Shown here: piece by piece, positions 1 through 64,000 of the stretch
Numbering within the stretch: the stretch's first letter is position 1
How the letters are laid out: the number at the start of each line of letters is the position of its first letter
Assembly (NCBI GenBank): GCA_038496445.1
Contig: JALMLS010000278.1
Span: 1-64,000, forward strand
Length of the DNA stretch: 64,000 bases
DNA from: Trichosphaerium sp. ATCC 40318
Lineage: Eukaryota > Protista > Tubulinea
Reading direction: 5' to 3'
Notes under the pieces: model-generated
The model's database searches: none
What the model saw: only the letters and a program-made list of their open reading frames with translations
Told to the model about the DNA's origin: nothing
Made by a program: the position numbers and the translations under genes

Positions 1-703
1 GTTTTAATAGCTTACTCTCGCTTTAGAAATAGAGCTGTGCATTTGGGAGCAACTGTTGTTGATGACAGAGGTGGCAGCCTCAACATAGATCAAATGTTGA
101 ATATGGGTAATGAGCGACTAATGGCTGACTGGCAACCTATGGATGTTGACGGAGCACAGCCGATTGTAAGTATCCCTTGATGGTTTTTTGCTTTTGTTTT
201 TGTTGTTGCATTATTAATCTTTCTAGGAATCTTTTGCAGCCAAGCAGGGCTACAGTGAAATGACAAAAGCCTTGGAGACTCAAGCGTCAACGGCATACCA
301 CCTTTCAGAGAGTGACGATGAAGATATGGACACTGAAGTAGGAACTTTTGAAAGGCAAAAGCCTGATGTGCCAATGGTTGGTTCCAGTAGACGAAAAGCA
401 CCAGCGTACATGGCAAACAACCCACAACACGGGCAACAAGGAAGGTACAATGCAAAAGAAGCAAGGAAACGTCAGCGACAAGCCCAAAACAGTGCAATGC
501 GTGACTTTACGGGTGGTGATGATGAAGAGTACAACTTTGGTGGAGATTTCTTTGGTGCTAATGTACACATCCTTTTCTTTTTGTTGTTGTAAAAGAAAAA
601 TTACTGATTGTACCTCGTAGCAACAACAAGTGGCGCCAATGCAACAAATACAACGGCAACAACAGGACAATACCACAGTTACAATGGATGACATTGCATT
701 TAG
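1..703 (+). CDS. 3' part of a nucleostemin/GNL3-like GTPase gene (acidic C-terminus), running into the duplicated block
   Basis: Spliced exons (~32-166, 227-561, 620-703) give ...DWQPMDVDG...SESDDEDMDTE...DFTGGDDEEYNFGGDFF...TMDDIAF. The DDEEYNF motif resembles the GNL3/Nug1 tail. The GNL3 N-terminal half lies at 3321-5195. Confidence 0.5.
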
Positions 704-1777
704 GATTAACGTTATTGTTAGATCACCCAATCCTGTAGTGGAACTCTCTGAGGTGGCAAAAGATCCCAATTGGCTCTGTTCTGGAAGAAAGCAGTGTTTG
801 GTAGAGATTTACGTGGTTGCATTTCACCAAAAGCACAGCCATATCAAGTGACTACAAACACTATGAACTTATAAACCCAGACGAGTCAAAAATAAATGTA
901 CTCTATACAGAGTTTGCTGCCTTCGTTAAATCTAATATGGGACTATCTAACAATGTAATCGATGACGATGGGAAAATAAACGTCACGTTTGTATCACGTG
1001 ACAAAGCAAAGCGAAGAAAGTTAGCAAACGAAAAGGAAATTATTGAATACCTACATCGAGAGAAGATGTTAGGGTACAGAGTATAGCACTTGAAGAGCAT
1101 AGCTTGAAGAACAAGTAAGCTGTAGGACAACATACTTGGTTTATTAAGTTACTTTAGATATCTATAATGCATAACACAAACGTATTGGTTGGAATGCATG
1201 GAGCTGGATTAGTTAATCTCATATTTATGAGCCGTGGTTCTGTTGTCATTGAAATGTTTCCATTCAACTTCAAACGCATTAGTTTCGAAACACTTGCAGC
1301 ATACACAGGTTACTTTCATGTTTAATTCAACCTGATACTGACTATACAATTCCAGGGATGCACTACATCTCGTGGGTGAACAAGGTAACGTTGTTGTGAT
1401 ATCACTACTGCTTAACAAACATAATAGTGTCCACTACACACAACGGTTAATACGAATACTGCCATGATCTCATTAAACAGCATATCGATCCTACAAAGGC
1501 AACTTGTTCATCTGATCGTTTTATTGAACGCATATACAATGTTCCTACAAATCAGACGTTTGTGCCTCAGCTCCACAACATCCTTCAGTTTTACTCACAA
1601 CAAAAGCTTGCTCGCAGACCCGTACCTGTTATGGCACGTGATAGACACTGTTTTAGGCAAGTTTCCTTCGTTGTTTTTCTTTTGCCTAATGGCAATCTCA
1701 GGGATCAAAATACAATCATAAGCTTGGATGAATTTAAACTGCTGTTTAACTTTGCTGTTGAATCTCATAACACATAA
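704..1777 (+). pseudogene. 5'-truncated, frameshifted copy of the GT61 glycosyltransferase
   Basis: Same exons as 7188-8266, but with single-base losses (gatcccaat vs gatcccaaat, cgtggttg vs cgtgggttg, ctacatcg vs ctacaatcg). Confidence 0.75.
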
Positions 1778-1974
1778 TAAATAATTGAGCTGCAACTCCT
1801 TTGATCCTTACAAGTGGAATACGCCTCTTTAAATATCTAGCCTAAAATGTAATACCTGGTATGGCACTACAGTTCGTGGAGCTGTATTAGCTCTTCCCAG
1901 AATCCTTGGCAAAGATTCAAGTGTTACGAAAATTAGTTTTTTTTTGTAAAATTGGTCTAGACTGTTAAAGTACA

Positions 1975-3323
1975 ATGAGCGCTACAGCAGCTGAGAAAGA
2001 ACTCGCAGTAAGCTTTGCCAAGGCCGTCACGCGCCTAACGGATGAAGTATGTTTTACAAACTCCCACTTGTGTTTATTAATAGTGGTGTGATGTTAACTG
2101 GTGCGAGCAGGCGTCAAAGGGTGTTGTTTGTGAAAGCCACGCGATTTTGCCAATTGATAAAGACTTGTACGTGTTTTAGCATCAAAATGCATTACGTGAC
2201 ATTGTTTAAGGGTTCATGGCGTATTTACAAAAAATGTACGTTATTCTCCATCCTACAACGAAACAATGCAAAGACAATATGTTAGTTTCAACCTGCCTTA
2301 TCACCAGTGGGTCAATTTTGGCGCGTAGTTAAAAAAGAGGTTTATTCAGACCCAAGCATCCACAAACACCGTTAACTGGGTGGCTACAAAGGTGTGTGGC
2401 GTTTGGATCGTATTGTACACCAACCTTTTCATCTAGGGCTGAGCGGCGTCCAATTTCGTGATTTGAAGGATGATGAAGGTATTTTTTCGAACATTTTACA
2501 TAAACAACCACTTTATTCACAACTTGTGGTAGAGGCTAAAGCGGTGAGAAATGAGTTGGCTGCGTTGGAAGAGCACGTGACCACGTCAGTGGATGCAATT
2601 ATCAAAGATTTACAAACCGCAGCAACCAAACTGGCTCATCAAATCGCCAATAGGAGGTGACTTGTAAAATGCTTTGGTATTTAATCTTTATAAATTTTCA
2701 GGATGCCAGTCGTGAAACGGAAAGCTGATGCGCTTGCTACAGAACAAGCTCTTGCTAATATGCTGAGAGATGACGAGCCACCAAAGAAAAAGCGCAAAAC
2801 GGCACGTGAATTGCAAATTTGCTTTATTCTTCACATTTTGGAAAAGGTATTTAATCTACTTCCTAAAGGGTACCGAGAAAGCAACACCGAAAAAAGCCGG
2901 GTACACTGTAGAGCAACTACAAACTTTACCAAAGCACAAACTCAAGGAACTATGTGAAAAAGAAAACGTGCCGAGAACAGGCAACAATTTCACCCTCATA
3001 AAACGGCTTCTCACTCCTGACGGTACTTTCAAGTAATGTGGTGTGAGCGTGACTTATTTTTCTTTTAGCGTATCGTAAAGGCCGCAAAAAGATAACATTA
3101 GCAACAATGCAAAAAAATTTAGTAAAATTAGGATTGACTGCACAAGAGGCCAAAGCTTCCAGTAGGTGCTGCATGGCTGCCATTTCTCGTGGTTTTATAC
3201 CATTACCAACATGTCTTGACGACGAGGTACCTGGCAGGTTTGGACGTGTGATGAGTGCCAAGAGTTGGTTACAACGACTTATCGTGACACTTAAACAGCT
3301 GATTATGCAAGTTGATTATGAAG
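1975..3323 (+). pseudogene. 3'-truncated copy of the SAP/Cys-rich gene
   Basis: Matches 8464-9821 and breaks inside the Cys-rich domain at the junction with GNL3. Confidence 0.75.
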
Positions 3324-5195
3324 TTGGCTACATCAAATATTTCTGCAATGTAATGATTTTTTACTTTCTTCAAAATTATCTCAATGGCACCAATTGGGTC
3401 ATCAATTTGTTCCACCATTACAGCACTAGTCGCTTCAATAAGACTACGAGAGTAGAAAACTTACAAAGGTAGTACCTTCTCAATGCAGCTTCTGATTGGG
3501 TGGTGTTTGTAGAGAAGATAATACCAGGGCAATCCATCAGTTTGATATTACCTCCCAAATTAATTGTCTACATAGCACATTAGGAAATCGATACAGTTAA
3601 TTGTCCCACATACTTGTGACAATTTGGTAAATCCTGGACGTGCACCAACGCCTACAGCTCTGCTACGCTTCAAACTATTTATGAGAGAGCTCTTTCCAAC
3701 ATTTGGATAACCGATAATGCCAACAATAACAGTCTTACGAATATCGTCTGCAATACAATTAACAATTTTACACTATTGATAAAAACGCACCAGTTGCGCC
3801 ATCTCTGGAGTAAAGATTAAGCCATTGAAGGAGGGTATCAGCACCCAAACACTCTGAAGACGCCATTGATGAGGTTTTGAAGTTCCTTGCGTTCATTCCA
3901 CCACGTCCCTACGCTCTGGTTAGGCGACTTGTCATTAACTCTTGAACAACGTACGTGTTTAGTACGAGATTGCTTAATTGTAGTACATTTGAAAGCAACA
4001 GTAGGACGTTCATTTCGAAGGTATTTAATCCAAGCATCGCAGTTACTTTTAGGTATGAGATCTTAAAACAATGTTAGCACACCACAAGTTATGCAGTGCA
4101 TTGTACCGATTTTGTTGAGTACTAGAACAATTTTCTTATTTGGGTCTTGCTGCAAAATTTGACGTTCAATGTGACGACAACGAGTACCAATTGGATCCCT
4201 TGCATCGAGTACCTATACATTTAGCATTAATGACAAAGTGATAAAAGAGAGAAGAAATTCAAAAATGGAATGGAAACAAATTTTTGGTAAGTGACACATT
4301 GCGTTTGTTTGTTTTTTTTTCCAAGTACACTCCACTACGTGTTGCAAAGCTTTTTGATTTTAGAGAAGCTATTTGACGCACCTCCAATATTACGTCAGCA
4401 GCTTTGACAACTTTTTTGAACTCTTTGAAGAAGTGTCTACGCGAAGGATCTACAATTTTCTTTTATTATTATTTTTTATTATTGCTACAATTCACAGCGC
4501 TAAAAAAAAAAACCACGCGTGCTTCAGTTCCCCTTACCCTGGTACATATCTGCATTATCTCTATCAGCCATTTCTTGTTTTGTTTGCTTGTATTTTGCTC
4601 GGTCAGTCATGACTTGTTGTCTTAATTGTTCCATTTCGGCTTGAGCTGATAATTGTTCTTCCTACGTAAAAAAAAAGCGTTAACTGAGAAATTGAAACGA
4701 CAATTCCTTCAGAAAAAATCTGGGCTGGGAAAACACCGCGATTACAACAGTTGATCCATTGTAATAATCGAGCAGTATTTTCAGCGCAGTGGATGTTTTT
4801 TTTTCTTTTTTTCTAACCTTTTTCGCTTCTCTTCTTCCCAAGCGTTCTTGACGTTTGGCTTCCTCTTCCTCTTCTTTTTCTTTTTGTAATTTCTTTAGAA
4901 GGTCCAATTTGTACGGAGCAAGGTTTGGAATGCCAGGATCTCTGTTTAGCCCTGTTTTTTGTTGTCAATAGCTATAATTACGCGCTATAGCGTACTTTTA
5001 CGCAAGTTAGGGTTCTTTTTCGACATTTTCTTCATTTTGGTTCTGTACTGCTTTACCCTCTTGGCCATAGCTCTGCGCGCTTTTGGTCCAGAGCGAACTG
5101 CATGCTTATTTTGCTTTCCTGTGGAATTGTAAATACAAATACATACGTTGTAGGGCGAGTATAACAAACGTACGGCCTTTGGTAAGAGTGGGCAT
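3321..5195 (-). CDS. GNL3: Nucleostemin/GNL3 (Nug1) circularly permuted GTPase, N-terminal two-thirds; truncated at ~3321
   Basis: [30 protein letters not shown] (Grn1 domain), DVILEVLDARDP, VLNKIDL (G4), [12 protein letters not shown] (G1), DCPG (G3). Confidence 0.9.
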
Positions 5196-5305
5196 TGTAA
5201 ACAATACAACAGAACTGAATAAAAAAAGGAACAAGTGAGACCAGAATTTTTTCATTTTGTACTTTTTTTGTTTGACTCGCACTACCGTGAGAACAGCCTA
5301 CTAAG

Positions 5306-6446
5306 ATGCAAAGAACAAGGTGGCTGTTTGATTGTAACGTGTGGCAACCGACTGAACAAGAATGGGCTTCGTTGTTGCAATCAATACAACCCGAGGAGCA
5401 AGCACGCATAAACAGGTCATTCAAAGAGGGTTTCTCAGTTGTAAATTGTTTAGTAGGTTCAAACGCCCTCAGAAGGGCGGTTATTTAGTGGGTAGGCATA
5501 ACAGGGACGCGAAATGCTCTCTAGGTAATAACAATGCGCACGTTTTATCATCACATCTGTTCTGTTAATTGCCTACAGTTGGGCGTCTAATGCTGCGGAA
5601 AATTGTTCAACAGCAGTTGGGCGTGGCGTGGGCGGATGTCACTATCAACCGCACTAAAGAAAAAAAACCCTATGTTGTACGCTAGTTTTTTCGACAACCA
5701 ATCGACGCAAACAAAGTTTGAACAACGAATAGGTTAACACTGTGGGAAATTCAAACTTTAATTTAAACTTGTCTCATGCAGATGGGCTAGTGATAGCCGC
5801 TTGCGAACCTACGTATTTGCTTGGTGTTGATGTAATGGCTACAAATTACTTAGAGGTCAGTGTTTTATTCAATTCCTCACGTGCAAGTTAAAAGAAAAGA
5901 TAGAACCGCAAAGAGACTGTTGCTCAGTTTTTTTCTACAATGAAATCAAGCTTCACCACCAACGAGTGGAAAACAATAAACAGCGGTGCAAGTGACAATG
6001 ATAAAATGAGATTGTTCTTTATCTACTGGACGCTAAAAGAGAGTTACATTAAAGCGCTTGGGTATACTATTCTTTGTAGAGTCACCAAATACTAAATGCT
6101 ACTAGGATTGGCCTGGGGTTCGAACTACATAGAGCAGCATTTGTTCTCAAGCCACTGGACAACACAGCTACTTTGTATGTAGATGGTGAGTTGCAAGGTC
6201 AGTGGAAGTTTCAGTACTTTGATGTGGCGCCAATATACGTAATCAGTGTTGCGCTTGGACCTCATAGTGAAGCTACCGATAGCTGGAAGGTGCGACAAAT
6301 ATCGTTTGCAAATAACAAAAGAAATACCATCTAAAAAATATTAGGCACTCACTAAGATTGTGAGCGGAAATCCTGAAGGAGACCTGAAGATGAATAAACC
6401 ATTTGTACAAGTATCAATCGAAGCGCTGAAACCTGGAGAAACGTAG
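5306..6446 (+). CDS. AASDHPPT: Sfp-type 4'-phosphopantetheinyl transferase (AASDHPPT/Lys5-like)
   Basis: Spliced: WQPTEQEW..PEEQARI..GRLML..FNLNLSH..LGVDVM..FFIYWTLKESYIKALGIGL. Head-to-head with GNL3, ~110 bp apart. Confidence 0.92.
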
Positions 6447-6571
6447 TAGTCGATGGCATAATTACTTAACGTTGTAACGACCACAAAATATCTAATATGC
6501 GCGAAAACCTTCAACTTACGGTGCACGTGCTATTAACTGGCACGTCTAAGTAAAAAAAAAGGTAAATTGAC

Positions 6572-8266
6572 TTGATGTTAGTTACTTTAATGTTAGTGGC
6601 TGCACCACGCCGTCTGTCAGCTCTACCATCCAATACCGTGCGAGTAACGCCTGTAAATAAATTATTAAAAGCGAGTTGTAAACTTTGCCTTGTAGAGAAC
6701 GTGCACTTCTTCCACAACCTCTACTTTTTGCGCAAAGACGGCTACAAGAAATATTCGCCTGATGCAGACGAAGATACACATGTGGAAAAAGTTCTGAGAA
6801 TAGCTCCTAAACGCGAAGGAGTACGTGCGGAGCTGGCAGAATTGAATGGTACGCTACACACTTGGAACACTGCTCCTTCTTATAGTTGATGTCACGTAGT
6901 GTTAGATACAAAGTACGCTGTGCAAACTGGTGTTGCTGTTTGTTTCCAACGGTCTCCTTTTTATGGCAATATATTTCACCATTTCGTTGACGATATGGTT
7001 ATTCTGTATTCTATTTTAAAGAGAGGTGCTCAACTTACGTTTAGTATTGTACTAAACCAGCACAGTTGGTGGATTGCAACAGAATCATATTTATTTTTTG
7101 GACAAGGTTTCTGGCAAGAAAGTAGAAGCATACCGACCAATGCTTGAATCTTATAAGTTGCTGTACATTAACTGTCATTGCATTTAGGATTAACGTTATT
7201 GTTAGATCACCCAATCCTGTAGTGGAACTCTCTGAGGTGGCAAAAGATCCCAAATTGGCTCTGTTCTGGAAGAAAGCAGTGTTTGGTAGAGATTTACGTG
7301 GGTTGCATTTCACCAAAAGCACAGCCATATCAAGTGACTACAAACACTATGAACTTATAAACCCAGACGAGTCAAAAATAAATGTACTCTATACAGAGTT
7401 TGCTGCCTTCGTTAAATCTAATATGGGACTATCTAACAATGTAATCGATGACGATGGGAAAATAAACGTCACGTTTGTATCACGTGCCAAAGCAAAGCGA
7501 AGAAAGTTAGCAAACGAAAAGGAAATTATTGAATACCTACAATCGAGAGAAGATGTTAGGGTACAGAGTATAGCACTTGAAGAGCATAGCTTGGAAGAAC
7601 AAGTAAGCTGTAGGACAACATACTTGGTTTATTAAGTTACTTTAGATATCTATAATGCATAACACAAACGTATTGGTTGGAATGCATGGAGCTGGATTAG
7701 TTAATCTCATATTTATGAGCCGTGGTTCTGTTGTCATTGAAATGTTTCCATTCAACTTCAAACGCATTAGTTTCGAAACACTTGCAGCATACACAGGTTA
7801 CTTTCATGTTTAATTCAAGCTGATACTGACTTTTCAATTCCAGGGATGCACTACATCTCGTGGGTGAACAAGGTAACATTGTTGTGATATCACTACTGCT
7901 TAACAAACATAATAGTGTCCACTACACACAACGGTTAATACGAAATACTGCCATGATCTCATAAAACAGCATATCGATCCTACAAAGGCAACTTGTTCAT
8001 CTGATCGTTTTATTGAACGCATATACAATGTTCCTACAAATCAGACGTTTGTGCCTCAGCTCCACAACATCCTCCAGTTTTACTCACAACAAAAGCTTGC
8101 TCGCAGACCCGTACCTGTTATGGCACGTGATAGACACTGTTTTAGGCAAGTTTCCTTCGTTGTTTTTCTTTTGCCTAATGGCAATCTCAGGGATCAAAAT
8201 ACAATCATAAGCTTGGATGAATTTAAACTGCTGTTTAACTTTGCTGTTGAATCTCATAACACATAA
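6572..8266 (+). CDS. Glycosyltransferase family 61 (EOGT/DUF563-like); start uncertain
   Basis: NIFHHFVDD, VTFVSR..RRKLANE.EII, SLEEQISIMHNTNVLVGMHGAGLVNLIFM..SVVIEMFP. Confidence 0.85.
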
Positions 8267-9821
8267 TAAATAATTGAGCTGCAACTCCTTTGATCCTTAC
8301 AAGTGGAATACGCCTCTTTAAATATCTAGCCTAAAATGTAATACCTGGTATGGCACTACAGTTCGTGGAGCTGTATTAGCTCTTCCCAGAATCCTTGGCA
8401 AAGATTCAAGTGTTACGAAAATTAGTTTTTTTTTGTAAAATTGGTCTAGACTGTTAAAGTACAATGAGCGCTACAGCAGCTGAGAAAGAACTCGCAGTAA
8501 GCTTTGCCAAGGCCGTCACGCGCCTAACGGATGAAGTATGTTTTACAAACTCCCACTTGTGTTTATTAATAGTGGTGTGATGTTAACTGGTGCGAGCAGG
8601 CGTCAAAGGGTGTTGTTTGTGAAAGCCACGCGATTTTGCCAATTGATAAAGACTTGTACGTGTTTTAGCATCAAAATGCATTACGTGACATTGTTTAAGG
8701 GTTCATGGCGTATTTACAAAAAATGTACGTTATTCTCCATCCTACAACGAAACAATGCAAAGACCAATATGTTAGTTTCAACCTGCCTTATCACCAGTGG
8801 GTCAATTTTGGCGCGTAGTTAAAAAAGAGGTTTATTCAGACCCAAGCATCCACAAACACCGTAAAACAGGTGGCTACAAAGGTGTGTGGCGTTTGGATCG
8901 TATTGTACACCAACCTTTTCATCTAGGGCTGAGCGGCGTCCAATTTCGTGATTTGAAGGATGATGAAGGTATTTTTTCGAACATTTTACATAAACAAACC
9001 ACTTTATTCACAACTTGTGATAGAGGCTAAAGCGGTGAGAAATGAGTTGGCTGCGTTGGAAGAGCACGTGACCACGTCAGTGGATGCAATTATCAAAGAT
9101 TTACAAACCGCAGCAGCCAAACTGGCTCATCAAATCGCCAATAGGAGGTGACTTGTAAAATGATTTGGTATTTAATCTTTATAAATTTTCAGGATGCCAG
9201 TCGTGAAACGGAAAGCTGATGCGCTTGCTACAGAACAAGCTCTTGCTAATATGCTGAGAGATGACGAGCCACCAAAAAAAAAGCGCAAAACGGCACGTGA
9301 ATTGCAAATTTTGCTTTATTCTTCACATTTTGGAAAAGGTATTTAATCTACTTCCTAAAGGGTACCGAGAAAGCAACACCGAAAAAAGCCGGGTACACTG
9401 TAGAGCAACTACAAAACTTTACCAAAGCACAACTCAAGGAACTATGTGAAAAAGAAAACGTGCCGAGAACAGGCAACAATTTCACCCTCATAAAACGGCT
9501 TCTCACTCCTGACGGTACTTTCAAGTAATGTGGTGTGAGCGTGACTTATTTTTCTTTTAGCGTATCGTAAAGGCCGCAAAAAGATAACATTAGCAACAAT
9601 GCAAAAAAATTTAGTAAAATTAGGATTAACTGCACAAGAGGCCAAAGCTTCCAGTAGGTGCTGCATGGCTGCTATTTCTCGTGGTTTTATACCATTACCA
9701 ACATGTCTTGACGACGAGGTACCTGGCAAGGTTTGGACGTGTGATGAGTGCCAAGAGTTGGTTACAACGACTTATCGTGCCCTCTTGAAACAGCCTGATT
9801 ATGCAGGGTATGATTATGAAG
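7176..9821 (+). repeat. Direct duplication copy 2 (source copy in intact gene context)
   Basis: Matches 692-3323. Flanked by the rest of the GT61 gene and the rest of the SAP gene. Confidence 0.95.
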
Positions 9822-10099
9822 ATGGTTCATCAAAGGGAGCCTTGGCCTGCGAAAATTGTGAATGGCGCAATTACGTTGCTGGTATGTGTCAAAATAACTT
9901 CAACCAAGATTCTGGCAAGTTTCACAACCACTGCAGAAAGTGCAAGGTAATTGTTTTCTTTTTATGAAGCAGTATCTAAGTATAATTTTAGGGTTATGGT
10001 CAATGTATAGGAGACTACAGAGAAGTTCATTGCGATTCGTGCGGTCGACACGGTTATGGTGGTTGTGATTACTGCGACGGAGGAGGCAGCTTTTGGTGA
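8464..10099 (+). CDS. SAP-domain protein with NLS and C-terminal Cys/His-rich domain
   Basis: PPKKKRK NLS; LQTLPKHKLKELCEKENVPRTGNNFTLIKRL (SAP; frame is cleaner in copy 1); C-terminus QPDYAGYDYEDG..CENC..GMC..DSGKFHNHCRKCKGYGQCIGDYREVHCDSCGRH..CDYC. Confidence 0.75.
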
Positions 10100-10220
10100 T
10101 TCAAGAGAGGTGGTGGGGTAAGCTTAGTGTAACTTCTTTTTTTTGGGTTAGAAACATTTTGTATATTTTCAGGGTCTGTCTTAATAAAAGTATAAGTTTA
10201 TTTGGACAAGTTTTTTTTGA

Positions 10221-12062
10221 TTAGCGTCTTCCGCCCATAAGTCTTAAAATCATGAGAAACAAGTTGATGATATCTAAGTATAGATTGACGGCAGCCTAAA
10301 GTAATATTTCATAAGCAAAAGTTGTCGAAATATTTTTTTTGTTTTTTTGACTTACCAGAATGTATTCATCTTCTTCGTAAATGGTCATTAAAGCACTAGT
10401 ATCATAGAGTATGAATAAAGTGAATAGAATAACACCAAAGGCAGAGTACAGTGCGCTCATGAGAGGGCTTGGAAAGAAGACGAACTAAAAAAGAAATGAG
10501 TAAATAACATCTGATAAAACGACAATTCTCATTTTTGCCATTTCTTTAAACTCTTTCAAACGTACGAAGAATAGTCCAACCCAAAGTAAGGCCCACAAGC
10601 TCAAGATCAAACCAGCACCAAGAAAGTTGAAGTTGATCTTTGTTTGAAGTGTGAACGCTGTAAGAGACAAGAATATAATCATGGTAATTGCAGCAGCTGA
10701 TAGTACTGAAGAAACAGAGTATATTGTGCAGATAGAACCAACTGAGAAACCCAAGCAGACGCTCTAAAGTAAAGAAATTTAAAAAAGGAGACATGTTAAA
10801 AGTGGTGGTTTCACGTACGAATAAGGACAATACTACGAGGTTCCAAATACGGATTTTATGGACAAAGAATAGTGTAATAAGGAAAGCCAAGGTTAATCCA
10901 AAGTTAAGCCAGTAGAACCACCTACAGATTAATAAGTTGTTTTATCGACAAATAATACAAAAAATCACGTGACGTACACATTTGTGAGGTAGAAATACGC
11001 CAGTTTAGTGTACATCATATTAAAAAATATGAGAGCAACGGTAATGAGTAATTGACATGTTAAAATACCATAGATCTTGAGGAGGAAACCTTGAAGAGAG
11101 TTAACAAAAAAGTGTACAGCAGATTGTAACAAAAAATAGCTTACGTGTGCGTCTTGGCCCATCCATATGTGCCGCCTTGGAACTTGTACCAAATTCGTCG
11201 TCTGGGATAGATTGATACATAAAAGGTGTACCACCAGCAGCAGCTTCGTTCATTTCGTAGTAGGTTGTGTATTCTTTCTAAAAGAAAAAACCCCAAAATC
11301 AGATATTGTACAACATGTTAACAATTTCAAAATTTGGCGTACACGTGTGCCTCTAGCTACCCAAACAATTGTTGTGATTCCTGCGATGACTATTGGGCGG
11401 GATTAGAGTTGGGAACAACGACAGTCCATTTGTACATACCCAAGATTGCGCCAATTATAGGTAAGACGTATGCCCACACTGTAGCGTATGTTGAAAGGCT
11501 AGGGCTTTCCCATATGATATCGTGCAGGTCATTTTTATTGTACCAACACTGCTTGTTGCGGTCTACGCCAATGGTCTTCAAAAAAAGTTAGTTTATGGCG
11601 TTTTCGAGTGGAAAAATAGAGCGAACGCACGGTATAGCGAGGTAGTGCGATGTGCTCAACGTATAAGCGTGTTGAATCAGATACAGCAACTGAGGTTCCA
11701 TTTATGGTTTCGTTAACAAGCTAGGCACCATTAAGAACGTAGAACATCTTTTTTACGCGGTATAGGCGTACTGTGTACGTGTAATCCACATTTAGTTTAC
11801 ACATTATATCAAACTTCCCAGCGCAAGATATTACAGGATTGGAAACCTTGCAGTTCCATTTTACGTATGATGGAGCCTTTGTGACCTTCATCAGAGATGT
11901 AGATCCTATACCAAGGCAAATACAGGCGCCAATCTATTACATAATAAGGGGGCTTCCGTTTCCGTCCATTATTGGTAACCGTACCAAAATAAAAAACCCA
12001 ATGCCAATAGATTTTACAGTAGATAGCTTAAAAAGCATACCACAGCATATTGTTTTGCCCAT
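10221..12062 (-). CDS. Bax inhibitor-1/TMBIM (Lifeguard-like) protein with an N-terminal 2-TM ectodomain extension
   Basis: DDEFG..RFLLKIYGILTCQLLIT..LTAFTLQTKINF..ILYDT..EDEYILAAVNLYLDIINLFL. Upstream exons from ATG 12062 splice in frame. Confidence 0.85.
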
Positions 12063-12309
12063 GACGTGTTAACTTAGTTTATTGTTTGAGATTATGTTAG
12101 CTGTGACTTAATTTTCATTTCGTAAATTTTCAAGCTTTCAGAATACAAAGTACTTTCTGTGAAGGACCCACTTGAACTTTCGTAAAAATACATCAAATGT
12201 GAGAAACAACTACTGCAATGTGGGACCATTATTTATTTTTATACAAGCGTCACCATACACGTCTATTTTTTGCCTCACGTGCTTTTTTAATTATTTGTAC
12301 ATCAAGTCA

Positions 12310-15300
12310 TTACACGATTGCAGGATAGCTGTAATTTGAGGTAAAGCTTGTTCGCCAATAGCAAAGAGCTCCTGAAGTGCAAGACCAGCATCTATAGAAG
12401 TGCGTTAGCTTAACATGGTATCACAGTGCTCAACACTTAGTTCAAACACCAAAAACGTACCAGCGAAATGAAAGAACTCAGTCGCATAATCTAGAGCTGA
12501 GTACTTTACGACGTCGTTACGAGAGGATAAGCACTCCATGTAAACACCAACTATCCTGTCCGTTTCCCTAAGTTTTGGGTTAAACACAATTCACACTTAC
12601 AGTTGTTCGCTATTATGGCTGAAAAACTACAAAGGTACCTCAAATCCTCGTATAGGTAACGCAGTGACAACGAATAAGCTAGGTTTCTCAACGTCGCTGT
12701 AGGAACTAGTTCGTTACCAATACTTGCTGTATTATCAAGGTTCAAGAACGGTGTGAGATACATCACGAACTCTCGTAGAACAATAGGATGAACAACCTAA
12801 TAATTTTTTTAGTTTTGAAAACTACAAAAGCAAATATCACAAGTACGTACACTGGCCTTGTCCAGTTCTTTTAGAGCTGACACGCGGTTATCCATACTAC
12901 AATTTCGCTCCAAATCCAAAGCGTTCTTTATCACAGCCTTTTTATCGTCTGCAAACGGACTACGAAGCGCAGGAGGTGACCCATTAGCACCATCTACAAG
13001 CCATCGAAGCTGTTTAATTGCAGGAAATAAGTCAGCCACCCGTCTAAGCGTCTTGTTAATCAATGGCGGTCTAGAGCATATTGCGTACGATATGAATGAC
13101 GAATACTTTACTAGTGATTTATGTTGTGGTATTTCAAGCTTCAAGTGGCATAAGAATTGCGCAATCTTGAGAACCAGGTTCTAATACACAGTCAGTACCT
13201 TTGACACAGGTCTTAGAAGCTCGTACACGTAGTTGACTATGGTTGTAAATAGTGTTGGCAAGAAATTCAAGATACTCTCTTAAAATGAGTTCCAAGTGTT
13301 TACTCTGTAATAACATAAGCTTTAATATTGTAGCGTATCCATACCTTGAACAAAAACGGACGCATTACATCCATAATACCAAGAACGTAGGAAAACAGTA
13401 CATGGTACTGAGAACGTACGAACTCGCCTGTAGGAACATGTGTTTTACCATGTAGTAATGCACACAGTGAAGGCAAGTATCGCAGTACTACAGAAGGCGA
13501 GGTAGCTGCTATTTTTCGCAAGCGCACAAAAGCCAATCTTGACAAGTCTACAATACCCAAATTTTGTACAAGTTTATGTATCTTCACGTCAGCCTGGAGA
13601 GAAAATATGTAAGTGATAATTTCATACGGTGATGATCGTACTTTTGAAGATAACGCATCGAACGATGTGGAAAGTAAGTGATCAAGTGTTGGGTTTCTAA
13701 CTTTTCCCAAAGTGCTGGCATTGAAGTACAAGCCTGCAAGTAGCATCATAGCGCCAGTAGGCCTTATGCTCTCCTTAAAGGGTATTAGAGGATAGATAGT
13801 AAGACAAAGATGTACCTCCGTATTAGTAGTTCGTGTGAATATACCAAAGAGTCCATTAAGGGGAAATGTTTTGGATAAAGCCTAGTGCTACGATTAACTA
13901 GGTTCTTGGTTTTTTAAATATTAATAGCGTACTGCTGCTCTAGGGATATCTGAGTGATGCAACAAATAATGAATAAGGTCTTGTAAATGCTTTGGATCAC
14001 TTTTTGTAACACCAAGTAGAAGTTTTAGCCTAAAAATTAATTAATGAGACCGTACAGTTTTAACTGCGTGTAAACTAAGCACCTCTTTTCAACTATAGAA
14101 CCATGGAATTCGTCAACTAAGTTAAGGGGTTAGTATGAGAATTGTGCAAGCTATTTAAAGGAGCACATACGAGAACTTTCTCTAATTTCTTCCAAGGTAA
14201 TATCACACAACTTTAAAATGTTCGCTTGAGTTAATGCATAAACATCTGATTGAGCTTTCAGTTGTGTCTTTGATGCAATGTGAACCCACGACTGAGGTTG
14301 ATACAAATACATAGACACGAATTCTAGAGCAGACGTGGGATTCAACTCCTAGACACAAAGTTAGCAATAATAAATTACAAAAAAAAAATGATGTAACAAA
14401 GTTGCTTGCCTTTAGCGGTGTTCTCATTAATCTATCCATGTATTTCCGTTTTACAGACCACGCTGCTTCATGAACAAGCTTACTTAAAAGTAGTGGTCGT
14501 ATGTTCTTGCCAACATGTGGATCACAACGCTTAAATAGCAAGTCAAAAATTCCCTCGTTTGTCATCCCGCTATCCAGCTTTAAAAGCCATTCAACAAGAA
14601 CTATTGAATATCCAGGAATATCCTCTGCTTCTTGTGTGAACTTGTGCATACTGTTCAAAGTTGAAACAATCCCTGACGTGATTTGAACATTCGAAGATGG
14701 CTGATACGTATCAGGAGCATTCTCACTCATGAAATGAAACGCTTCTCTGACAATTGAAGAAAAATGTGGTGTCTGTTCCTGAAGCAATGTCGTAATGAGT
14801 TTGAAAGTGTCTTCAGCTTCGAAAATAACTCGTTTGTCGCTTGTTTGTAAATGAGAATACAGTATCTGTGCTACGTTTCCTTGATGAGTTTCCGCTAGTT
14901 TTGCGAAGATTACATCTTCTTGAGCAACTTCACCAACGCCTCTAATTGATTCCACAATACCAGTAACTTCTGTGACAGTTTGGAAGAGTTGTAAAGTAAA
15001 GAACTCTGGTTGCTTAAGCAAGAAGCCTTTGAGCTCTTCCAGTATATGTAAGAAAGGCTTGGCATCTCTAGGTGGTGGGAAGCAAAGGCATATACAATTC
15101 AGCAGTGGTATAGAAAAGCACGATTTCTTTAATAGCTCAAGTAAAAGACTATCGCGTTGAGGTGCTGATGCTATACCAAGTTGAAGATATTGTACAATAG
15201 CATCAGCTAACCCAAACTCAGAAGTCAACAATGAAGTATTTAGTTCATTGAGACACCATCCTAAGTAATCATCTCGAAGACTCTCAGCTAATGAATCAGG

Positions 15301-18300
15301 GCTACAAAGATCGTTACTATCATTGGAAAATGATCATGTAGAGAATACGTACTTTACAAACAATGCATTAACTATACTTCGTGCTTGATTTTCTACGTTT
15401 TGGCTTGCCAAGTCATGTTGTTGAGGTGCTGGGAATTCAGAAAGATCTCGGAATAATTTTTTTGGGTACACTAATTCAGGTTTATCCACAGACATCCTAT
15501 AAGACGATTAACCAAAAATACTCGACAATTCAAGCCAAAAAAACGTTACCCGTCAACTTTAGTTGTCGCAGAAATCTTTGCTAGTATTGCTTGTCCACCC
15601 GAAATACCCATATTATTATACATTGTTATACGTTCCGCAACCTTCTTCAAGTCCCAACCAGTAGTTTCTTCAAGAAACTCAACAGCATGACTGTTACAAA
15701 CAGCGTCAGCATTTTTATCCAAAAGAGACATGGAAAGTGCCACACATTCATCAGCCAAACCGTTTTTGGTCATGAGTATAAGCAAATTCGATGGAGCCAA
15801 AAAATTAACAGCTAAATTTAAGAAATGAGAAATTGATTTGGTTCTGGAGTGAAGTACCCGGCCGAAACAAGCGTTTGTCTGTAGCAAGACCAAGTGTCAA
15901 CGCTTGATCTTGGGTTATGGATGGCAGTGTATTCCCTTTACGGAGCATTGGTGGCAGCTCACCACTTTTAAAAAATATATCGATGAGTTTATCTTGTTCA
16001 ACTACTATTTCTTCGGTTTCTGCTGCGGAGTTAGAATAGTTTAAATGAAATCTGGGCATACCGTAGGGTTGGGATAGCAAGGTTATGATACCATCCCACA
16101 CTTGTGTTGGTAACTTAATAGACGCTTTATCTTTAATTTGTAGCGTAAGCGATGAGTGAGACGTGTCCATCTAGGAGTGATAAGAAGTTTTTTTATCGGT
16201 TGTTTATTGGAAGTACGTCATCTGTAGATGTTGCTGCATCAATAAATATCCGTATAAGTTTTGAATAAATCTTCTCAAGTCCCAAGAAACGCCTTATAAC
16301 TCTTTTTGAAGATAAGAGCTGTTTGCACAAATCCTACAAAATATTTAATAAGCTACTATTTGCTTATGTTAAAACAAATAATGTAGTGTTCCTACACAAT
16401 GTGCATGGCGATATCTAACGCCACACACATACTAGTGAGGTACACAAGGTAATTTAGGGACTTTGTATCAATGAAGAGCCAAAGCTGGGGCAAACCATTT
16501 TCTATAGTCCCATACTCGTAAACTGAGCTTAGTTTTTTGATTTCCTTACCTGTGCTAGTTCCCCTGAAGAATCTGCGTGTTCAACAAGAAAGTCAATGTA
16601 TGTACATATGACCTCAGTCTCATCCTCGTACGCGATGACTTTTATCAAGTGATCAAAAATTACACCTAAGAATTATTTAAGCTCGCACGAAATTCAAAAA
16701 AAAAAATTGTGGTTTGTGACTTTGTTAAGGCACACCAAGCTAAGTACTGGATTTTTGGCATAAAAAAACCACGAAAAATGATATTAGTACCTTTAGCGAT
16801 TATAAACCATCGTAATAGCGGCAGTTTGGTCAACCATCCACGCTTTGAGCTGTATGTAATTGAGAAAAAGAAAAAAAAGTGCGGTATTCGTACCCTCCAT
16901 CTACATCCATTGGATCGCTTCCAAGTATGCTACTTGACTCTTCCACTGTATCCGATTTGGTTGGTGGCCAATTGTGAAAAAGCTTGTTGAGTGCAGCATC
17001 ACTCATTGTTCTGTCATGTACATCCCTAAGAACGATTAGCTTGAGGCACATATAGTTTTGTTACGCACTTGGAAGCAAGTTTGCTCAAGAAAAAGTCAAC
17101 AGCAGCAATTGTTTCCGTTTTGCCATTAAATCCAGTGCGAAGAAGTGCTAAAATTTCATTTGCTAGTTGCGCTGGTGCTGACTTTATGTCGGCAGCACGT
17201 GTAGATTGTGAAATTAGTAGAAGCTCAGCGAGAGCACGTGTTGGAAGTACACTCAACGTGTTTGGCGAATTAATGACTATAGGACCTAGCCACGTAATAG
17301 AACTGGCACCTTGGCGCTTCATTATATCTACCAAGAAATCTGAAAGATAAAACAGTAAGTAACAACTACACTAATATTCCTCTTAACATGCCTGGTTTAC
17401 GAGAACTGCAAAGCAGGTGTCCAACACAAATGAGCTGCTTATCTACATAATCAAGTCTTTCAATAAAATCTCTTGGAGCTGGCATAACATCTGTTGAAAT
17501 ATCGAACGCTATTAACTAAGTTGTATTTAATAAAAATAACAAAGTTGTTTGTTTTACCTTTGAAAATAGATCCGATGTCTCTGAAATTACTGGCGCTACG
17601 TCTTCACCTAGTACATTGTAAGGATATTTAATAGTAAGTTGGTATACCGTCACGTGTAGCAGCTTCTAATTGTGTTATTAGCTGACGACCTTTCTGTAAT
17701 ACATCAACCTATTGAAGTAGTTTAATTTGTGTGCGTGTATTGAATATTAATACCCTTGGCGATGATTCCCAGCGTTGCATAACTGCCATTTCCATGAAAC
17801 TCTTCAATGTTGGTATATTTTCCCACAGGTACTTTCCAATTGTCATTGGGTTCAAAGAAGCGCAAATAATTAACAAGAGCGTTGCCTAGTGATCATTAAC
17901 ACAGAAATAAATTTTGATTTTGATTTTACATACCACCCAGAAATCTTCGTTAACATAAAACTTTGTTGTTAGTGGCAGATTAAGCTTAGCTCTGGTTTCG
18001 TCTGACATTGCGTACTCTGCCAATAGTAGCATACCATCACAAACGGATGTATTTTGTAATACAATAGCTCCCTCAGAAGCATAACCTTTCTAAACAGCAA
18101 TTACTATGTGGTGATGACAGCAAACGACGTACTGTTCTATCTGCAGCACGTGCCACTAAGTGCTCAAACATTTGTAATACGTCAACATTAGGTAATCGGA
18201 CAGGCATATTGACATTTAGGGCAAGTGACATAAGACTATGCGAACGTATAAGATACTTAAAGTAAAAAAATCTACATTTCGTACATGTGGAACGTTTCTT

Positions 18301-20571
18301 CTTCAACTGGTACATTACGTGTTAATACTGCAAAAATTGTGTTCATTGATTCCCCCTTAAAGAAAGGTTGCTTGAAGATATTTAGTTTTGATGTCTAGAT
18401 AGAAAAGAAGTAACTTACAACATCCGCTGTAAAATAGGTTTGTTGCGGCTCTAAGAATAGCAACTTCCTAACCATCTTGGCATACACAGGCAACACTTCG
18501 TCAGTGTCTGAAAGGTACTGCGGTATTGTCGAACAAAACTTCATAGCTTCTCTCTAAATTCAACAAATGAGTAAGGGCACTATTCTCTGAACAAAAAATG
18601 ACATTTTGACATGTGTCAAAAGAAAATTTCTGAAAACGCACTTGTATTACGGCAACATGTTTTCTCGCTTTCCTCAATACTGCTGCCTTATCCTTTGCTT
18701 TCAATAAAGTATTAGTACTCAATATTAGGGAATGTGAGCGTACATGCAACTGTGCCAGTAAGTATGCTTCCAGGAACTGTCAATATAATACACAAACAAA
18801 CTAAGTCTACTATTTGATGGACCCAAAATTCTTTTACGTAATCTTCATAGTTTGACAAATCCAGTGGTTGCATCAATCTATAACCAATGCTTTCAAAGTT
18901 TATGTTTGTGTAGTTTCCCAATGTACGTATTGAATTTATGAAAAGAGGTACAATAACTGACTGAAGCTTAGGGTCTGTAGGTATCTGCTGAATTATTTGA
19001 GCGAGGTGATACTCCTTGTTATCTGGAAGTGATTGGTAGATAATCAAGAGCTTCTTAGAGTTATTAAGTATGCCAGGATTCACAATGGCTTCTTTATATA
19101 TGAATCCACGAAGCGCTAAAGTTATATTAATAAAGACCATTTCCAAAGAATTATGTTTAATATTTACCTAGCCACGGATAGTTTTTATGACTTTGCATCA
19201 ACTGTTTGATTTTATCTTGAATAAACTGCGCATTCATGCCAACTACTCTCACAGCGAGTATGTTCTCCAAAGTTACAATATCTTGTTTAGTGTCCGTATT
19301 ACACTGTACGACAATGTTACTGATAAGATCCTTAGCAAAGCGTGTAGTGCTTGGCATTGTCATCCAGGCTAATTGTTTTAGTGTTTTAATCCTTGTTACT
19401 TTTTAGGTGCTCCTTGCGTACTTTGTAAGTGCATTGAAGCAAGTTCTCGAACTTCTGGGGAAGTAACAGTAGCAGACATTAATCGTACGACATTTTTTAG
19501 GTTTGTATCTTCCTTGGATAGGCATTCATTTAATATAGTCAGTACGAGATCTTGAACTTCTCTGCGTTGCACAGGATCAGGATATCGATCACATACAGCT
19601 TCTGTGTTAGCGCCCTATAATAAAATTCAGAAAGAAAAAAAAAAAAAATGTTCTTTTTTTTTCAAACTCACCTCAGCAGAGAAGACTGTTAGCACATTAG
19701 CCACAAATAACCTAGAATTTTCGTCATCAACCCATACTCTGTCATCAAGAGAGTCTTGAAAGAAAGCCTTGTCTACATTAGCACTGACAATTTTTTGAAG
19801 AAAAACTGATGTGCAAAGTACCCTCACAAAATCCACCGGCCAACCTTTTACAGATTTGTACGCTTGATACAGTAAATTGCATACTAGTATAGGTACAATA
19901 GGCGCTCGTTTAAACGAACGAGGCTTGCCCTTGAGAATAGAAAGGAGGTACTAAAAACAGACGTGTTAGAAGAAATACGCAAAGTCATTTGACATTGTGC
20001 TAACCTTTTGAATTGATGGCTCTTTGAATATTGAAGCCTTTACTTTACAAGCGTACATAAGTCCCAAGTAGCAATGTTCATCTGGATTTAAAGGGGAAGC
20101 TTGCAAGACATCGAGGTTGGCCTTAATTATACCAATAACAGCACCAAAATTTTTGCTGTCAGCGGCCGTTAAAATTTCTTGAGCTATGTCCTTGGCTAGC
20201 ATTGCGTTTAGTGTAATGTTGATTAGCATAACCAACGAAAAGTTATTAAATTGTCAAGGATAGTACCATGAGAGTCATTCTCAATCTTTTTCATGCTGCC
20301 TGGGCGTTCTACAAGGTGTTAGTAATGTTTTTTTCGTTTTATGTTTTAGACATTTACCAGCAGGTGGCATTGAGCGTTGTATGTACGGTTTAGGTGCCTA
20401 CGGGGTGTTAATAAATTAGTTTAGACAGATGTTAACCTTGTCCTGGCTTTTGGTTCGACCTATACACTGTCAGATGTAAAATAATTGCTCTACGGCGTTT
20501 GTACCCAATGCGACAATATCATCACCACCATACAGGTTTGAGCCCCTTGGAAACTTACCAGGGTTGCTCAT
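12310..20571 (-). CDS. INTS1: Integrator complex subunit 1
   Basis: Very large multi-exon gene. GWPVDFV..FQDSLDDRVWVDDENSRLFVANVLTVF near the N-terminus and VVLRYLPSLCALLHGKTH..EFVRSQYH near the C-terminus match INTS1 signatures. Confidence 0.88.
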
Positions 20572-20725
20572 GGTGGCACCAACGCCTAATTGTATGGCGT
20601 TTGCGCGTAATTGTTAAGTCTTGTTTTTTTTCAAAATACCCCTGAATAAAGCGCGAAATAGTTGTGCTACGGTATTTGTTTACTTTATGACATTGCGCTA
20701 CACATACAAGTACAGGTTGTTTGCT

Positions 20726-21732
20726 CTAGCTTTCAGGTTTTTTATCTAAGAATATTTCCCACCTATAACAACCTTCATGGAGTGTCTTACTGTGTGCGTA
20801 TGACCCACAAACCCTACAATGATCAGACAGCAAAATGTCTTCTCACAAGTAAAACGGCACACGAGGCCGTGGCGTTGTTTACAACGCAAACCGCATGAAA
20901 AAAGAACGGGTTGGTTTAAACCGTATGCAATAGTACCTGTCAAAGAGCCTTTGCGTCGCGATATTGTCTGGCATAGTTTCAGCAATGCACGTCTTCTTTC
21001 CTTCCATCGCTGCAATTTCAAGCAAATACTTTGTCTAAAGCAAAGATTAAATACTATTCACGCTGTATTTCGACGGCGTACAATGTACGTAGCTATCCCT
21101 CTACCTTGTCAAAGGTTAAAATATGACACGAATATTGTCTCACCTTGAAATTTATCTGCAACTGTCACGGCCATTTCACACGTGTCACCATCATTCTTTG
21201 GGCTCATGTAACGTGCTATACCAACGAAAGAGTCGGTGGTGCTGTCTACAGCCGCGAGAGCTATACGTCACGTGAGTAAAAAGGAAAAGAAATCCAATTT
21301 ATTTAATAACGTACCAAAGTCGTGCGTGTAATCAACGTGGGTGAAGTAGTGAACCTCTTTGGGCGTCAGCTTTGTTTTAGCGTGAAAGAAACGCATGTAG
21401 CGAGAGTGAGGACTCTAAATACGCAGTTAAACATAGCGGTAGGTGTGTTGACTAACTCGCGTACCATGTGTTTCTCCACAAACATTTTTTCGCGAATCTT
21501 GGGATGAATAAGAAACAAATCCGTTAACAATGCGGACCTCGTCATCTGGAGTAATAGGGCGAATAACTAATAATGTTTTGGATGGTTTTGTTCCTCTAGA
21601 GAGAAATGTAACATCTCGTGAGAATTTACTGTTTGGGTGGTGCTTAACAGACACGGGTATGCGCTCTAAATGTTTGGAAGATATTTAGTGTATTGTTCAA
21701 TTACCTGGTTTCATAACTCTACGCAGGCGCAT
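20726..21732 (-). CDS. GNAT N-acetyltransferase of the bacterial Pat/acyl-CoA-synthetase-associated type
   Basis: IRPITPDDE..SRYMRFF..FTHVDYTHDFALAA..VGIARY..CEMAVTVADKFQG.GIAT..AETMPDN; several introns. Confidence 0.85.
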
Positions 21733-22159
21733 CTGAAAGAAAACTACAAGGGAAAATTGTACCTGACATTTCTTGACGTTGATAGTTATGTTACCGTAAC
21801 AACCTAATTAGGTGAACAAAGAATCACAACTCAGTCAAAGGCTGGAAATAATAAAACGTTTGACCAAAACAATAGTCCACCAAGGACGCTGTCATACTTT
21901 TCTAGTACTGTCCTTTCTCACAATGGAATAGTGGTAATAGTTAACGTTGTTGGAGGCTGTAGTGACAGAAAAATTATTCAAATTTCACAAAAGTCGAAAA
22001 ACAGCTACTGTTTCACTGAGGTATTGCAATTCTCATAATTCATTTGTCGCGCCTTAAAATCGCCTATATGTGTTATCCAAGTGCGTAGAATAGTAATATA
22101 CATCCCAAAATTTTTACATCAAGTGACACTTTGTTTCAAAAGGCATTTCTTTTTAGTGG

Positions 22160-22772
22160 CTAATGGATGAGATATAAGGTGCATCAAACAACGTTCATAC
22201 AGCTGTATATGAGACTGCGTATGAGTTCGTTTCGAGTTGAAGTCTGCCGAAATTGTAAAGGTTTAAGCAATGAATCAGAAACGGACTCTTGTGGGGTAGT
22301 AGAATGCTTTGTAAAATATATTGTAACTAAGTTACGTTGGTACATCGGAAATCAACTAAAATACCAATACCTTGTCGACTTACTTTGCCGTTTCTACTTC
22401 TGATTACCACCAGTTACTTCTTGGGCCCTTTGGGCACTTGAGTCAGATCAATGCTATCACCTATCATCCTTTTTGCAAAACCTACAGATAGTACTCCACA
22501 TCTCTTTCACCAGCGTTCTTTTTAAGCAGTAACTATAACCAGATCTCTTATACAATGGTAGCTGCACTACTAAAACGAAAGGAAGTACCGCACGTGCCAA
22601 CATTAACAAACGTTTACATTTGCGTAGAAAACATCAAAGCTTGTGTCTCGTATCATTGTAACCGTGAAAAAAAACAGGAATAAAGGACTTAGTGAATCTA
22701 CAACACTTAGTGGTTAAGGACTGTCCAAGATTACGAAATCATGTTGAAATATATGAGCTTACTTCTAACTAG
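22160..22772 (+). pseudogene. Degenerate intronless leucine-rich-repeat remnant
   Basis: GIKDLVNLQHLVVKDCPRL at ~22677-22736, with stops and frameshifts upstream. Resembles 58409-58954. Confidence 0.3.
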
Positions 22773-22988
22773 TCAAATAAAGTAATGTAATATTGACTTC
22801 GTATCGATGTTCATTCCTTCTCATTTAAATAATACTGTATCGGTTGGGCTTTGTTGAACAAGGAACTACTTTATGTATCTATTCTTTACATCTACAATTA
22901 CTTTTATTAAGCACTGTACTATGAGCTTAATGGCATTCAATATTATCTATAGTTGACTTCTTTGTCTCGGTTTAAATCTGTTTGAGTA

Positions 22989-25249
22989 CTAAGGAAAGTC
23001 TAGGTTTAGGTCATCATTTGGAAACAACTCAAAGCCCTCTTGAAGGGGCCAATCTATTTCTCCAGGCATACTCGCCAAGTTTTCTGTAGGTTCTAGAACA
23101 TCAGTAAATTGTTCAGCGTCGACGTGACCTTTCTCATCTTTTTTAGTCATAGAGACTTCATCCATGATAAACATTTTCAACAAACTTTTTTTGTAATATT
23201 CTAATCCAGTTTTATCGGCCATTGTGAACAAAGATCTACATTACAATCCGTTAAACATATGGGGCGGTAAAAATATGCACATGAGGCACCCAATTTGAGC
23301 TTACTGTATTAAGTGGTTACAGTCATCGAAATTAGTGTGCAAGTAAATCATTACCTAAAAGAATTTTGTATTGGCTTTTTCACTTTGATAATCTTACCTC
23401 TTGAAGAAATTGTGCATCTTTATTATGAATAGAAATCACGCCAATATCGTGTAAAATATGCATGTGATGAGGGCATTTGTCAGGGTAGATAACACAACGG
23501 TAGAACAACTCTTTGCTTCTCTGTTCTAAAGTATCAGCATAAGTCCTTCAAACACAACCAGCTTGCCTTTAGCGCTTCTACTAAGTGACCACCAGCAAAG
23601 TAAATAAACGCAGAAACTGCAGTGCTCATTGTTATGAATCTTACATACAGTTCTGGATACTGTTTTGGATCTAGTACATCTAAAGCAAGCTGTTTCATTG
23701 TAGAATACTCATACAAGTAATTCGCGAACATATCTTCAGACTACATTACCAAGTTAGTGAATGCCTCTAAATCAAGAAACTGCTTTTAAAACAATTTTAG
23801 CTGCATGCAGCTGTGCCCTATGATTCTAATACATAAAAACTTATTTAAGCGTACGACACTATTTAGTTTGAAGGCCAGGCCACTAGATGATGGAGCTTGC
23901 GTTGAAATTGTAAGCCATATCTTAACAAGAAAGTGTTAACAGATAACGTTCAAATAGTCAAAAAATTACACCTTTCCGAAAGAACACCACACTAACTGAG
24001 TTGCTAGCGCCAAACATGGCCTACTTGAACTCTCCAATTTCCTACGAAGGTCTTCACCTATTACTTTTAAGCGATGAAGTGCGTTCTCCCTACAAATCAC
24101 ATAAGACACGTTCTCATTTTTTTCTTTTTTTTTTGAATGCCTGTCTGTAAACACGTGATGAGAGAATAGTTTACAGCCTCTCTCAATGAGTTCCAGATAC
24201 TTAAGGGAAGAAAACTCAGGATCTTTTACTAGTTTGGCGAGCATATCTACAGTGCTTAGCGAACCAAACAACAACAAAAGTGCTAGAACATACTTTGCCC
24301 CTTAATAGAGTACTCAGATATTTCCGGCTTTCCTGCAAAGAATCCAGTATCTCTACCAAGAAGAACCAAACCAGCTATTTTATTCTCAGTCATCACTTCA
24401 AGTTGTATTTGTGACGTACTGGCGACAGAAGGGTGAACAATACCATCAAGGTTAGCCTCTATTTGCTCACAAACACCAAATAATTTTTCAGATGCTACTG
24501 GGAATACGTGACGTGCTCCTGTCGCAATAATAGTCGTTATTTCAAATATGGTTGGGTCCGCAGACCATGCTGTAACGCATTAGTAATTTTTTTGGATTCA
24601 ACATAGCCGCACAATTGCAGTTCCGTATTGCCGAGAGTACAGTTTCAGAGTTCCAGTGACGCAATGGTACACCCTTTATGGACAAATTAGCGGCGCTAGT
24701 AAATTCTCCAGCTTACAAACTTTGGGAAGTAGAGTCTATCGTAGTTCATTATCCATGTTGTAACACATGCTGAGATATTCAAGTCTATGCATAGATTCCA
24801 CAGAACATTCTGCAAAACAATCGAATAAATAAAATTATACTGGTAAACAGTTTTTGGGTAAACGCTAGAAAAAATGTTCGCTAGTACTAGCGACGGACAC
24901 ATTACCTCGTTTTTGGTAAGCCTCGAGTACTGCTTGCGCCAGTGGTCAGCCTCACGTGCTCGTAAAGCGAGTTGGGCTTTTAGGTTTTCGATGGTTGTAA
25001 TATATTCGTCCTCTAATAGAAATTAATGTCGATTTGGACCGTACTACACGTGCTAGATACTGCACCCCTTTTTTTGGGTTTTAAGTAAATACATTCAATA
25101 TCTCTTTTAATACAACGACTACATGGCCTTCCTTCGTCGCACTTTGCATGGGACCTCCTACAAGCAGCGCAAGCGAGACTGCCGCGTCTTGTAACTCTAC
25201 ATATCGGCATGGCCAAACGTCTTTTTTTTAAAGGTGGTTCTTCACTCAT
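22989..25249 (-). CDS. Zn(II)2Cys6 (Gal4-type) transcription factor
   Basis: PPLKKRR NLS; ACAACRRSHAKCDEGRPCSRCIKRDIECIY binuclear cluster; a following coiled coil; acidic C-terminus (..FELFPNDDLNLDFP). Confidence 0.93.
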
Positions 25250-25339
25250 CCTAGAACAGCTATGGCGATGTTGGTACTGTGCTCCAACCTGCTTTCAAAA
25301 GCACGTGTTTCATTCAAGAAAAGTCTTTTTTTTTCTACC

Positions 25340-25483
25340 TGGTAAATACGGTGTTGACGATATCAAGGACAATCATACTGACAGGGCTGCATCTGCATAC
25401 ATTTCTTATCGTGATGCTTGGGTACCTGTTGTGTTGGCAGGAGGAGATAAGAAAAAGTTTGGTGAATAAACACAACTCAAAGC
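25340..25483 (+). pseudogene. GST gene fragment (third copy)
   Basis: GKYGVDDIKDNHTDRAASAYISYRDAWVPVVLAGGDKKKFGE* is nearly identical to 30928-31078, ending in a small deletion and a stop. Confidence 0.92.
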
Positions 25484-25529
25484 TGTTAACGTATTACAAT
25501 TTATTGTCAGAATAAGACATAGTGGGTTC

Positions 25530-27764
<2,235 letters not shown>

Positions 27765-28184
27765 ATTTTTCGTTATTGCCACGTCATGGTTGCGCTGTTG
27801 GCAAAAAATTCAATTAATAAAAAGCAAATAACAAGTGAAATTTCTAATAATCCGCTATTTACAGTTATAGCACACGTGCTGAATATTTCCTTTTTTTGAC
27901 CACCTGTGCGCACTAAAAGATAGCTCTACTACAGGTTATGCAAACAGACACTTATTGGCTTGTTCGAGTGTCAATGGGTTAATAATAATAGCGAGCTGAC
28001 TGAAATTACGGAGATGCCAACCGCACGTGTGACTAACGCCCTTGCACGTACGAACTCCACTTTTTTACATGAAGTATCAAGCGTTACAATATTTTTGTGG
28101 GTTTTGATACGCAAAAGCTTGGGTCGTTGTAGTTCTGATTCACATTGTTACTTTTTTTAAGTGGAAGCTCGGATCACCGTAAAT

Positions 28185-28279
28185 CTGTCAGGGTTTACCC
28201 TGTCAGTCAGGGCTGAACCCTGAGATAACCTAAATCCGACCCAGGGTAACCCTGTCTACCAGGGAGGTATCCCCTGATA
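28185..28279 (+). promoter_or_regulatory. Array of four CAGGG-N(3-7)-CCCTG palindromes upstream of the metallothionein
   Basis: 28189-28202 (N4), 28208-28222 (N5), 28242-28254 (N3), 28260-28276 (N7). The array ends ~45 bp before the ATG. Confidence 0.75.
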
Positions 28280-28320
28280 GAATTAAAATATCAACAAACT
28301 AAACGAACTAACAACACATC

Positions 28321-28701
28321 ATGTCCTCAGACGCTTCAGCAGAAATCAAACAACAACAATCTTCTTGCAGCGATTGCAAAGAATCTTGTAAGTCGTGCAC
28401 CTACAAGACGGACTGTTCTAACTGCACCAACTGTAAAGGCCAAGGTACGTATACGCTCGTTCTACATCAAGAGACATGATCTAGCTTCTCCGCTTGAACC
28501 TTAAGTTTTCAAATGCTAATTTTAGTTCCTAGATAACGCAGATTGTTGTTCAAAAGACGCTGACGGCAAAGCAACGTGCAGCTGCGATTGTTGTAAAAAG
28601 GTACGAAGAGACAAGACCTGTTTTTTTTTTGTTCATAAAATTAACTCCGCGTGTAGTGTGTCTGTGATACATGTGATACAAGCAAGTGCGGATGTAAATA
28701 A
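28321..28701 (+). CDS. Metallothionein (78 aa, 18 Cys), 3 exons
   Basis: Exons 28321-28444, 28533-28600, 28657-28701 give MSSDASAEIKQQQSSCSDCKESCKSCTYKTDCSNCTNCKGQDNADCCSKDADGKATCSCDCCKKCVCDTCDTSKCGCK. CxxC/CxC/CC motifs, Ser/Lys-rich, one aromatic residue. Confidence 0.88.
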
Positions 28702-28898
28702 AGATATACTAAACCCATCTATCGCCATTGTACAAATCTGTAATCAAGAATAAACATTAATTAAACAAATTGTCAGATGTAATCTTTTAGTTAGATGTCT
28801 TTTACTGTGATTCCTACATCGCAACCGAACGTAATGTAGACTGTAAAGAACAACGCCAGAAGGGGGAACAATTCGATACGATTTATTGTTAACAAAGC

Positions 28899-30158
28899 TC
28901 ACTTGGCCCAGTTAATCTCACCTGAGTTTTTCTTCGTATTCCAAGTGACAGATGTTCCTGAAGCGAATTTACGAGTGTAAACATCTCCTTCAACTGTCGC
29001 TGGACCGAGTGGATTTCCAAGAGGCTTTTCAAATTGAGGATCCCATCCATTACAGCCCAGAATACATCCTTCTTCAACCGCAAGTAAGAACATAATTATA
29101 TCTCTTTGAGTACAAATAGACTTTGGTGATGGTGATACATCCGAATGGTGATCCACAATCTAGAATTTTTAGTTCATTTTGATTATACATTAACGTGTCC
29201 TCGTACCATGAAGTATACGTAAATTGCACCACTTTTGAAAGCGTTTTGGACGTTTTCTATAATTGCAGATGGTTCTCCTTTAGCACGTGCCTGGACCGTT
29301 GTATTGAAAAAAATAAAACCTTCCTTTCCGAATAGCTCATAAATACCATCCATCAAGAGTTCCTTTCCTTCGTTGTACGCACTCGCAGTAGCTTCTGGTA
29401 TCTCTCCACATGATAGGTCCCATGTTCTACCATCGTTATGTTCGCACAACTGCCTAAAATTCACGTCAGACGTCATCAAACGTTTGTAAAAAAAAAAGAA
29501 GAAGCAAAAGAAAAGAAGCTGGAAAGTTCAGAAGAAGATTTCACCATGCCAAGACATACCAAATGTTTGAAGACTTGTTGTATTGTGCCCGAATGGTAAC
29601 CTTGTCAGGGAAAACACCATCGACTTTTTTATCAGCCAAAAACTTTAACCACATATCACGTGTCTTTTTCTTCCCTTGATCGAATGCGTTTATGCCAGGC
29701 ATACCGTTGTCATTTTTTATGGCCAACAATTTACCGTCAGTCTTAACGACATCTGCACCAATAGCCAATGCCTGTTCGTGTAAACCTATGAATCCAAAGT
29801 CGTACAACGTGTTTAAATAGAAAACAACACATAATTTTGGGTTAATCGCCCTTGCTGCGTTAATGGTAGCCTCCTGGTATTTCTCGGCACCGCAAGACGC
29901 TTGACAAGGCAGTGGCGGCTTTTTTGTCGCATTGGCAAGACATTCGTCCCAACAAGGACCTTCCCACTTTTCTATCACTATCATACGCATTTTAGCGAGC
30001 ATTTCGAGGCTTTCTTGAGATCTGTGGCTCGAGTTCTGACCACCGAAATAACCAACAGGTATCGTGGATAAAGAAACATCTGGCGGCACTATACACACCA
30101 CGTGGATGGCGAATAAAGCGACAAGTATCCCAGCAATTCGGTTTGTTTGTTGTAACAT
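28899..30158 (-). CDS. Secreted putative glycoside hydrolase, GHL15 (PF14885)/GH168-like
   Basis: Signal peptide; IVIEKW, A.AINP..VVFYLN, DGVFPD, C-terminal FEKPLGNPLGPA..VYTRKFASGTSVTW..GEINW; 2 introns. Confidence 0.78.
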
Positions 30159-30559
30159 TTGTGTTAACTAAGAAAAGTAGTTCGAATTTATTTGATGTAT
30201 TTTGCTGGTTTTAAATGTGATTATTCATACCAATTACCGTCTCAACGCACGTGGTTTACTGGGTTGTATTAAAACTATACAATTAAAACATTATTTAGAG
30301 CTGTACGACGTAAGATGACATTGTACCGCTTTAAAAGACTGACTTGGGTCTACTTCTAAATAAGGAAAGTGACCTGAGGAGAATCCAAATACCAGCAACT
30401 CAAACTAGAATAATAGAATAGAGCTGAGCATAGCATGAATACTTCTTATAACGTGGTTAGTACACATTAGTAATGGTTTACCGAGGAAGATTTCTAAATG
30501 GAGAATCGAAACATAAAATAGTTGACACTTCATCAACTCAAAATCAAAAAACAACAACA

Positions 30560-31329
30560 ATGACAACAGCAAATGATAAACTCGGATGTACTCCAAATCT
30601 CACTTACATTCAACTTGGTAAACTTGGAGGACGTGGTGGTCCAGTCAGGTAGTACAACCTAGTACAACAACCCAACTAAAAACTTGTTTAGATTCTTTAT
30701 GTTATTGAACGGTATCAAGTTTACTGAAGAGATTATTGACTTTCCAGGCGATTGGCCTGAAAAAAAGAAAGAGATAATCAACAGTGGATTAAATCCTTTT
30801 GGCGGTGTTCCAATATTGCACTTGAATGGTAAGGTAACTCTTTCGTGTTTAAACAATCTGAAAAAAATGATGAAGGTCTTAACATGTGCGAACATGTACC
30901 AATGATAAGATACATGGCAAAGAAACTTGGTAAATACGGTGTTGACGATATCAAGGACTATCACACTGACAGGGCTGCATCTGCATACATTTCTTATCGT
31001 GATGCTTGGGTACCTGTTGTGTTGGCAGGAGGAGATAAGAAAAAGTTTGGTGAATATCAAAAAACACAACTCAAAGCATTTGACACCATTTTGGGTCAAA
31101 CTGAGGGTGATTACTTCTCAGGTACAAACATACATTGGTTATTATTCAGTGTTAACGCTCTACTACAGGCAAAGAAGTTTCTTTTGCTGACATCTTGGTT
31201 GCATCAATGATAAGAGATGTGTCTTTGACTGTTCCTGATTCTCTTGACCTCAAACCTGTACCTCGTTTGAGCAAGATGTACAATGCTGTTATTTCTCTTG
31301 ATCCAATCAAGCAATGGATTGACGCCTAA
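30560..31329 (+). CDS. Glutathione S-transferase (Tyr-type, sigma-like)
   Basis: LTYIQLGKLGGRGGPVRFFM..NPFGGVPIL..EHVPMIRYMAKKLG..YFSGKEVSFADIL; 3 introns. Confidence 0.92.
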
Positions 31330-31462
31330 ATGCCTCTCCACAAATAAAGTATCAGATTTCAAATAGACTTGTAAGTTAGATGTACTTATGAAGCGCTTGT
31401 CTGTACTACAAAATTAATAGCATATTTACATGTATGTACATTTTATTGGTCAAGAGAGAGTT

Positions 31463-34400
31463 TTAAGTCAAGTCAATAAAGATTGGCTTTTTCTTCTGTT
31501 TTTTGAAGATTCTCTGGGCTACTGCAGCATTTTTACGGTACGAAAATATCTTTCTCTTCTTTCTTGCTTGGTTATATCGATTATCAACATCAACAACTGG
31601 TTCAAAAGGTTCAAATGGCTCAGCATTTTCGTCAACAATTAACATGGGTTTCAATCTCTTTCCATACTCATTCAATGGCGTAATAGCACTTGTTTTTGAT
31701 GATCTGTGTTCATTGGTATCAGCAATTTCATCAATAAACCTAGATGGATCGTGATACGAGGTCATACCTGAAATCAAAAAGTTAGAATGAAAGTTCTTGT
31801 GGTTTTGTATGAGTGCTACCTCTAAACATGCGTCGTTGAGCATAACTCATGTGTAGTACTGCCTTTGCACGTGTTGCGCCAACAAAGAGCAACCTCTTTT
31901 CTTCTGCTATTTCATCAACTGTTACAGATCTCGAATGAGGTATAGAATCTTCTTCAACAGCTTGATAAAAATAGTTAGCGTCAATCGAATGGAAAAAAGA
32001 TTGTATACCAACTACAAATACAATTGGCCACTCTAATCCCTTTGATGCGTGAAGAGTACATATAGTAAGAGCATCATGACCCTTTTGATCTTTAGCCTCA
32101 TTCGATACAGCATCACCAACCTTAGATCTGTTAATACAAAAGATGCGAATAAAACAAGAAATAAGTACCAGCAACATGTCCTGAATAAATCGAGGGAGTG
32201 GAGCCAAATCATTCGAAAATGCATTAGCTGCAGGCGGATCCCATGATTGTACCATGTCACTTTTACCATCTCGTTGATAATTCTCACTTGCTGTAACATT
32301 CAAAAGTTCCTGAACATTCTCCCATCGCGATTCCCATGTTTCACTGTATTGTTTTGTTTGTTGTAAATACTCTCGGTACTTAATCTTCTCTAACAACTGA
32401 GCTAGCAATTCATCTAAGCTTATAACATCAACCATATCTCTCTATCAAACCGTTAAACAAGGTTAGACGTTGAAAAAAAGCGTACAAGCTCTTCAATAGT
32501 TTGAACAAATGATAGAAATCCATTGCTTCGCTTTAACCCAGCAACAGGCATACCGGAATTCAACATCTAAGGAACGGCTTGTTAATAATCGTTCTCTTCT
32601 GAAATCTTATTTATTACCTTGAGGGCTTCATATGGGGTAACTTTAAGAAGCTTTGAAGCATTATATAGACTATCAAGTGTCTTTGCTCCTATTTTTCTTC
32701 TTGGGACATTAATGATTCTATTCAATGCCAACAAGTCATTAGTGTCGTTGATTACCCTCATATACGCTTCAACAAAAGTTAGAAAAGTGTATCACACGTG
32801 AGATGAATAAAATGCTACACGTGTTTTTTTGGAACGTACCTATGATGTCTTTGACTTCCATTCTATCGTAGAATTTTCTTGCACCAACAACACGATAAGG
32901 AACATGTCGTTTAGTACACTCACTTTCCAAAAGTCGAGTCATGCTATTTACACGGACAAGTATAGCGAAATTATTCAAGCATAAGCCTGGATAGTTTTTT
33001 CGGTACTTATCAACAGATTTAATCACCCAACTTGCTTCTTTGAGATCTGAAGATAACTCTTTCTAAAAAACCCAAGTTAACAACCAAGTAGCTCAGGTAA
33101 ATAAGTGTTAAAAGGTCTAGCTATTGGCTGCCTTAAAGCCAATATTTCCTACAATTAACTTGACGTACAATAACAACAGGAGGACCTTGATCGTTGTCTG
33201 TCCATAAATTCTTTTCAGAATCTTGTTGAAACTAGAATACATAAGTACCAACATGTTACTTATTTAGAAACTTACGTTCTTAGCAACAGCTAAAATATGC
33301 TTTGTAGAGCGATAATTTTGATCCAAATAAATCTTGAGAGTCTCAGGAAAGTCTTTAAGGAACAGTAACAAATTTTCTGAGGTGGGTGTCAAGTTAGTAT
33401 GAAAAATGTTACGTGGTCATTTTAGTACTGTAGGTTGCATAGCGCCAACTAAATATAGCTTGATCTGGATCACCAACAATAGTGACATTACGCTACAGGA
33501 AGGTAAGAATGCGCATTTAATAGATATAAGAGGTGAGGTACATGGACTGATGCGAGTAGTTTGACAATAGAATATTGTAGGTGATTGGTGTCTTGAAACT
33601 AAAAAAAGTTAAGTTTCTTGCAATGACTCCAACATACCTCGTCAACTAAGATGTGCTTGAACCTATTACTATAATAATGACAAGTTCTAGGCTCACTCTC
33701 GAGTAGTTCCAAACATTTAAGAAGTATATCTGTAAAGTCTACATAGCTATGTGTTTCACAGTAGTTAACATAACCAGCAAATATTTTTTGAATTTGCTAA
33801 CATAAACCAAATTAGAAAACATTCCCTTTGTTATACCTTTACGTACAACAGCATCAAGATCAGTATTATATGCTCTAGAGTAATTACTAGGAGATATTCT
33901 AGAGTTCTTAGCTTTGTTAATCTGAGACATAACGCGGTTGATACCGGAAGCCTTAAAATAAAAAAGTTATCTCAAAAGTTTCTGATACTGCTTAACGAAT
34001 AATGTTGTATGTGCGTTTAAGTCGTGATGGTCATTCCAAGGAAAAGAGTGGGTATGCGTACGGAAGTATCAAATCCTATATCTAATTCTTTGATAACTCC
34101 TTTTATAATTGAACGTTGTTCAGAAGTATCTGCAACTTTAATATTTTTCAAACCAATCTTACTTCCGTTTCTCATCAACACACGCATACAGAAGCTATGA
34201 AAAGTGCCTATTACGATCTTGGATGCTACTGATACGCCCTACCACAAGTAAACAATCATACCTCGCTGATAGAACCGATAAAAACGCAAAAAGTTTAAAG
34301 TCTCACCAAGATACACTTTACTCGTTCCTTCAACTCTGCTGTTGCTTTTCTTGTGAAAGTCACACCTAGAATACGCCAAGGAGCAACGTTGGGTTGACCA

Positions 34401-34705
34401 CGAATAAGGTAAGCGATTTTATGCGCTTTGAGTTGTTAGTCAATATATGGAATTCGCCTGGGACGAACCTATTACCTTAAAAGATGTATTAGAGCGCAAT
34501 TTGTACAACTTACAACGATGAAGAATGAATAATGGCGTACTCGTGTTTTCCCACTTCCAGGCCCAGAAATAACTGCCAGAGGACCATCATTATGCTTGAC
34601 AGCCTCTTGTTGGCGTTCGTTGAGCGATTCGAGGCATTTCGTCTTAAAAAAGAATCTATCATTTGCTACACGATTCCATAGTGTGGATACCTTATTTTGA
34701 CGCAT
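31463..34705 (-). CDS. UvrD/PcrA-family SF1 DNA helicase (Srs2-like)
   Basis: LNERQQEAV..SGPGSGKT, GTFHSFC, LVDEFQDTN, VGDPDQAI, QNYRST, TLHASKGLEW, EEKRLLFVGATRA. Confidence 0.93.
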
Positions 34706-35097
34706 TAGGAGCGCTGTGTATGTGATTGATTTCAATTTCACGTACTTTTTTCACAACTGTGAGCTGTTTATGGTCCAAATGAACAAATACGCGTAGAAAA
34801 AGCTCTGAGTAACGTCAGTTATGTTTGTGTAAATATTTAACACAAAGTGTACCATTTGGCAAACAAAAAGGTGAATTCTCGTCCATGAGTGGTTGTAGGC
34901 GTTCTACAGTGGGAATCTATTGAATTGGACTTAATAACTTCTCACTTAGTGACACGTTTTTCAATCAAAAAATCGCTCAAAATTCTATCAAGTATCGATC
35001 TTTTTTTTTGGACTACTGATTGAACTGTACAACAAGTAGAAGCTACTTAACTTTTATGTATGAAATGTATTGTGAAGGTACATTGTTATTTCGGTTA

Positions 35098-35301
35098 TTA
35101 ACCAATATTTGGTGCATAAGCTACCTTACCAGCAGCGTTTACATTAATCCTAACGCGGTCAGTACGATAATCGTCGGTAGTCGCCATATCCGGTGTAATG
35201 ATCTCAATGACGGTTATATCTGGCCTGTCTTTAGCTACAGCTTCTTTTGCTTCAGCGCCATCCTTTCCAACTAACTCTGGCCACTCGCTCTTATTGCTCA
35301 T
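35098..35301 (-). CDS. Potato inhibitor I family (I13) serine protease inhibitor
   Basis: KSEWPELVG..A...DRP..ATTDDYRTDRVRI.VN..GKV..P.IG. Confidence 0.95.
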   Translation of the reverse strand: MSNKSEWPELVGKDGAEAKEAVAKDRPDITVIEIITPDMATTDDYRTDRVRINVNAAGKVAYAPNIG

Positions 35302-35309
35302 TTGTTCTA

Positions 35310-36990
35310 TTACAAGTAAGTTCTGGTACTAATATCGTTAACGTACAGTACTCTGTATCTCAGTTTTTCAAGATAGCATTTTCGTCGCACAGTCAAGCAT
35401 GGTAAAGCAGCGAGAATTATTCCACGCCAGTAAATCCAAGTTGCGATGCTTGTATAGTATGACAACATACTGTTGTACTGTTGCAGTTGCCAACAGTGAA
35501 TCTGAATAAGTATGGTACAAAGCTTTATTTCTTTCGGGCTGTATTTCACTTTAAATATTCTCTGGAATCACTCCAAGAATCAAGTCACGCAAACCACTTC
35601 TCTCAATAGTATTCTTTACATGTACTAACTCCTAAACACGGTTAAAAAATCACGTGAGCGGCACGTGCGAAGAACAAAAAAAAACGTACAAGAGTCAAAG
35701 GTTCCACAAATTTAAAGTACTTCTTACGCAACCGGCGTAGTTTTCCAGGACTTATTTCGCCAGCTTTTGCTCGCCAATCATAGATTTTAAGAATATAAGG
35801 TGAAAATATTGTTGAAAAAGTCAAGTATCTTTCCAAAGCTGTTGCATTCGTTCTACGTTTGTTTATACTATTCATTGTATCCAAAAGTACTGTTCGTTGT
35901 GTTTCTGTTGGCTTCATACCAATATCTGGGAGTAGAGAGCACATACAAGACGAGAGATTGCCGTCATCGTTCATTAGAACTTGAAATTCAATTAATATAT
36001 AATCTGCCTTCTTTGGCTTAAATTTCCGCCTCTTGAATTTTGCTACATCTCCAAATTCCTTTGCAAGCTTGTATAGATATGAGTTACCTAAATAATGGAT
36101 GAGAAATTAATTCAACTTATAACAACAACGTACTCAATATAACTTGTTCAAAGAATCCAAAGGTCGTTCCCCAACTATCCCAAATCTTGTCACTATTGAG
36201 CGCTGGCCCATACTCCTCTATTGGATATATATGATGGCTAGTGGCCTCTGACAACATGCCTACATTACATTAGACACATTGGCGTATGATAAAGATCACC
36301 AAGTACCTGCACAGTCCATTTTTGCCAAAATTCTGGCTTGCTACAATAACAATTACTTTTAGGAAGTATGAACATTTTTTAAAAGCGTACACGGTATTCA
36401 TCCGGACTTCCATGCTCCTTGTAAAATGATTTAATCTCGCCAAAAGCGATTTGAAGGGTTATCAAGTTTGACGTTACTAACGAAAATTCCTAAACCGCGT
36501 AGTCAGTAACACATGAATGTGCTCACGCGAAAGCAAACACCAAAACCGTTTTTCATAAAAATTATTGTTCTATTTAAAATTAAAACGAACCTCGAATGAA
36601 TCTTTGAGCTCCTTGCGCGTCTCTATTCGCAGAATCTCCTTGTGAATCACTGATACGTTTGATTTTGATATTTTAGACTGCAACCAATCTTCAAATGACT
36701 CAAAGTCTCTATAAACGCGTTTTAGGAGCAATTTAGATAGCAAACAGCCTCTAGTAGCTCACGTACAATGCTGACGCTTTGTGAGGGTAAGACTCCATCA
36801 TTTCAACTAGATCATGTCTAAAACCCAACCCTGGTACTGATTGTGATCGTTTTCTGAAGGCCATTGGACTCTTTTTAGCTTTCTTCCTCTTTTTACCTTT
36901 CTTATCTCTCTTCCTTCGAATTGACGTTACGACATCATCATAAATGTCTTCAAACGTGAGTGATCTGTTATTTTGGTGAGGAGACGCCAT
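35310..36990 (-). CDS. Hypothetical multi-exon protein; 3' end approximate
   Basis: Exon-like ORFs with GT-AG edges (36751-36990, 35642-35974 and others); basic N-terminus; no family recognised. Confidence 0.55.
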
Positions 36991-37668
36991 TTCTGCTTTC
37001 TACTTGTTGGTAATATGATTTTTTATTCGTTTGGTGAAACGGGATTTTAGCAAACACGACATTGCGCAAAAAAAAAAACTTATGAGGAAATTCGTGTTTT
37101 TCGTGTCGTTCAATGACTGTGAACTGACTCAAGGCAAGATGTCATGAGAGCATAGATAGCGCGACTGCTGTTATAATACTGGGTACCATTCAATCATTTT
37201 TATCCTTATTACGGTGCAATATTTATCGGCCTTTTCCTGATACAAAGTTAGAAAAAGTGAAATTACTTACTTCCGCTGTATCTAGTTCGTCTGTAGATGT
37301 GAGTCGGTTATTGGTTAGAACGAACCATGTACGTTAACCAAACCATTCAAATACTGCATGTTTTCACACGTGCTCGGAAAAGGCGTAGATGCTATACCCT
37401 TTGATGTAACGTCATAGTGTTTACCATTTACTCCGCTTTTACGACATATGCATTTACTGCGCCGACAAGAAACACCAAACAGGAGGCACAGTGTACACTA
37501 ACGGTAGTGACAGAATGCAAACTATCAAATTGCTTGCTGTCAACTAGCGGGGAAAGCACGTTTGGGAATGTGACATGTAGGGCCATTTAAATAATAGAAT
37601 CACAGAAATTTCATTCAAAAACCTCCGCTAAAGCCCACCATTGAAGCGACGCGCAGTACGGAGCTAAA

Positions 37669-39177
37669 ATGACATCAAAACCAATACGCAGTAGACCTCG
37701 TGCTTCTTACGACCATGGAATAGCCCCAAGAAGATCTAGTAGAGACAGAGCTGTACTATCTTCATCTCGCACCCGCAGTGCCTCTTCTTCTCACTTGCGC
37801 AAAAATAACGACTCTTTGGCCCTGAAAAAGATTTCAAGGTATGTATTTATACTAAGCTACATCTTTACGACAATCTATAAAATATTTTAAGGATTACCCA
37901 CGTGATAAGAGTCGGAACGCCTCAAGAGATTTTTCTCTTTTTTTTTTTTTCAAACAAAATGGATTTCTGTTTTACCTTCTTTATTATCACGTGGGGATGC
38001 TTTCCAATTAATTATTTCCCGAAAACGTTCTTTATGGCTCGTTTTTTGGGAGGATTTGATTTTTACTGATATAACCAGTACTCCTCAGGCCCAATTTTTA
38101 GTTTACAAGTACTATTTCTCGAAAAAAATTATAAAGATGCTTTTTGGCGAAGTTCTTTGCGACTTTGACACCCTGAGATTTTGAAATCTCGCGTTATGGT
38201 TTCATGTAAATACTAACCAAGCAATAGTACACCAAGTGACAGCTCACATGACGCAAAAAAGAAGAAAAGATCAAAGTTTTCTCTTTCAAAACCGAAGAGC
38301 AAGAACAGTGAAAGCAACCAGCGTAAATCAGCACCAGAGCCTTTCCTGACAGCTAAAAAAAGGTAAACTCGGTGAAATTAAATCCTTCGGTTCCTTCGCC
38401 GAACAGAATACCCTCGAACTTTCTGACACTATTTTTAAAGGAAAAACAACGGAGAACCAACATTTCAAATGGTTTGGAAGCGTCCAGAGCTTATGGTTAA
38501 ATTCCGGTTGTACCTTCAAAGAAAACATTGTGCTGAGAACTTGAAGTTTCTCATTGAAGTCCGTACGTACTATACACTATTAATGAACACCAATGTTTGT
38601 TTATCACGTGTTTTTCTCCAGCGGAGAAAGTTCACCCTTTTCAAAAAACGTAAGTCTCATAATTTCACAAAACTTATGGATTTAGATTACTTCCAATGTA
38701 TAAGACAAACCAAAGAAAAAGGAGAAAAAGCGAAGGAAATATTTAATAAATTCTTCAAGCTCTCCGGATCTCATCTTTTAAATATAGACGCAGATATAAG
38801 AAATGTACGTGTAAACATATCTTTTTTTGTTCGTACATTGCGTGATATGTATCACGTGACTTGCCGATACAAGGACATTTGTTCTTTTTTTTTTTGGTTT
38901 GTTGCTATTTTTTACGTTTTATTTCTTATGGCTTACACTGTTTTTCTAGCGCGTTGAGGAATGTATAAACACGAAAAAGTATCATAAACTATTCAGTGGA
39001 GCTTATGTTCATATCGAAAGTATGCTCGTACATGGACAGTGGCCTGACTTCTTGCTATCAGACTTATATAAAGAAGCCCGTAGGAAACCCATAAAACCCC
39101 ATAAAATACAACACAAAAAATCAGACACTCTGATAGTGTACAAGAAGCTTTTTCTAATGGACGAGCATGCAGTTTAA
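37669..39177 (+). CDS. Regulator of G-protein signalling (RGS) domain protein
   Basis: FRLYLQRKHCAENLKFLIEV..AKEIFNKFF..LNIDADIR..LFSGAYVHIESML..QWPDFLLSDLY; Ser/Arg-rich N-terminus. Confidence 0.88.
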
Positions 39178-39977
39178 GTATACTATTCGAAACTAATTTC
39201 TGATACGTGTGGGTAACGCTCAGCCCGATTTTTGCAGTTGTACATAAGCACAAAACAAAATAATGTTACAATACTTTAAATAAAAGAATAAATTTCCTAT
39301 GTCACGCTTGTTTAAATAATAAAAATACTGCATAGTCCATGTTCCGGGGCATGCTGCGCAGTCATTTATAAACATACGACGCCAAATAAGACATGCAAAA
39401 AAGTGGAATTCTTACGTGACGACAGTTTTGGGCGTATTGGGATCTAGAGACCACGTGCGTTTGTGCCAGGTCCTCAGTTTGTTTATTTATAGTTTTACAC
39501 TCAGTTCACAGTACTGTGTTTTTTGCGTATACCCTTCACCTGGCTATGTTAGCTCATGTTGGCTCCGCTCCAAGAAAACTAATAAGGTTTTGGCGCGTAG
39601 AGTTCAAACGGCTTACTGAACACATGTTTTAATTTTCCCAAACCTTCAAAACGTTGATGCGAATTGTGATCTGTTTTTATGCAGACTGCTGCGCCTTTTG
39701 TAACTAGTTGTGATGGTAATGCCCTACAAAGACTAGTTTTGGCAACTCACCACTAATACAAAGCTAAAAACACCTACATAGAAAAATACTTGGTTGGATA
39801 GAATCTAAGATATCCAAGTTTAAATACAGAACGAATTTCAAAACATGCAACAAGCGGAGCACGGTAGAGCCTACCAAGCCTTCTTTTATGCTACCAAAAA
39901 GTACGTCAACACATATTCACTTATAGCTGTAATTGTAACTTTTCCGTACATATAGTATTTTTAAAAATAAAGGTCGA

Positions 39978-40310
39978 GGACACGTGATAATTTCAAAAGT
40001 GGCACTTTTGTAGAGGGAATTCCACCAGGTCCAATTGGCGAACCAAGGGTTGAAGTTACTTTTTACGTAGACAGTTTGTCAAACCCTTTTATGATACTCT
40101 GATTGGCTTATGTTTGGTTTTAGTGAATGGTGCTAGCTATATTTTTACAGAAGATATCATAAGAAAGGTAGAAGAGGCGGAAGAAAACAAAGTGGCTGAT
40201 GAAAAGATAAAAGCAAACACAAGAACAAAGTTCTCAAACTTAAGAGTGCTGCCAAATCAAAACTATTTTTTGGAGATAGTGGCAATGTGTAGATAACTAC
40301 AAGCTCTAAG
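39978..40310 (+). pseudogene. Decayed 3' fragment of the BiP-like Hsp70 gene (inverted copy of ~25530-25957, intron included)
   Basis: GIPPGPIGEPRVEVTFYVD, an intron remnant, EDIIRKVEEAEENKVADEKIKANTR; internal deletions. Confidence 0.9.
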
Positions 40311-40383
40311 AAGCCAAGAGTTTTAATTTAACACCTACTTGTGAACAATAAATTGTCATACTCTGTTAGCAATGTAGTGACAT

Positions 40384-41163
40384 TTAGGCGTCAATCCATT
40401 GCTTGATTGGATCAAGAGAAATAACAGCATTGTACATCTTGCTCAAACGAGGTACAGGTTTGAGGTCGAGAGAATCAGGAACAGTCAAAGACACGTCTCT
40501 TATCATTGATGCAACCAAGACGTCAGCAAAAGAAACTTCTTTGCCTGTAGTAGAGCGTTAACACTGAACAATAACCAATGTATGTTGTACCTGAGAAGTA
40601 ATCACCCTCAGTTTGACCCAAAATAGTGTCAAATGCTTTGAGTTGTGTTTTTTGATATTCACCAAACTTTTGCTTATCTCCTCCTGCCAACACAACAGGT
40701 ACCCAAGCATCACGATAAGAAATGTATGCAGATGCAGCCCTATCAGTGTGATAGTCCTTGATATCGTCAACACCATATTTACCAAGTTTCTTTGCCATGT
40801 ATCTTATCATTGGTACATGTTCACACATGTTAAGACCTCATCATTTTCTTAGATTGTTTAAACACGAAAGAGTTATCCTTACCATTCAAGTGCAATATTG
40901 GAACACCGCCAAAAGGATTTAATCCACTGTTGATTATCTCTTTCTTTTTTTCAGGCCAATCGCCTGGAAAGTCAATAATCTCTTCAGTAAACTTGATACC
41001 GTTCAATAACATGAAGAATCTAAACAGATTTTTAGCTTGAGTCGTTGTACTTATTCAAGATTAGGTTGTACTACCTGACTGGACCACCACGTCCTCCAAG
41101 TTTACCAAGTTGAATGTAAGTGAGCTTTGGAGTACATCCGAGTTTATCATTTGCTGTTGTCAT
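40384..41163 (-). CDS. Glutathione S-transferase, second copy
   Basis: Near-identical protein to 30560-31329 with the same intron positions. Confidence 0.92.
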
Positions 41164-41598
41164 TGTTGTTGTTTTTGATTTTGATTTGTGATGAAACAAG
41201 CAACAATTAAGATTTGATTCTCCATTTAGAAATCATTCCTCGGTAAACCACTAATGTGTACTAACCATATTAAGAATATTCGTGCTATGCTCAGCTCTAT
41301 TTTTATTATTCTAGTTTGAGTTGCTGGTATTTGGATTCTCCTCGGGTCACTTTCCTTATTTAGAAGTATACCCACGTGATTTTTAAACCGGTAAGATGTC
41401 ATGTTACGTGTAAAATAAGCCTATTGTGACGTACAGCTCTAAATGGTGCTTCAATTATCGCGTTTTAATACAACCCAGGTAAAAGAGCACGTATTTTTTG
41501 TACGACAGTGGTCTGAATAGCCATAATACACAGCTTTTATTTGCTGGTTTTAAGTATCGTCCCTTCAAAGTAAGTTCTCTAGTTCTTAGTTAACACAA

Positions 41599-42892
41599 AT
41601 GTTACAACAAACAAACCGAATTGCTGGTATTCTTGTCGCTTTATTCGTCATTCACGTGGTGTGTATAGTGCCGCCAGATGTTTCTTTATCCACAATACCT
41701 GTTGGTTACTTCGGTGGTCAGAACTCGAGCCACAGATCTCAAGAAAGCCTCGAAATGCTCGCCAAAATGCGTATGATAGTGATAGAAAAGTGGGAAGGAC
41801 CTTGTTGGGACGAATGTCTTGCCAATGCGACAAAAAAGCCGCCACTGCCTTGTCAAGCGTCTTGTGGTGCCGACAAATACCAAGAGAGCACTATTAATGC
41901 AGCAAGGGCAATTAACCCAAAATTATGTGTTGTTTTCTATTTAAACACGTTGTACGACTTTGGATTCATAAGTTTACACGAACAGGCATTGGCTATTGGT
42001 GCAGATGTCGTTAAGACTGATGGTAAATTGTTGGCCATAAAAAATGACAACGGTATGCCTGGCATAAACGCATTCGATCAAGGGAAGAAAAAGACACGTG
42101 ATATGTGGTTAAAGTTTTTGGCTGATAAAAAAGTCGATGGTGTTTTCCCTGACAAGGTTACCATTCGGGCACAATACAACAAGTCTTCAAAATTTTGGTA
42201 TGTGTTGTGGCGTGGTGAAATCTTCTTCTGAACTTTCCAGGGTTCTTTTCTTTTGCTTCTTCTTTTTATTTTTTTCAACATGTGGTACCATCCTTGTTGA
42301 CGTCAGAATCTTAGGCAGCTCTGCGAATACAACAGTGGTAAGACATGGGATCTATCATGTGGAGAGATATCGGAAGCTGATGCGAGTGCGTACAACGAAG
42401 GAAAGGAACTCTTGATGGATGGTATTTATGAGCTATTCGGAAAGGAAGGTTTTATTTTTCACAATACAACAGCGTATGTACATCCTGGTGCCCGCTCTCC
42501 ATCTGCGATCATAGAAAATGTACAAAACGCTTTCAAAAGTGGTGCAACTTACGTATACTTTATGGTACGCGAGCACTCACAAACCACATGTTAACACTCT
42601 TGCTCAAAATCTGAACTAAAAAAATAAATAGACAGCAGATCACCATACAGATGCACCGCCAACAACGAAGTCTATTTGTACTCAAAGAGAAATAATTATA
42701 TTCTTACTTGCGGTTGAAGAAGGATGTATTCTGGGCTGTAACGGATGGGATCCTCAATTTGAAAAGCCTCTTGGAAATCCACTTGGACCAGCGACAGTTG
42801 AAGGAGATGTTTACACTCGTAAATTCGCTTCAGGAACATCTGTCACCTGGAATACGAAAACAGACTCAGGTGACATTAACTGGGCCAACTAA
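41599..42892 (+). CDS. GHL15/GH168-like glycoside hydrolase, second copy
   Basis: Paralog of 28899-30158; intact, with clustered substitutions in the C-terminal half. Confidence 0.78.
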
Positions 42893-43070
42893 GTTTTGTT
42901 CGCAATAAAATAGTTCTCTTCTTTCCAATTTACATTTACGTTCAATTTACCAATCACTGAAGATAGTTAACTAGCAGATTACTTCAGGCATTTTGCTGCA
43001 CGTGTAGTTTTTAATGTTTATTCTTGATTACAGATTGTACAATGGCGAAGATGGGTTTAGTAGTGCATCT

Positions 43071-43454
43071 TTATTTACATCCGCACTTGCTTGTATCACA
43101 TGTATCACAGACACACTACGCGCGGAGTTAATTTGAAGAACCAAAAAAAAAACAGTCTCTTTTCTCTTCGCACCTTTTTACAACAATCGCAGCTGCATGT
43201 TGCTTTGCCGTCAGCGTCTTTTGAACAACAATCTGCGTTATCTAGGAACTAAAATTAGCATTTGAAAACCTTAAAGTTCAAGCGGAGAAGCTAGATCATG
43301 TCTCTTGATGTAGAACGAGTGTATACGTACCTTGGCCTTTACAGTTGGTGCAGTTAGAACAGTCCGTCTTGTAGGTGCACGACTTACAAGATTCTTTGCA
43401 ATCGCTGCAAGAAGATTGTTGTTGTTTGATTTCTGCTGAAGCGTCTGAGGACAT
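43071..43454 (-). CDS. Metallothionein, second copy (identical protein)
   Basis: Same 3 exons; one synonymous change seen (ACG/ACA); the introns differ more. Confidence 0.88.
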
Positions 43455-43498
43455 GATGTGTTGTTTGTTTGTTTAGTTTGTTGATATTTTAATTCTAT

Positions 43499-43692
43499 CA
43501 GGGGATACCTCCCTGGTAGACAGGGTTACCCTGGGTCGGATTTAGGATATCTCAGGGTTCAGCCCTGACTGACAGGGTAAACCCTGACAGATTTACGGTG
43601 CTCCAAGCTTCCAAAAAGAGTAACAATGTGATTGTAGGATTTGTCAGGGTCCCTCCCTGGTCGACAGGGAAACCCTGACAGAGTGAGCCCTG
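43499..43692 (-). promoter_or_regulatory. Expanded CAGGG-Nx-CCCTG palindrome array (6 perfect + 1 imperfect)
   Basis: Four shared units at 43499-43587, plus 43645-43659 (N5), 43665-43677 (N3) and CAGAG-tgag-CCCTG at 43679-43692. Confidence 0.75.
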
Positions 43693-44557
43693 CTTTTGCG
43701 TATCAAAGCCCATAGATTACGCTTTGATCCCTTCTTTCATGCTTTGCGTGCCGGAAGGTACTTTGTACGTACACGAAACAACTTCACAAAGGTGATAGGA
43801 AAAGCCTGAAATCGCGAAGGTTTTCGTCAGCTCCTACGCTAATTACGCACATGTGTTATGCTGCAAAGTTTCAAATGAATCTAGTAGAACTCTACGTACG
43901 TTCGTTACAATTGACACGTGTTGGGTTGGCAAATCGGAAACAAATATGCTCAAAAGCATTAGTGATGCTATGAAAACTGTTCGACTTGGAATGACTTTAG
44001 GCAAAACGCCTAAACCGAAAAAACCCATTTTGTTTGGAATTGTCTTTGGTGAGGCGCTTGTTGTATCACACCCATTGCTGCCATAGGATCTTGAACTAAC
44101 TCATTTTGGACATTGGATTTCGCATTAGTTTTTTGTTTTATTTGTCAAGCTTGTGAGACGTCTCAATTTTCCTTCACGTAGCGCATTATGTTTACAACCG
44201 TACTTGTACTGTTTAGATTAGCAGGTATTGTAGATCAGGGTAAAGCTGAAAGCTGGAATCAATTTGCTATTGATAAAACAACAATGTTACCTTTAAAGTG
44301 GAATAATGGATGGAAAAAAAAGTACAAGGTAAACGTGATAGATACATTTTTTCTACAACAGCTGTTGTAATGAAATAAACACTAAATGTACTACACTTAA
44401 CAAATACGTATATAGAGCAGTACTATCATAGTCTATTGTATCAAGATCTGTTAGTTTGCGTAAACAAACTGAGTTGTAAGATACGCAGTGAAAAACATAT
44501 TGTTTTACAGATGTTTATTTTACTTCTTTTTTACAACCTTAGTGGTATAACTACCCC

Positions 44558-47500
44558 TTATGGTGTATCCTGGCTAACTTCATCTGGTAACTCTACACAA
44601 GACTTGAATATAGGATATTCTAAAGGCGTAGTGAGACGCTTCAAGTCCTTCAAGAGAGTGTCCAATCTCTTTGATGTCATTCTCGGATTCTTGTCTTTAC
44701 CTTCTTCAACACGTGATACTGAAACGTTTTTAAAGTATTTTACTATTCTATCTGGACGTGGTATATCGATATCCTGAGATTCTGAGTTGTGTATTTTTTG
44801 AACAAGCTCAATCAAGTCAGCAGTACCCAAATCCTTCAGAAAAATAAGTAATTAAGTATTTTTTGATTTGACTCTGAGTACCTCAACCTCTTTACATAAT
44901 CCTCTAATCTCAACCACAACTTCTTGAGATGTAGGATCTGTTCTATGTAGCATTTTAAAACCATTCATACGGAAGCATTTCCTGTAAAACATTTCTTCGC
45001 TTGTAAGTATTTTCCATACTGTTTCCACTTCATCTTCTTCTGTAAACAATAGATTAGTAAAAAAGTTTCATAAATAGAATACTCTTCATTCTTAATCATA
45101 CGTAGATTTGTTTCTTTTCCAAGATTCTCACGTGTGAGAATTACAGGCTCTTCCAAATCAGGAGCAGTTAATTGAAAGTTGTTCATCAAATGTTGATAAT
45201 CAATGCTCTCTCGTACACCTCTATAATCACATGCAAGTATAAGGCTATCAAGTTTAACCATATAAATATACGTCAAAGAAGATCCTAATGGACCAATAAC
45301 CCTCATACGTGCAATATCTTCATTCTAAACAAAAAAATCAGCAAAAACGAACACGTGTTAAAGAAGAAACTACAACGAGCTTTGGACTTACACTAACGAT
45401 ATCTACATCTACGTCTGGGTCTGTTGTATACGGTTGTTGACTTGCTGGTGGTTCTTTATTAGTCTGGCTTGCAAGCTGTTGAGATGCATGAAACACATCA
45501 TCAAGAGTAGCATCAAAAACTAAGTCTTCAGAACCAGTTCTCTTAAGTTTACGCTTTTTCTTTGGTTGTACTGGAGATTCTTCTTCGACTTCTTCCTCAA
45601 CACCTTCTTCAAACATATCCCCTGAATCTGCTAGAGTGCGCTTGCGTTTATTATGTAGTGTCGCTGTAGTAGCTACGCTTTGGTCTTTATCTACAGTATC
45701 AGGAGCATCCGTCATTTGAATGTCGACAGTGACAGCATCTGGGTGATTCTTTGGTGTTGGGAAGATATCTGGAGTATCAGTTGTAGTAGTATCATTGTCT
45801 CTTTGAGCATTATTGAGGTCATTAGCAGTAATAAATCCCTGGAGTGTTCCTTGTGTTTGCCTTGGAGCGTTATACATAGCATGATCCGAGTCAGCTGTGG
45901 CGTTGTTGATGGCTAGATAGCTACATTACTAACTAACAATAGTTGCTTTAAAATCGTACGCAGTTGTAGCTGAGTTACAGTATTATTATTGTCAGTTGGA
46001 GGTTGAAGTTGTGTTCCAGGGCTAGAGTCAAACCCACTGGTTCCAGTGGCACTAGGTATACATTAATCGCGCTAAAAATGTGGTACAAAAACAATGTGTA
46101 CGGGGTAGCTGATGGAAACTTAAAAGGTGTTGCAGCTTTCGATGGACCGCTAAAAATGCCACCTTTTCTTGGAGAGTATGGAGGATAATGTGCCTCTAGG
46201 TGTTCTGTAAGAACACCAACAATTTCATCTTCTATTTTTACATCTACATCCATCTTATCAGGACTCAGAAGATCGTAATTGGTTGGAGAAGTTTCCAGGT
46301 TAAAATACATAAACGGAAACTTCTTCTTGACTTTTGCAGTAAAAGAAAGATAATACAAGAGAAAAAAAAAGGATGAAAAATGGTGAGTAAGGATACTATT
46401 GTAGCAACGTCTGAAGTGCTTTGTTATCACGGAAGAAATACCCCTTAAATGCACAGGCCTGTTATTGATATAAATAAATGTATGGCGCTGATCTCCTCTG
46501 CTGAGTTTGCTAACAAGGGATTCATCTGTCAATAGTCAGTAGTTTTCTAAAACGAAAAAAGTTCTTGACGTCACGTACCTAGACCGCTTTTTGGTATCAA
46601 CGCTGTCCAGCTATATAATAACTCGCCATCTTCTTCCTCTTGATGATCAAATGGTACAATATTATCAGAAACAAACGGACCAAACATTGAAGCAATCACT
46701 TTAAGTGTATCCTTGTAAAAAAAACTAAGTTGTTGTACAAAACATTGTCACGTGTTATCCAAATAAATTATAACATACCGGTTTTGGAGAAAAAGTACAG
46801 TTGTGTAAAGGGTATTGCTCATTTACAAATTTCATTCGAACATGAGGATGTGCTAGGCAGTAGACACTTAAAATATCATTAACCTTCTTATTTGCCTGTG
46901 ACTGCGCATCTTTTAGAACCTACAACAAAGTCATTTAATAACCCCCTACCTAGTTTGCAAGCCCTACCTTTTTCCTTACAGGTACATTATGATATAGATT
47001 ACATACTGATACTAAGGTGCCTTTAGGTTTACCACTTACTTTTGGATCTCCTGCAGAGTGTCAGTAAGTAAAAATATTGAAAAGAAAAAAACTAATCGTT
47101 ACATACCTACTGGGTCACCTTTATCATCAAATCTCTGTTGTAGAGCTACCTCTGCACCTTGCTTACGAGTTGTGACAGTAACCTTATGCATCAAACGTCA
47201 ATAACACTAAGAAACAGCGCAGAAAGCAACTAAAAATTCGTACATCTCCAAGAGCGCACATTGAAAATAACGCAGATCCACGGTACCCATACCCTCTACA
47301 TACGATCAAAAACAGTGATGAGACACGTAAAATGAGGTTTGAAAGAAAAAAATTACGATTTCCTGTAAAACCTTGTGGATAATTTATATTGTTATTGAAA
47401 GGTACCTGTAGTCGCCCAAATCGCCGTATTGAGATATTTTGGACGTAAAAAATTGTAAACAAGCACATTGTAACTGCCATTTGTTAAATACGTTTAAATG

Positions 47501-47761
47501 TACTTCAAAACGCGTTTTTTACCTCCTCTTTTGTCATTCCGTCGCCATCATCGCGTACATCTATGTTTTTAAAACCGCCATCACCAAGCGTTATCCATAT
47601 AGACTTTGCACCAGCGTCAAGTGAATTTCTGATCGTATAAGCACCATTGTAACCGTATTAAACCGAACTTACTCCAAAAGCTCTTTAACGGCACTTGCTA
47701 CATCTACAATCACTTGCTCTGATTGTATTTTGCGTACAGTTGAATCATCAAGCTTCTTCAT
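44558..47761 (-). CDS. PMS1: MutL-family mismatch repair protein, human PMS1-like
   Basis: MKKLDDSTVRKIQSEQVI..AVKELLE NSLDAGA..DDGDGM..YGYRGSAL; RGDQRHTFIYINNRPV; C-terminal DYRGVRESIDYQHLMNNFQL..LEEPVIL, with no DQHAxxE endonuclease motif. Confidence 0.85.
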
Positions 47762-48002
47762 GGCGCTTGGAAAAATTAATTAAAACTGTACAGAGCTTCG
47801 GTCAGCTTTAGTCAAAAACCGTTGGTGATCAATATCACGTGCGAGAAGCTCGTTCATTCGATTTTTCACGTGCTCTTGTATGGTTTTTCTATATCTCGCT
47901 CATGAACGAGCCTACGTTGCTATTTAAATGAATCAGCAGCATTCTTAATTTGCTGACGTTGCTTACATTCTTATTTTAGTTTTATTTTAGCGACAGCACA
48001 TC

Positions 48003-48560
48003 ATGACAGAAGTTTATGTTTTTAAAATCCTTGGTGATTGGCAAGTAGTGCCGTACGTAGTGGGAATAGTCGCTAAAAGTGCGTCTCACATCGAGTAGAA
48101 CAAGCGCGTACGAGCTAGATATCTGTAAAGGTGAAGTTGTTTTGAGACCAGTAAGATAACTTGTTTTAACTTTAGACTTACAGCCTTAGGTCAACACAGT
48201 GAGTGTTGGTATTAAAAACAAGGATGAAAGCGACGCTGTGCAACCTTTTAAAGTGCCAAGGTACACTATGACAACCAAACCTTTGCGTCCTTACCCTTTG
48301 GTTGCAGAGATGAGGGAAAATCATTTCCAGTCCACGTGTTTCCTTCAGCATCAAAAGGTGAGTAGTTTGGAATCTTGGCTACGTATCTTCTTTCCAACAA
48401 TTTCTATGTAGCTTTAGAGTTCGTTCAAAAGGGCGCAGCACAACAATAGAACAAGAGGGCAAGCAATTCAAATAAAAAAATCACGTGTCAATAAATTCAA
48501 AGTGGCTACAGCCATGTGTTCTTCAAGAAAAAGCGTACAGGCCCAGCTGTAAGAGTATGA
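48003..48560 (+). CDS. Possible small multi-exon hypothetical gene
   Basis: Several short GT-AG-bounded segments; reading frame not firmly resolved. Confidence 0.25.
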
Positions 48561-48643
48561 GTGAAGTGGAATTCTTAACAATTTTGTGTAAAACAGAAGT
48601 AACCTCTTAAAATTATGGGATAAATAACCATTATATTAACGCT

Positions 48644-50240
48644 ATGGCTTGCATTGAACATATTACGCCACCTGAAATACAAAGAGCCATACTAGAGCTA
48701 CTTTATGACCCCAACGACATAATTGGAAGCGCACTCGTTTGTAAGCGTTGGTACGCGCTTATTTCGAGTACCTACTATTGGAAAGTACGTTTGACGCCAG
48801 TTTAGCCGTCTTTTCGCTAAATTAGCCCAGGATGCTTCTATGGCATTTAAACCGCTATTTCATAGAGGTAGAAACGGCATAACACTTGATATAGCTCAAG
48901 CGCGTCAATTTAAAAATATAACTGCCGTCTATGCTTCCAAACTACGCAAGGTACCACTACGTTACCAATGGCAACACAACCAACCATTCCTGTCAAAGGC
49001 ACTGCTTATTTGTGAGAAAAACAATTCAGCACTAGTCAGTATAGACCTGGATGACTGCGCACAGCTTAATATGTTACTTACAAGCAAGACACAACCTTTC
49101 TTTAAGTACGAACAATTTTGCAGGAAATTTAAGTGTCTAAGTCTAAAATAGATTCAATGGGTGCTGTGAGAGCAACAATGGGCATATCATGTTACTCACA
49201 GACTATGGAGTTATGGCAGCAACTATTAAATCAGGAGCGTTGGTGGTATGTTGTGCAAGATCTTTTTTTTCATTCTTTTTGCTTTTCTTAATTAATCACG
49301 TGTTATAGATGACAGAAGATATCGAACATTATAACCAACATTTACTGCTAGGTTTCGCTGGTGTAGTCCAAGAGTAAGCCTATTATACAAAAGAAGGTGA
49401 CATGAACTTATGTTTTTTTTCAATAGGAATGGTCATAGAGATGGTAGTTTGGTTACTGCCCTTTTTGAAGAACCATCATGTACGTGTACTTACCATCAAT
49501 ATGCGAAGCAACCAAAATGACTGAAACAACCTTAGCAATCTGTAAAACAAGCACAAGTGACTTCATCATCACTGACCAATGCAGAATCAGGTTCATAGAT
49601 ACTAAAAAGAGAATAGTAAGAACACTTCCTTACATACAAGGTAATCGACCTCAAGCACTTGCTATCGATGAAAGCGACAAAGTTTATGTTGCTGAACACG
49701 AACCGCCAAGTATCAACAGCTTCACTCTTGATGCAGTAGAGAACGTGACAAATGAGAAAAGGTAGAGGCATTTGTCAGGTTTTTCTTGAACAACTTAACA
49801 TGTCAATTGACCTGGTCCTAATTGTATGTTTAGAATGCAAAAAGCTGGTATGAACGCTCCTTTAGATATATCATTAAACGATAGAGGTGACATCTTATAC
49901 GCTGTTGATGGACACTCGATTTGGAAGATCTTCTTGAAGACAAAACGAATTGTTCGTCTGAGGACTAAGTGTATTAATCCTAAGTGTATTACATTCCATG
50001 AAAACACTCTTCATGTTGTATGTGAATATCCAGGATACTCAGGGGATTTTATAGCTAGAATTTATTTGGATGAAAGAAGCAATGATGGTACCGCAGAATG
50101 CATTATTTCGTAAAAATACGAGGACCATCATTTGCGATTTTTGCTTTCAGACGTACCTGGATTGGAGGCTTATGAATAAAGCACTTGCTGCGAGAATTGC
50201 CTACCATTATCTTTATGGTGCAAGCCGAATGGGTAATGTA
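48644..50240 (+). CDS. F-box protein with NHL-like beta-propeller repeats; 3' end approximate
   Basis: PPEIQRAILELL..SALVCKRWYALI..YWK (F-box); GHRDGSLVTALFEEP, PQALAIDESDKVYVAE, PLDISLNDRGDILY (NHL). Confidence 0.8.
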
Positions 50241-50476
50241 TCACTGTATATTTGTAGAAAATAAACACCTTTTCAACCAAGTTGATTGACTTAAATAACC
50301 AAGATATAAAGCTCAGCTCTCAAGTGCTGGATACAACTTGAAGTCTCTACAATTGTTAGAATTGTAGAGTTTGTGGCGAGCAGTTTCACCCATAGTACAG
50401 ACGAGAAAAAACATGATCACTGTTGAAATGTGGCTTAAATTCACTTTTTTAACTTACTCGAGCGTGCTGTAAAGCA

Positions 50477-51994
50477 ATGAGCTTTAAAGCGGGATACGGT
50501 ATCATAGGCATATATCCAAACTTTATAGACGCCACACATAGCGTTACAACAAAAGAACAAAAGTATCGCCTTTCAGCGTTGCTTACAATCGAAGACGTGC
50601 GTAAAAACCGTTAACTATAACTTTTTATACTTATTAGCACTAGAGAGGCCGAGATAACACTCACGACTCAGGAGAAATACTAATACGTTATGGAGATGAT
50701 ATAAGTAGCGGTATTTTAACTTTTACAAAGTTTCACCACATCAGGGTAACGTCACATGTCTGAAACCATTCTCGGTTTTTTTTCCAATTTTTTTCATGTT
50801 ATTGCTCGTTTAATGCACGTGTTTTTTCTACTTGATAATAACAGTTGCAATTCGTGATTCCCAATAAACAGAAAATTCATAATTTTAAGGACGTCATTCA
50901 TATACTTTCACGTGACATTGTAATACACATCTATATTTTTTTTGACGATTAGTATAAGGTGACTTATGATTTAATTTAGGTCTTTAATTATCCCAAGGAT
51001 ATCCACGGTTTAAAGAATGTTTTAAGTAGTATACATTATGTCGGTAATTCTTCTTACGTGACAGTAAGCTTAATCACAAACGAATACGAAGGAGGTAGCT
51101 TACAAGTTGACATTCACTTTGCTTATCATAGTTAGCATTAAAAGGAGTCATGCCATCAGAAAAAGATATAATAGCTGAATGTAGAACAACTGGTGTCAAG
51201 GTTTCAAGGTAATACAAACAGATTATTCTTTAAAGAGCATCTTGATGACAAGTGTTCCGGTTTTTTTTAACTTGAATTGAAGATATCCCAAAATACATAC
51301 TATACCTTTGGACAATGAAACACGAAATCACTATGAAGCGTTAAGAAAGAATAATCCTCTTCCTTCTCATGAATTTATTCTAACCCCAGATACAATGAAG
51401 TCAATTCCTAACTTCAGAAAACAAGCAACAGGTAAACAACATACAAACTTTTCTCATTTTTTTCTTGTTTGTTTTTTTAAAAGAAGCAGAAATTCCATCA
51501 AACGATTTAACCAATGCAACACATACATTATAAAAACCTACATAATAAACCACGGAAGAAATGAAATACTCTAACTTTGAAATAGATGTTGTTTATAAGG
51601 ACTACAAAGTTAATTCATGGGATCTTGATATTTTTGGACATGTCAACCATGCTCAATACATGGTATGGTATGAAGACTTAAAGTTGACAGCAAGTGGAGA
51701 TAAAGGATTCAATAATAAGAGTCTAAGACATGTATGTTTATATGATGTTTCAGAATTTATAATAGACTATGTCGGCGAAACTAAACTCAGTAAGTTTTTC
51801 TTGCTTTTTTTTTTGACTTAACTTTTTTTTCTTCAATAGGCGATACAGTGCGTATTGAGATGTTTGAGATTGAAGGCATTGTAAAAGAGACATCTACTTT
51901 ATTTGGTTTTCACGTTATTACAAAAGATAACTCAGTTACAAATCGTTGTATTATGATGGTTCCAATATCACAAAAAACACTTTCTTCTCTTTAG
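50477..51994 (+). CDS. Double-hotdog acyl-CoA/acyl-ACP thioesterase-like protein; start uncertain
   Basis: YKVNSWDLDIFGHVNHAQYMVWYED and FIIDYVGETKLGDTV; an upstream first-lobe remnant, IHYVGNSSY..IIAECRTTGV. Confidence 0.75.
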
Positions 51995-52568
51995 AAAATT
52001 CCTGAAGAAGTATAGCATAAAATATTTGATCATTGATCTACTGTACTTTTTGAATATTTGGTGTTCTGAAGCTTCTTGTAATTCACTTGTGCGTTCCGAA
52101 AATAAAGAGAAGAAAAACGTGTCAATCCACTATGAAATATTGCTTCGCAGTTGATAATTGCTCTGCTTTAGTCAGAATATTGTTGTTTGACAATTGCTTT
52201 TTTTTAAAGTGATATTCTTGTTTTTACGAGTATTATGTCCACGTGATCAACTATAAAACGAGCATATGACAATACACTTTCGCAAAAACGATCAAAACTA
52301 TTGTTGTTATTGAACAAGCTGCAAAATATCAATGTCCAATATGGCCCAAGCTCTATGTTTGCTTGCTACGGAACAGGACTTAACTGTTACAGTTGCACGC
52401 GATGCATTTTTTGTACTATGTATTCTGCTAAGTCACTTGTGATCTGGCGTTTATAATATGAGAAAAGGATTATTAATTAAACCGATAGAATTTATTTCCT
52501 GCATATTTCTCTTCGCGTGTTGTTTTTTTTTACCGTTCAAATGAAAAGAGAAAAAAAAGAAAGCGATT

Positions 52569-55205
52569 CTACCACTCTTCGTCATCATCATCAGACCAAT
52601 CACTTCCATCACTTTCATCTTCCATATTATCAGCTCGTAAATTATTTCTTCTGCTCTCTATAGCCTTTGAAAGAATACCTTTTCAAACATTAGAACACGT
52701 GCACAAAATAATTTCTTTTAACGTTAATACGTACCTGCAATACCGCTCAATTGACTGTTATCAAGCTTCTCAAGAGAAACATCCTTTGGATCCACCTAGG
52801 CATAGAATGTTAGTAATTTAAGCTCGTTATGAATGAAGCTTAAAAAGGTAACTGAATTCTTAGATAGTACTCACGTGTTTAAGTTTGACACCAGAAGCGA
52901 TCTCCTAATTGGAAATAAATATTACGAATTAACTAGATATTATAGAAGAAATAACGTACGCCCAATAAACCACCACGAGGAGCGGCAGGTTGTTTATCTT
53001 CATGTTCAACATGAGCTAACTTTTTACCCTTTAATTGATCAGCCAAACTTCCTCCGCTTGGAGCTACAGCTGCAGGTGGAGGTGGTGGAGGCGCTGGAGC
53101 ATTGGCATCAGCCTCTATGGCTGGAGGTGGTGGCGGCGGTGTTGGAGCGTTAGGATCTGGAGCAGTATCGACACCTACATCCTTTCCAAGAACAGGAGCT
53201 TTTTTGGCTGGCCTCTTTTTGCTGCGTTACAAGTTAGTATTACAATTACAAAGTTTTCTCCTTACGATCCTGGCTTTGGTGGTGCTGGTGGTGGAGGTAA
53301 TGATTTTTCGCCGGTAGGTGGAGGTGGAGGAGTAGCCATATCCTAAGAAAAAATAAGTTTCCGTGTTCTAATATATTGTTATAGTCTTACAGCTTCTCCT
53401 ACGCCACCATCTGCTGTTTGTTCAGCTACAATACCAAGTACCTAAAGAATAAGTATTAATAACCCGACAATATTTTTCACGTGAAAGACACGTGATTTTA
53501 TACCAGTCTAGCAACTTCAGGATCTAAAACGCAAAAAATTAGCTGAAAGCCACAGTGTTTTTTTTTGCTTACTCTGCGCCTCCTTTTTAGAAATACCGGC
53601 TTCTTTGAATAACTGCTTCCACTCTGGTGGCATATCTTTGATCTATGTTTTATAAGGTTCAAACTCGCTTATTCTTATCAACAAACCTCGAATCCTCCAG
53701 TTTTGGAATCAAAGCCAATATGTGTTGTTCTTTTGAATTCTCGAGGTGCCGATAGAGTAACTATTCAAACTTTCTTTTAGCGTATCTCATTTCTAAATTA
53801 AAACATTCGCTGGTTGACATACATCCGACTGCTACTTTGATAGCCTTCAATGCTTCTATAAATTCTCGTAATTCTTTGGATGTTTTACCCCACTCCATGA
53901 CTAAAATTAATAAAATTAGTCAAAAAAACCGGCGACATAGTTTGCGAGTTTGTTACGTACATTCACTTCTCTCTATTGCTCCATTTTTATTTGTATCGAC
54001 TTTTTTTAATACTACGTCAACGTAATTTTCTAGAGGATCCTTCTGTTTGCTCGCTACGGTTCGAAAACTTAGAACAATAAAACTTTAAAATAAACAAAGT
54101 ACATTTTCCTTTTGTAGCCCATTTTGGAAGCGTTATTGTGCTTACATCTTCGACTTCCTCAACGTGATTTGCTGGAGCGTATCCATGAGTCTTTCCCTTT
54201 TGAGTCCACCACCAACTTTCTGTATTCTCATTAGCTGAATCCAAGCACTGAAAAAAAAAAACCAAAAAGGCCGTAAGAGGCACCAATCGGTAAAGAAAAT
54301 ACAAAGGAAAAGTAACAATGCGCCCTTGTATTAATAGGAATAAGAGGATACTGTTTTGTTGGGTTTATAACGGTTTTAGAAAAAGATGTGAAGAGTGAGC
54401 AGTACCATCATTCTTTGCTTTTAGAATCATGATATCGCCAGCTTTGAAAGACAACTCTTGGTCTCCACCAGCGTCGTAATCAAAGTTAGCTTTTAAATAA
54501 GTCACAGAACCATCAGCTACAGCCTAAGAATAACATGTCAAAAGGACATGGTAACAATTGAAACCCCAAATGAACAACGAACGAAAAAGCGATTGATTTA
54601 AAAAAGTTACGTTTAGTTTTTTTCTTCAAAGGCGCACGTGCGCACTGATACATTACCTTTTGTTTCTTCTGTTTAGGTATGTAGGGTTCAAATAACTTTG
54701 ATGAAAGAATAGAGGCCAATTCTTTTTTAGATATAGCTCCAGTACCACTAGTATTAAACATCTTGAAGAGAACTAAAACACAAAAGAATTAAATTTAGAA
54801 AAAAAAAAGAGAAAACACCCTAAAACCCCACGTGATAACTTTGAACAATAATTTCCCGGTTCATGCGTACACTCAATCTTCTCCTTCTTTGTTCCCTTCT
54901 TGATTATAGCGAAGCCTGTTGCCCAATCCTCAAACACGAGCATCTTTTTACCGCAACATAGTCTCTTATAAAACCTCTTTGATAGAGTAGGGTACTCTGT
55001 TAAGAAGGCTTTACAGAAAGTCTTCTCATCAATTACTCCCTTTTTATTACATTGCGCTTGGAACTTCTCTCCGAGATCCTTTAGTTCAAACTCATCGACT
55101 TTTGATAGACGTTAGCTAAAATAAAGGAGAATCTATGATAAAACAAAAGAGAGGGTATGTACATCTCTTCTTGGCTATTTCGGGTACAACTTGCTTGCCA
55201 CCCAT
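52569..55205 (-). CDS. WASP-like nucleation-promoting factor with N-terminal myristoyl-EF-hand (NCS/CnB-like) and SH3 domains
   Basis: Spliced: MGGKQ..; KGTKKEKIEFLFKMFNTSGTGAISKKEL (EF3); KANFDYDAGGDQELSFKAGD..SWWW..GYAPANHV (SH3); DTNKNGAIERSE (EF4); LSAPREFKRTTHIGFD..MPPEWKQLFKEAGIS (CRIB/GBD); poly-Pro; two WH2; ILSKAIESRR (C); DESDGSDWSDDDDEEW* (A). Confidence 0.85.
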
Positions 55206-55675
55206 CGCTCCTGTAACCAGATTGGTTCACACCAGACCTTACAAGACTAAAGTAGGATAAAACACAAAACGAAAAAAAAAGCAGCAAATACGAATAGTGG
55301 TCACGTGATTATTTGATGAGCTTTTTCCTTTCAAAGTAAGTCGGTTTTCAACTTTTACGGTAAACGTAATCGCTGAATCCAGCTCAACCAGTTAAGGTAA
55401 TGTCGTGAAGTAGTGTCTCAAAAATAATGCAAAATGGAGACAATGAAGAAGTTGCTAAAATGTCTATGATATGGATAGTACTTTTATCTTTTCGTTGGCC
55501 TTTTACAGTAGCATTGGTACTTCTTGGACATACTTACAACCAAGAAAATTTTATAGAAGACCCAGAGAGGGTTGTACCAATCGTACTTTCACAATTTACT
55601 CCAATTGTACTCCGTGGGTAACAAAGAGTCCTGGAATTCTTGCTGTCAGAAAGGCAAAGTGCGAATTTCGTGTAT

Positions 55676-56879
55676 TCATACACTTGTTACATTTGGATCC
55701 ATAGAAAATATAGCAGCAATGGCAAGGTGATCTGAAGGGTAATATGCTGCAGGTAATCTCTCAGGAAGTGATTCCTTCTTTGGGATTTCAAGAACTTCAC
55801 AAAGACCTAACTCTTTAGGATTATAAAATATATAATCAATAGTATGACAAAGCTCAACCGCTAGAAACACAACAGACGTAAGAATCGTTTAAAACTTGTT
55901 TAGTAAAGTATCTTACCTCGCTTCTTGAACGTAGAGAACTCTGAGCGCTCCGTAGCTCCATAACACGACGTCAAAGGACCAATAGGTTGCGTACTGCAAA
56001 AAAAAATAAGTAAAACAATGACGTGACTTGATGCAAACTTACTGGGTTTTATCGCCAATAGTAACGCTTCCTTTGGTAACCAGAGTATGTACTAAGCTAT
56101 CTGGAGTAGCATTGAAATCGCCAAGGACAATAACAGGTAGTTGCTCGGTGTTATACTTGTGAATTTGTTTCAACAAAATATTTCCTTGACGCGATCGTTT
56201 CTCGCATAATCCTGGACCCATCTTCGCTTTCAAGTGTGTAAGAGCAACACATAATCCCTAAGTACAGTTTAAGCATAATGAAGATGATCAACAAGTACTT
56301 TGTGATTGCTTTTTGTAGGAACCAAAGTGGCGATTATTGCAACCTGTGATGCTCCTTTATCTCCAAGGTCCGTGTATTTTACGTCCAACTTGCTTTTAAG
56401 CGTAAAAGATGAGGTGTCATAAAACAAAGCGCAACCATCGTATGAACCGCCTCCTTTTTTGTGAAATACACCCGCGTATCCTTTTATGGTTAATGGGAAT
56501 CACGAATAGCATGTACCTTTAGGTTTTAGCGCTGTTTCAAAATAATTAAACTTATCGCATTCTTCTAGCGCTATAATATCGTGATGGTGTTCGCATATCG
56601 CAGCTAATACCATTGGGCCTCTATTAAACCGTTTTTAGTTTTGTGTTTTACGTAGACTGTTCGCCTAATACCTTCTATCCCATGGTAAAACTGACTGATC
56701 AGTATGAGGGAATGCTAGTTTGCCATGCATAGAGGATTGAGACAAAGAATCAGCCAAGACGTTAAATTGCAGCACAGATACTTTATCAGCTAATAAACGT
56801 TAGTTCGCGTTAACCATACATACGTTCTACCATTGCTAGTTGCTAATTTTCGAAATGATCGAGCTACCAACGTGGTCAT
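55676..56879 (-). CDS. NOCT: Nocturnin/CCR4-like EEP-family phosphatase
   Basis: VLQFNVLADSL, DIIALEECD, DGCALFY, THLKAK, VLGDFNATPD, TIDYIFY, YPSDHL. Confidence 0.85.
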
Positions 56880-57238
56880 TTTTTTCACAGATTTTCTTTC
56901 TTGCGTTTAAAAGAAGTCCCAACGGACTTGGTTTGACTATAAATACTGTGCTAGCAACTCTCTAGCAAAGTATAAATACAAAGCACCAGATGACGGAGAT
57001 TAATGCCATTTCCTCGGCAAATTTTTGGAATCACGTGACTTGCACAACTTTAACTGTTTTCCCGGTTTTTTGTCATTTCTTCAAGCTAGAGACGTTTGAA
57101 CCGCAAGTCCTTTCGACAGGACAATGTGTTGGTAGTTACACACGCAAACAACTTCATTGATACTGTAGTCAATTCTGCGATCGGAGTACCCTTTTATTAA
57201 AAGTGTACAAGACTATGGCTGCAAACAGTGAATCAACA

Positions 57239-58111
57239 TCAATGTTGCTTTTCGCAAAAATGAATCGCCATCGGACCATTTCCTGTGGACTGATACCATA
57301 TTGTAAATATCGTACAACTCTTTCTGTCCCACAAAGGCCACTCGCGTTGTAAGTATCTGTATAAACAATGTTCATCACGTGGTACAAAGTACTTGAACGT
57401 AAATATGCGGCTTGCTTTGCAACAACGAACTGTTTTGTTCGTATCTCTAAATAAACATTTGAAGCAGTAGCTCTTGTTATTCAATGAACAACATCCATCT
57501 TGCTCGCCGCATTCTGTACATAGTAGTTTGATAACTTGTTTCTCTGATAAATACTCTTGTCTTTCAATGTATTGACTAGTGCACTCTCTACAAAGTCTCA
57601 TAGCATCAACCACTGTAGACACGAAAGCAGAGCATATGTGGCATTTCATACCATAAGGTAGACTAACACTGTCAAGATGTGCGAGTTTGTTCCACTTTTC
57701 TGCACTGCCAGGTTTGTAAGGACAGCGTTGATGCTGTGATTTATGAACGCGACAAGCTTTATCAAAAGTAATCATGGCATCCTGGAACGAAAGCTTTTGA
57801 CCATGGAACTGCTCGTTGTATCTTGAATAAACGAATACATATCTGTTATCCCTGAGAATCGGTACAAGCATTGGTAGACGTTTAGGGCATAAAATAGAGA
57901 GGTAGTGAAGGTTTGGAAGCAAGTTATCATCATCACCAATAAAGTCATTTACATACTGTAGGCAATCTTTACTTGTTAATTTAAGCTGTATAATACTCCA
58001 AATGTTTGTACGGAGAAGTATATCGAGTATTATAACAAAGGCATCGTAATAAAGTGTTGAGAGCGTTACCACATCTTCTTCAAACTCTGGCTGTTTTTTA
58101 TTAGAATTCAT
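57239..58111 (-). CDS. Intronless hypothetical protein, F-box-like N-terminus and multiple CxxC motifs
   Basis: 290-aa uninterrupted ORF; YDAFVIILDIL..QLKLTSK; CHIC, CREC, CTEC, CFKC. Confidence 0.6.
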   Translation of the reverse strand: MNSNKKQPEFEEDVVTLSTLYYDAFVIILDILLRTNIWSIIQLKLTSKDCLQYVNDFIGDDDNLLPNLHYLSILCPKRLPMLVPILRDNRYVFVYSRYNEQFHGQKLSFQDAMITFDKACRVHKSQHQRCPYKPGSAEKWNKLAHLDSVSLPYGMKCHICSAFVSTVVDAMRLCRECTSQYIERQEYLSEKQVIKLLCTECGEQDGCCSLNNKSYCFKCLFRDTNKTVRCCKASRIFTFKYFVPRDEHCLYRYLQREWPLWDRKSCTIFTIWYQSTGNGPMAIHFCEKQH

Positions 58112-58408
58112 CCTAACGTAGTGGGTTGGTAATGGTACTGATACTGCAGTAGTAATAATTGGGTTACCCGTTGCCGTATTAATAAATGTACATATGAGAG
58201 TTGATGCAAGAGCGTTGGTTTGAAAGATTCTATTACAACTGTTGAAAATAAAGTGGGCACGTCACTAATCACTGAAGGGTACTTAGTTGAATGTTCCTAC
58301 TCGCTACTTTCATACAATAAAATAAAATAATTTTTTTGCAGATATAAATCACGTGATGCATGTTTACGAAACGTGTATAAAAACTTGTGACTCACAAGTT
58401 AAAGAAAC

Positions 58409-58954
58409 TTGCAATGTTTATTTGATTTACGGGCAGCCTGTAATCGTGGGGAAATTGTAAAGTTCATGGTGATAGAAGCTTCTATCACTGCTGAAGGAAT
58501 CAAGTTGCTCAATGTAGTTCATACCATAAAGTTTGCTAATTTAGAAAAAAACAATGACAGAAAGAGTAAATACAAATTCTTATCAGAAACAATCTAGGAT
58601 CTTGCTCAATACCTTAACAAAAAACTAACTTCTTTTACAAGCTAAAAACTCGGAAGACAAATGGTTAAAACATCTCGCAAATGTTCACACTGTCTATGCT
58701 TATGGGAAGTACCTTACTGATGATGGAATAAAAGAATTGGTAAGTGTCACTGTCAAACACTTGGAATTAGGTATATGCCCAAACATAAAAGATGAAGGGT
58801 GAAGACGTTAGTCAATCTTGAATATCTTCAATTATGAATGTGTAAACATAGCACCATTGTGCCTGCAATACATGGAGTCTCTTAAATTTATTACAGTCTA
58901 CGGAGATTCAAATATTATTACACAAGATGATACTGAGGAATGGGGTATAATCTA
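58409..58954 (+). pseudogene. Degenerate intronless LRR gene
   Basis: ITAEGIKLLNVVHTI, LTDDGIKEL..HLELGICPNIKDEG, VKTLVNLEYL across stops and frameshifts. Confidence 0.5.
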
Positions 58955-59048
58955 GATTGTAGAAAATGAACTAAAAAATACCAGCACTTGCAAATTTATT
59001 AAATTTATTTCAAACAACTAGACGAAAATAAAGCAACACCTCTTCACA

Positions 59049-61200
59049 TCAAAAGGGTAGACCACGAATAAACTGTTTGCATATTTCTTCTGATATCAAT
59101 TTCCAATGACTCTTGAAATCACCACTAACTCTGGCTGTCATCCTCACTCAATTCTTGTTTAGGTTGGTTTTGTGATATCACATTCTTCTTTCAAATGTAG
59201 GGCCACGGCGCTTTCTCTAATACGCAAAGGCACGTTTTGGTGCTTCTTTGTTTCATGAAGCCGAAGCAGCCATCCAACCACACCACAGTCTATTTCATAA
59301 CTAGTTCAGGGATTTGTATCAAACCGCTCATGCATGTGTTTCACTCATGCACATCTTGACAGTCTGAGATAGCCATCTATTTCAAAACATTAGCGATTAC
59401 ACCTTGGATGAGTTGGATGTTTTACCTTTGCTTAGACTTGAATACGGCTTGCTTTTGCCAAGCCCAGTTATGTTTAGGAAAAGCAAGTTGTAACGCACTG
59501 TGGAAGTGTGGTACAAACCCGCTAACGCCGAGGTTCATGATTTGGGAAAAAGATACATCATACCTTGTAATAAAATTAGTAAGAGTACTCCATCATCAAG
59601 TACAGAACGTTGTCTCCGTGTAAGTCCAAAACAAGGCAAAAAAAAAATCAAAAAAGCCATATTATTGTCACGTGCAACTGCCAGTGACAGAAAAATATGA
59701 TTTTTTGGAAGCATAATAAACAAGGCATACCATCTATCCATAGTTGTTATCTTAAACTTATCTCTGATAACCTCAATGAACTTTACTTGATTTTCCACAT
59801 TCCATGATTGTTTAAAACGTAGTTTATTCTCCCAGTTATAATCAGGGTAGAGCACCTTCAAACAAGCAATCTTAGAGTCACCATAACTAATAACATAATC
59901 GTAAGAAAGAAATACTCATCAAAATCTGAAGGAGCGTACACTCTAAGCAAGCCACCAGCTTGTACGTCATGGAGTTGTTCTTGAGTTATAGGTGCCCAAT
60001 CACTAAATTGTTTTATACCAAGACGCTGAGCAATGTCTTCGAGTACAATACTATGATTATCAAAGTTGTCCCAGAAACCCATTGGAGAAACGCTACAATC
60101 AACTTTAGATATTCCACCTAATAACTGAAGTTGACTTTTAATTAACTTACGTGAAGCGCCATGCCTTCCATGCGAAGTTAGGATACAAATCTTGTAGGCA
60201 ACGCAGAAAAGAATTATTGTAACTACAAAAAAATAAGCTCATAATCGCACGTGAGAGAAGAGAAGACAAAAAAAAAAACCGACGAAAAATATGTACCAAG
60301 CAAGTAAAGTTGAAAACGAATCAATTTGTTTACCGGATACGTTATACCAATCACTCAGAATATGTATGTGAAGAGACTAAGAAGTACTAGTGTTATAGAA
60401 ACGCAATGACAAATAGTGCAAATGAACATACCTTTGCAACACGTTCCATATCACTTCTTTTGTTTTCTTTATTTGACCAAAAAAATACTGGAAGATGCCT
60501 TTACATCGAAAGTAAACATCTTTTTGGAATGTCTTGAGTCTAAACGTACTTGAAATACTTTCCATGCCACTCACGATGAGGATAAAGACTCTTTAAACAC
60601 CTCACAAAGGAGTTTTCATACCTTTTATGCTCAAAGTCAGAAAAAACGTGAAACAAAAATAGCGCTGTGCAGAACGTACAACATTAGTAATCCGTGCGCG
60701 CCAGCGTCAATTAGCTCAGACAAGCCGTAGTCATACCAATCATCCAAGTGTTTGACGCCAAGATAGCGTCCTATGCCATCAAGACCACGAAGACGGTTTT
60801 CAATGGAGTGCCAGAACCCGTTTGGAGCCTTACTAAAGCCATTTAATGCGTGAATAAGCGTGTCAAAATAACACCAAAGCGTTATCAGTTTACTTGCTTG
60901 AAACTTACTCAAACCGCCATGGTTCCCATTTGTATGATATGTAGGTTGAAATTAAGCACGATGAGAGAGAATCGTACCTGCTGTAAATTAAAACGTGCTT
61001 TTCGTACATCTAGCGCACCCATCCATTGCTGAAGAGTATCCATGGCGATATACCGTCTCTTTACTTACACTATACCACCTGTCCATTGTATGTAATGTCA
61101 AAACTGCAGCACACTCTTCTAAAATAGCCAATCTATTCGACAGCGTTTGTCGCACACGCTGACGAGCTATTGGAAGTTTTCTAACCGCAAGGCCTTTCAT
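59049..61200 (-). CDS. Repeat protein (GFW..N....D.I...LG.....DWY......GLL..Y unit); 3' end approximate
   Basis: About five copies of the unit, e.g. GFWHSIENRLRGLDGIGRYLGVKHLDDWY and GFWDNFDNHSIVLEDIAQRLGIKQFSDW; Arg-rich N-terminus. Confidence 0.7.
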
Positions 61201-61897
61201 CGTTACAAAAACCAACGAAAACACCAATTGGGGCGCGCCAGTTGTAAATTATCACCCCGTTGCGGTAGCGATCAAAAAAACACAAATGCTTAAGCGCGAG
61301 TAAGTGTGTATAAGTGAATTGGAGTTTTGAACGGCGTACAGCATAGGCGACCTGTTGAGGGACCTATATTTACACTCAAACAAGGTGGAGACATCAAAGC
61401 TACTTTCAGGTGAACAATTACTCCCCAAAACCGCCAGATGGACCTTCACGAAACCATACCGCATTTAAATGCCCGCGAACGCGTCGATCTAGCTTTAGAA
61501 CGACTGAGCGCTAATAAAAACGGCGCTACAGTCCCAGAAATACAACAGCTCATAGACAGGTGCCAATAGGATTATAAAAAATTCCTTTTTGTAAATTATT
61601 TAAATCTTTACGTTCTTTCTAGTCATCTTAAAGAGCACCAACCTAAATCACGCGCACCATATATACAAAGAATATTACAAGAGGTACGACGAGTAGCTGA
61701 AATTTTACTACAACGGAAATTTGCTTCCACAAAGCAGGAGTCGTTTTTTTCTTCACGACGCGTTGCAAATGTCGGTTTTATAGCATGGCGACGTTTCTGT
61801 TTAAGAATCAAAATGTCGCTCGAAAACACACTTTTGAGCTTTGCTTCCTGAAACAAACAATGTGCGTTGTGTTGTTCCTCACAACAGTGATTAGGGT

Positions 61898-64000
61898 ATG
61901 AACTACAAATGGTTCAAGCAAATAGGACGTCAAAGATGGGCTTGGGGCGAATGTCGATTTCAAGCGGAGGAAGACTATAAATACCTTGCTGCAAGTCTTC
62001 CTACAGGTTCTTATGTACCAAGGAGGATGCAATATATGAGAAATAGATACATACGACATAAGAAGACAGGGATCTTATCATCAGAGAGAGCTCTTTTACA
62101 AAAAAAGGTAGCAGCAGCTCAAGAAAAACGTTCAGTTATTTCATCCCAACCTGTATCAAAGTTACCACCCTGGGGGAATACACTACCTCCTCTGACGCGT
62201 TACGAATGTCCACCTAAACTACTACCTTCTGTACCACAACAACAAGTTCAGACCCAACAAGTACAAGAGATGAAGAAAGAACCACAAACACATCAACCTA
62301 AAGTGAACATATGTAGCCTGCCTATACTACAAAAACCACCTCCTTCTTCTGTACCTGATTCAGATATGGTTGATATGGTTGATATGGATGATGGAGAATC
62401 ATTGGATGCTTGGAAAGAGTTCGATCACACAGACTGTTCAATTGACGATGTACGTTGGCAGTTTTTTTTTTTGTGTTTTATTTAAAAGCCATTTTCTTTG
62501 TATTGACCTGTTGTCTTTGTAGCAAGAAGAAGGTGATTCTGATGCTTGGGAGGGTGAGTCCAATGTCGTGATAGAGGCAGATTATTCCGGTCTTTCTTGT
62601 ATACCACGGGCCAAGGGATTGGGTACTTATAGCCGTGTACGTTGTATAGAAGTGTTTTAATTCAAAAAATTACTTTGGCTCATTCTAATTCCTTTTAAGG
62701 GTTGGTCCAATAAGGTGCTTTTACTTGATGACAAGAGGCGCGCAATATTCAATAGCATATTAGCACGCCCTCACCGACACAAAGAGTGCGTTAACGCCTA
62801 AAACACGCGAATTTCTTTACGATATTTTTTTTCTGTTAAAATTATTTCGAGATTTTTTTCAGCTTTTGTTCACAATTTTCAAGCTCGCCGTTACCTCTTT
62901 GGGTTTTGTTGTTTAAATAGCTAATTGGCTTTTTAAGGTATCAATGGACAGACGTACTTTTCTCTCATAAAACCAAGACTACTACGAGGACTGTTAGAAA
63001 GGTAATAAATCAACTAAATCAGCTGTTTAAATCAATTTTTTTTTTCAATTTTGGTTGTGCTTTTTTCGTTCACACGTTACCCATTGTGTCATAATTGACT
63101 TGCCACCCAGGGTTACAAAAAAACAAATGGAACACCTATATTTATAGCCGGCAAATTTATTGAATACACCATGTCGGAATGTCCTAGTTCAAAATTTTTA
63201 TATCTTATTGATGAAATTCATATTATGCTTGAGTTGAAGAATTTGAAGCATATTGTACAACTTATAGACTACTATGTCGATCCTGTAGTACGTATTTATT
63301 CTACCATGTTGTATGCCTACGCTTGGTGTTAATATGGTTTTGTTTAGAAGCTTGCTTTGGTCATTGTTATGCCTCTTTTGGCTCGATGTTTACCAAACCC
63401 AAAACAATATAATATATGCGCTAAACAGTTGATTACTGCTACAGCAAATATGCATAGAAGTGGTTACTTGCACCACGATATAAAGCGAGGTAATGTAATG
63501 TGGGAAAAGGAAGGAGAGGTACGTCACAGCGTCCGACTTTTTAATAGAACGTTCCTTTTTTTGTTGACTTTTTTTTGTATTAGAGTATTTGTTTAATTGA
63601 CTTTGGGATAAGTCGTCCGTTTTCTAATCTATGTAAACATACACCTGATTTTATACCTGGTACACCAAAGTACAGACCAAAGGATCTTTGTTGCACAAAG
63701 GCTTTTGATGGCTATGGTGTAGGCAAGACAATAGAGCGGTGGATTGAGGTACAATAGTTTTTTTTTCTTTGCTTTTTTTTATGCTTTTCTCACTCCTTTT
63801 GTTTCAGCTCTCTGGAACTCCACTTCCAAAAGATCGAGCCCGGTTAGAAGCATTAGTTCGAGTTTTAACAACAGAAAGTCGAGCGAGCAGGATGGATTTA
63901 GAGTCAGTTTTGCGACGAAGCGATGAGTTTTTTGGAACGAGTTGGACAGAGTCAAGCTCTGATTGGAGTGACGCTGATGCTGAGGATGATGACGATGACG
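61898..64000 (+). CDS. Divergent Ser/Thr protein kinase, runs off the window; linkage of the 5' exons is uncertain
   Basis: IAGK..EIHIMLEL..HIVQLIDY..IVMP..MHRSGYLHHDIKRGNVMW..LIDFGIS..GTPKY; Pro/Gln-rich upstream exon. Confidence 0.75.

Follow-up and report, generated by a model that had tools for sequence, protein, structure and literature searches.

The stretch of Trichosphaerium DNA analysed here (64,000 nucleotides, called the window below) is eukaryotic, comes from an intron-rich protist and has few long open reading frames. It carries two copies of a small gene for a cysteine-rich, metallothionein-like protein, at the outer ends of the two arms of an inverted duplication, and directly upstream of each copy lies a dense array of CAGGG-Nx-CCCTG palindromes (Table 1). 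The first copy is made of three exons (28321-28444, 28533-28600 and 28657-28701) separated by GT..AG introns of 88 and 56 nt. Both splice joints are present in RNA contigs from four public runs belonging to two studies, which confirms the three-exon structure and demonstrates that the gene is expressed. The 3'-UTR indels of an abundant RNA contig from run X1 agree with arm 2, showing that the second copy, which has the longer array of three modules, is expressed as well. A diverged paralogue of the gene is also expressed and is visible in run X4.

Table 1. Features of the two metallothionein-like promoters and their surroundings (positions in the window)
Feature	Position	Strand	Remarks
Divergently transcribed Hsp70 gene, 5' part	27299..27792	-	upstream of arm 1; a spliced RNA contig extends to 27792
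Remainder of promoter common to both copies	28098..28188	+	inter-arm homology begins at 28098
Unit 1, CAGGG-TTTA-CCCTG	28189..28202		left palindrome of module A; core of 22-bp near-palindrome 28185-28206
Unit 2, CAGGG-CTGAA-CCCTG	28208..28222		right palindrome of module A; CCCTG-TCAGT-CAGGG from unit 1
Unit 3, CAGGG-TAA-CCCTG	28242..28254		left palindrome of module B
Unit 4, CAGGG-AGGTATC-CCCTG	28260..28276		right palindrome of module B; N5 = TCTAC to unit 3
AT-rich TATA-like stretch, ATAGAATTAAAATATC	28277..28292	+	between array and mRNA 5' ends; function inferred
Approximate mRNA 5' end	28303..28313	+	RNA contig starts and adaptor position
Metallothionein-like gene, copy 1 (arm 1)	28321..28701	+	three exons, 78 aa with 18 Cys; spliced RNA contigs
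Metallothionein-like gene, copy 2 (arm 2)	43074..43454	-	ATG at 43454
Arm-2 modules B and A (four palindromes)	43499..43586	-	one mismatch to arm 1, in inter-module spacer
Module C, arm 2 only, CAGGG-TTT-CCCTG-TCGAC-CAGGG-AGGGA-CCCTG, with adjoining decayed unit CAGGGctcaCTCTG	43645..43692	-

The spliced gene encodes a product of 78 residues, 18 of which are cysteines (23%), with a single tyrosine and no histidine, phenylalanine or tryptophan. Metallothioneins are recognized as small proteins with 15 to 30% cysteine, arranged in CxC, CC and CxxC motifs, and with few aromatic residues, and by their belonging to a curated family; the composition of the 78-aa product falls within this description. 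It is by composition only that the gene is a candidate metallothionein gene, and metal binding by its product is putative. Pfam holds no family for this protein, a word search with the 78-aa sequence as query returned zero matches, and exact look-ups of the exon-1 ORF, of the spliced protein and of two neighbouring ORFs retrieved no record. When the exon-1 ORF was used to query 1.84 billion representatives, just two matches came back; both were spurious and were discarded, one consisting of repeated Cys-bearing domains and the other of a junk repeat. The literature on metallothionein in Naegleria, Physarum or Amoebozoa likewise yielded nothing relevant. On these searches, the 78-aa Cys-rich product is a lineage-restricted metallothionein-like protein.

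The two arms of the inverted duplication extend over approximately 28098-31340 and 40373-43712 and are separated by a spacer of about 9 kb. The duplicated cassette, which comprises the metallothionein-like gene, a GHL15-like hydrolase gene and further genes, is 75-99% identical in blocks. Identity reaches 98% over 28162-28509, an interval that takes in the array and core promoter as well as exon 1 and a portion of intron 1, and the array itself differs between the arms by one mismatch, located in the spacer between modules. A first-pass annotation of this DNA had rightly described the array as almost base-identical in the second arm. It had added that the flanks diverge, which is true upstream only, since on the other side the arms match equally well through the core promoter and exon 1 into intron 1. 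This deprives the inter-arm identity of any value as an argument for conservation of the array: exon 1 and intron 1 being equally identical, what makes the arrays nearly identical is a recent duplication, or gene conversion, and not constraint. For the same reason of recent duplication, the two arms count as about one observation. What does differ between them is the number of modules, two in arm 1 and three in arm 2. A third, partial copy of the cassette is found at 25337-25921, beside the Hsp70 gene. Elsewhere in the window, a direct duplication (680-3114 and 7164-9606, with a spacing of about 6.49 kb) is 94-100% identical in blocks, and a 290-aa ORF on the minus strand (57242-58111) belongs to no Pfam family; its nearest Atlas clusters are F-box-like, some of them from giant viruses (Nucleocytoviricota), and are to be taken as feature-based leads only.

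The position of the array relative to the transcript was deduced from the RNA contigs. Those of the four runs begin at 28306-28313, and the sequencing adaptor in a contig of a paralogue sits 10 nt ahead of the nucleotide corresponding to 28313, which together place the mRNA start near 28303-28306. Since all these contigs start downstream of the array, the latter is untranscribed and occupies the proximal promoter, from about -30 to -117, directly adjoining the AT-rich TATA-like stretch. As inter-arm homology ends ~90 bp upstream of module A, the promoter common to both copies is short, just ~208 bp in arm 1 to ~245 bp in arm 2, and 88 to 194 bp of it are taken up by the array; arm 1 lacks module C and has about 22 bp of diverged sequence in its place. 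The DNA upstream of arm 2 differs from that upstream of arm 1, and the Hsp70 gene is absent there. The array is therefore associated with the metallothionein-like gene, and not with Hsp70.

Four perfect CAGGG-Nx-CCCTG inverted repeats, with spacers of 4, 5, 3 and 7 nt in that order, make up the array of arm 1 (28189-28276). Sequence inspection and pattern searches thus bear out the first-pass description of four GC-rich inverted repeats, with N(3,4,5,7) spacers, packed into ~90 bp directly upstream of the gene; the GC content is 54% in the array and 38% in the whole window. The first unit is indeed a 22-bp near-palindrome, with a single T/T mismatch, while the proposed extended half-site, WCAGGGT, stands as a tendency and not as an invariant feature: 7 of 13 sites have a T after GGG and 9 of 13 an A or T before the C, a weak preference. 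In the 64-kb window, 10 perfect units are observed where dinucleotide-preserving shuffles predict 0.09, and all 10 fall inside the two metallothionein-like promoters (28189-28276 and, on the opposite strand, 43499-43677). When one mismatch is allowed, 11 units are found, every one of them in the arrays, compared to about 3.2 expected anywhere from the shuffles; the sole addition is the decayed unit of arm 2 (43679-43692), and the remainder of the window contains no CAGGG-Nx-CCCTG unit, even with one mismatch. The array has 8 half-sites in 88 bp; outside the arrays they number 0.58 per kb and nowhere form another cluster of at least 3 per 100 bp. The motif cluster is real, far beyond chance, and within the window it is exclusive to the two copies of the metallothionein-like gene.

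The array is built of modules of about 35 bp. Each begins with a tight palindrome (IR3/4, spacer of 3-4 nt), continues through CCCTGTCnnnCAGGG, where an everted CCCTG-TCnnn-CAGGG pair is held at a constant spacing, and ends with a looser palindrome (IR5/7, spacer of 5-7 nt). The everted spacing is N5 in 3/3 modules. Arm 1 consists of modules A and B, which start at a distance of 53 bp from each other, and arm 2 of modules C, A and B plus the decayed unit adjoining C, giving six perfect palindromes and one decayed unit over 43499-43692. Throughout, the half-sites alternate in orientation at intervals of ~10 bp, roughly one helical turn; in arm 1 the steps between their centres are 9, 10, 10, 24, 8, 10 and 12 bp, that is, 8-12 bp within modules. 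When modules A, B and C are compared, 20/20 half-site positions are identical, whereas elsewhere 36-58% of positions differ and lengths vary too; the comparison is partly circular in that the modules are defined by their half-sites. Despite this partial circularity, it shows modules that have diverged, after duplication, everywhere except in the 5-mers.

This combination of half-sites that are invariant between modules and spacers that differ in both sequence and length favours sequence-specific protein binding over hairpins, and we infer that a protein binds the CAGGG half-sites. We consider that, with a probability of roughly 0.58, the array serves the metallothionein-like gene as a cis-regulatory element, in the form of a promoter cluster of candidate protein-binding half-sites. 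The protein would be a sequence-specific DNA-binding factor reading the 5-bp core CAGGG (weakly CAGGGT). It would likely bind cooperatively, as a dimer or a higher oligomer, along one face of the helix, and the number of modules would set the strength of the promoter. An oligomer lying on one helix face is suggested by the fixed everted N5, by the ~10-bp phasing and by the variable spacers of the palindromes. A rigid dimer seated on each palindrome seems to fit less well, as inverted-repeat spacing that varies from 3 to 7 bp would be unusual for such a dimer. The claim initially made for the array, that it is the site of a metal-sensing factor, thus keeps part of its basis, namely a non-random cluster of promoter motifs whose invariant half-sites and variable spacers are typical of the sites of sequence-specific factors, and loses the argument from conservation.

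Metal-dependent transcription is understood in animals (MTF-1), in fungi (copper-fist factors, Zap1) and in plants and green algae (SBP, bZIP19/23), and partly in ciliates (MTCM1); on amoeboid protists, nothing was found in the literature searched. Both upstream regions were scanned for the consensus sequences of the MTF-1 MRE, ARE, AP-1/MTCM1, HSE, GATA, CRR1 GTAC, Ace1, Mac1, Zap1 ZRE and plant ZDRE. None of the scanned metal-response consensus sequences is present in the promoter common to both copies. Of the remaining motifs scanned, just one occurs there, a GATA-like TGATAG at -46 (28275-28280) that overlaps the last half-site. The MTF-1 MRE, TGCRCNC, is absent from arm 2, from the array and from the common promoter; the single match is a palindromic MRE-like GTGCGCAC of arm 1 (27906-27913, -414), situated outside the duplicated segment towards Hsp70. 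All GTAC cores of the CRR1/SBP type lie outside the array and the common promoter, at -273 in arm 1 and from -307 to -445 in arm 2. By their usual habit, MREs are found as several TGCRCNC copies in the proximal promoter, and CRR1 GTAC cores close to the regulated start site. Copper-fist sites (Ace1/Cup2 TCN4-6GCTG; Mac1 TTTGCKCR) have no match in either promoter, nor have the Zap1 ZRE ACCYYNAAGGT and the bZIP19/23 ZDRE RTGTCGACAY in either upstream region, the TGTCGAC inside module C being merely variable spacer. The AP-1 site TGASTCA is absent from both promoters; of the looser TGANTCA, arm 1 has one instance (-185) and arm 2 none. Neither an ARE nor a heat-shock element is found in the common promoter; a single HSE-type GAANNTTC is located at -484, in arm 1 only, beside Hsp70. 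On the consensus strings scanned, the CAGGG motif is unlike the known metal-response elements, in agreement with the first-pass annotation. Two CACGTG boxes (27873-27878 and 28024-28029) were also noticed in the divergent intergenic region between Hsp70 and the metallothionein-like gene, in arm 1 only and outside the duplicated promoter.

The closest known analogue of the CAGGG array is MTCM1 of Tetrahymena, a lineage-specific motif that was found by sequence alone (PMC1808422). The few hundred bp that precede MTT1, MTT3 and MTT5 contain 2-13 copies of MTCM1, facing either way, and some inverted copies form palindromes. Duplication of ~54-bp modules built the MTCM1 arrays, the motif itself having changed less than the sequence around it, and MTCM1 is all but missing from the remainder of the Tetrahymena genome (PMC1808422). 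The CAGGG array follows the same logic, the starts of its modules A and B lying 53 bp apart. It differs in that MTCM1 has cross-species and expression support (PMC1808422). It also differs in the motif itself, which in Tetrahymena is GTGTGAATCATGAGT with an AP-1-like TGANTCA core, as against CAGGG here, and with a different core, the factor is probably a different one. A study is said to have proposed bZIP candidates for the Tetrahymena motif; these do not transfer to the present case, given the lack of TGASTCA and the single TGANTCA, confined to arm 1.

Other systems share single features with the array. Like the MREs read by MTF-1 in animals, it consists of multimerised short elements, in both orientations, in a proximal metallothionein promoter, but TGCRCNC is absent from the promoter common to both copies. 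Like heat-shock elements, whose reader, HSF, is oligomeric, it has invariant 5-bp units, in multiples and in strictly alternating orientation. The units of heat-shock elements, however, are contiguous GAA units (nGAAn) with a 5-bp period, whereas here the period is ~10 bp, the spacers are variable and the unit is CAGGG. The upstream activating sequence of yeast CUP1 (Ace1/Cup2, Amt1; GCTG core) also comprises several sites, partly inverted repeats, upstream of a metallothionein gene amplified in copy number, yet neither TCN4GCTG nor TTTGCKCR is present here. Finally, the subterminal transposase-binding repeats of the CACTA/En-Spm type are dense short motifs, direct and inverted, within 100-300 bp; in contrast, the array lies at a core promoter and has no terminal inverted repeats, target duplication or further copies in the window. 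The array thus carries the defining consensus of no known family among those tested. A search of the literature on CAGGG/CCCTG palindromes as binding sites found nothing relevant either.

If the array is indeed a set of binding sites, analogy with these systems tips the balance towards a factor that responds to metals. A more specific proposal, which we put forward tentatively and which could well prove wrong, is that the CAGGG half-sites, alternating at a ~10-bp phase, are the response element of a new metal-sensing transcription factor of an amoeboid protist lineage that would be without MTF-1-type, copper-fist or SBP-type elements at its metallothionein genes. The number of modules (2 or 3) would tune induction, and the element would travel with the gene through its repeated amplification. 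Alternatively, the array could bind a transcription factor without any metal sensing, and serve constitutive high expression or another signal (oxidative, general stress or developmental). Only the kind of gene ties the motif to metals, and in run X1, among runs not known to involve metals, the contig of the metallothionein-like gene has a word depth of ~474 versus 5-10 for its neighbours, a poor measure of expression according to the warning of the tool itself. Nevertheless, the motif is missing from the other stress genes of the cassette (Hsp70, the GST region, the hydrolase) and from every further gene in the window, which argues against a general stress or housekeeping element, and it is well established that multimerised, gene-specific elements of metallothionein promoters are usually metal-responsive (PMC1808422). 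We regard an array unconnected with metals as unlikely, though a serious competitor.

An origin in mobile DNA has to be weighed as well: the array could be a remnant or derivative of a transposon, its half-sites being the subterminal repeats of some family of DNA transposons or MITEs with CAGGG ends, and have no regulatory role, or have been exapted. If it was exapted, this explanation merges with the cis-regulatory one; an array of such origin would illustrate how the end of a transposon is taken over for use as a promoter module. In its density and its mixed orientations the motif recalls the subterminal regions bound by transposases, for example those of En/Spm, each array has CAGGG as its first letters and CCCTG as its last, and the metallothionein-like gene sits in repeatedly duplicated segments. 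Against this, there is no target-site duplication at the borders of the array, the homology between arms extends past the first CAGGG, and within the 64-kb window there is neither a CAGGG...CCCTG pair with extended terminal inverted repeats nor a further copy of the array; the marks of a MITE or DNA transposon (terminal inverted repeats, target-site duplication, dispersed copies) are thus lacking in the window. Moreover, all half-sites are perfectly kept amid diverged spacers, which is unexpected for a decaying relic. On this evidence, a transposon derivation is improbable.

Very improbable is a role for the array as a structural element of DNA or RNA, whether as promoter hairpins or cruciforms, an alternative already raised in the first-pass annotation, or as stem-loops of the 5' leader. 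A stem of 5-6 bp is possible in each unit, and as single-stranded DNA the region folds better than shuffled sequences (z = -3.9), a value that follows trivially from the presence of eight mutually complementary 5-mers. The stems are short and weak (-3.6 to -5.6 kcal/mol, single-stranded), two of the four are no better than shuffles, and the loop of unit 3 would be only 1-3 nt long. Recognition by a protein is favoured by the fact that all 12 perfect pairs are made of the same 5-mer, with no compensatory variation, that the array lies outside the mRNA, and that no Rfam family matches it. Other readings were rejected outright: a tandem repeat (none is detected by TRF), a known RNA family (no match), a G-quadruplex (15-31 nt separate the G3 runs, and complementary C3 runs lie between them) and a telomere-like telobox (some units contain AACCCT, yet the C/G that never varies in CAGGG/CCCTG does not fit a telomeric repeat).

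Independent copies of the array or of its neighbourhood were sought in other data sets. A metagenome scan with the four-half-site module returned 17 loci, all of them unrelated and none beside a Cys-rich ORF; they were dismissed as GC-rich bacterial hairpins or tandem repeats, or as a long perfect palindrome. Relatives of the GHL15-like hydrolase, with ~55-65% identity, were found on a 1.85-Mb ENA contig, a TARA scaffold and a Logan contig, and in none of these three neighbourhoods was there a metallothionein-like ORF or a CAGGG motif. As all searches for independent copies failed, the case rests on one recently duplicated locus. A binding-site array at this promoter would nonetheless be of practical use. 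Its motif is compact, with clear half-sites, and offers a direct handle on the factor, in the form of a 35-bp oligonucleotide for pull-down. The ~210-250 bp upstream of the gene would represent a strong, possibly inducible promoter that could serve as a genetic tool for the organism.

The hydrolase of the cassette has a counterpart in transcript data. A spliced JGI transcript contig (JGI 3300016894, Ga0186627_106696), which as a transcript includes no promoter, is 99% identical to the first exon of the arm-2 hydrolase and 90-95% identical to the later exons; it is either a chimera assembled from paralogues or one more copy. Its 99% identity to the arm-2 exon shows that the species is present in a JGI transcriptome.

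What the first reader, a model, noticed from the sequence alone, without database searches (positions are those of the whole stretch)
52569..55205. Calcium-sensor WASP: myristoyl-EF-hand module with inserted SH3 replaces WH1
Seen: the junctions I traced from the ATG through the CRIB splice in frame with GT-AG sites. The order is MG- start, NCS/calcineurin-B-like EF module, SH3 inserted between degenerate EF3 (NTSGTGAISKKE) and canonical EF4 (DTNKNGAIERSE), then CRIB/GBD (first His replaced by Arg), poly-Pro, two WH2, C helix and a Trp-ending acidic tail. Known: WASPs use WH1-basic-GBD-PRD-VCA to activate Arp2/3, and NCS proteins use Ca2+-myristoyl switches. Inference: one polypeptide coupling Ca2+, membrane targeting and Rac/Cdc42 input to branched actin, possibly with SH3-PRD self-regulation. 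I know of no described nucleation-promoting factor with this architecture.
Basis: partly seen in the sequence, partly recalled or inferred. Interest (0 to 1): 0.88.

Follow-up and report, generated by a model that had tools for sequence, protein, structure and literature searches.

The report
EF-hand/SH3-headed WASP-like actin nucleation factor
An amoeba-type protist expresses one gene whose protein joins a calcium-sensor-like EF-hand domain (with an SH3 domain looped into it) to the GTPase-binding and Arp2/3-activating parts of WASP; relatives exist in a few other protists and I found no published description, but calcium control of actin branching is inferred, not shown.

Summary
The minus strand 55205-52569 carries one 16-exon gene. 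Spliced transcript contigs from three runs (three studies) cross every exon, so the EF/SH3 part and the CRIB-VCA part are one mRNA. Two junctions differ from my first sequence-only model. The corrected 515-aa product is identical to a complete MMETSP transcript ORF.

Domain order:
- MG start
- four-EF-hand domain of NCS/calcineurin-B type (KChIP1 Z 17.3), with only EF4 canonical
- SH3 looped in between EF3 and EF4
- CRIB (first His is Arg) plus WASP-type autoinhibitory helices
- poly-proline
- two WH2, C helix and acidic Trp tail

The GBD and WH2-C-A parts align with a WH1-bearing WASP.

Five homologous sequences were found, representing four genes. Two genes carry the SH3, one from the amoebozoan Trichosphaerium. 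Two lack it. All start with MG and keep a canonical EF4.

By definition it belongs to Kollmar's "WAWH" class (WASP without WH1) but fits none of its three subtypes. No paper with this architecture turned up.

Myristoylation is doubtful because the classic motif is not met. Ca2+ control, GTPase binding and Arp2/3 activation are inferred. Unchecked notes from this scan report a second copy on another piece of this genome.

Verdict: a real new variant of a known kind.

The parts
52569..55205 (-). Whole coding region, 16 exons, 515 aa. Exons (high-low): 55205-55163, 55098-54871, 54772-54657, 54523-54406, 54219-54103, 54053-53961, 53900-53823, 53760-53687, 53642-53573, 53523-53504, 53441-53391, 53342-53266, 53221-52960, 52904-52875, 52795-52735, 52678-52569.
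   Evidence: Spliced contigs of X1, X2 and X8 show all 15 joints with CT..AC ends on the + strand. The translation equals P0012.
55164..55205 (-). N-terminus MGGKQVVPEIAKKR: invariant Met-Gly start with basic residues; candidate lipidation or membrane patch.
   Evidence: MG is invariant in the homologues aligned. The PS00008 pattern is not met. An in-frame stop lies 8 codons upstream.
54762..55169 (-). EF1-EF2 lobe (aa 13-94); both loops are degenerate; USP32_N-like.
   Evidence: Pfam USP32_N 29.3 bits against a cut-off of 27. KChIP1 matches residues 11-114 by sequence, E 1e-8.
54720..54755 (-). EF3 loop NTSGTGAISKKE (aa 97-108), near-canonical with Asn instead of Asp at position 1.
   Evidence: Pfam EF-hand_6 34.3 bits. 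PS00018 is not matched.
54152..54505 (-). SH3 domain (aa 136-191) on exons 4 and 5, inserted in the EF3-EF4 linker.
   Evidence: Pfam SH3_1 and SH3_2 above cut-off. Foldseek TM 0.9 to myosin-IB and Grb2 SH3 domains. The region is absent from homologues P0013 and P0004.
53962..53997 (-). EF4 loop DTNKNGAIERSE (aa 227-238), canonical Ca2+ loop.
   Evidence: Matches PS00018. EF4 is canonical in all six family sequences checked. Pfam EF-hand_1 35.5 bits.
53714..53755 (-). CRIB motif LSAPREFKRTTHIG (aa 267-280); first His replaced by Arg275.
   Evidence: Pfam PBD E 4e-14. Alignments to PAK1 and WASP CRIB.
53412..53630 (-). WASP-type autoinhibitory helices of the GBD (aa 294-329), on exons 9-11.
   Evidence: Aligns with WASP/N-WASP GBD through the segment ...PEVARLVLGIVAEQ. 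The fragment model's best match is autoinhibited WASP 1EJ5, Z 6.5.
53062..53342 (-). Proline-rich region (aa 337-415) with SH3-ligand-like motifs KSLPPPP and PPAPPK.
   Evidence: Direct reading and regular-expression scan. Disordered in the model.
53008..53058 (-). WH2-like motif 1 (aa 417-433, SLADQLKGKKLAHV).
   Evidence: Q424, K429, L430 and H432 are invariant in the family. A helix is predicted at 421-426. No Pfam hit on its own.
52790..52986 (-). WH2 motif 2 (aa 441-461, GGLLGEIASGVKLKHV), split over exons 13-15.
   Evidence: Pfam WH2 21.4 bits against a cut-off of 23.1. Aligns with the WH2 of a WH1-bearing WASP, P0011.
52629..52759 (-). Central (C) amphipathic helix (aa 472-496).
   Evidence: A485 and R490 are invariant in 9 CRIB-VCA proteins. 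Helix 472-496 has pLDDT of about 70-74.
52572..52628 (-). Acidic tail (aa 497-515) with Trp507 and terminal Trp515.
   Evidence: W507 is invariant in alignment A4.

Best explanation
This is an expressed member of the WASP family that lacks WH1, that is, the 'WAWH' class. Its head is a complete four-EF-hand domain of the NCS/calcineurin-B/CIB type.

Shown:
- One mRNA encodes the whole protein.
- The domain order is as described.
- The head has the NCS-type fold.
- The SH3 sits as an excursion in the EF3-EF4 linker.
- The GBD and the WH2-C-A tail are homologous to those of a WH1-bearing WASP.
- The fusion is conserved in other protists.

Inferred mechanism:
1. The VCA tail delivers actin monomers and activates Arp2/3.
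2. At rest, the C helix is held on the GBD helices, as in autoinhibited WASP.
3. A Rho-family GTPase at the CRIB helps release it.
4. The EF-hand head abuts the CRIB: about 10 residues separate its last helix from the motif. The head binds Ca2+ at EF4, perhaps weakly at EF3.
5. Through that binding the head either targets the protein to a membrane or partner, or shifts the GBD-C equilibrium. Ca2+ transients would thus feed directly into branched-actin assembly.
6. The SH3 adds a proline-motif input, from a partner or from the protein's own PRD.
For: - Single spliced transcript contigs in three runs; identical MMETSP ORF.
- Pfam architecture.
- Head fold: KChIP1 Z 17.3, rmsd 2.7 over 167 of 181 residues, model residues 4-261. 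Calaxin, CBL2, CHP1, calcineurin B and CIB1-3 score Z 14-17. KChIP1 also matches by sequence, E 1e-8. Atlas neighbours are calcineurin B and GCAP1.
- EF4 is canonical in all six family sequences.
- The GBD aligns with WASP through the autoinhibitory helices.
- BLASTP against a WH1+PBD protein, P0011: GBD E 2e-12, WH2-C-A E 2e-7.
- Invariant CRIB Pro and His, C-region Ala and Arg, and acidic Trp in 9 CRIB-VCA proteins.
- The GBD-VCA fragment model best matches autoinhibited WASP 1EJ5 over both the GBD and the C helix (Z 6.5, 88 of 107 residues).
- On the GBD-VCA part alone, the five EF-headed proteins form one clade, support 93/95.
- In mammals the four-EF-hand protein CIB1 binds the WASP WH1 domain in trans (PMC4266975). 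This is a functional precedent for pairing such a sensor with WASP.
Against: - Only one of four EF loops is canonical here. EF3 has Asn at position 1 and EF2 is deleted.
- Many NCS-like proteins bind their targets without a Ca2+ switch.
- The classic myristoylation motif is not met.
- The first CRIB His, important in PAK and WASP, is Arg here and varies in the family: R, R, H, T, A.
- WH2 scores are below or near Pfam's cut-off. The VCA alone finds nothing in the PDB by sequence.
- The 1EJ5 match is modest: Z 6.5, rmsd 5.3, pLDDT 66-80.
- There is no biochemical evidence of any kind.
Confidence: 0.6

Rival explanations
1. It has the same architecture and is an Arp2/3 activator, but the EF-hand head is a Ca2+-independent adaptor. 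It would be a permanently folded NCS-like domain that binds a fixed partner or membrane site. That is the targeting job WH1 does through WIP in other WASPs. Calcium would play at most a structural role.
For: EF1 and EF2 are degenerate, and EF3 lacks the position-1 Asp in the window's protein. The N-lobe matches USP32_N, a family of non-canonical EF-like folds. From general knowledge, KChIP and CHP relatives bind their targets constitutively. The number of canonical loops differs between homologues, from 1 to 3.
Against: EF4 stays fully canonical in all six sequences at only about 40% overall identity, and P0014 keeps three canonical loops. That argues for selection on metal binding.
Confidence: 0.25
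2. The tail is not a working Arp2/3 activator. The protein would be a Rho-GTPase/Ca2+ scaffold, or a WH2-based actin-monomer binder, whose C and A regions are only relics.
For: The WH2 Pfam score is under the cut-off. WH2-1 gets no hit. The VCA alone has no PDB sequence hit. No assay exists.
Against: The WH2-C-A tail aligns with that of a WH1-bearing WASP, E 2e-7. The C-region Ala and Arg and the acidic-region Trp are invariant across 9 proteins. The tail is conserved in all full-length family members.
Confidence: 0.1
3. It is an artefact: two neighbouring genes (EF/SH3 and CRIB-VCA) wrongly joined, or a chimeric assembly.
For: None found. The intron between the two halves (53822-53761) would end the frame early if retained. 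Unspliced fragments occur in run X6.
Against: Three independent transcript contigs cross the 53760/53823 joint and all the others. The intron there is 62 nt, which leaves no room for a promoter, and no Met precedes the CRIB exon. Homologues from other organisms carry the same fusion in transcript-derived ORFs.
Confidence: 0.02

Closest known systems
WAWH proteins ('WASP without WH1'; Kollmar et al. 2012, PMC3298513), known from amoebae and Apusozoa
   Same: GBD (CRIB plus autoinhibitory helices), poly-proline region and VCA, with no WH1. Amoeba-type hosts. One labelled homologue here comes from the amoebozoan Trichosphaerium.
   Different: The three published subtypes have no N-terminal domain (I), CxxC motifs plus a coiled coil (II), or an 800-residue charged region (III). 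None has an EF-hand head or an SH3, and the paper never mentions EF-hand or calcium. The basic region of type I is also missing here.
WASP / N-WASP
   Same: A GBD that aligns through the autoinhibitory helices; a PRD; two WH2 as in N-WASP; a C helix; an acidic Trp tail.
   Different: No WH1 and no basic region before the CRIB. The first CRIB His is Arg. An NCS-like EF-hand domain with an embedded SH3 takes the N-terminal position.
WAML proteins of Entamoeba (IMD domain - autoinhibitory domain - PRD - VCA; PMC3298513)
   Same: Another case in which a WASP-type tail carries a different membrane- or signal-reading head in place of WH1.
   Different: The head is an IMD/I-BAR domain, and WAML lacks the CRIB. 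Here the head is EF-hand/SH3 and the CRIB is kept.
NCS / KChIP / calcineurin B / CBL / CIB four-EF-hand sensors
   Same: The whole fold is shared (Z 14-17, about 165 aligned residues). It begins at Met-Gly, EF1 is degenerate, and the C-terminal EF loop is canonical.
   Different: Those are free-standing proteins of about 170-200 aa that act on targets in trans, and many have a proven myristoyl group. This one is fused to its presumed target, carries an SH3 between EF3 and EF4, keeps one canonical loop, and does not meet the myristoylation motif. In mammals, CIB1 binds the WASP WH1 domain in trans (PMC4266975).
Domain-in-domain insertions such as the SH3 inside a spectrin repeat of alpha-spectrin (from general knowledge; alpha-spectrin also appeared as a sequence hit over residues 127-258)
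   Same: An SH3 sits in a loop of a helical host domain that still folds around it.
   Different: The host fold is different, and I know of no precedent for an insertion inside a paired EF-hand lobe.

Membership tests
WASP family in the broad sense (PRD + VCA Arp2/3 activators) | WH2 (V) motif(s) | tested here: met
   Pfam WH2 at 441-461, 21.4 bits, just under the cut-off of 23.1. It aligns with the WH2 of the WH1-bearing P0011. The first WH2 is conserved in the family but gets no Pfam hit.
WASP family in the broad sense (PRD + VCA Arp2/3 activators) | Central helix with conserved hydrophobics and Arg, followed by an acidic stretch with Trp | tested here: met
   A485, R490 and W507 are invariant in 9 CRIB-VCA proteins. 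A helix is predicted at 472-496.
WASP family in the broad sense (PRD + VCA Arp2/3 activators) | Stimulates actin nucleation by Arp2/3 | not testable with these tools
   Needs a pyrene-actin/Arp2/3 assay.
WASP / N-WASP subfamily | N-terminal WH1 (EVH1) domain | tested here: not met
   No WH1 hit in Pfam. Residues 4-261 fold as a four-EF-hand domain plus SH3.
WASP / N-WASP subfamily | Basic region directly before the CRIB | tested here: not met
   Residues 258-266 read AIKVAVGFT. Lys/Arg clusters lie elsewhere, at 123-129, 203-212 and 362-369.
WASP / N-WASP subfamily | CRIB with both conserved His, plus autoinhibitory helices | tested here: inconclusive
   PBD E 4e-14, and the helices align with WASP. 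The first His is Arg275. The fragment model matches 1EJ5 at Z 6.5 only.
WAWH (WASP without WH1; PMC3298513) | GBD + PRD + VCA without WH1 | tested here: met
WAWH (WASP without WH1; PMC3298513) | One of the described subtypes I-III | tested here: not met
   No CxxC/coiled-coil or long charged region is present, and the N-terminal 266 residues are a folded EF-hand/SH3 head.
NCS / calcineurin-B-like four-EF-hand sensors | Compact four-EF-hand fold | tested here: met
   KChIP1 Z 17.3, rmsd 2.7, 167 of 181 residues. Foldseek hits to hippocalcin, NCS-1, recoverin and CnB.
NCS / calcineurin-B-like four-EF-hand sensors | Two or three canonical Ca2+ loops | tested here: not met
   Only EF4 matches PS00018 in the window's protein. 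Homologue P0014 has three.
NCS / calcineurin-B-like four-EF-hand sensors | N-terminal myristoylation signal | tested here: inconclusive
   Gly2 is invariant, but position 6 is Val, Pro or Ile in all members, so PS00008 is not met. It needs an NMT assay or mass spectrometry.
SH3 domain | SH3 fold with ligand-site residues | tested here: met
   SH3_1 and SH3_2 above cut-off. TM about 0.9 to solved SH3 domains. The ALYDY-like FDYD, the WW and the Pro of the PxNY motif are kept; the Tyr of that motif is His.

The most novel reading that the evidence does not exclude
This would be a directly calcium-gated Arp2/3 activator. Ca2+ binding to the fused NCS-like head, about 10 residues from the CRIB, would release or relocate a WASP-type GBD-VCA. 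Ca2+ spikes would then trigger branched actin with no calmodulin, kinase or separate sensor in between. The embedded SH3 would act as a second latch on the protein's own proline-rich region. It would also be a fused counterpart of the mammalian CIB1-WASP pair.
Probability: 0.3. Interest if true: 0.85.

Novelty: new variant of a known kind. Interest (0 to 1): 0.62.

Why it matters
Known WASP-family proteins read membranes, GTPases, phosphoinositides and SH3 adaptors. Calcium reaches them only indirectly. A conserved natural fusion of a calcium-sensor domain to a GBD-VCA would give a simple, testable link between Ca2+ signals and branched-actin assembly in amoeboid cells.

It would also support, in the manner of a Rosetta-stone fusion, the little-studied CIB1-WASP interaction of mammals.

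It adds a fourth head type to the WH1-less WASPs. It also shows that an SH3 can be carried inside a paired EF-hand lobe, which is of interest for protein design and domain evolution.

Tried and rejected
- My first sequence-only exon model was wrong at two junctions and 13 aa short. The transcript contigs corrected it.
- Pfam on single exons gave only weak hits. The whole protein became searchable by reference once P0012 was found.
- The exhaustive HMMER search with the 75-aa exon 2 found only 3 true relatives.
- The word-based searches with P0004, with P0012 residues 1-335 and with alignment A2 added P0007/P0014 and P0016. The family is rare, or the searches are insensitive.
- The metagenome-contig scan with A2 matched 575 patterns but confirmed no relative.
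- The ESM Atlas search by features gave no usable hit for P0012 or P0014.
- The VCA alone found nothing in the PDB by sequence. Comparison with P0008, an odd fish WASL isoform, was uninformative, so I used the WH1-bearing P0011 instead.
- The tree could not say whether the SH3 was gained or lost. P0012, P0013 and P0004 are unresolved.
- The look-up of encoding contigs has no record of P0012.
- I did not identify the organism independently. 'Marine amoeba' comes from unchecked scan notes plus the MMETSP source and the Trichosphaerium homologue.
- Model coordinates are not readable by scripts, so EF3-EF4 pairing and C-helix docking were judged only through structural matches.
- Two paper or findings searches failed on the sign in 'Arp2/3'.
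Full report
**1. What is in the sequence**

The stretch 52569-55205 encodes a gene on the minus strand of an intron-rich eukaryotic genome with about 38% G+C. A sequence-only model spliced in frame with GT-AG sites throughout.

I then laid public contigs on 52000-56000. Runs X1, X2 and X8 carry three organism labels and come from three studies. Each holds one contig of 1.5-1.7 kb that skips 14 or 15 introns with CT..AC ends on the + strand, that is, GT..AG on the gene's strand. These contigs run from about 55192/55213 to 52575/52470.

They show that the EF/SH3 half and the CRIB-VCA half are one mRNA.

The contigs also corrected two junctions: intron 4 is 54405-54220 and intron 5 is 54102-54054. 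The corrected model has 16 exons and 515 aa. It is letter-for-letter identical to P0012, an MMETSP transcript ORF marked complete. Its first 320 residues equal P0001 from a JGI contig.

The ATG at 55205 follows an in-frame stop 8 codons upstream. All homologues start at the same aligned Met-Gly.

The X8 contig retains intron 1, which would end the frame early. X6, the only run on record as RNA, holds short unspliced pieces. Neither affects the main reading.

**2. Anatomy**

Pfam hits on P0012:

| Family | Residues | Score |
|---|---|---|
| USP32_N | 13-94 | 29.3 bits (cut-off 27) |
| EF-hand_6 | 89-114 | 34.3 bits |
| SH3_1 / SH3_2 | 138-191 | above cut-off |
| EF-hand_1 | 220-242 | 35.5 bits |
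| PBD | 268-313 | E 4e-14 |
| WH2 | 441-461 | 21.4 bits (cut-off 23.1) |

The PBD profile runs on across the exon 8/9 joint.

*The head.* Sequence search of the PDB links residues 11-114 to KChIP1, calsenilin and GCAP1, with E down to 1e-8. An AlphaFold2 model built on five family sequences is confident over the head: pLDDT 83-91 for residues 10-120, about 85-88 for the SH3, and 75-92 around EF4. Its best structural matches are listed here:
- KChIP1: Z 17.3, rmsd 2.7 Å, 167 of 181 residues, model residues 4-261.
- Calaxin, frequenin/NCS-1, CBL2, SOS3, CHP1, calcineurin B and CIB1-3: Z 14-17.

The Atlas's own model gives the same neighbours. Residues 4-261 are therefore one complete four-EF-hand domain of the NCS/calcineurin-B type. 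About 78 residues, the SH3 on exons 4-5, loop out between EF3 and EF4. The SH3 itself superposes on solved SH3 domains at TM about 0.9.

*The EF loops.* Only EF4 (DTNKNGAIERSEF, starting at residue 227) fits PROSITE PS00018. EF3 (NTSGTGAISKKE) fails only by Asn at position 1. EF2 is deleted relative to homologues, and EF1 is degenerate.

*The N-terminus.* MGGKQVV has the invariant Gly2 and nearby basic residues. It has Val where the classic myristoylation motif needs a small residue, and so do all homologues. Myristoylation is therefore possible but not predicted.

*The GBD.* The CRIB starts about 10 residues after the last helix of the head. It reads LSAPREFKRTTHIG, with Arg in place of the first conserved His. 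That position varies in the family: R, R, H, T, A. The following helices align with WASP and N-WASP through PEVARLVLGIVAEQ, which is the autoinhibitory part.

*The tail.* A proline-rich region of about 80 residues contains one class-I-like and one class-II-like SH3 ligand motif. Two WH2-like motifs, a predicted C helix (472-496) and an acidic tail with Trp507 and Trp515 follow.

*Kinship with WASP.* Against P0011, a JGI protein with WH1 and PBD domains, BLASTP gives E 2e-12 for the GBD and E 2e-7 for WH2-C-A. In an alignment of nine CRIB-VCA proteins, the CRIB Pro and second His, the P..WK.L segment, the C-region Ala and Arg and the acidic Trp are invariant.

A model of the GBD-VCA fragment has modest confidence. 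Its best match is the autoinhibited WASP structure 1EJ5, over both the GBD and the C helix: Z 6.5, rmsd 5.3 Å, 88 of 107 residues. This is weak support that the C helix can dock on the GBD.

**3. Relatives**

The same fusion occurs in other organisms, at about 35-42% identity.
- With the SH3 at the same site:
  - P0014, 525 aa, from two JGI samples, with three canonical EF loops.
  - P0016/P0023, 540/547 aa, from Trichosphaerium sp., Amoebozoa.
- Without the SH3: P0013 (437 aa) and P0004 (430 aa), from EukProt transcriptomes.

On the GBD-VCA part alone, the five EF-headed proteins group together with support 93/95. This fits a single origin of the fusion. Whether the SH3 was gained or lost is unresolved.

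The searches also turned up other WH1-less CRIB-VCA proteins with different modules:
- SH3 at the N-terminus.
- A C1/FYVE-like zinc finger plus an SH3.
- A Tudor-like domain.

Unchecked notes of this scan report several more VCA fusions, and a second copy of this very architecture on another piece of the same genome. I did not test these notes.

**4. How it most likely works**

See the best explanation.
- Shown: the single transcript, the architecture, the fold of the head, homology of the GBD and VCA to WASP, and conservation of the fusion.
- Inferred: Arp2/3 activation, autoinhibition, GTPase release, Ca2+ binding at EF4 and its coupling to activity or targeting, lipidation, and any SH3-PRD contact.

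The strongest argument for metal binding is that EF4 stays canonical in all six sequences at about 40% identity. The strongest argument against a classic switch is that the other three loops are degenerate in the window's protein.

A useful parallel comes from mammals. There, CIB1, a free four-EF-hand protein of the same structural group, binds the WH1 domain of WASP (PMC4266975). Here such a domain is fused where WH1 would be.

**5. Comparison with what is known, and novelty**

Kollmar et al. 2012 (PMC3298513) define WAWH as WASP without WH1, found in amoebae and Apusozoa, with three subtypes. They define WAML as having an IMD head. Neither EF-hand nor calcium is mentioned in that paper.

Full-text searches for combinations of WASP, VCA, WH2, CRIB, EF-hand and Amoebozoa found no description of this architecture. 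The homologues in public collections are unnamed ORFs. No large Atlas cluster resembles them.

I therefore file it as a new variant (subtype) of a known kind. It is not categorically new. Head-swapping on a GBD-PRD-VCA chassis is already known in amoebae.

**6. Verdict**

- Observation: confirmed.
- Interpretation: partly supported. The architecture holds. The myristoyl switch, Ca2+ gating and SH3 self-regulation are unproven.
- Interest: 0.62.

Noticed in passing
window 1-64000; near the gene at 52240, 52696, 52872, 53478, 53489, 54635, 54829, 55302: The palindrome CACGTG occurs 72 times in the window against 10.6 expected (largest shuffle 19). Near this gene the copies lie mostly in introns 2, 3, 10 and 15, at the exon 14 donor, and about 100 nt upstream of the ATG. 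Its meaning is unknown.
   Followed up: partly
window 55099-55162 (intron 1): The X8 transcript contig runs unspliced through intron 1, which would stop translation after about 30 codons. X1 and X2 splice it out. This may be pre-mRNA or a retained-intron form.
   Followed up: no
P0003 versus P0013 (EukProt isoforms i4 and i2 of one Trinity gene): The SH3-less homologue has a 274-aa isoform that ends just after the GBD and lacks the PRD-VCA. A head-plus-GBD-only product may exist.
   Followed up: no
P0025, P0018, P0009, P0010 (JGI/Logan proteins): These are other WH1-less CRIB/GBD-VCA proteins with unusual modules: an N-terminal SH3; a C1/FYVE-like zinc finger plus an internal SH3; and a Tudor-like domain between the PRD and the VCA.
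   Followed up: partly
window 55397-56000 and beyond: A separate transcript contig of a neighbouring gene starts less than 200 nt from the 5' end of this mRNA (55213). Intergenic space here is very short.
   Followed up: no
window 57239-58111 (-) and 14203-15231 (-): These are the only two ORFs of 220 aa or more in the window. Neither has a Pfam match.
   Followed up: partly
window 53126-53295 and 54649-54669: Contigs of X2 and X6 match only short pieces here and then run on into unlike sequence. They are probably other transcripts that share proline-rich or short words, not isoforms of this gene.
   Followed up: no
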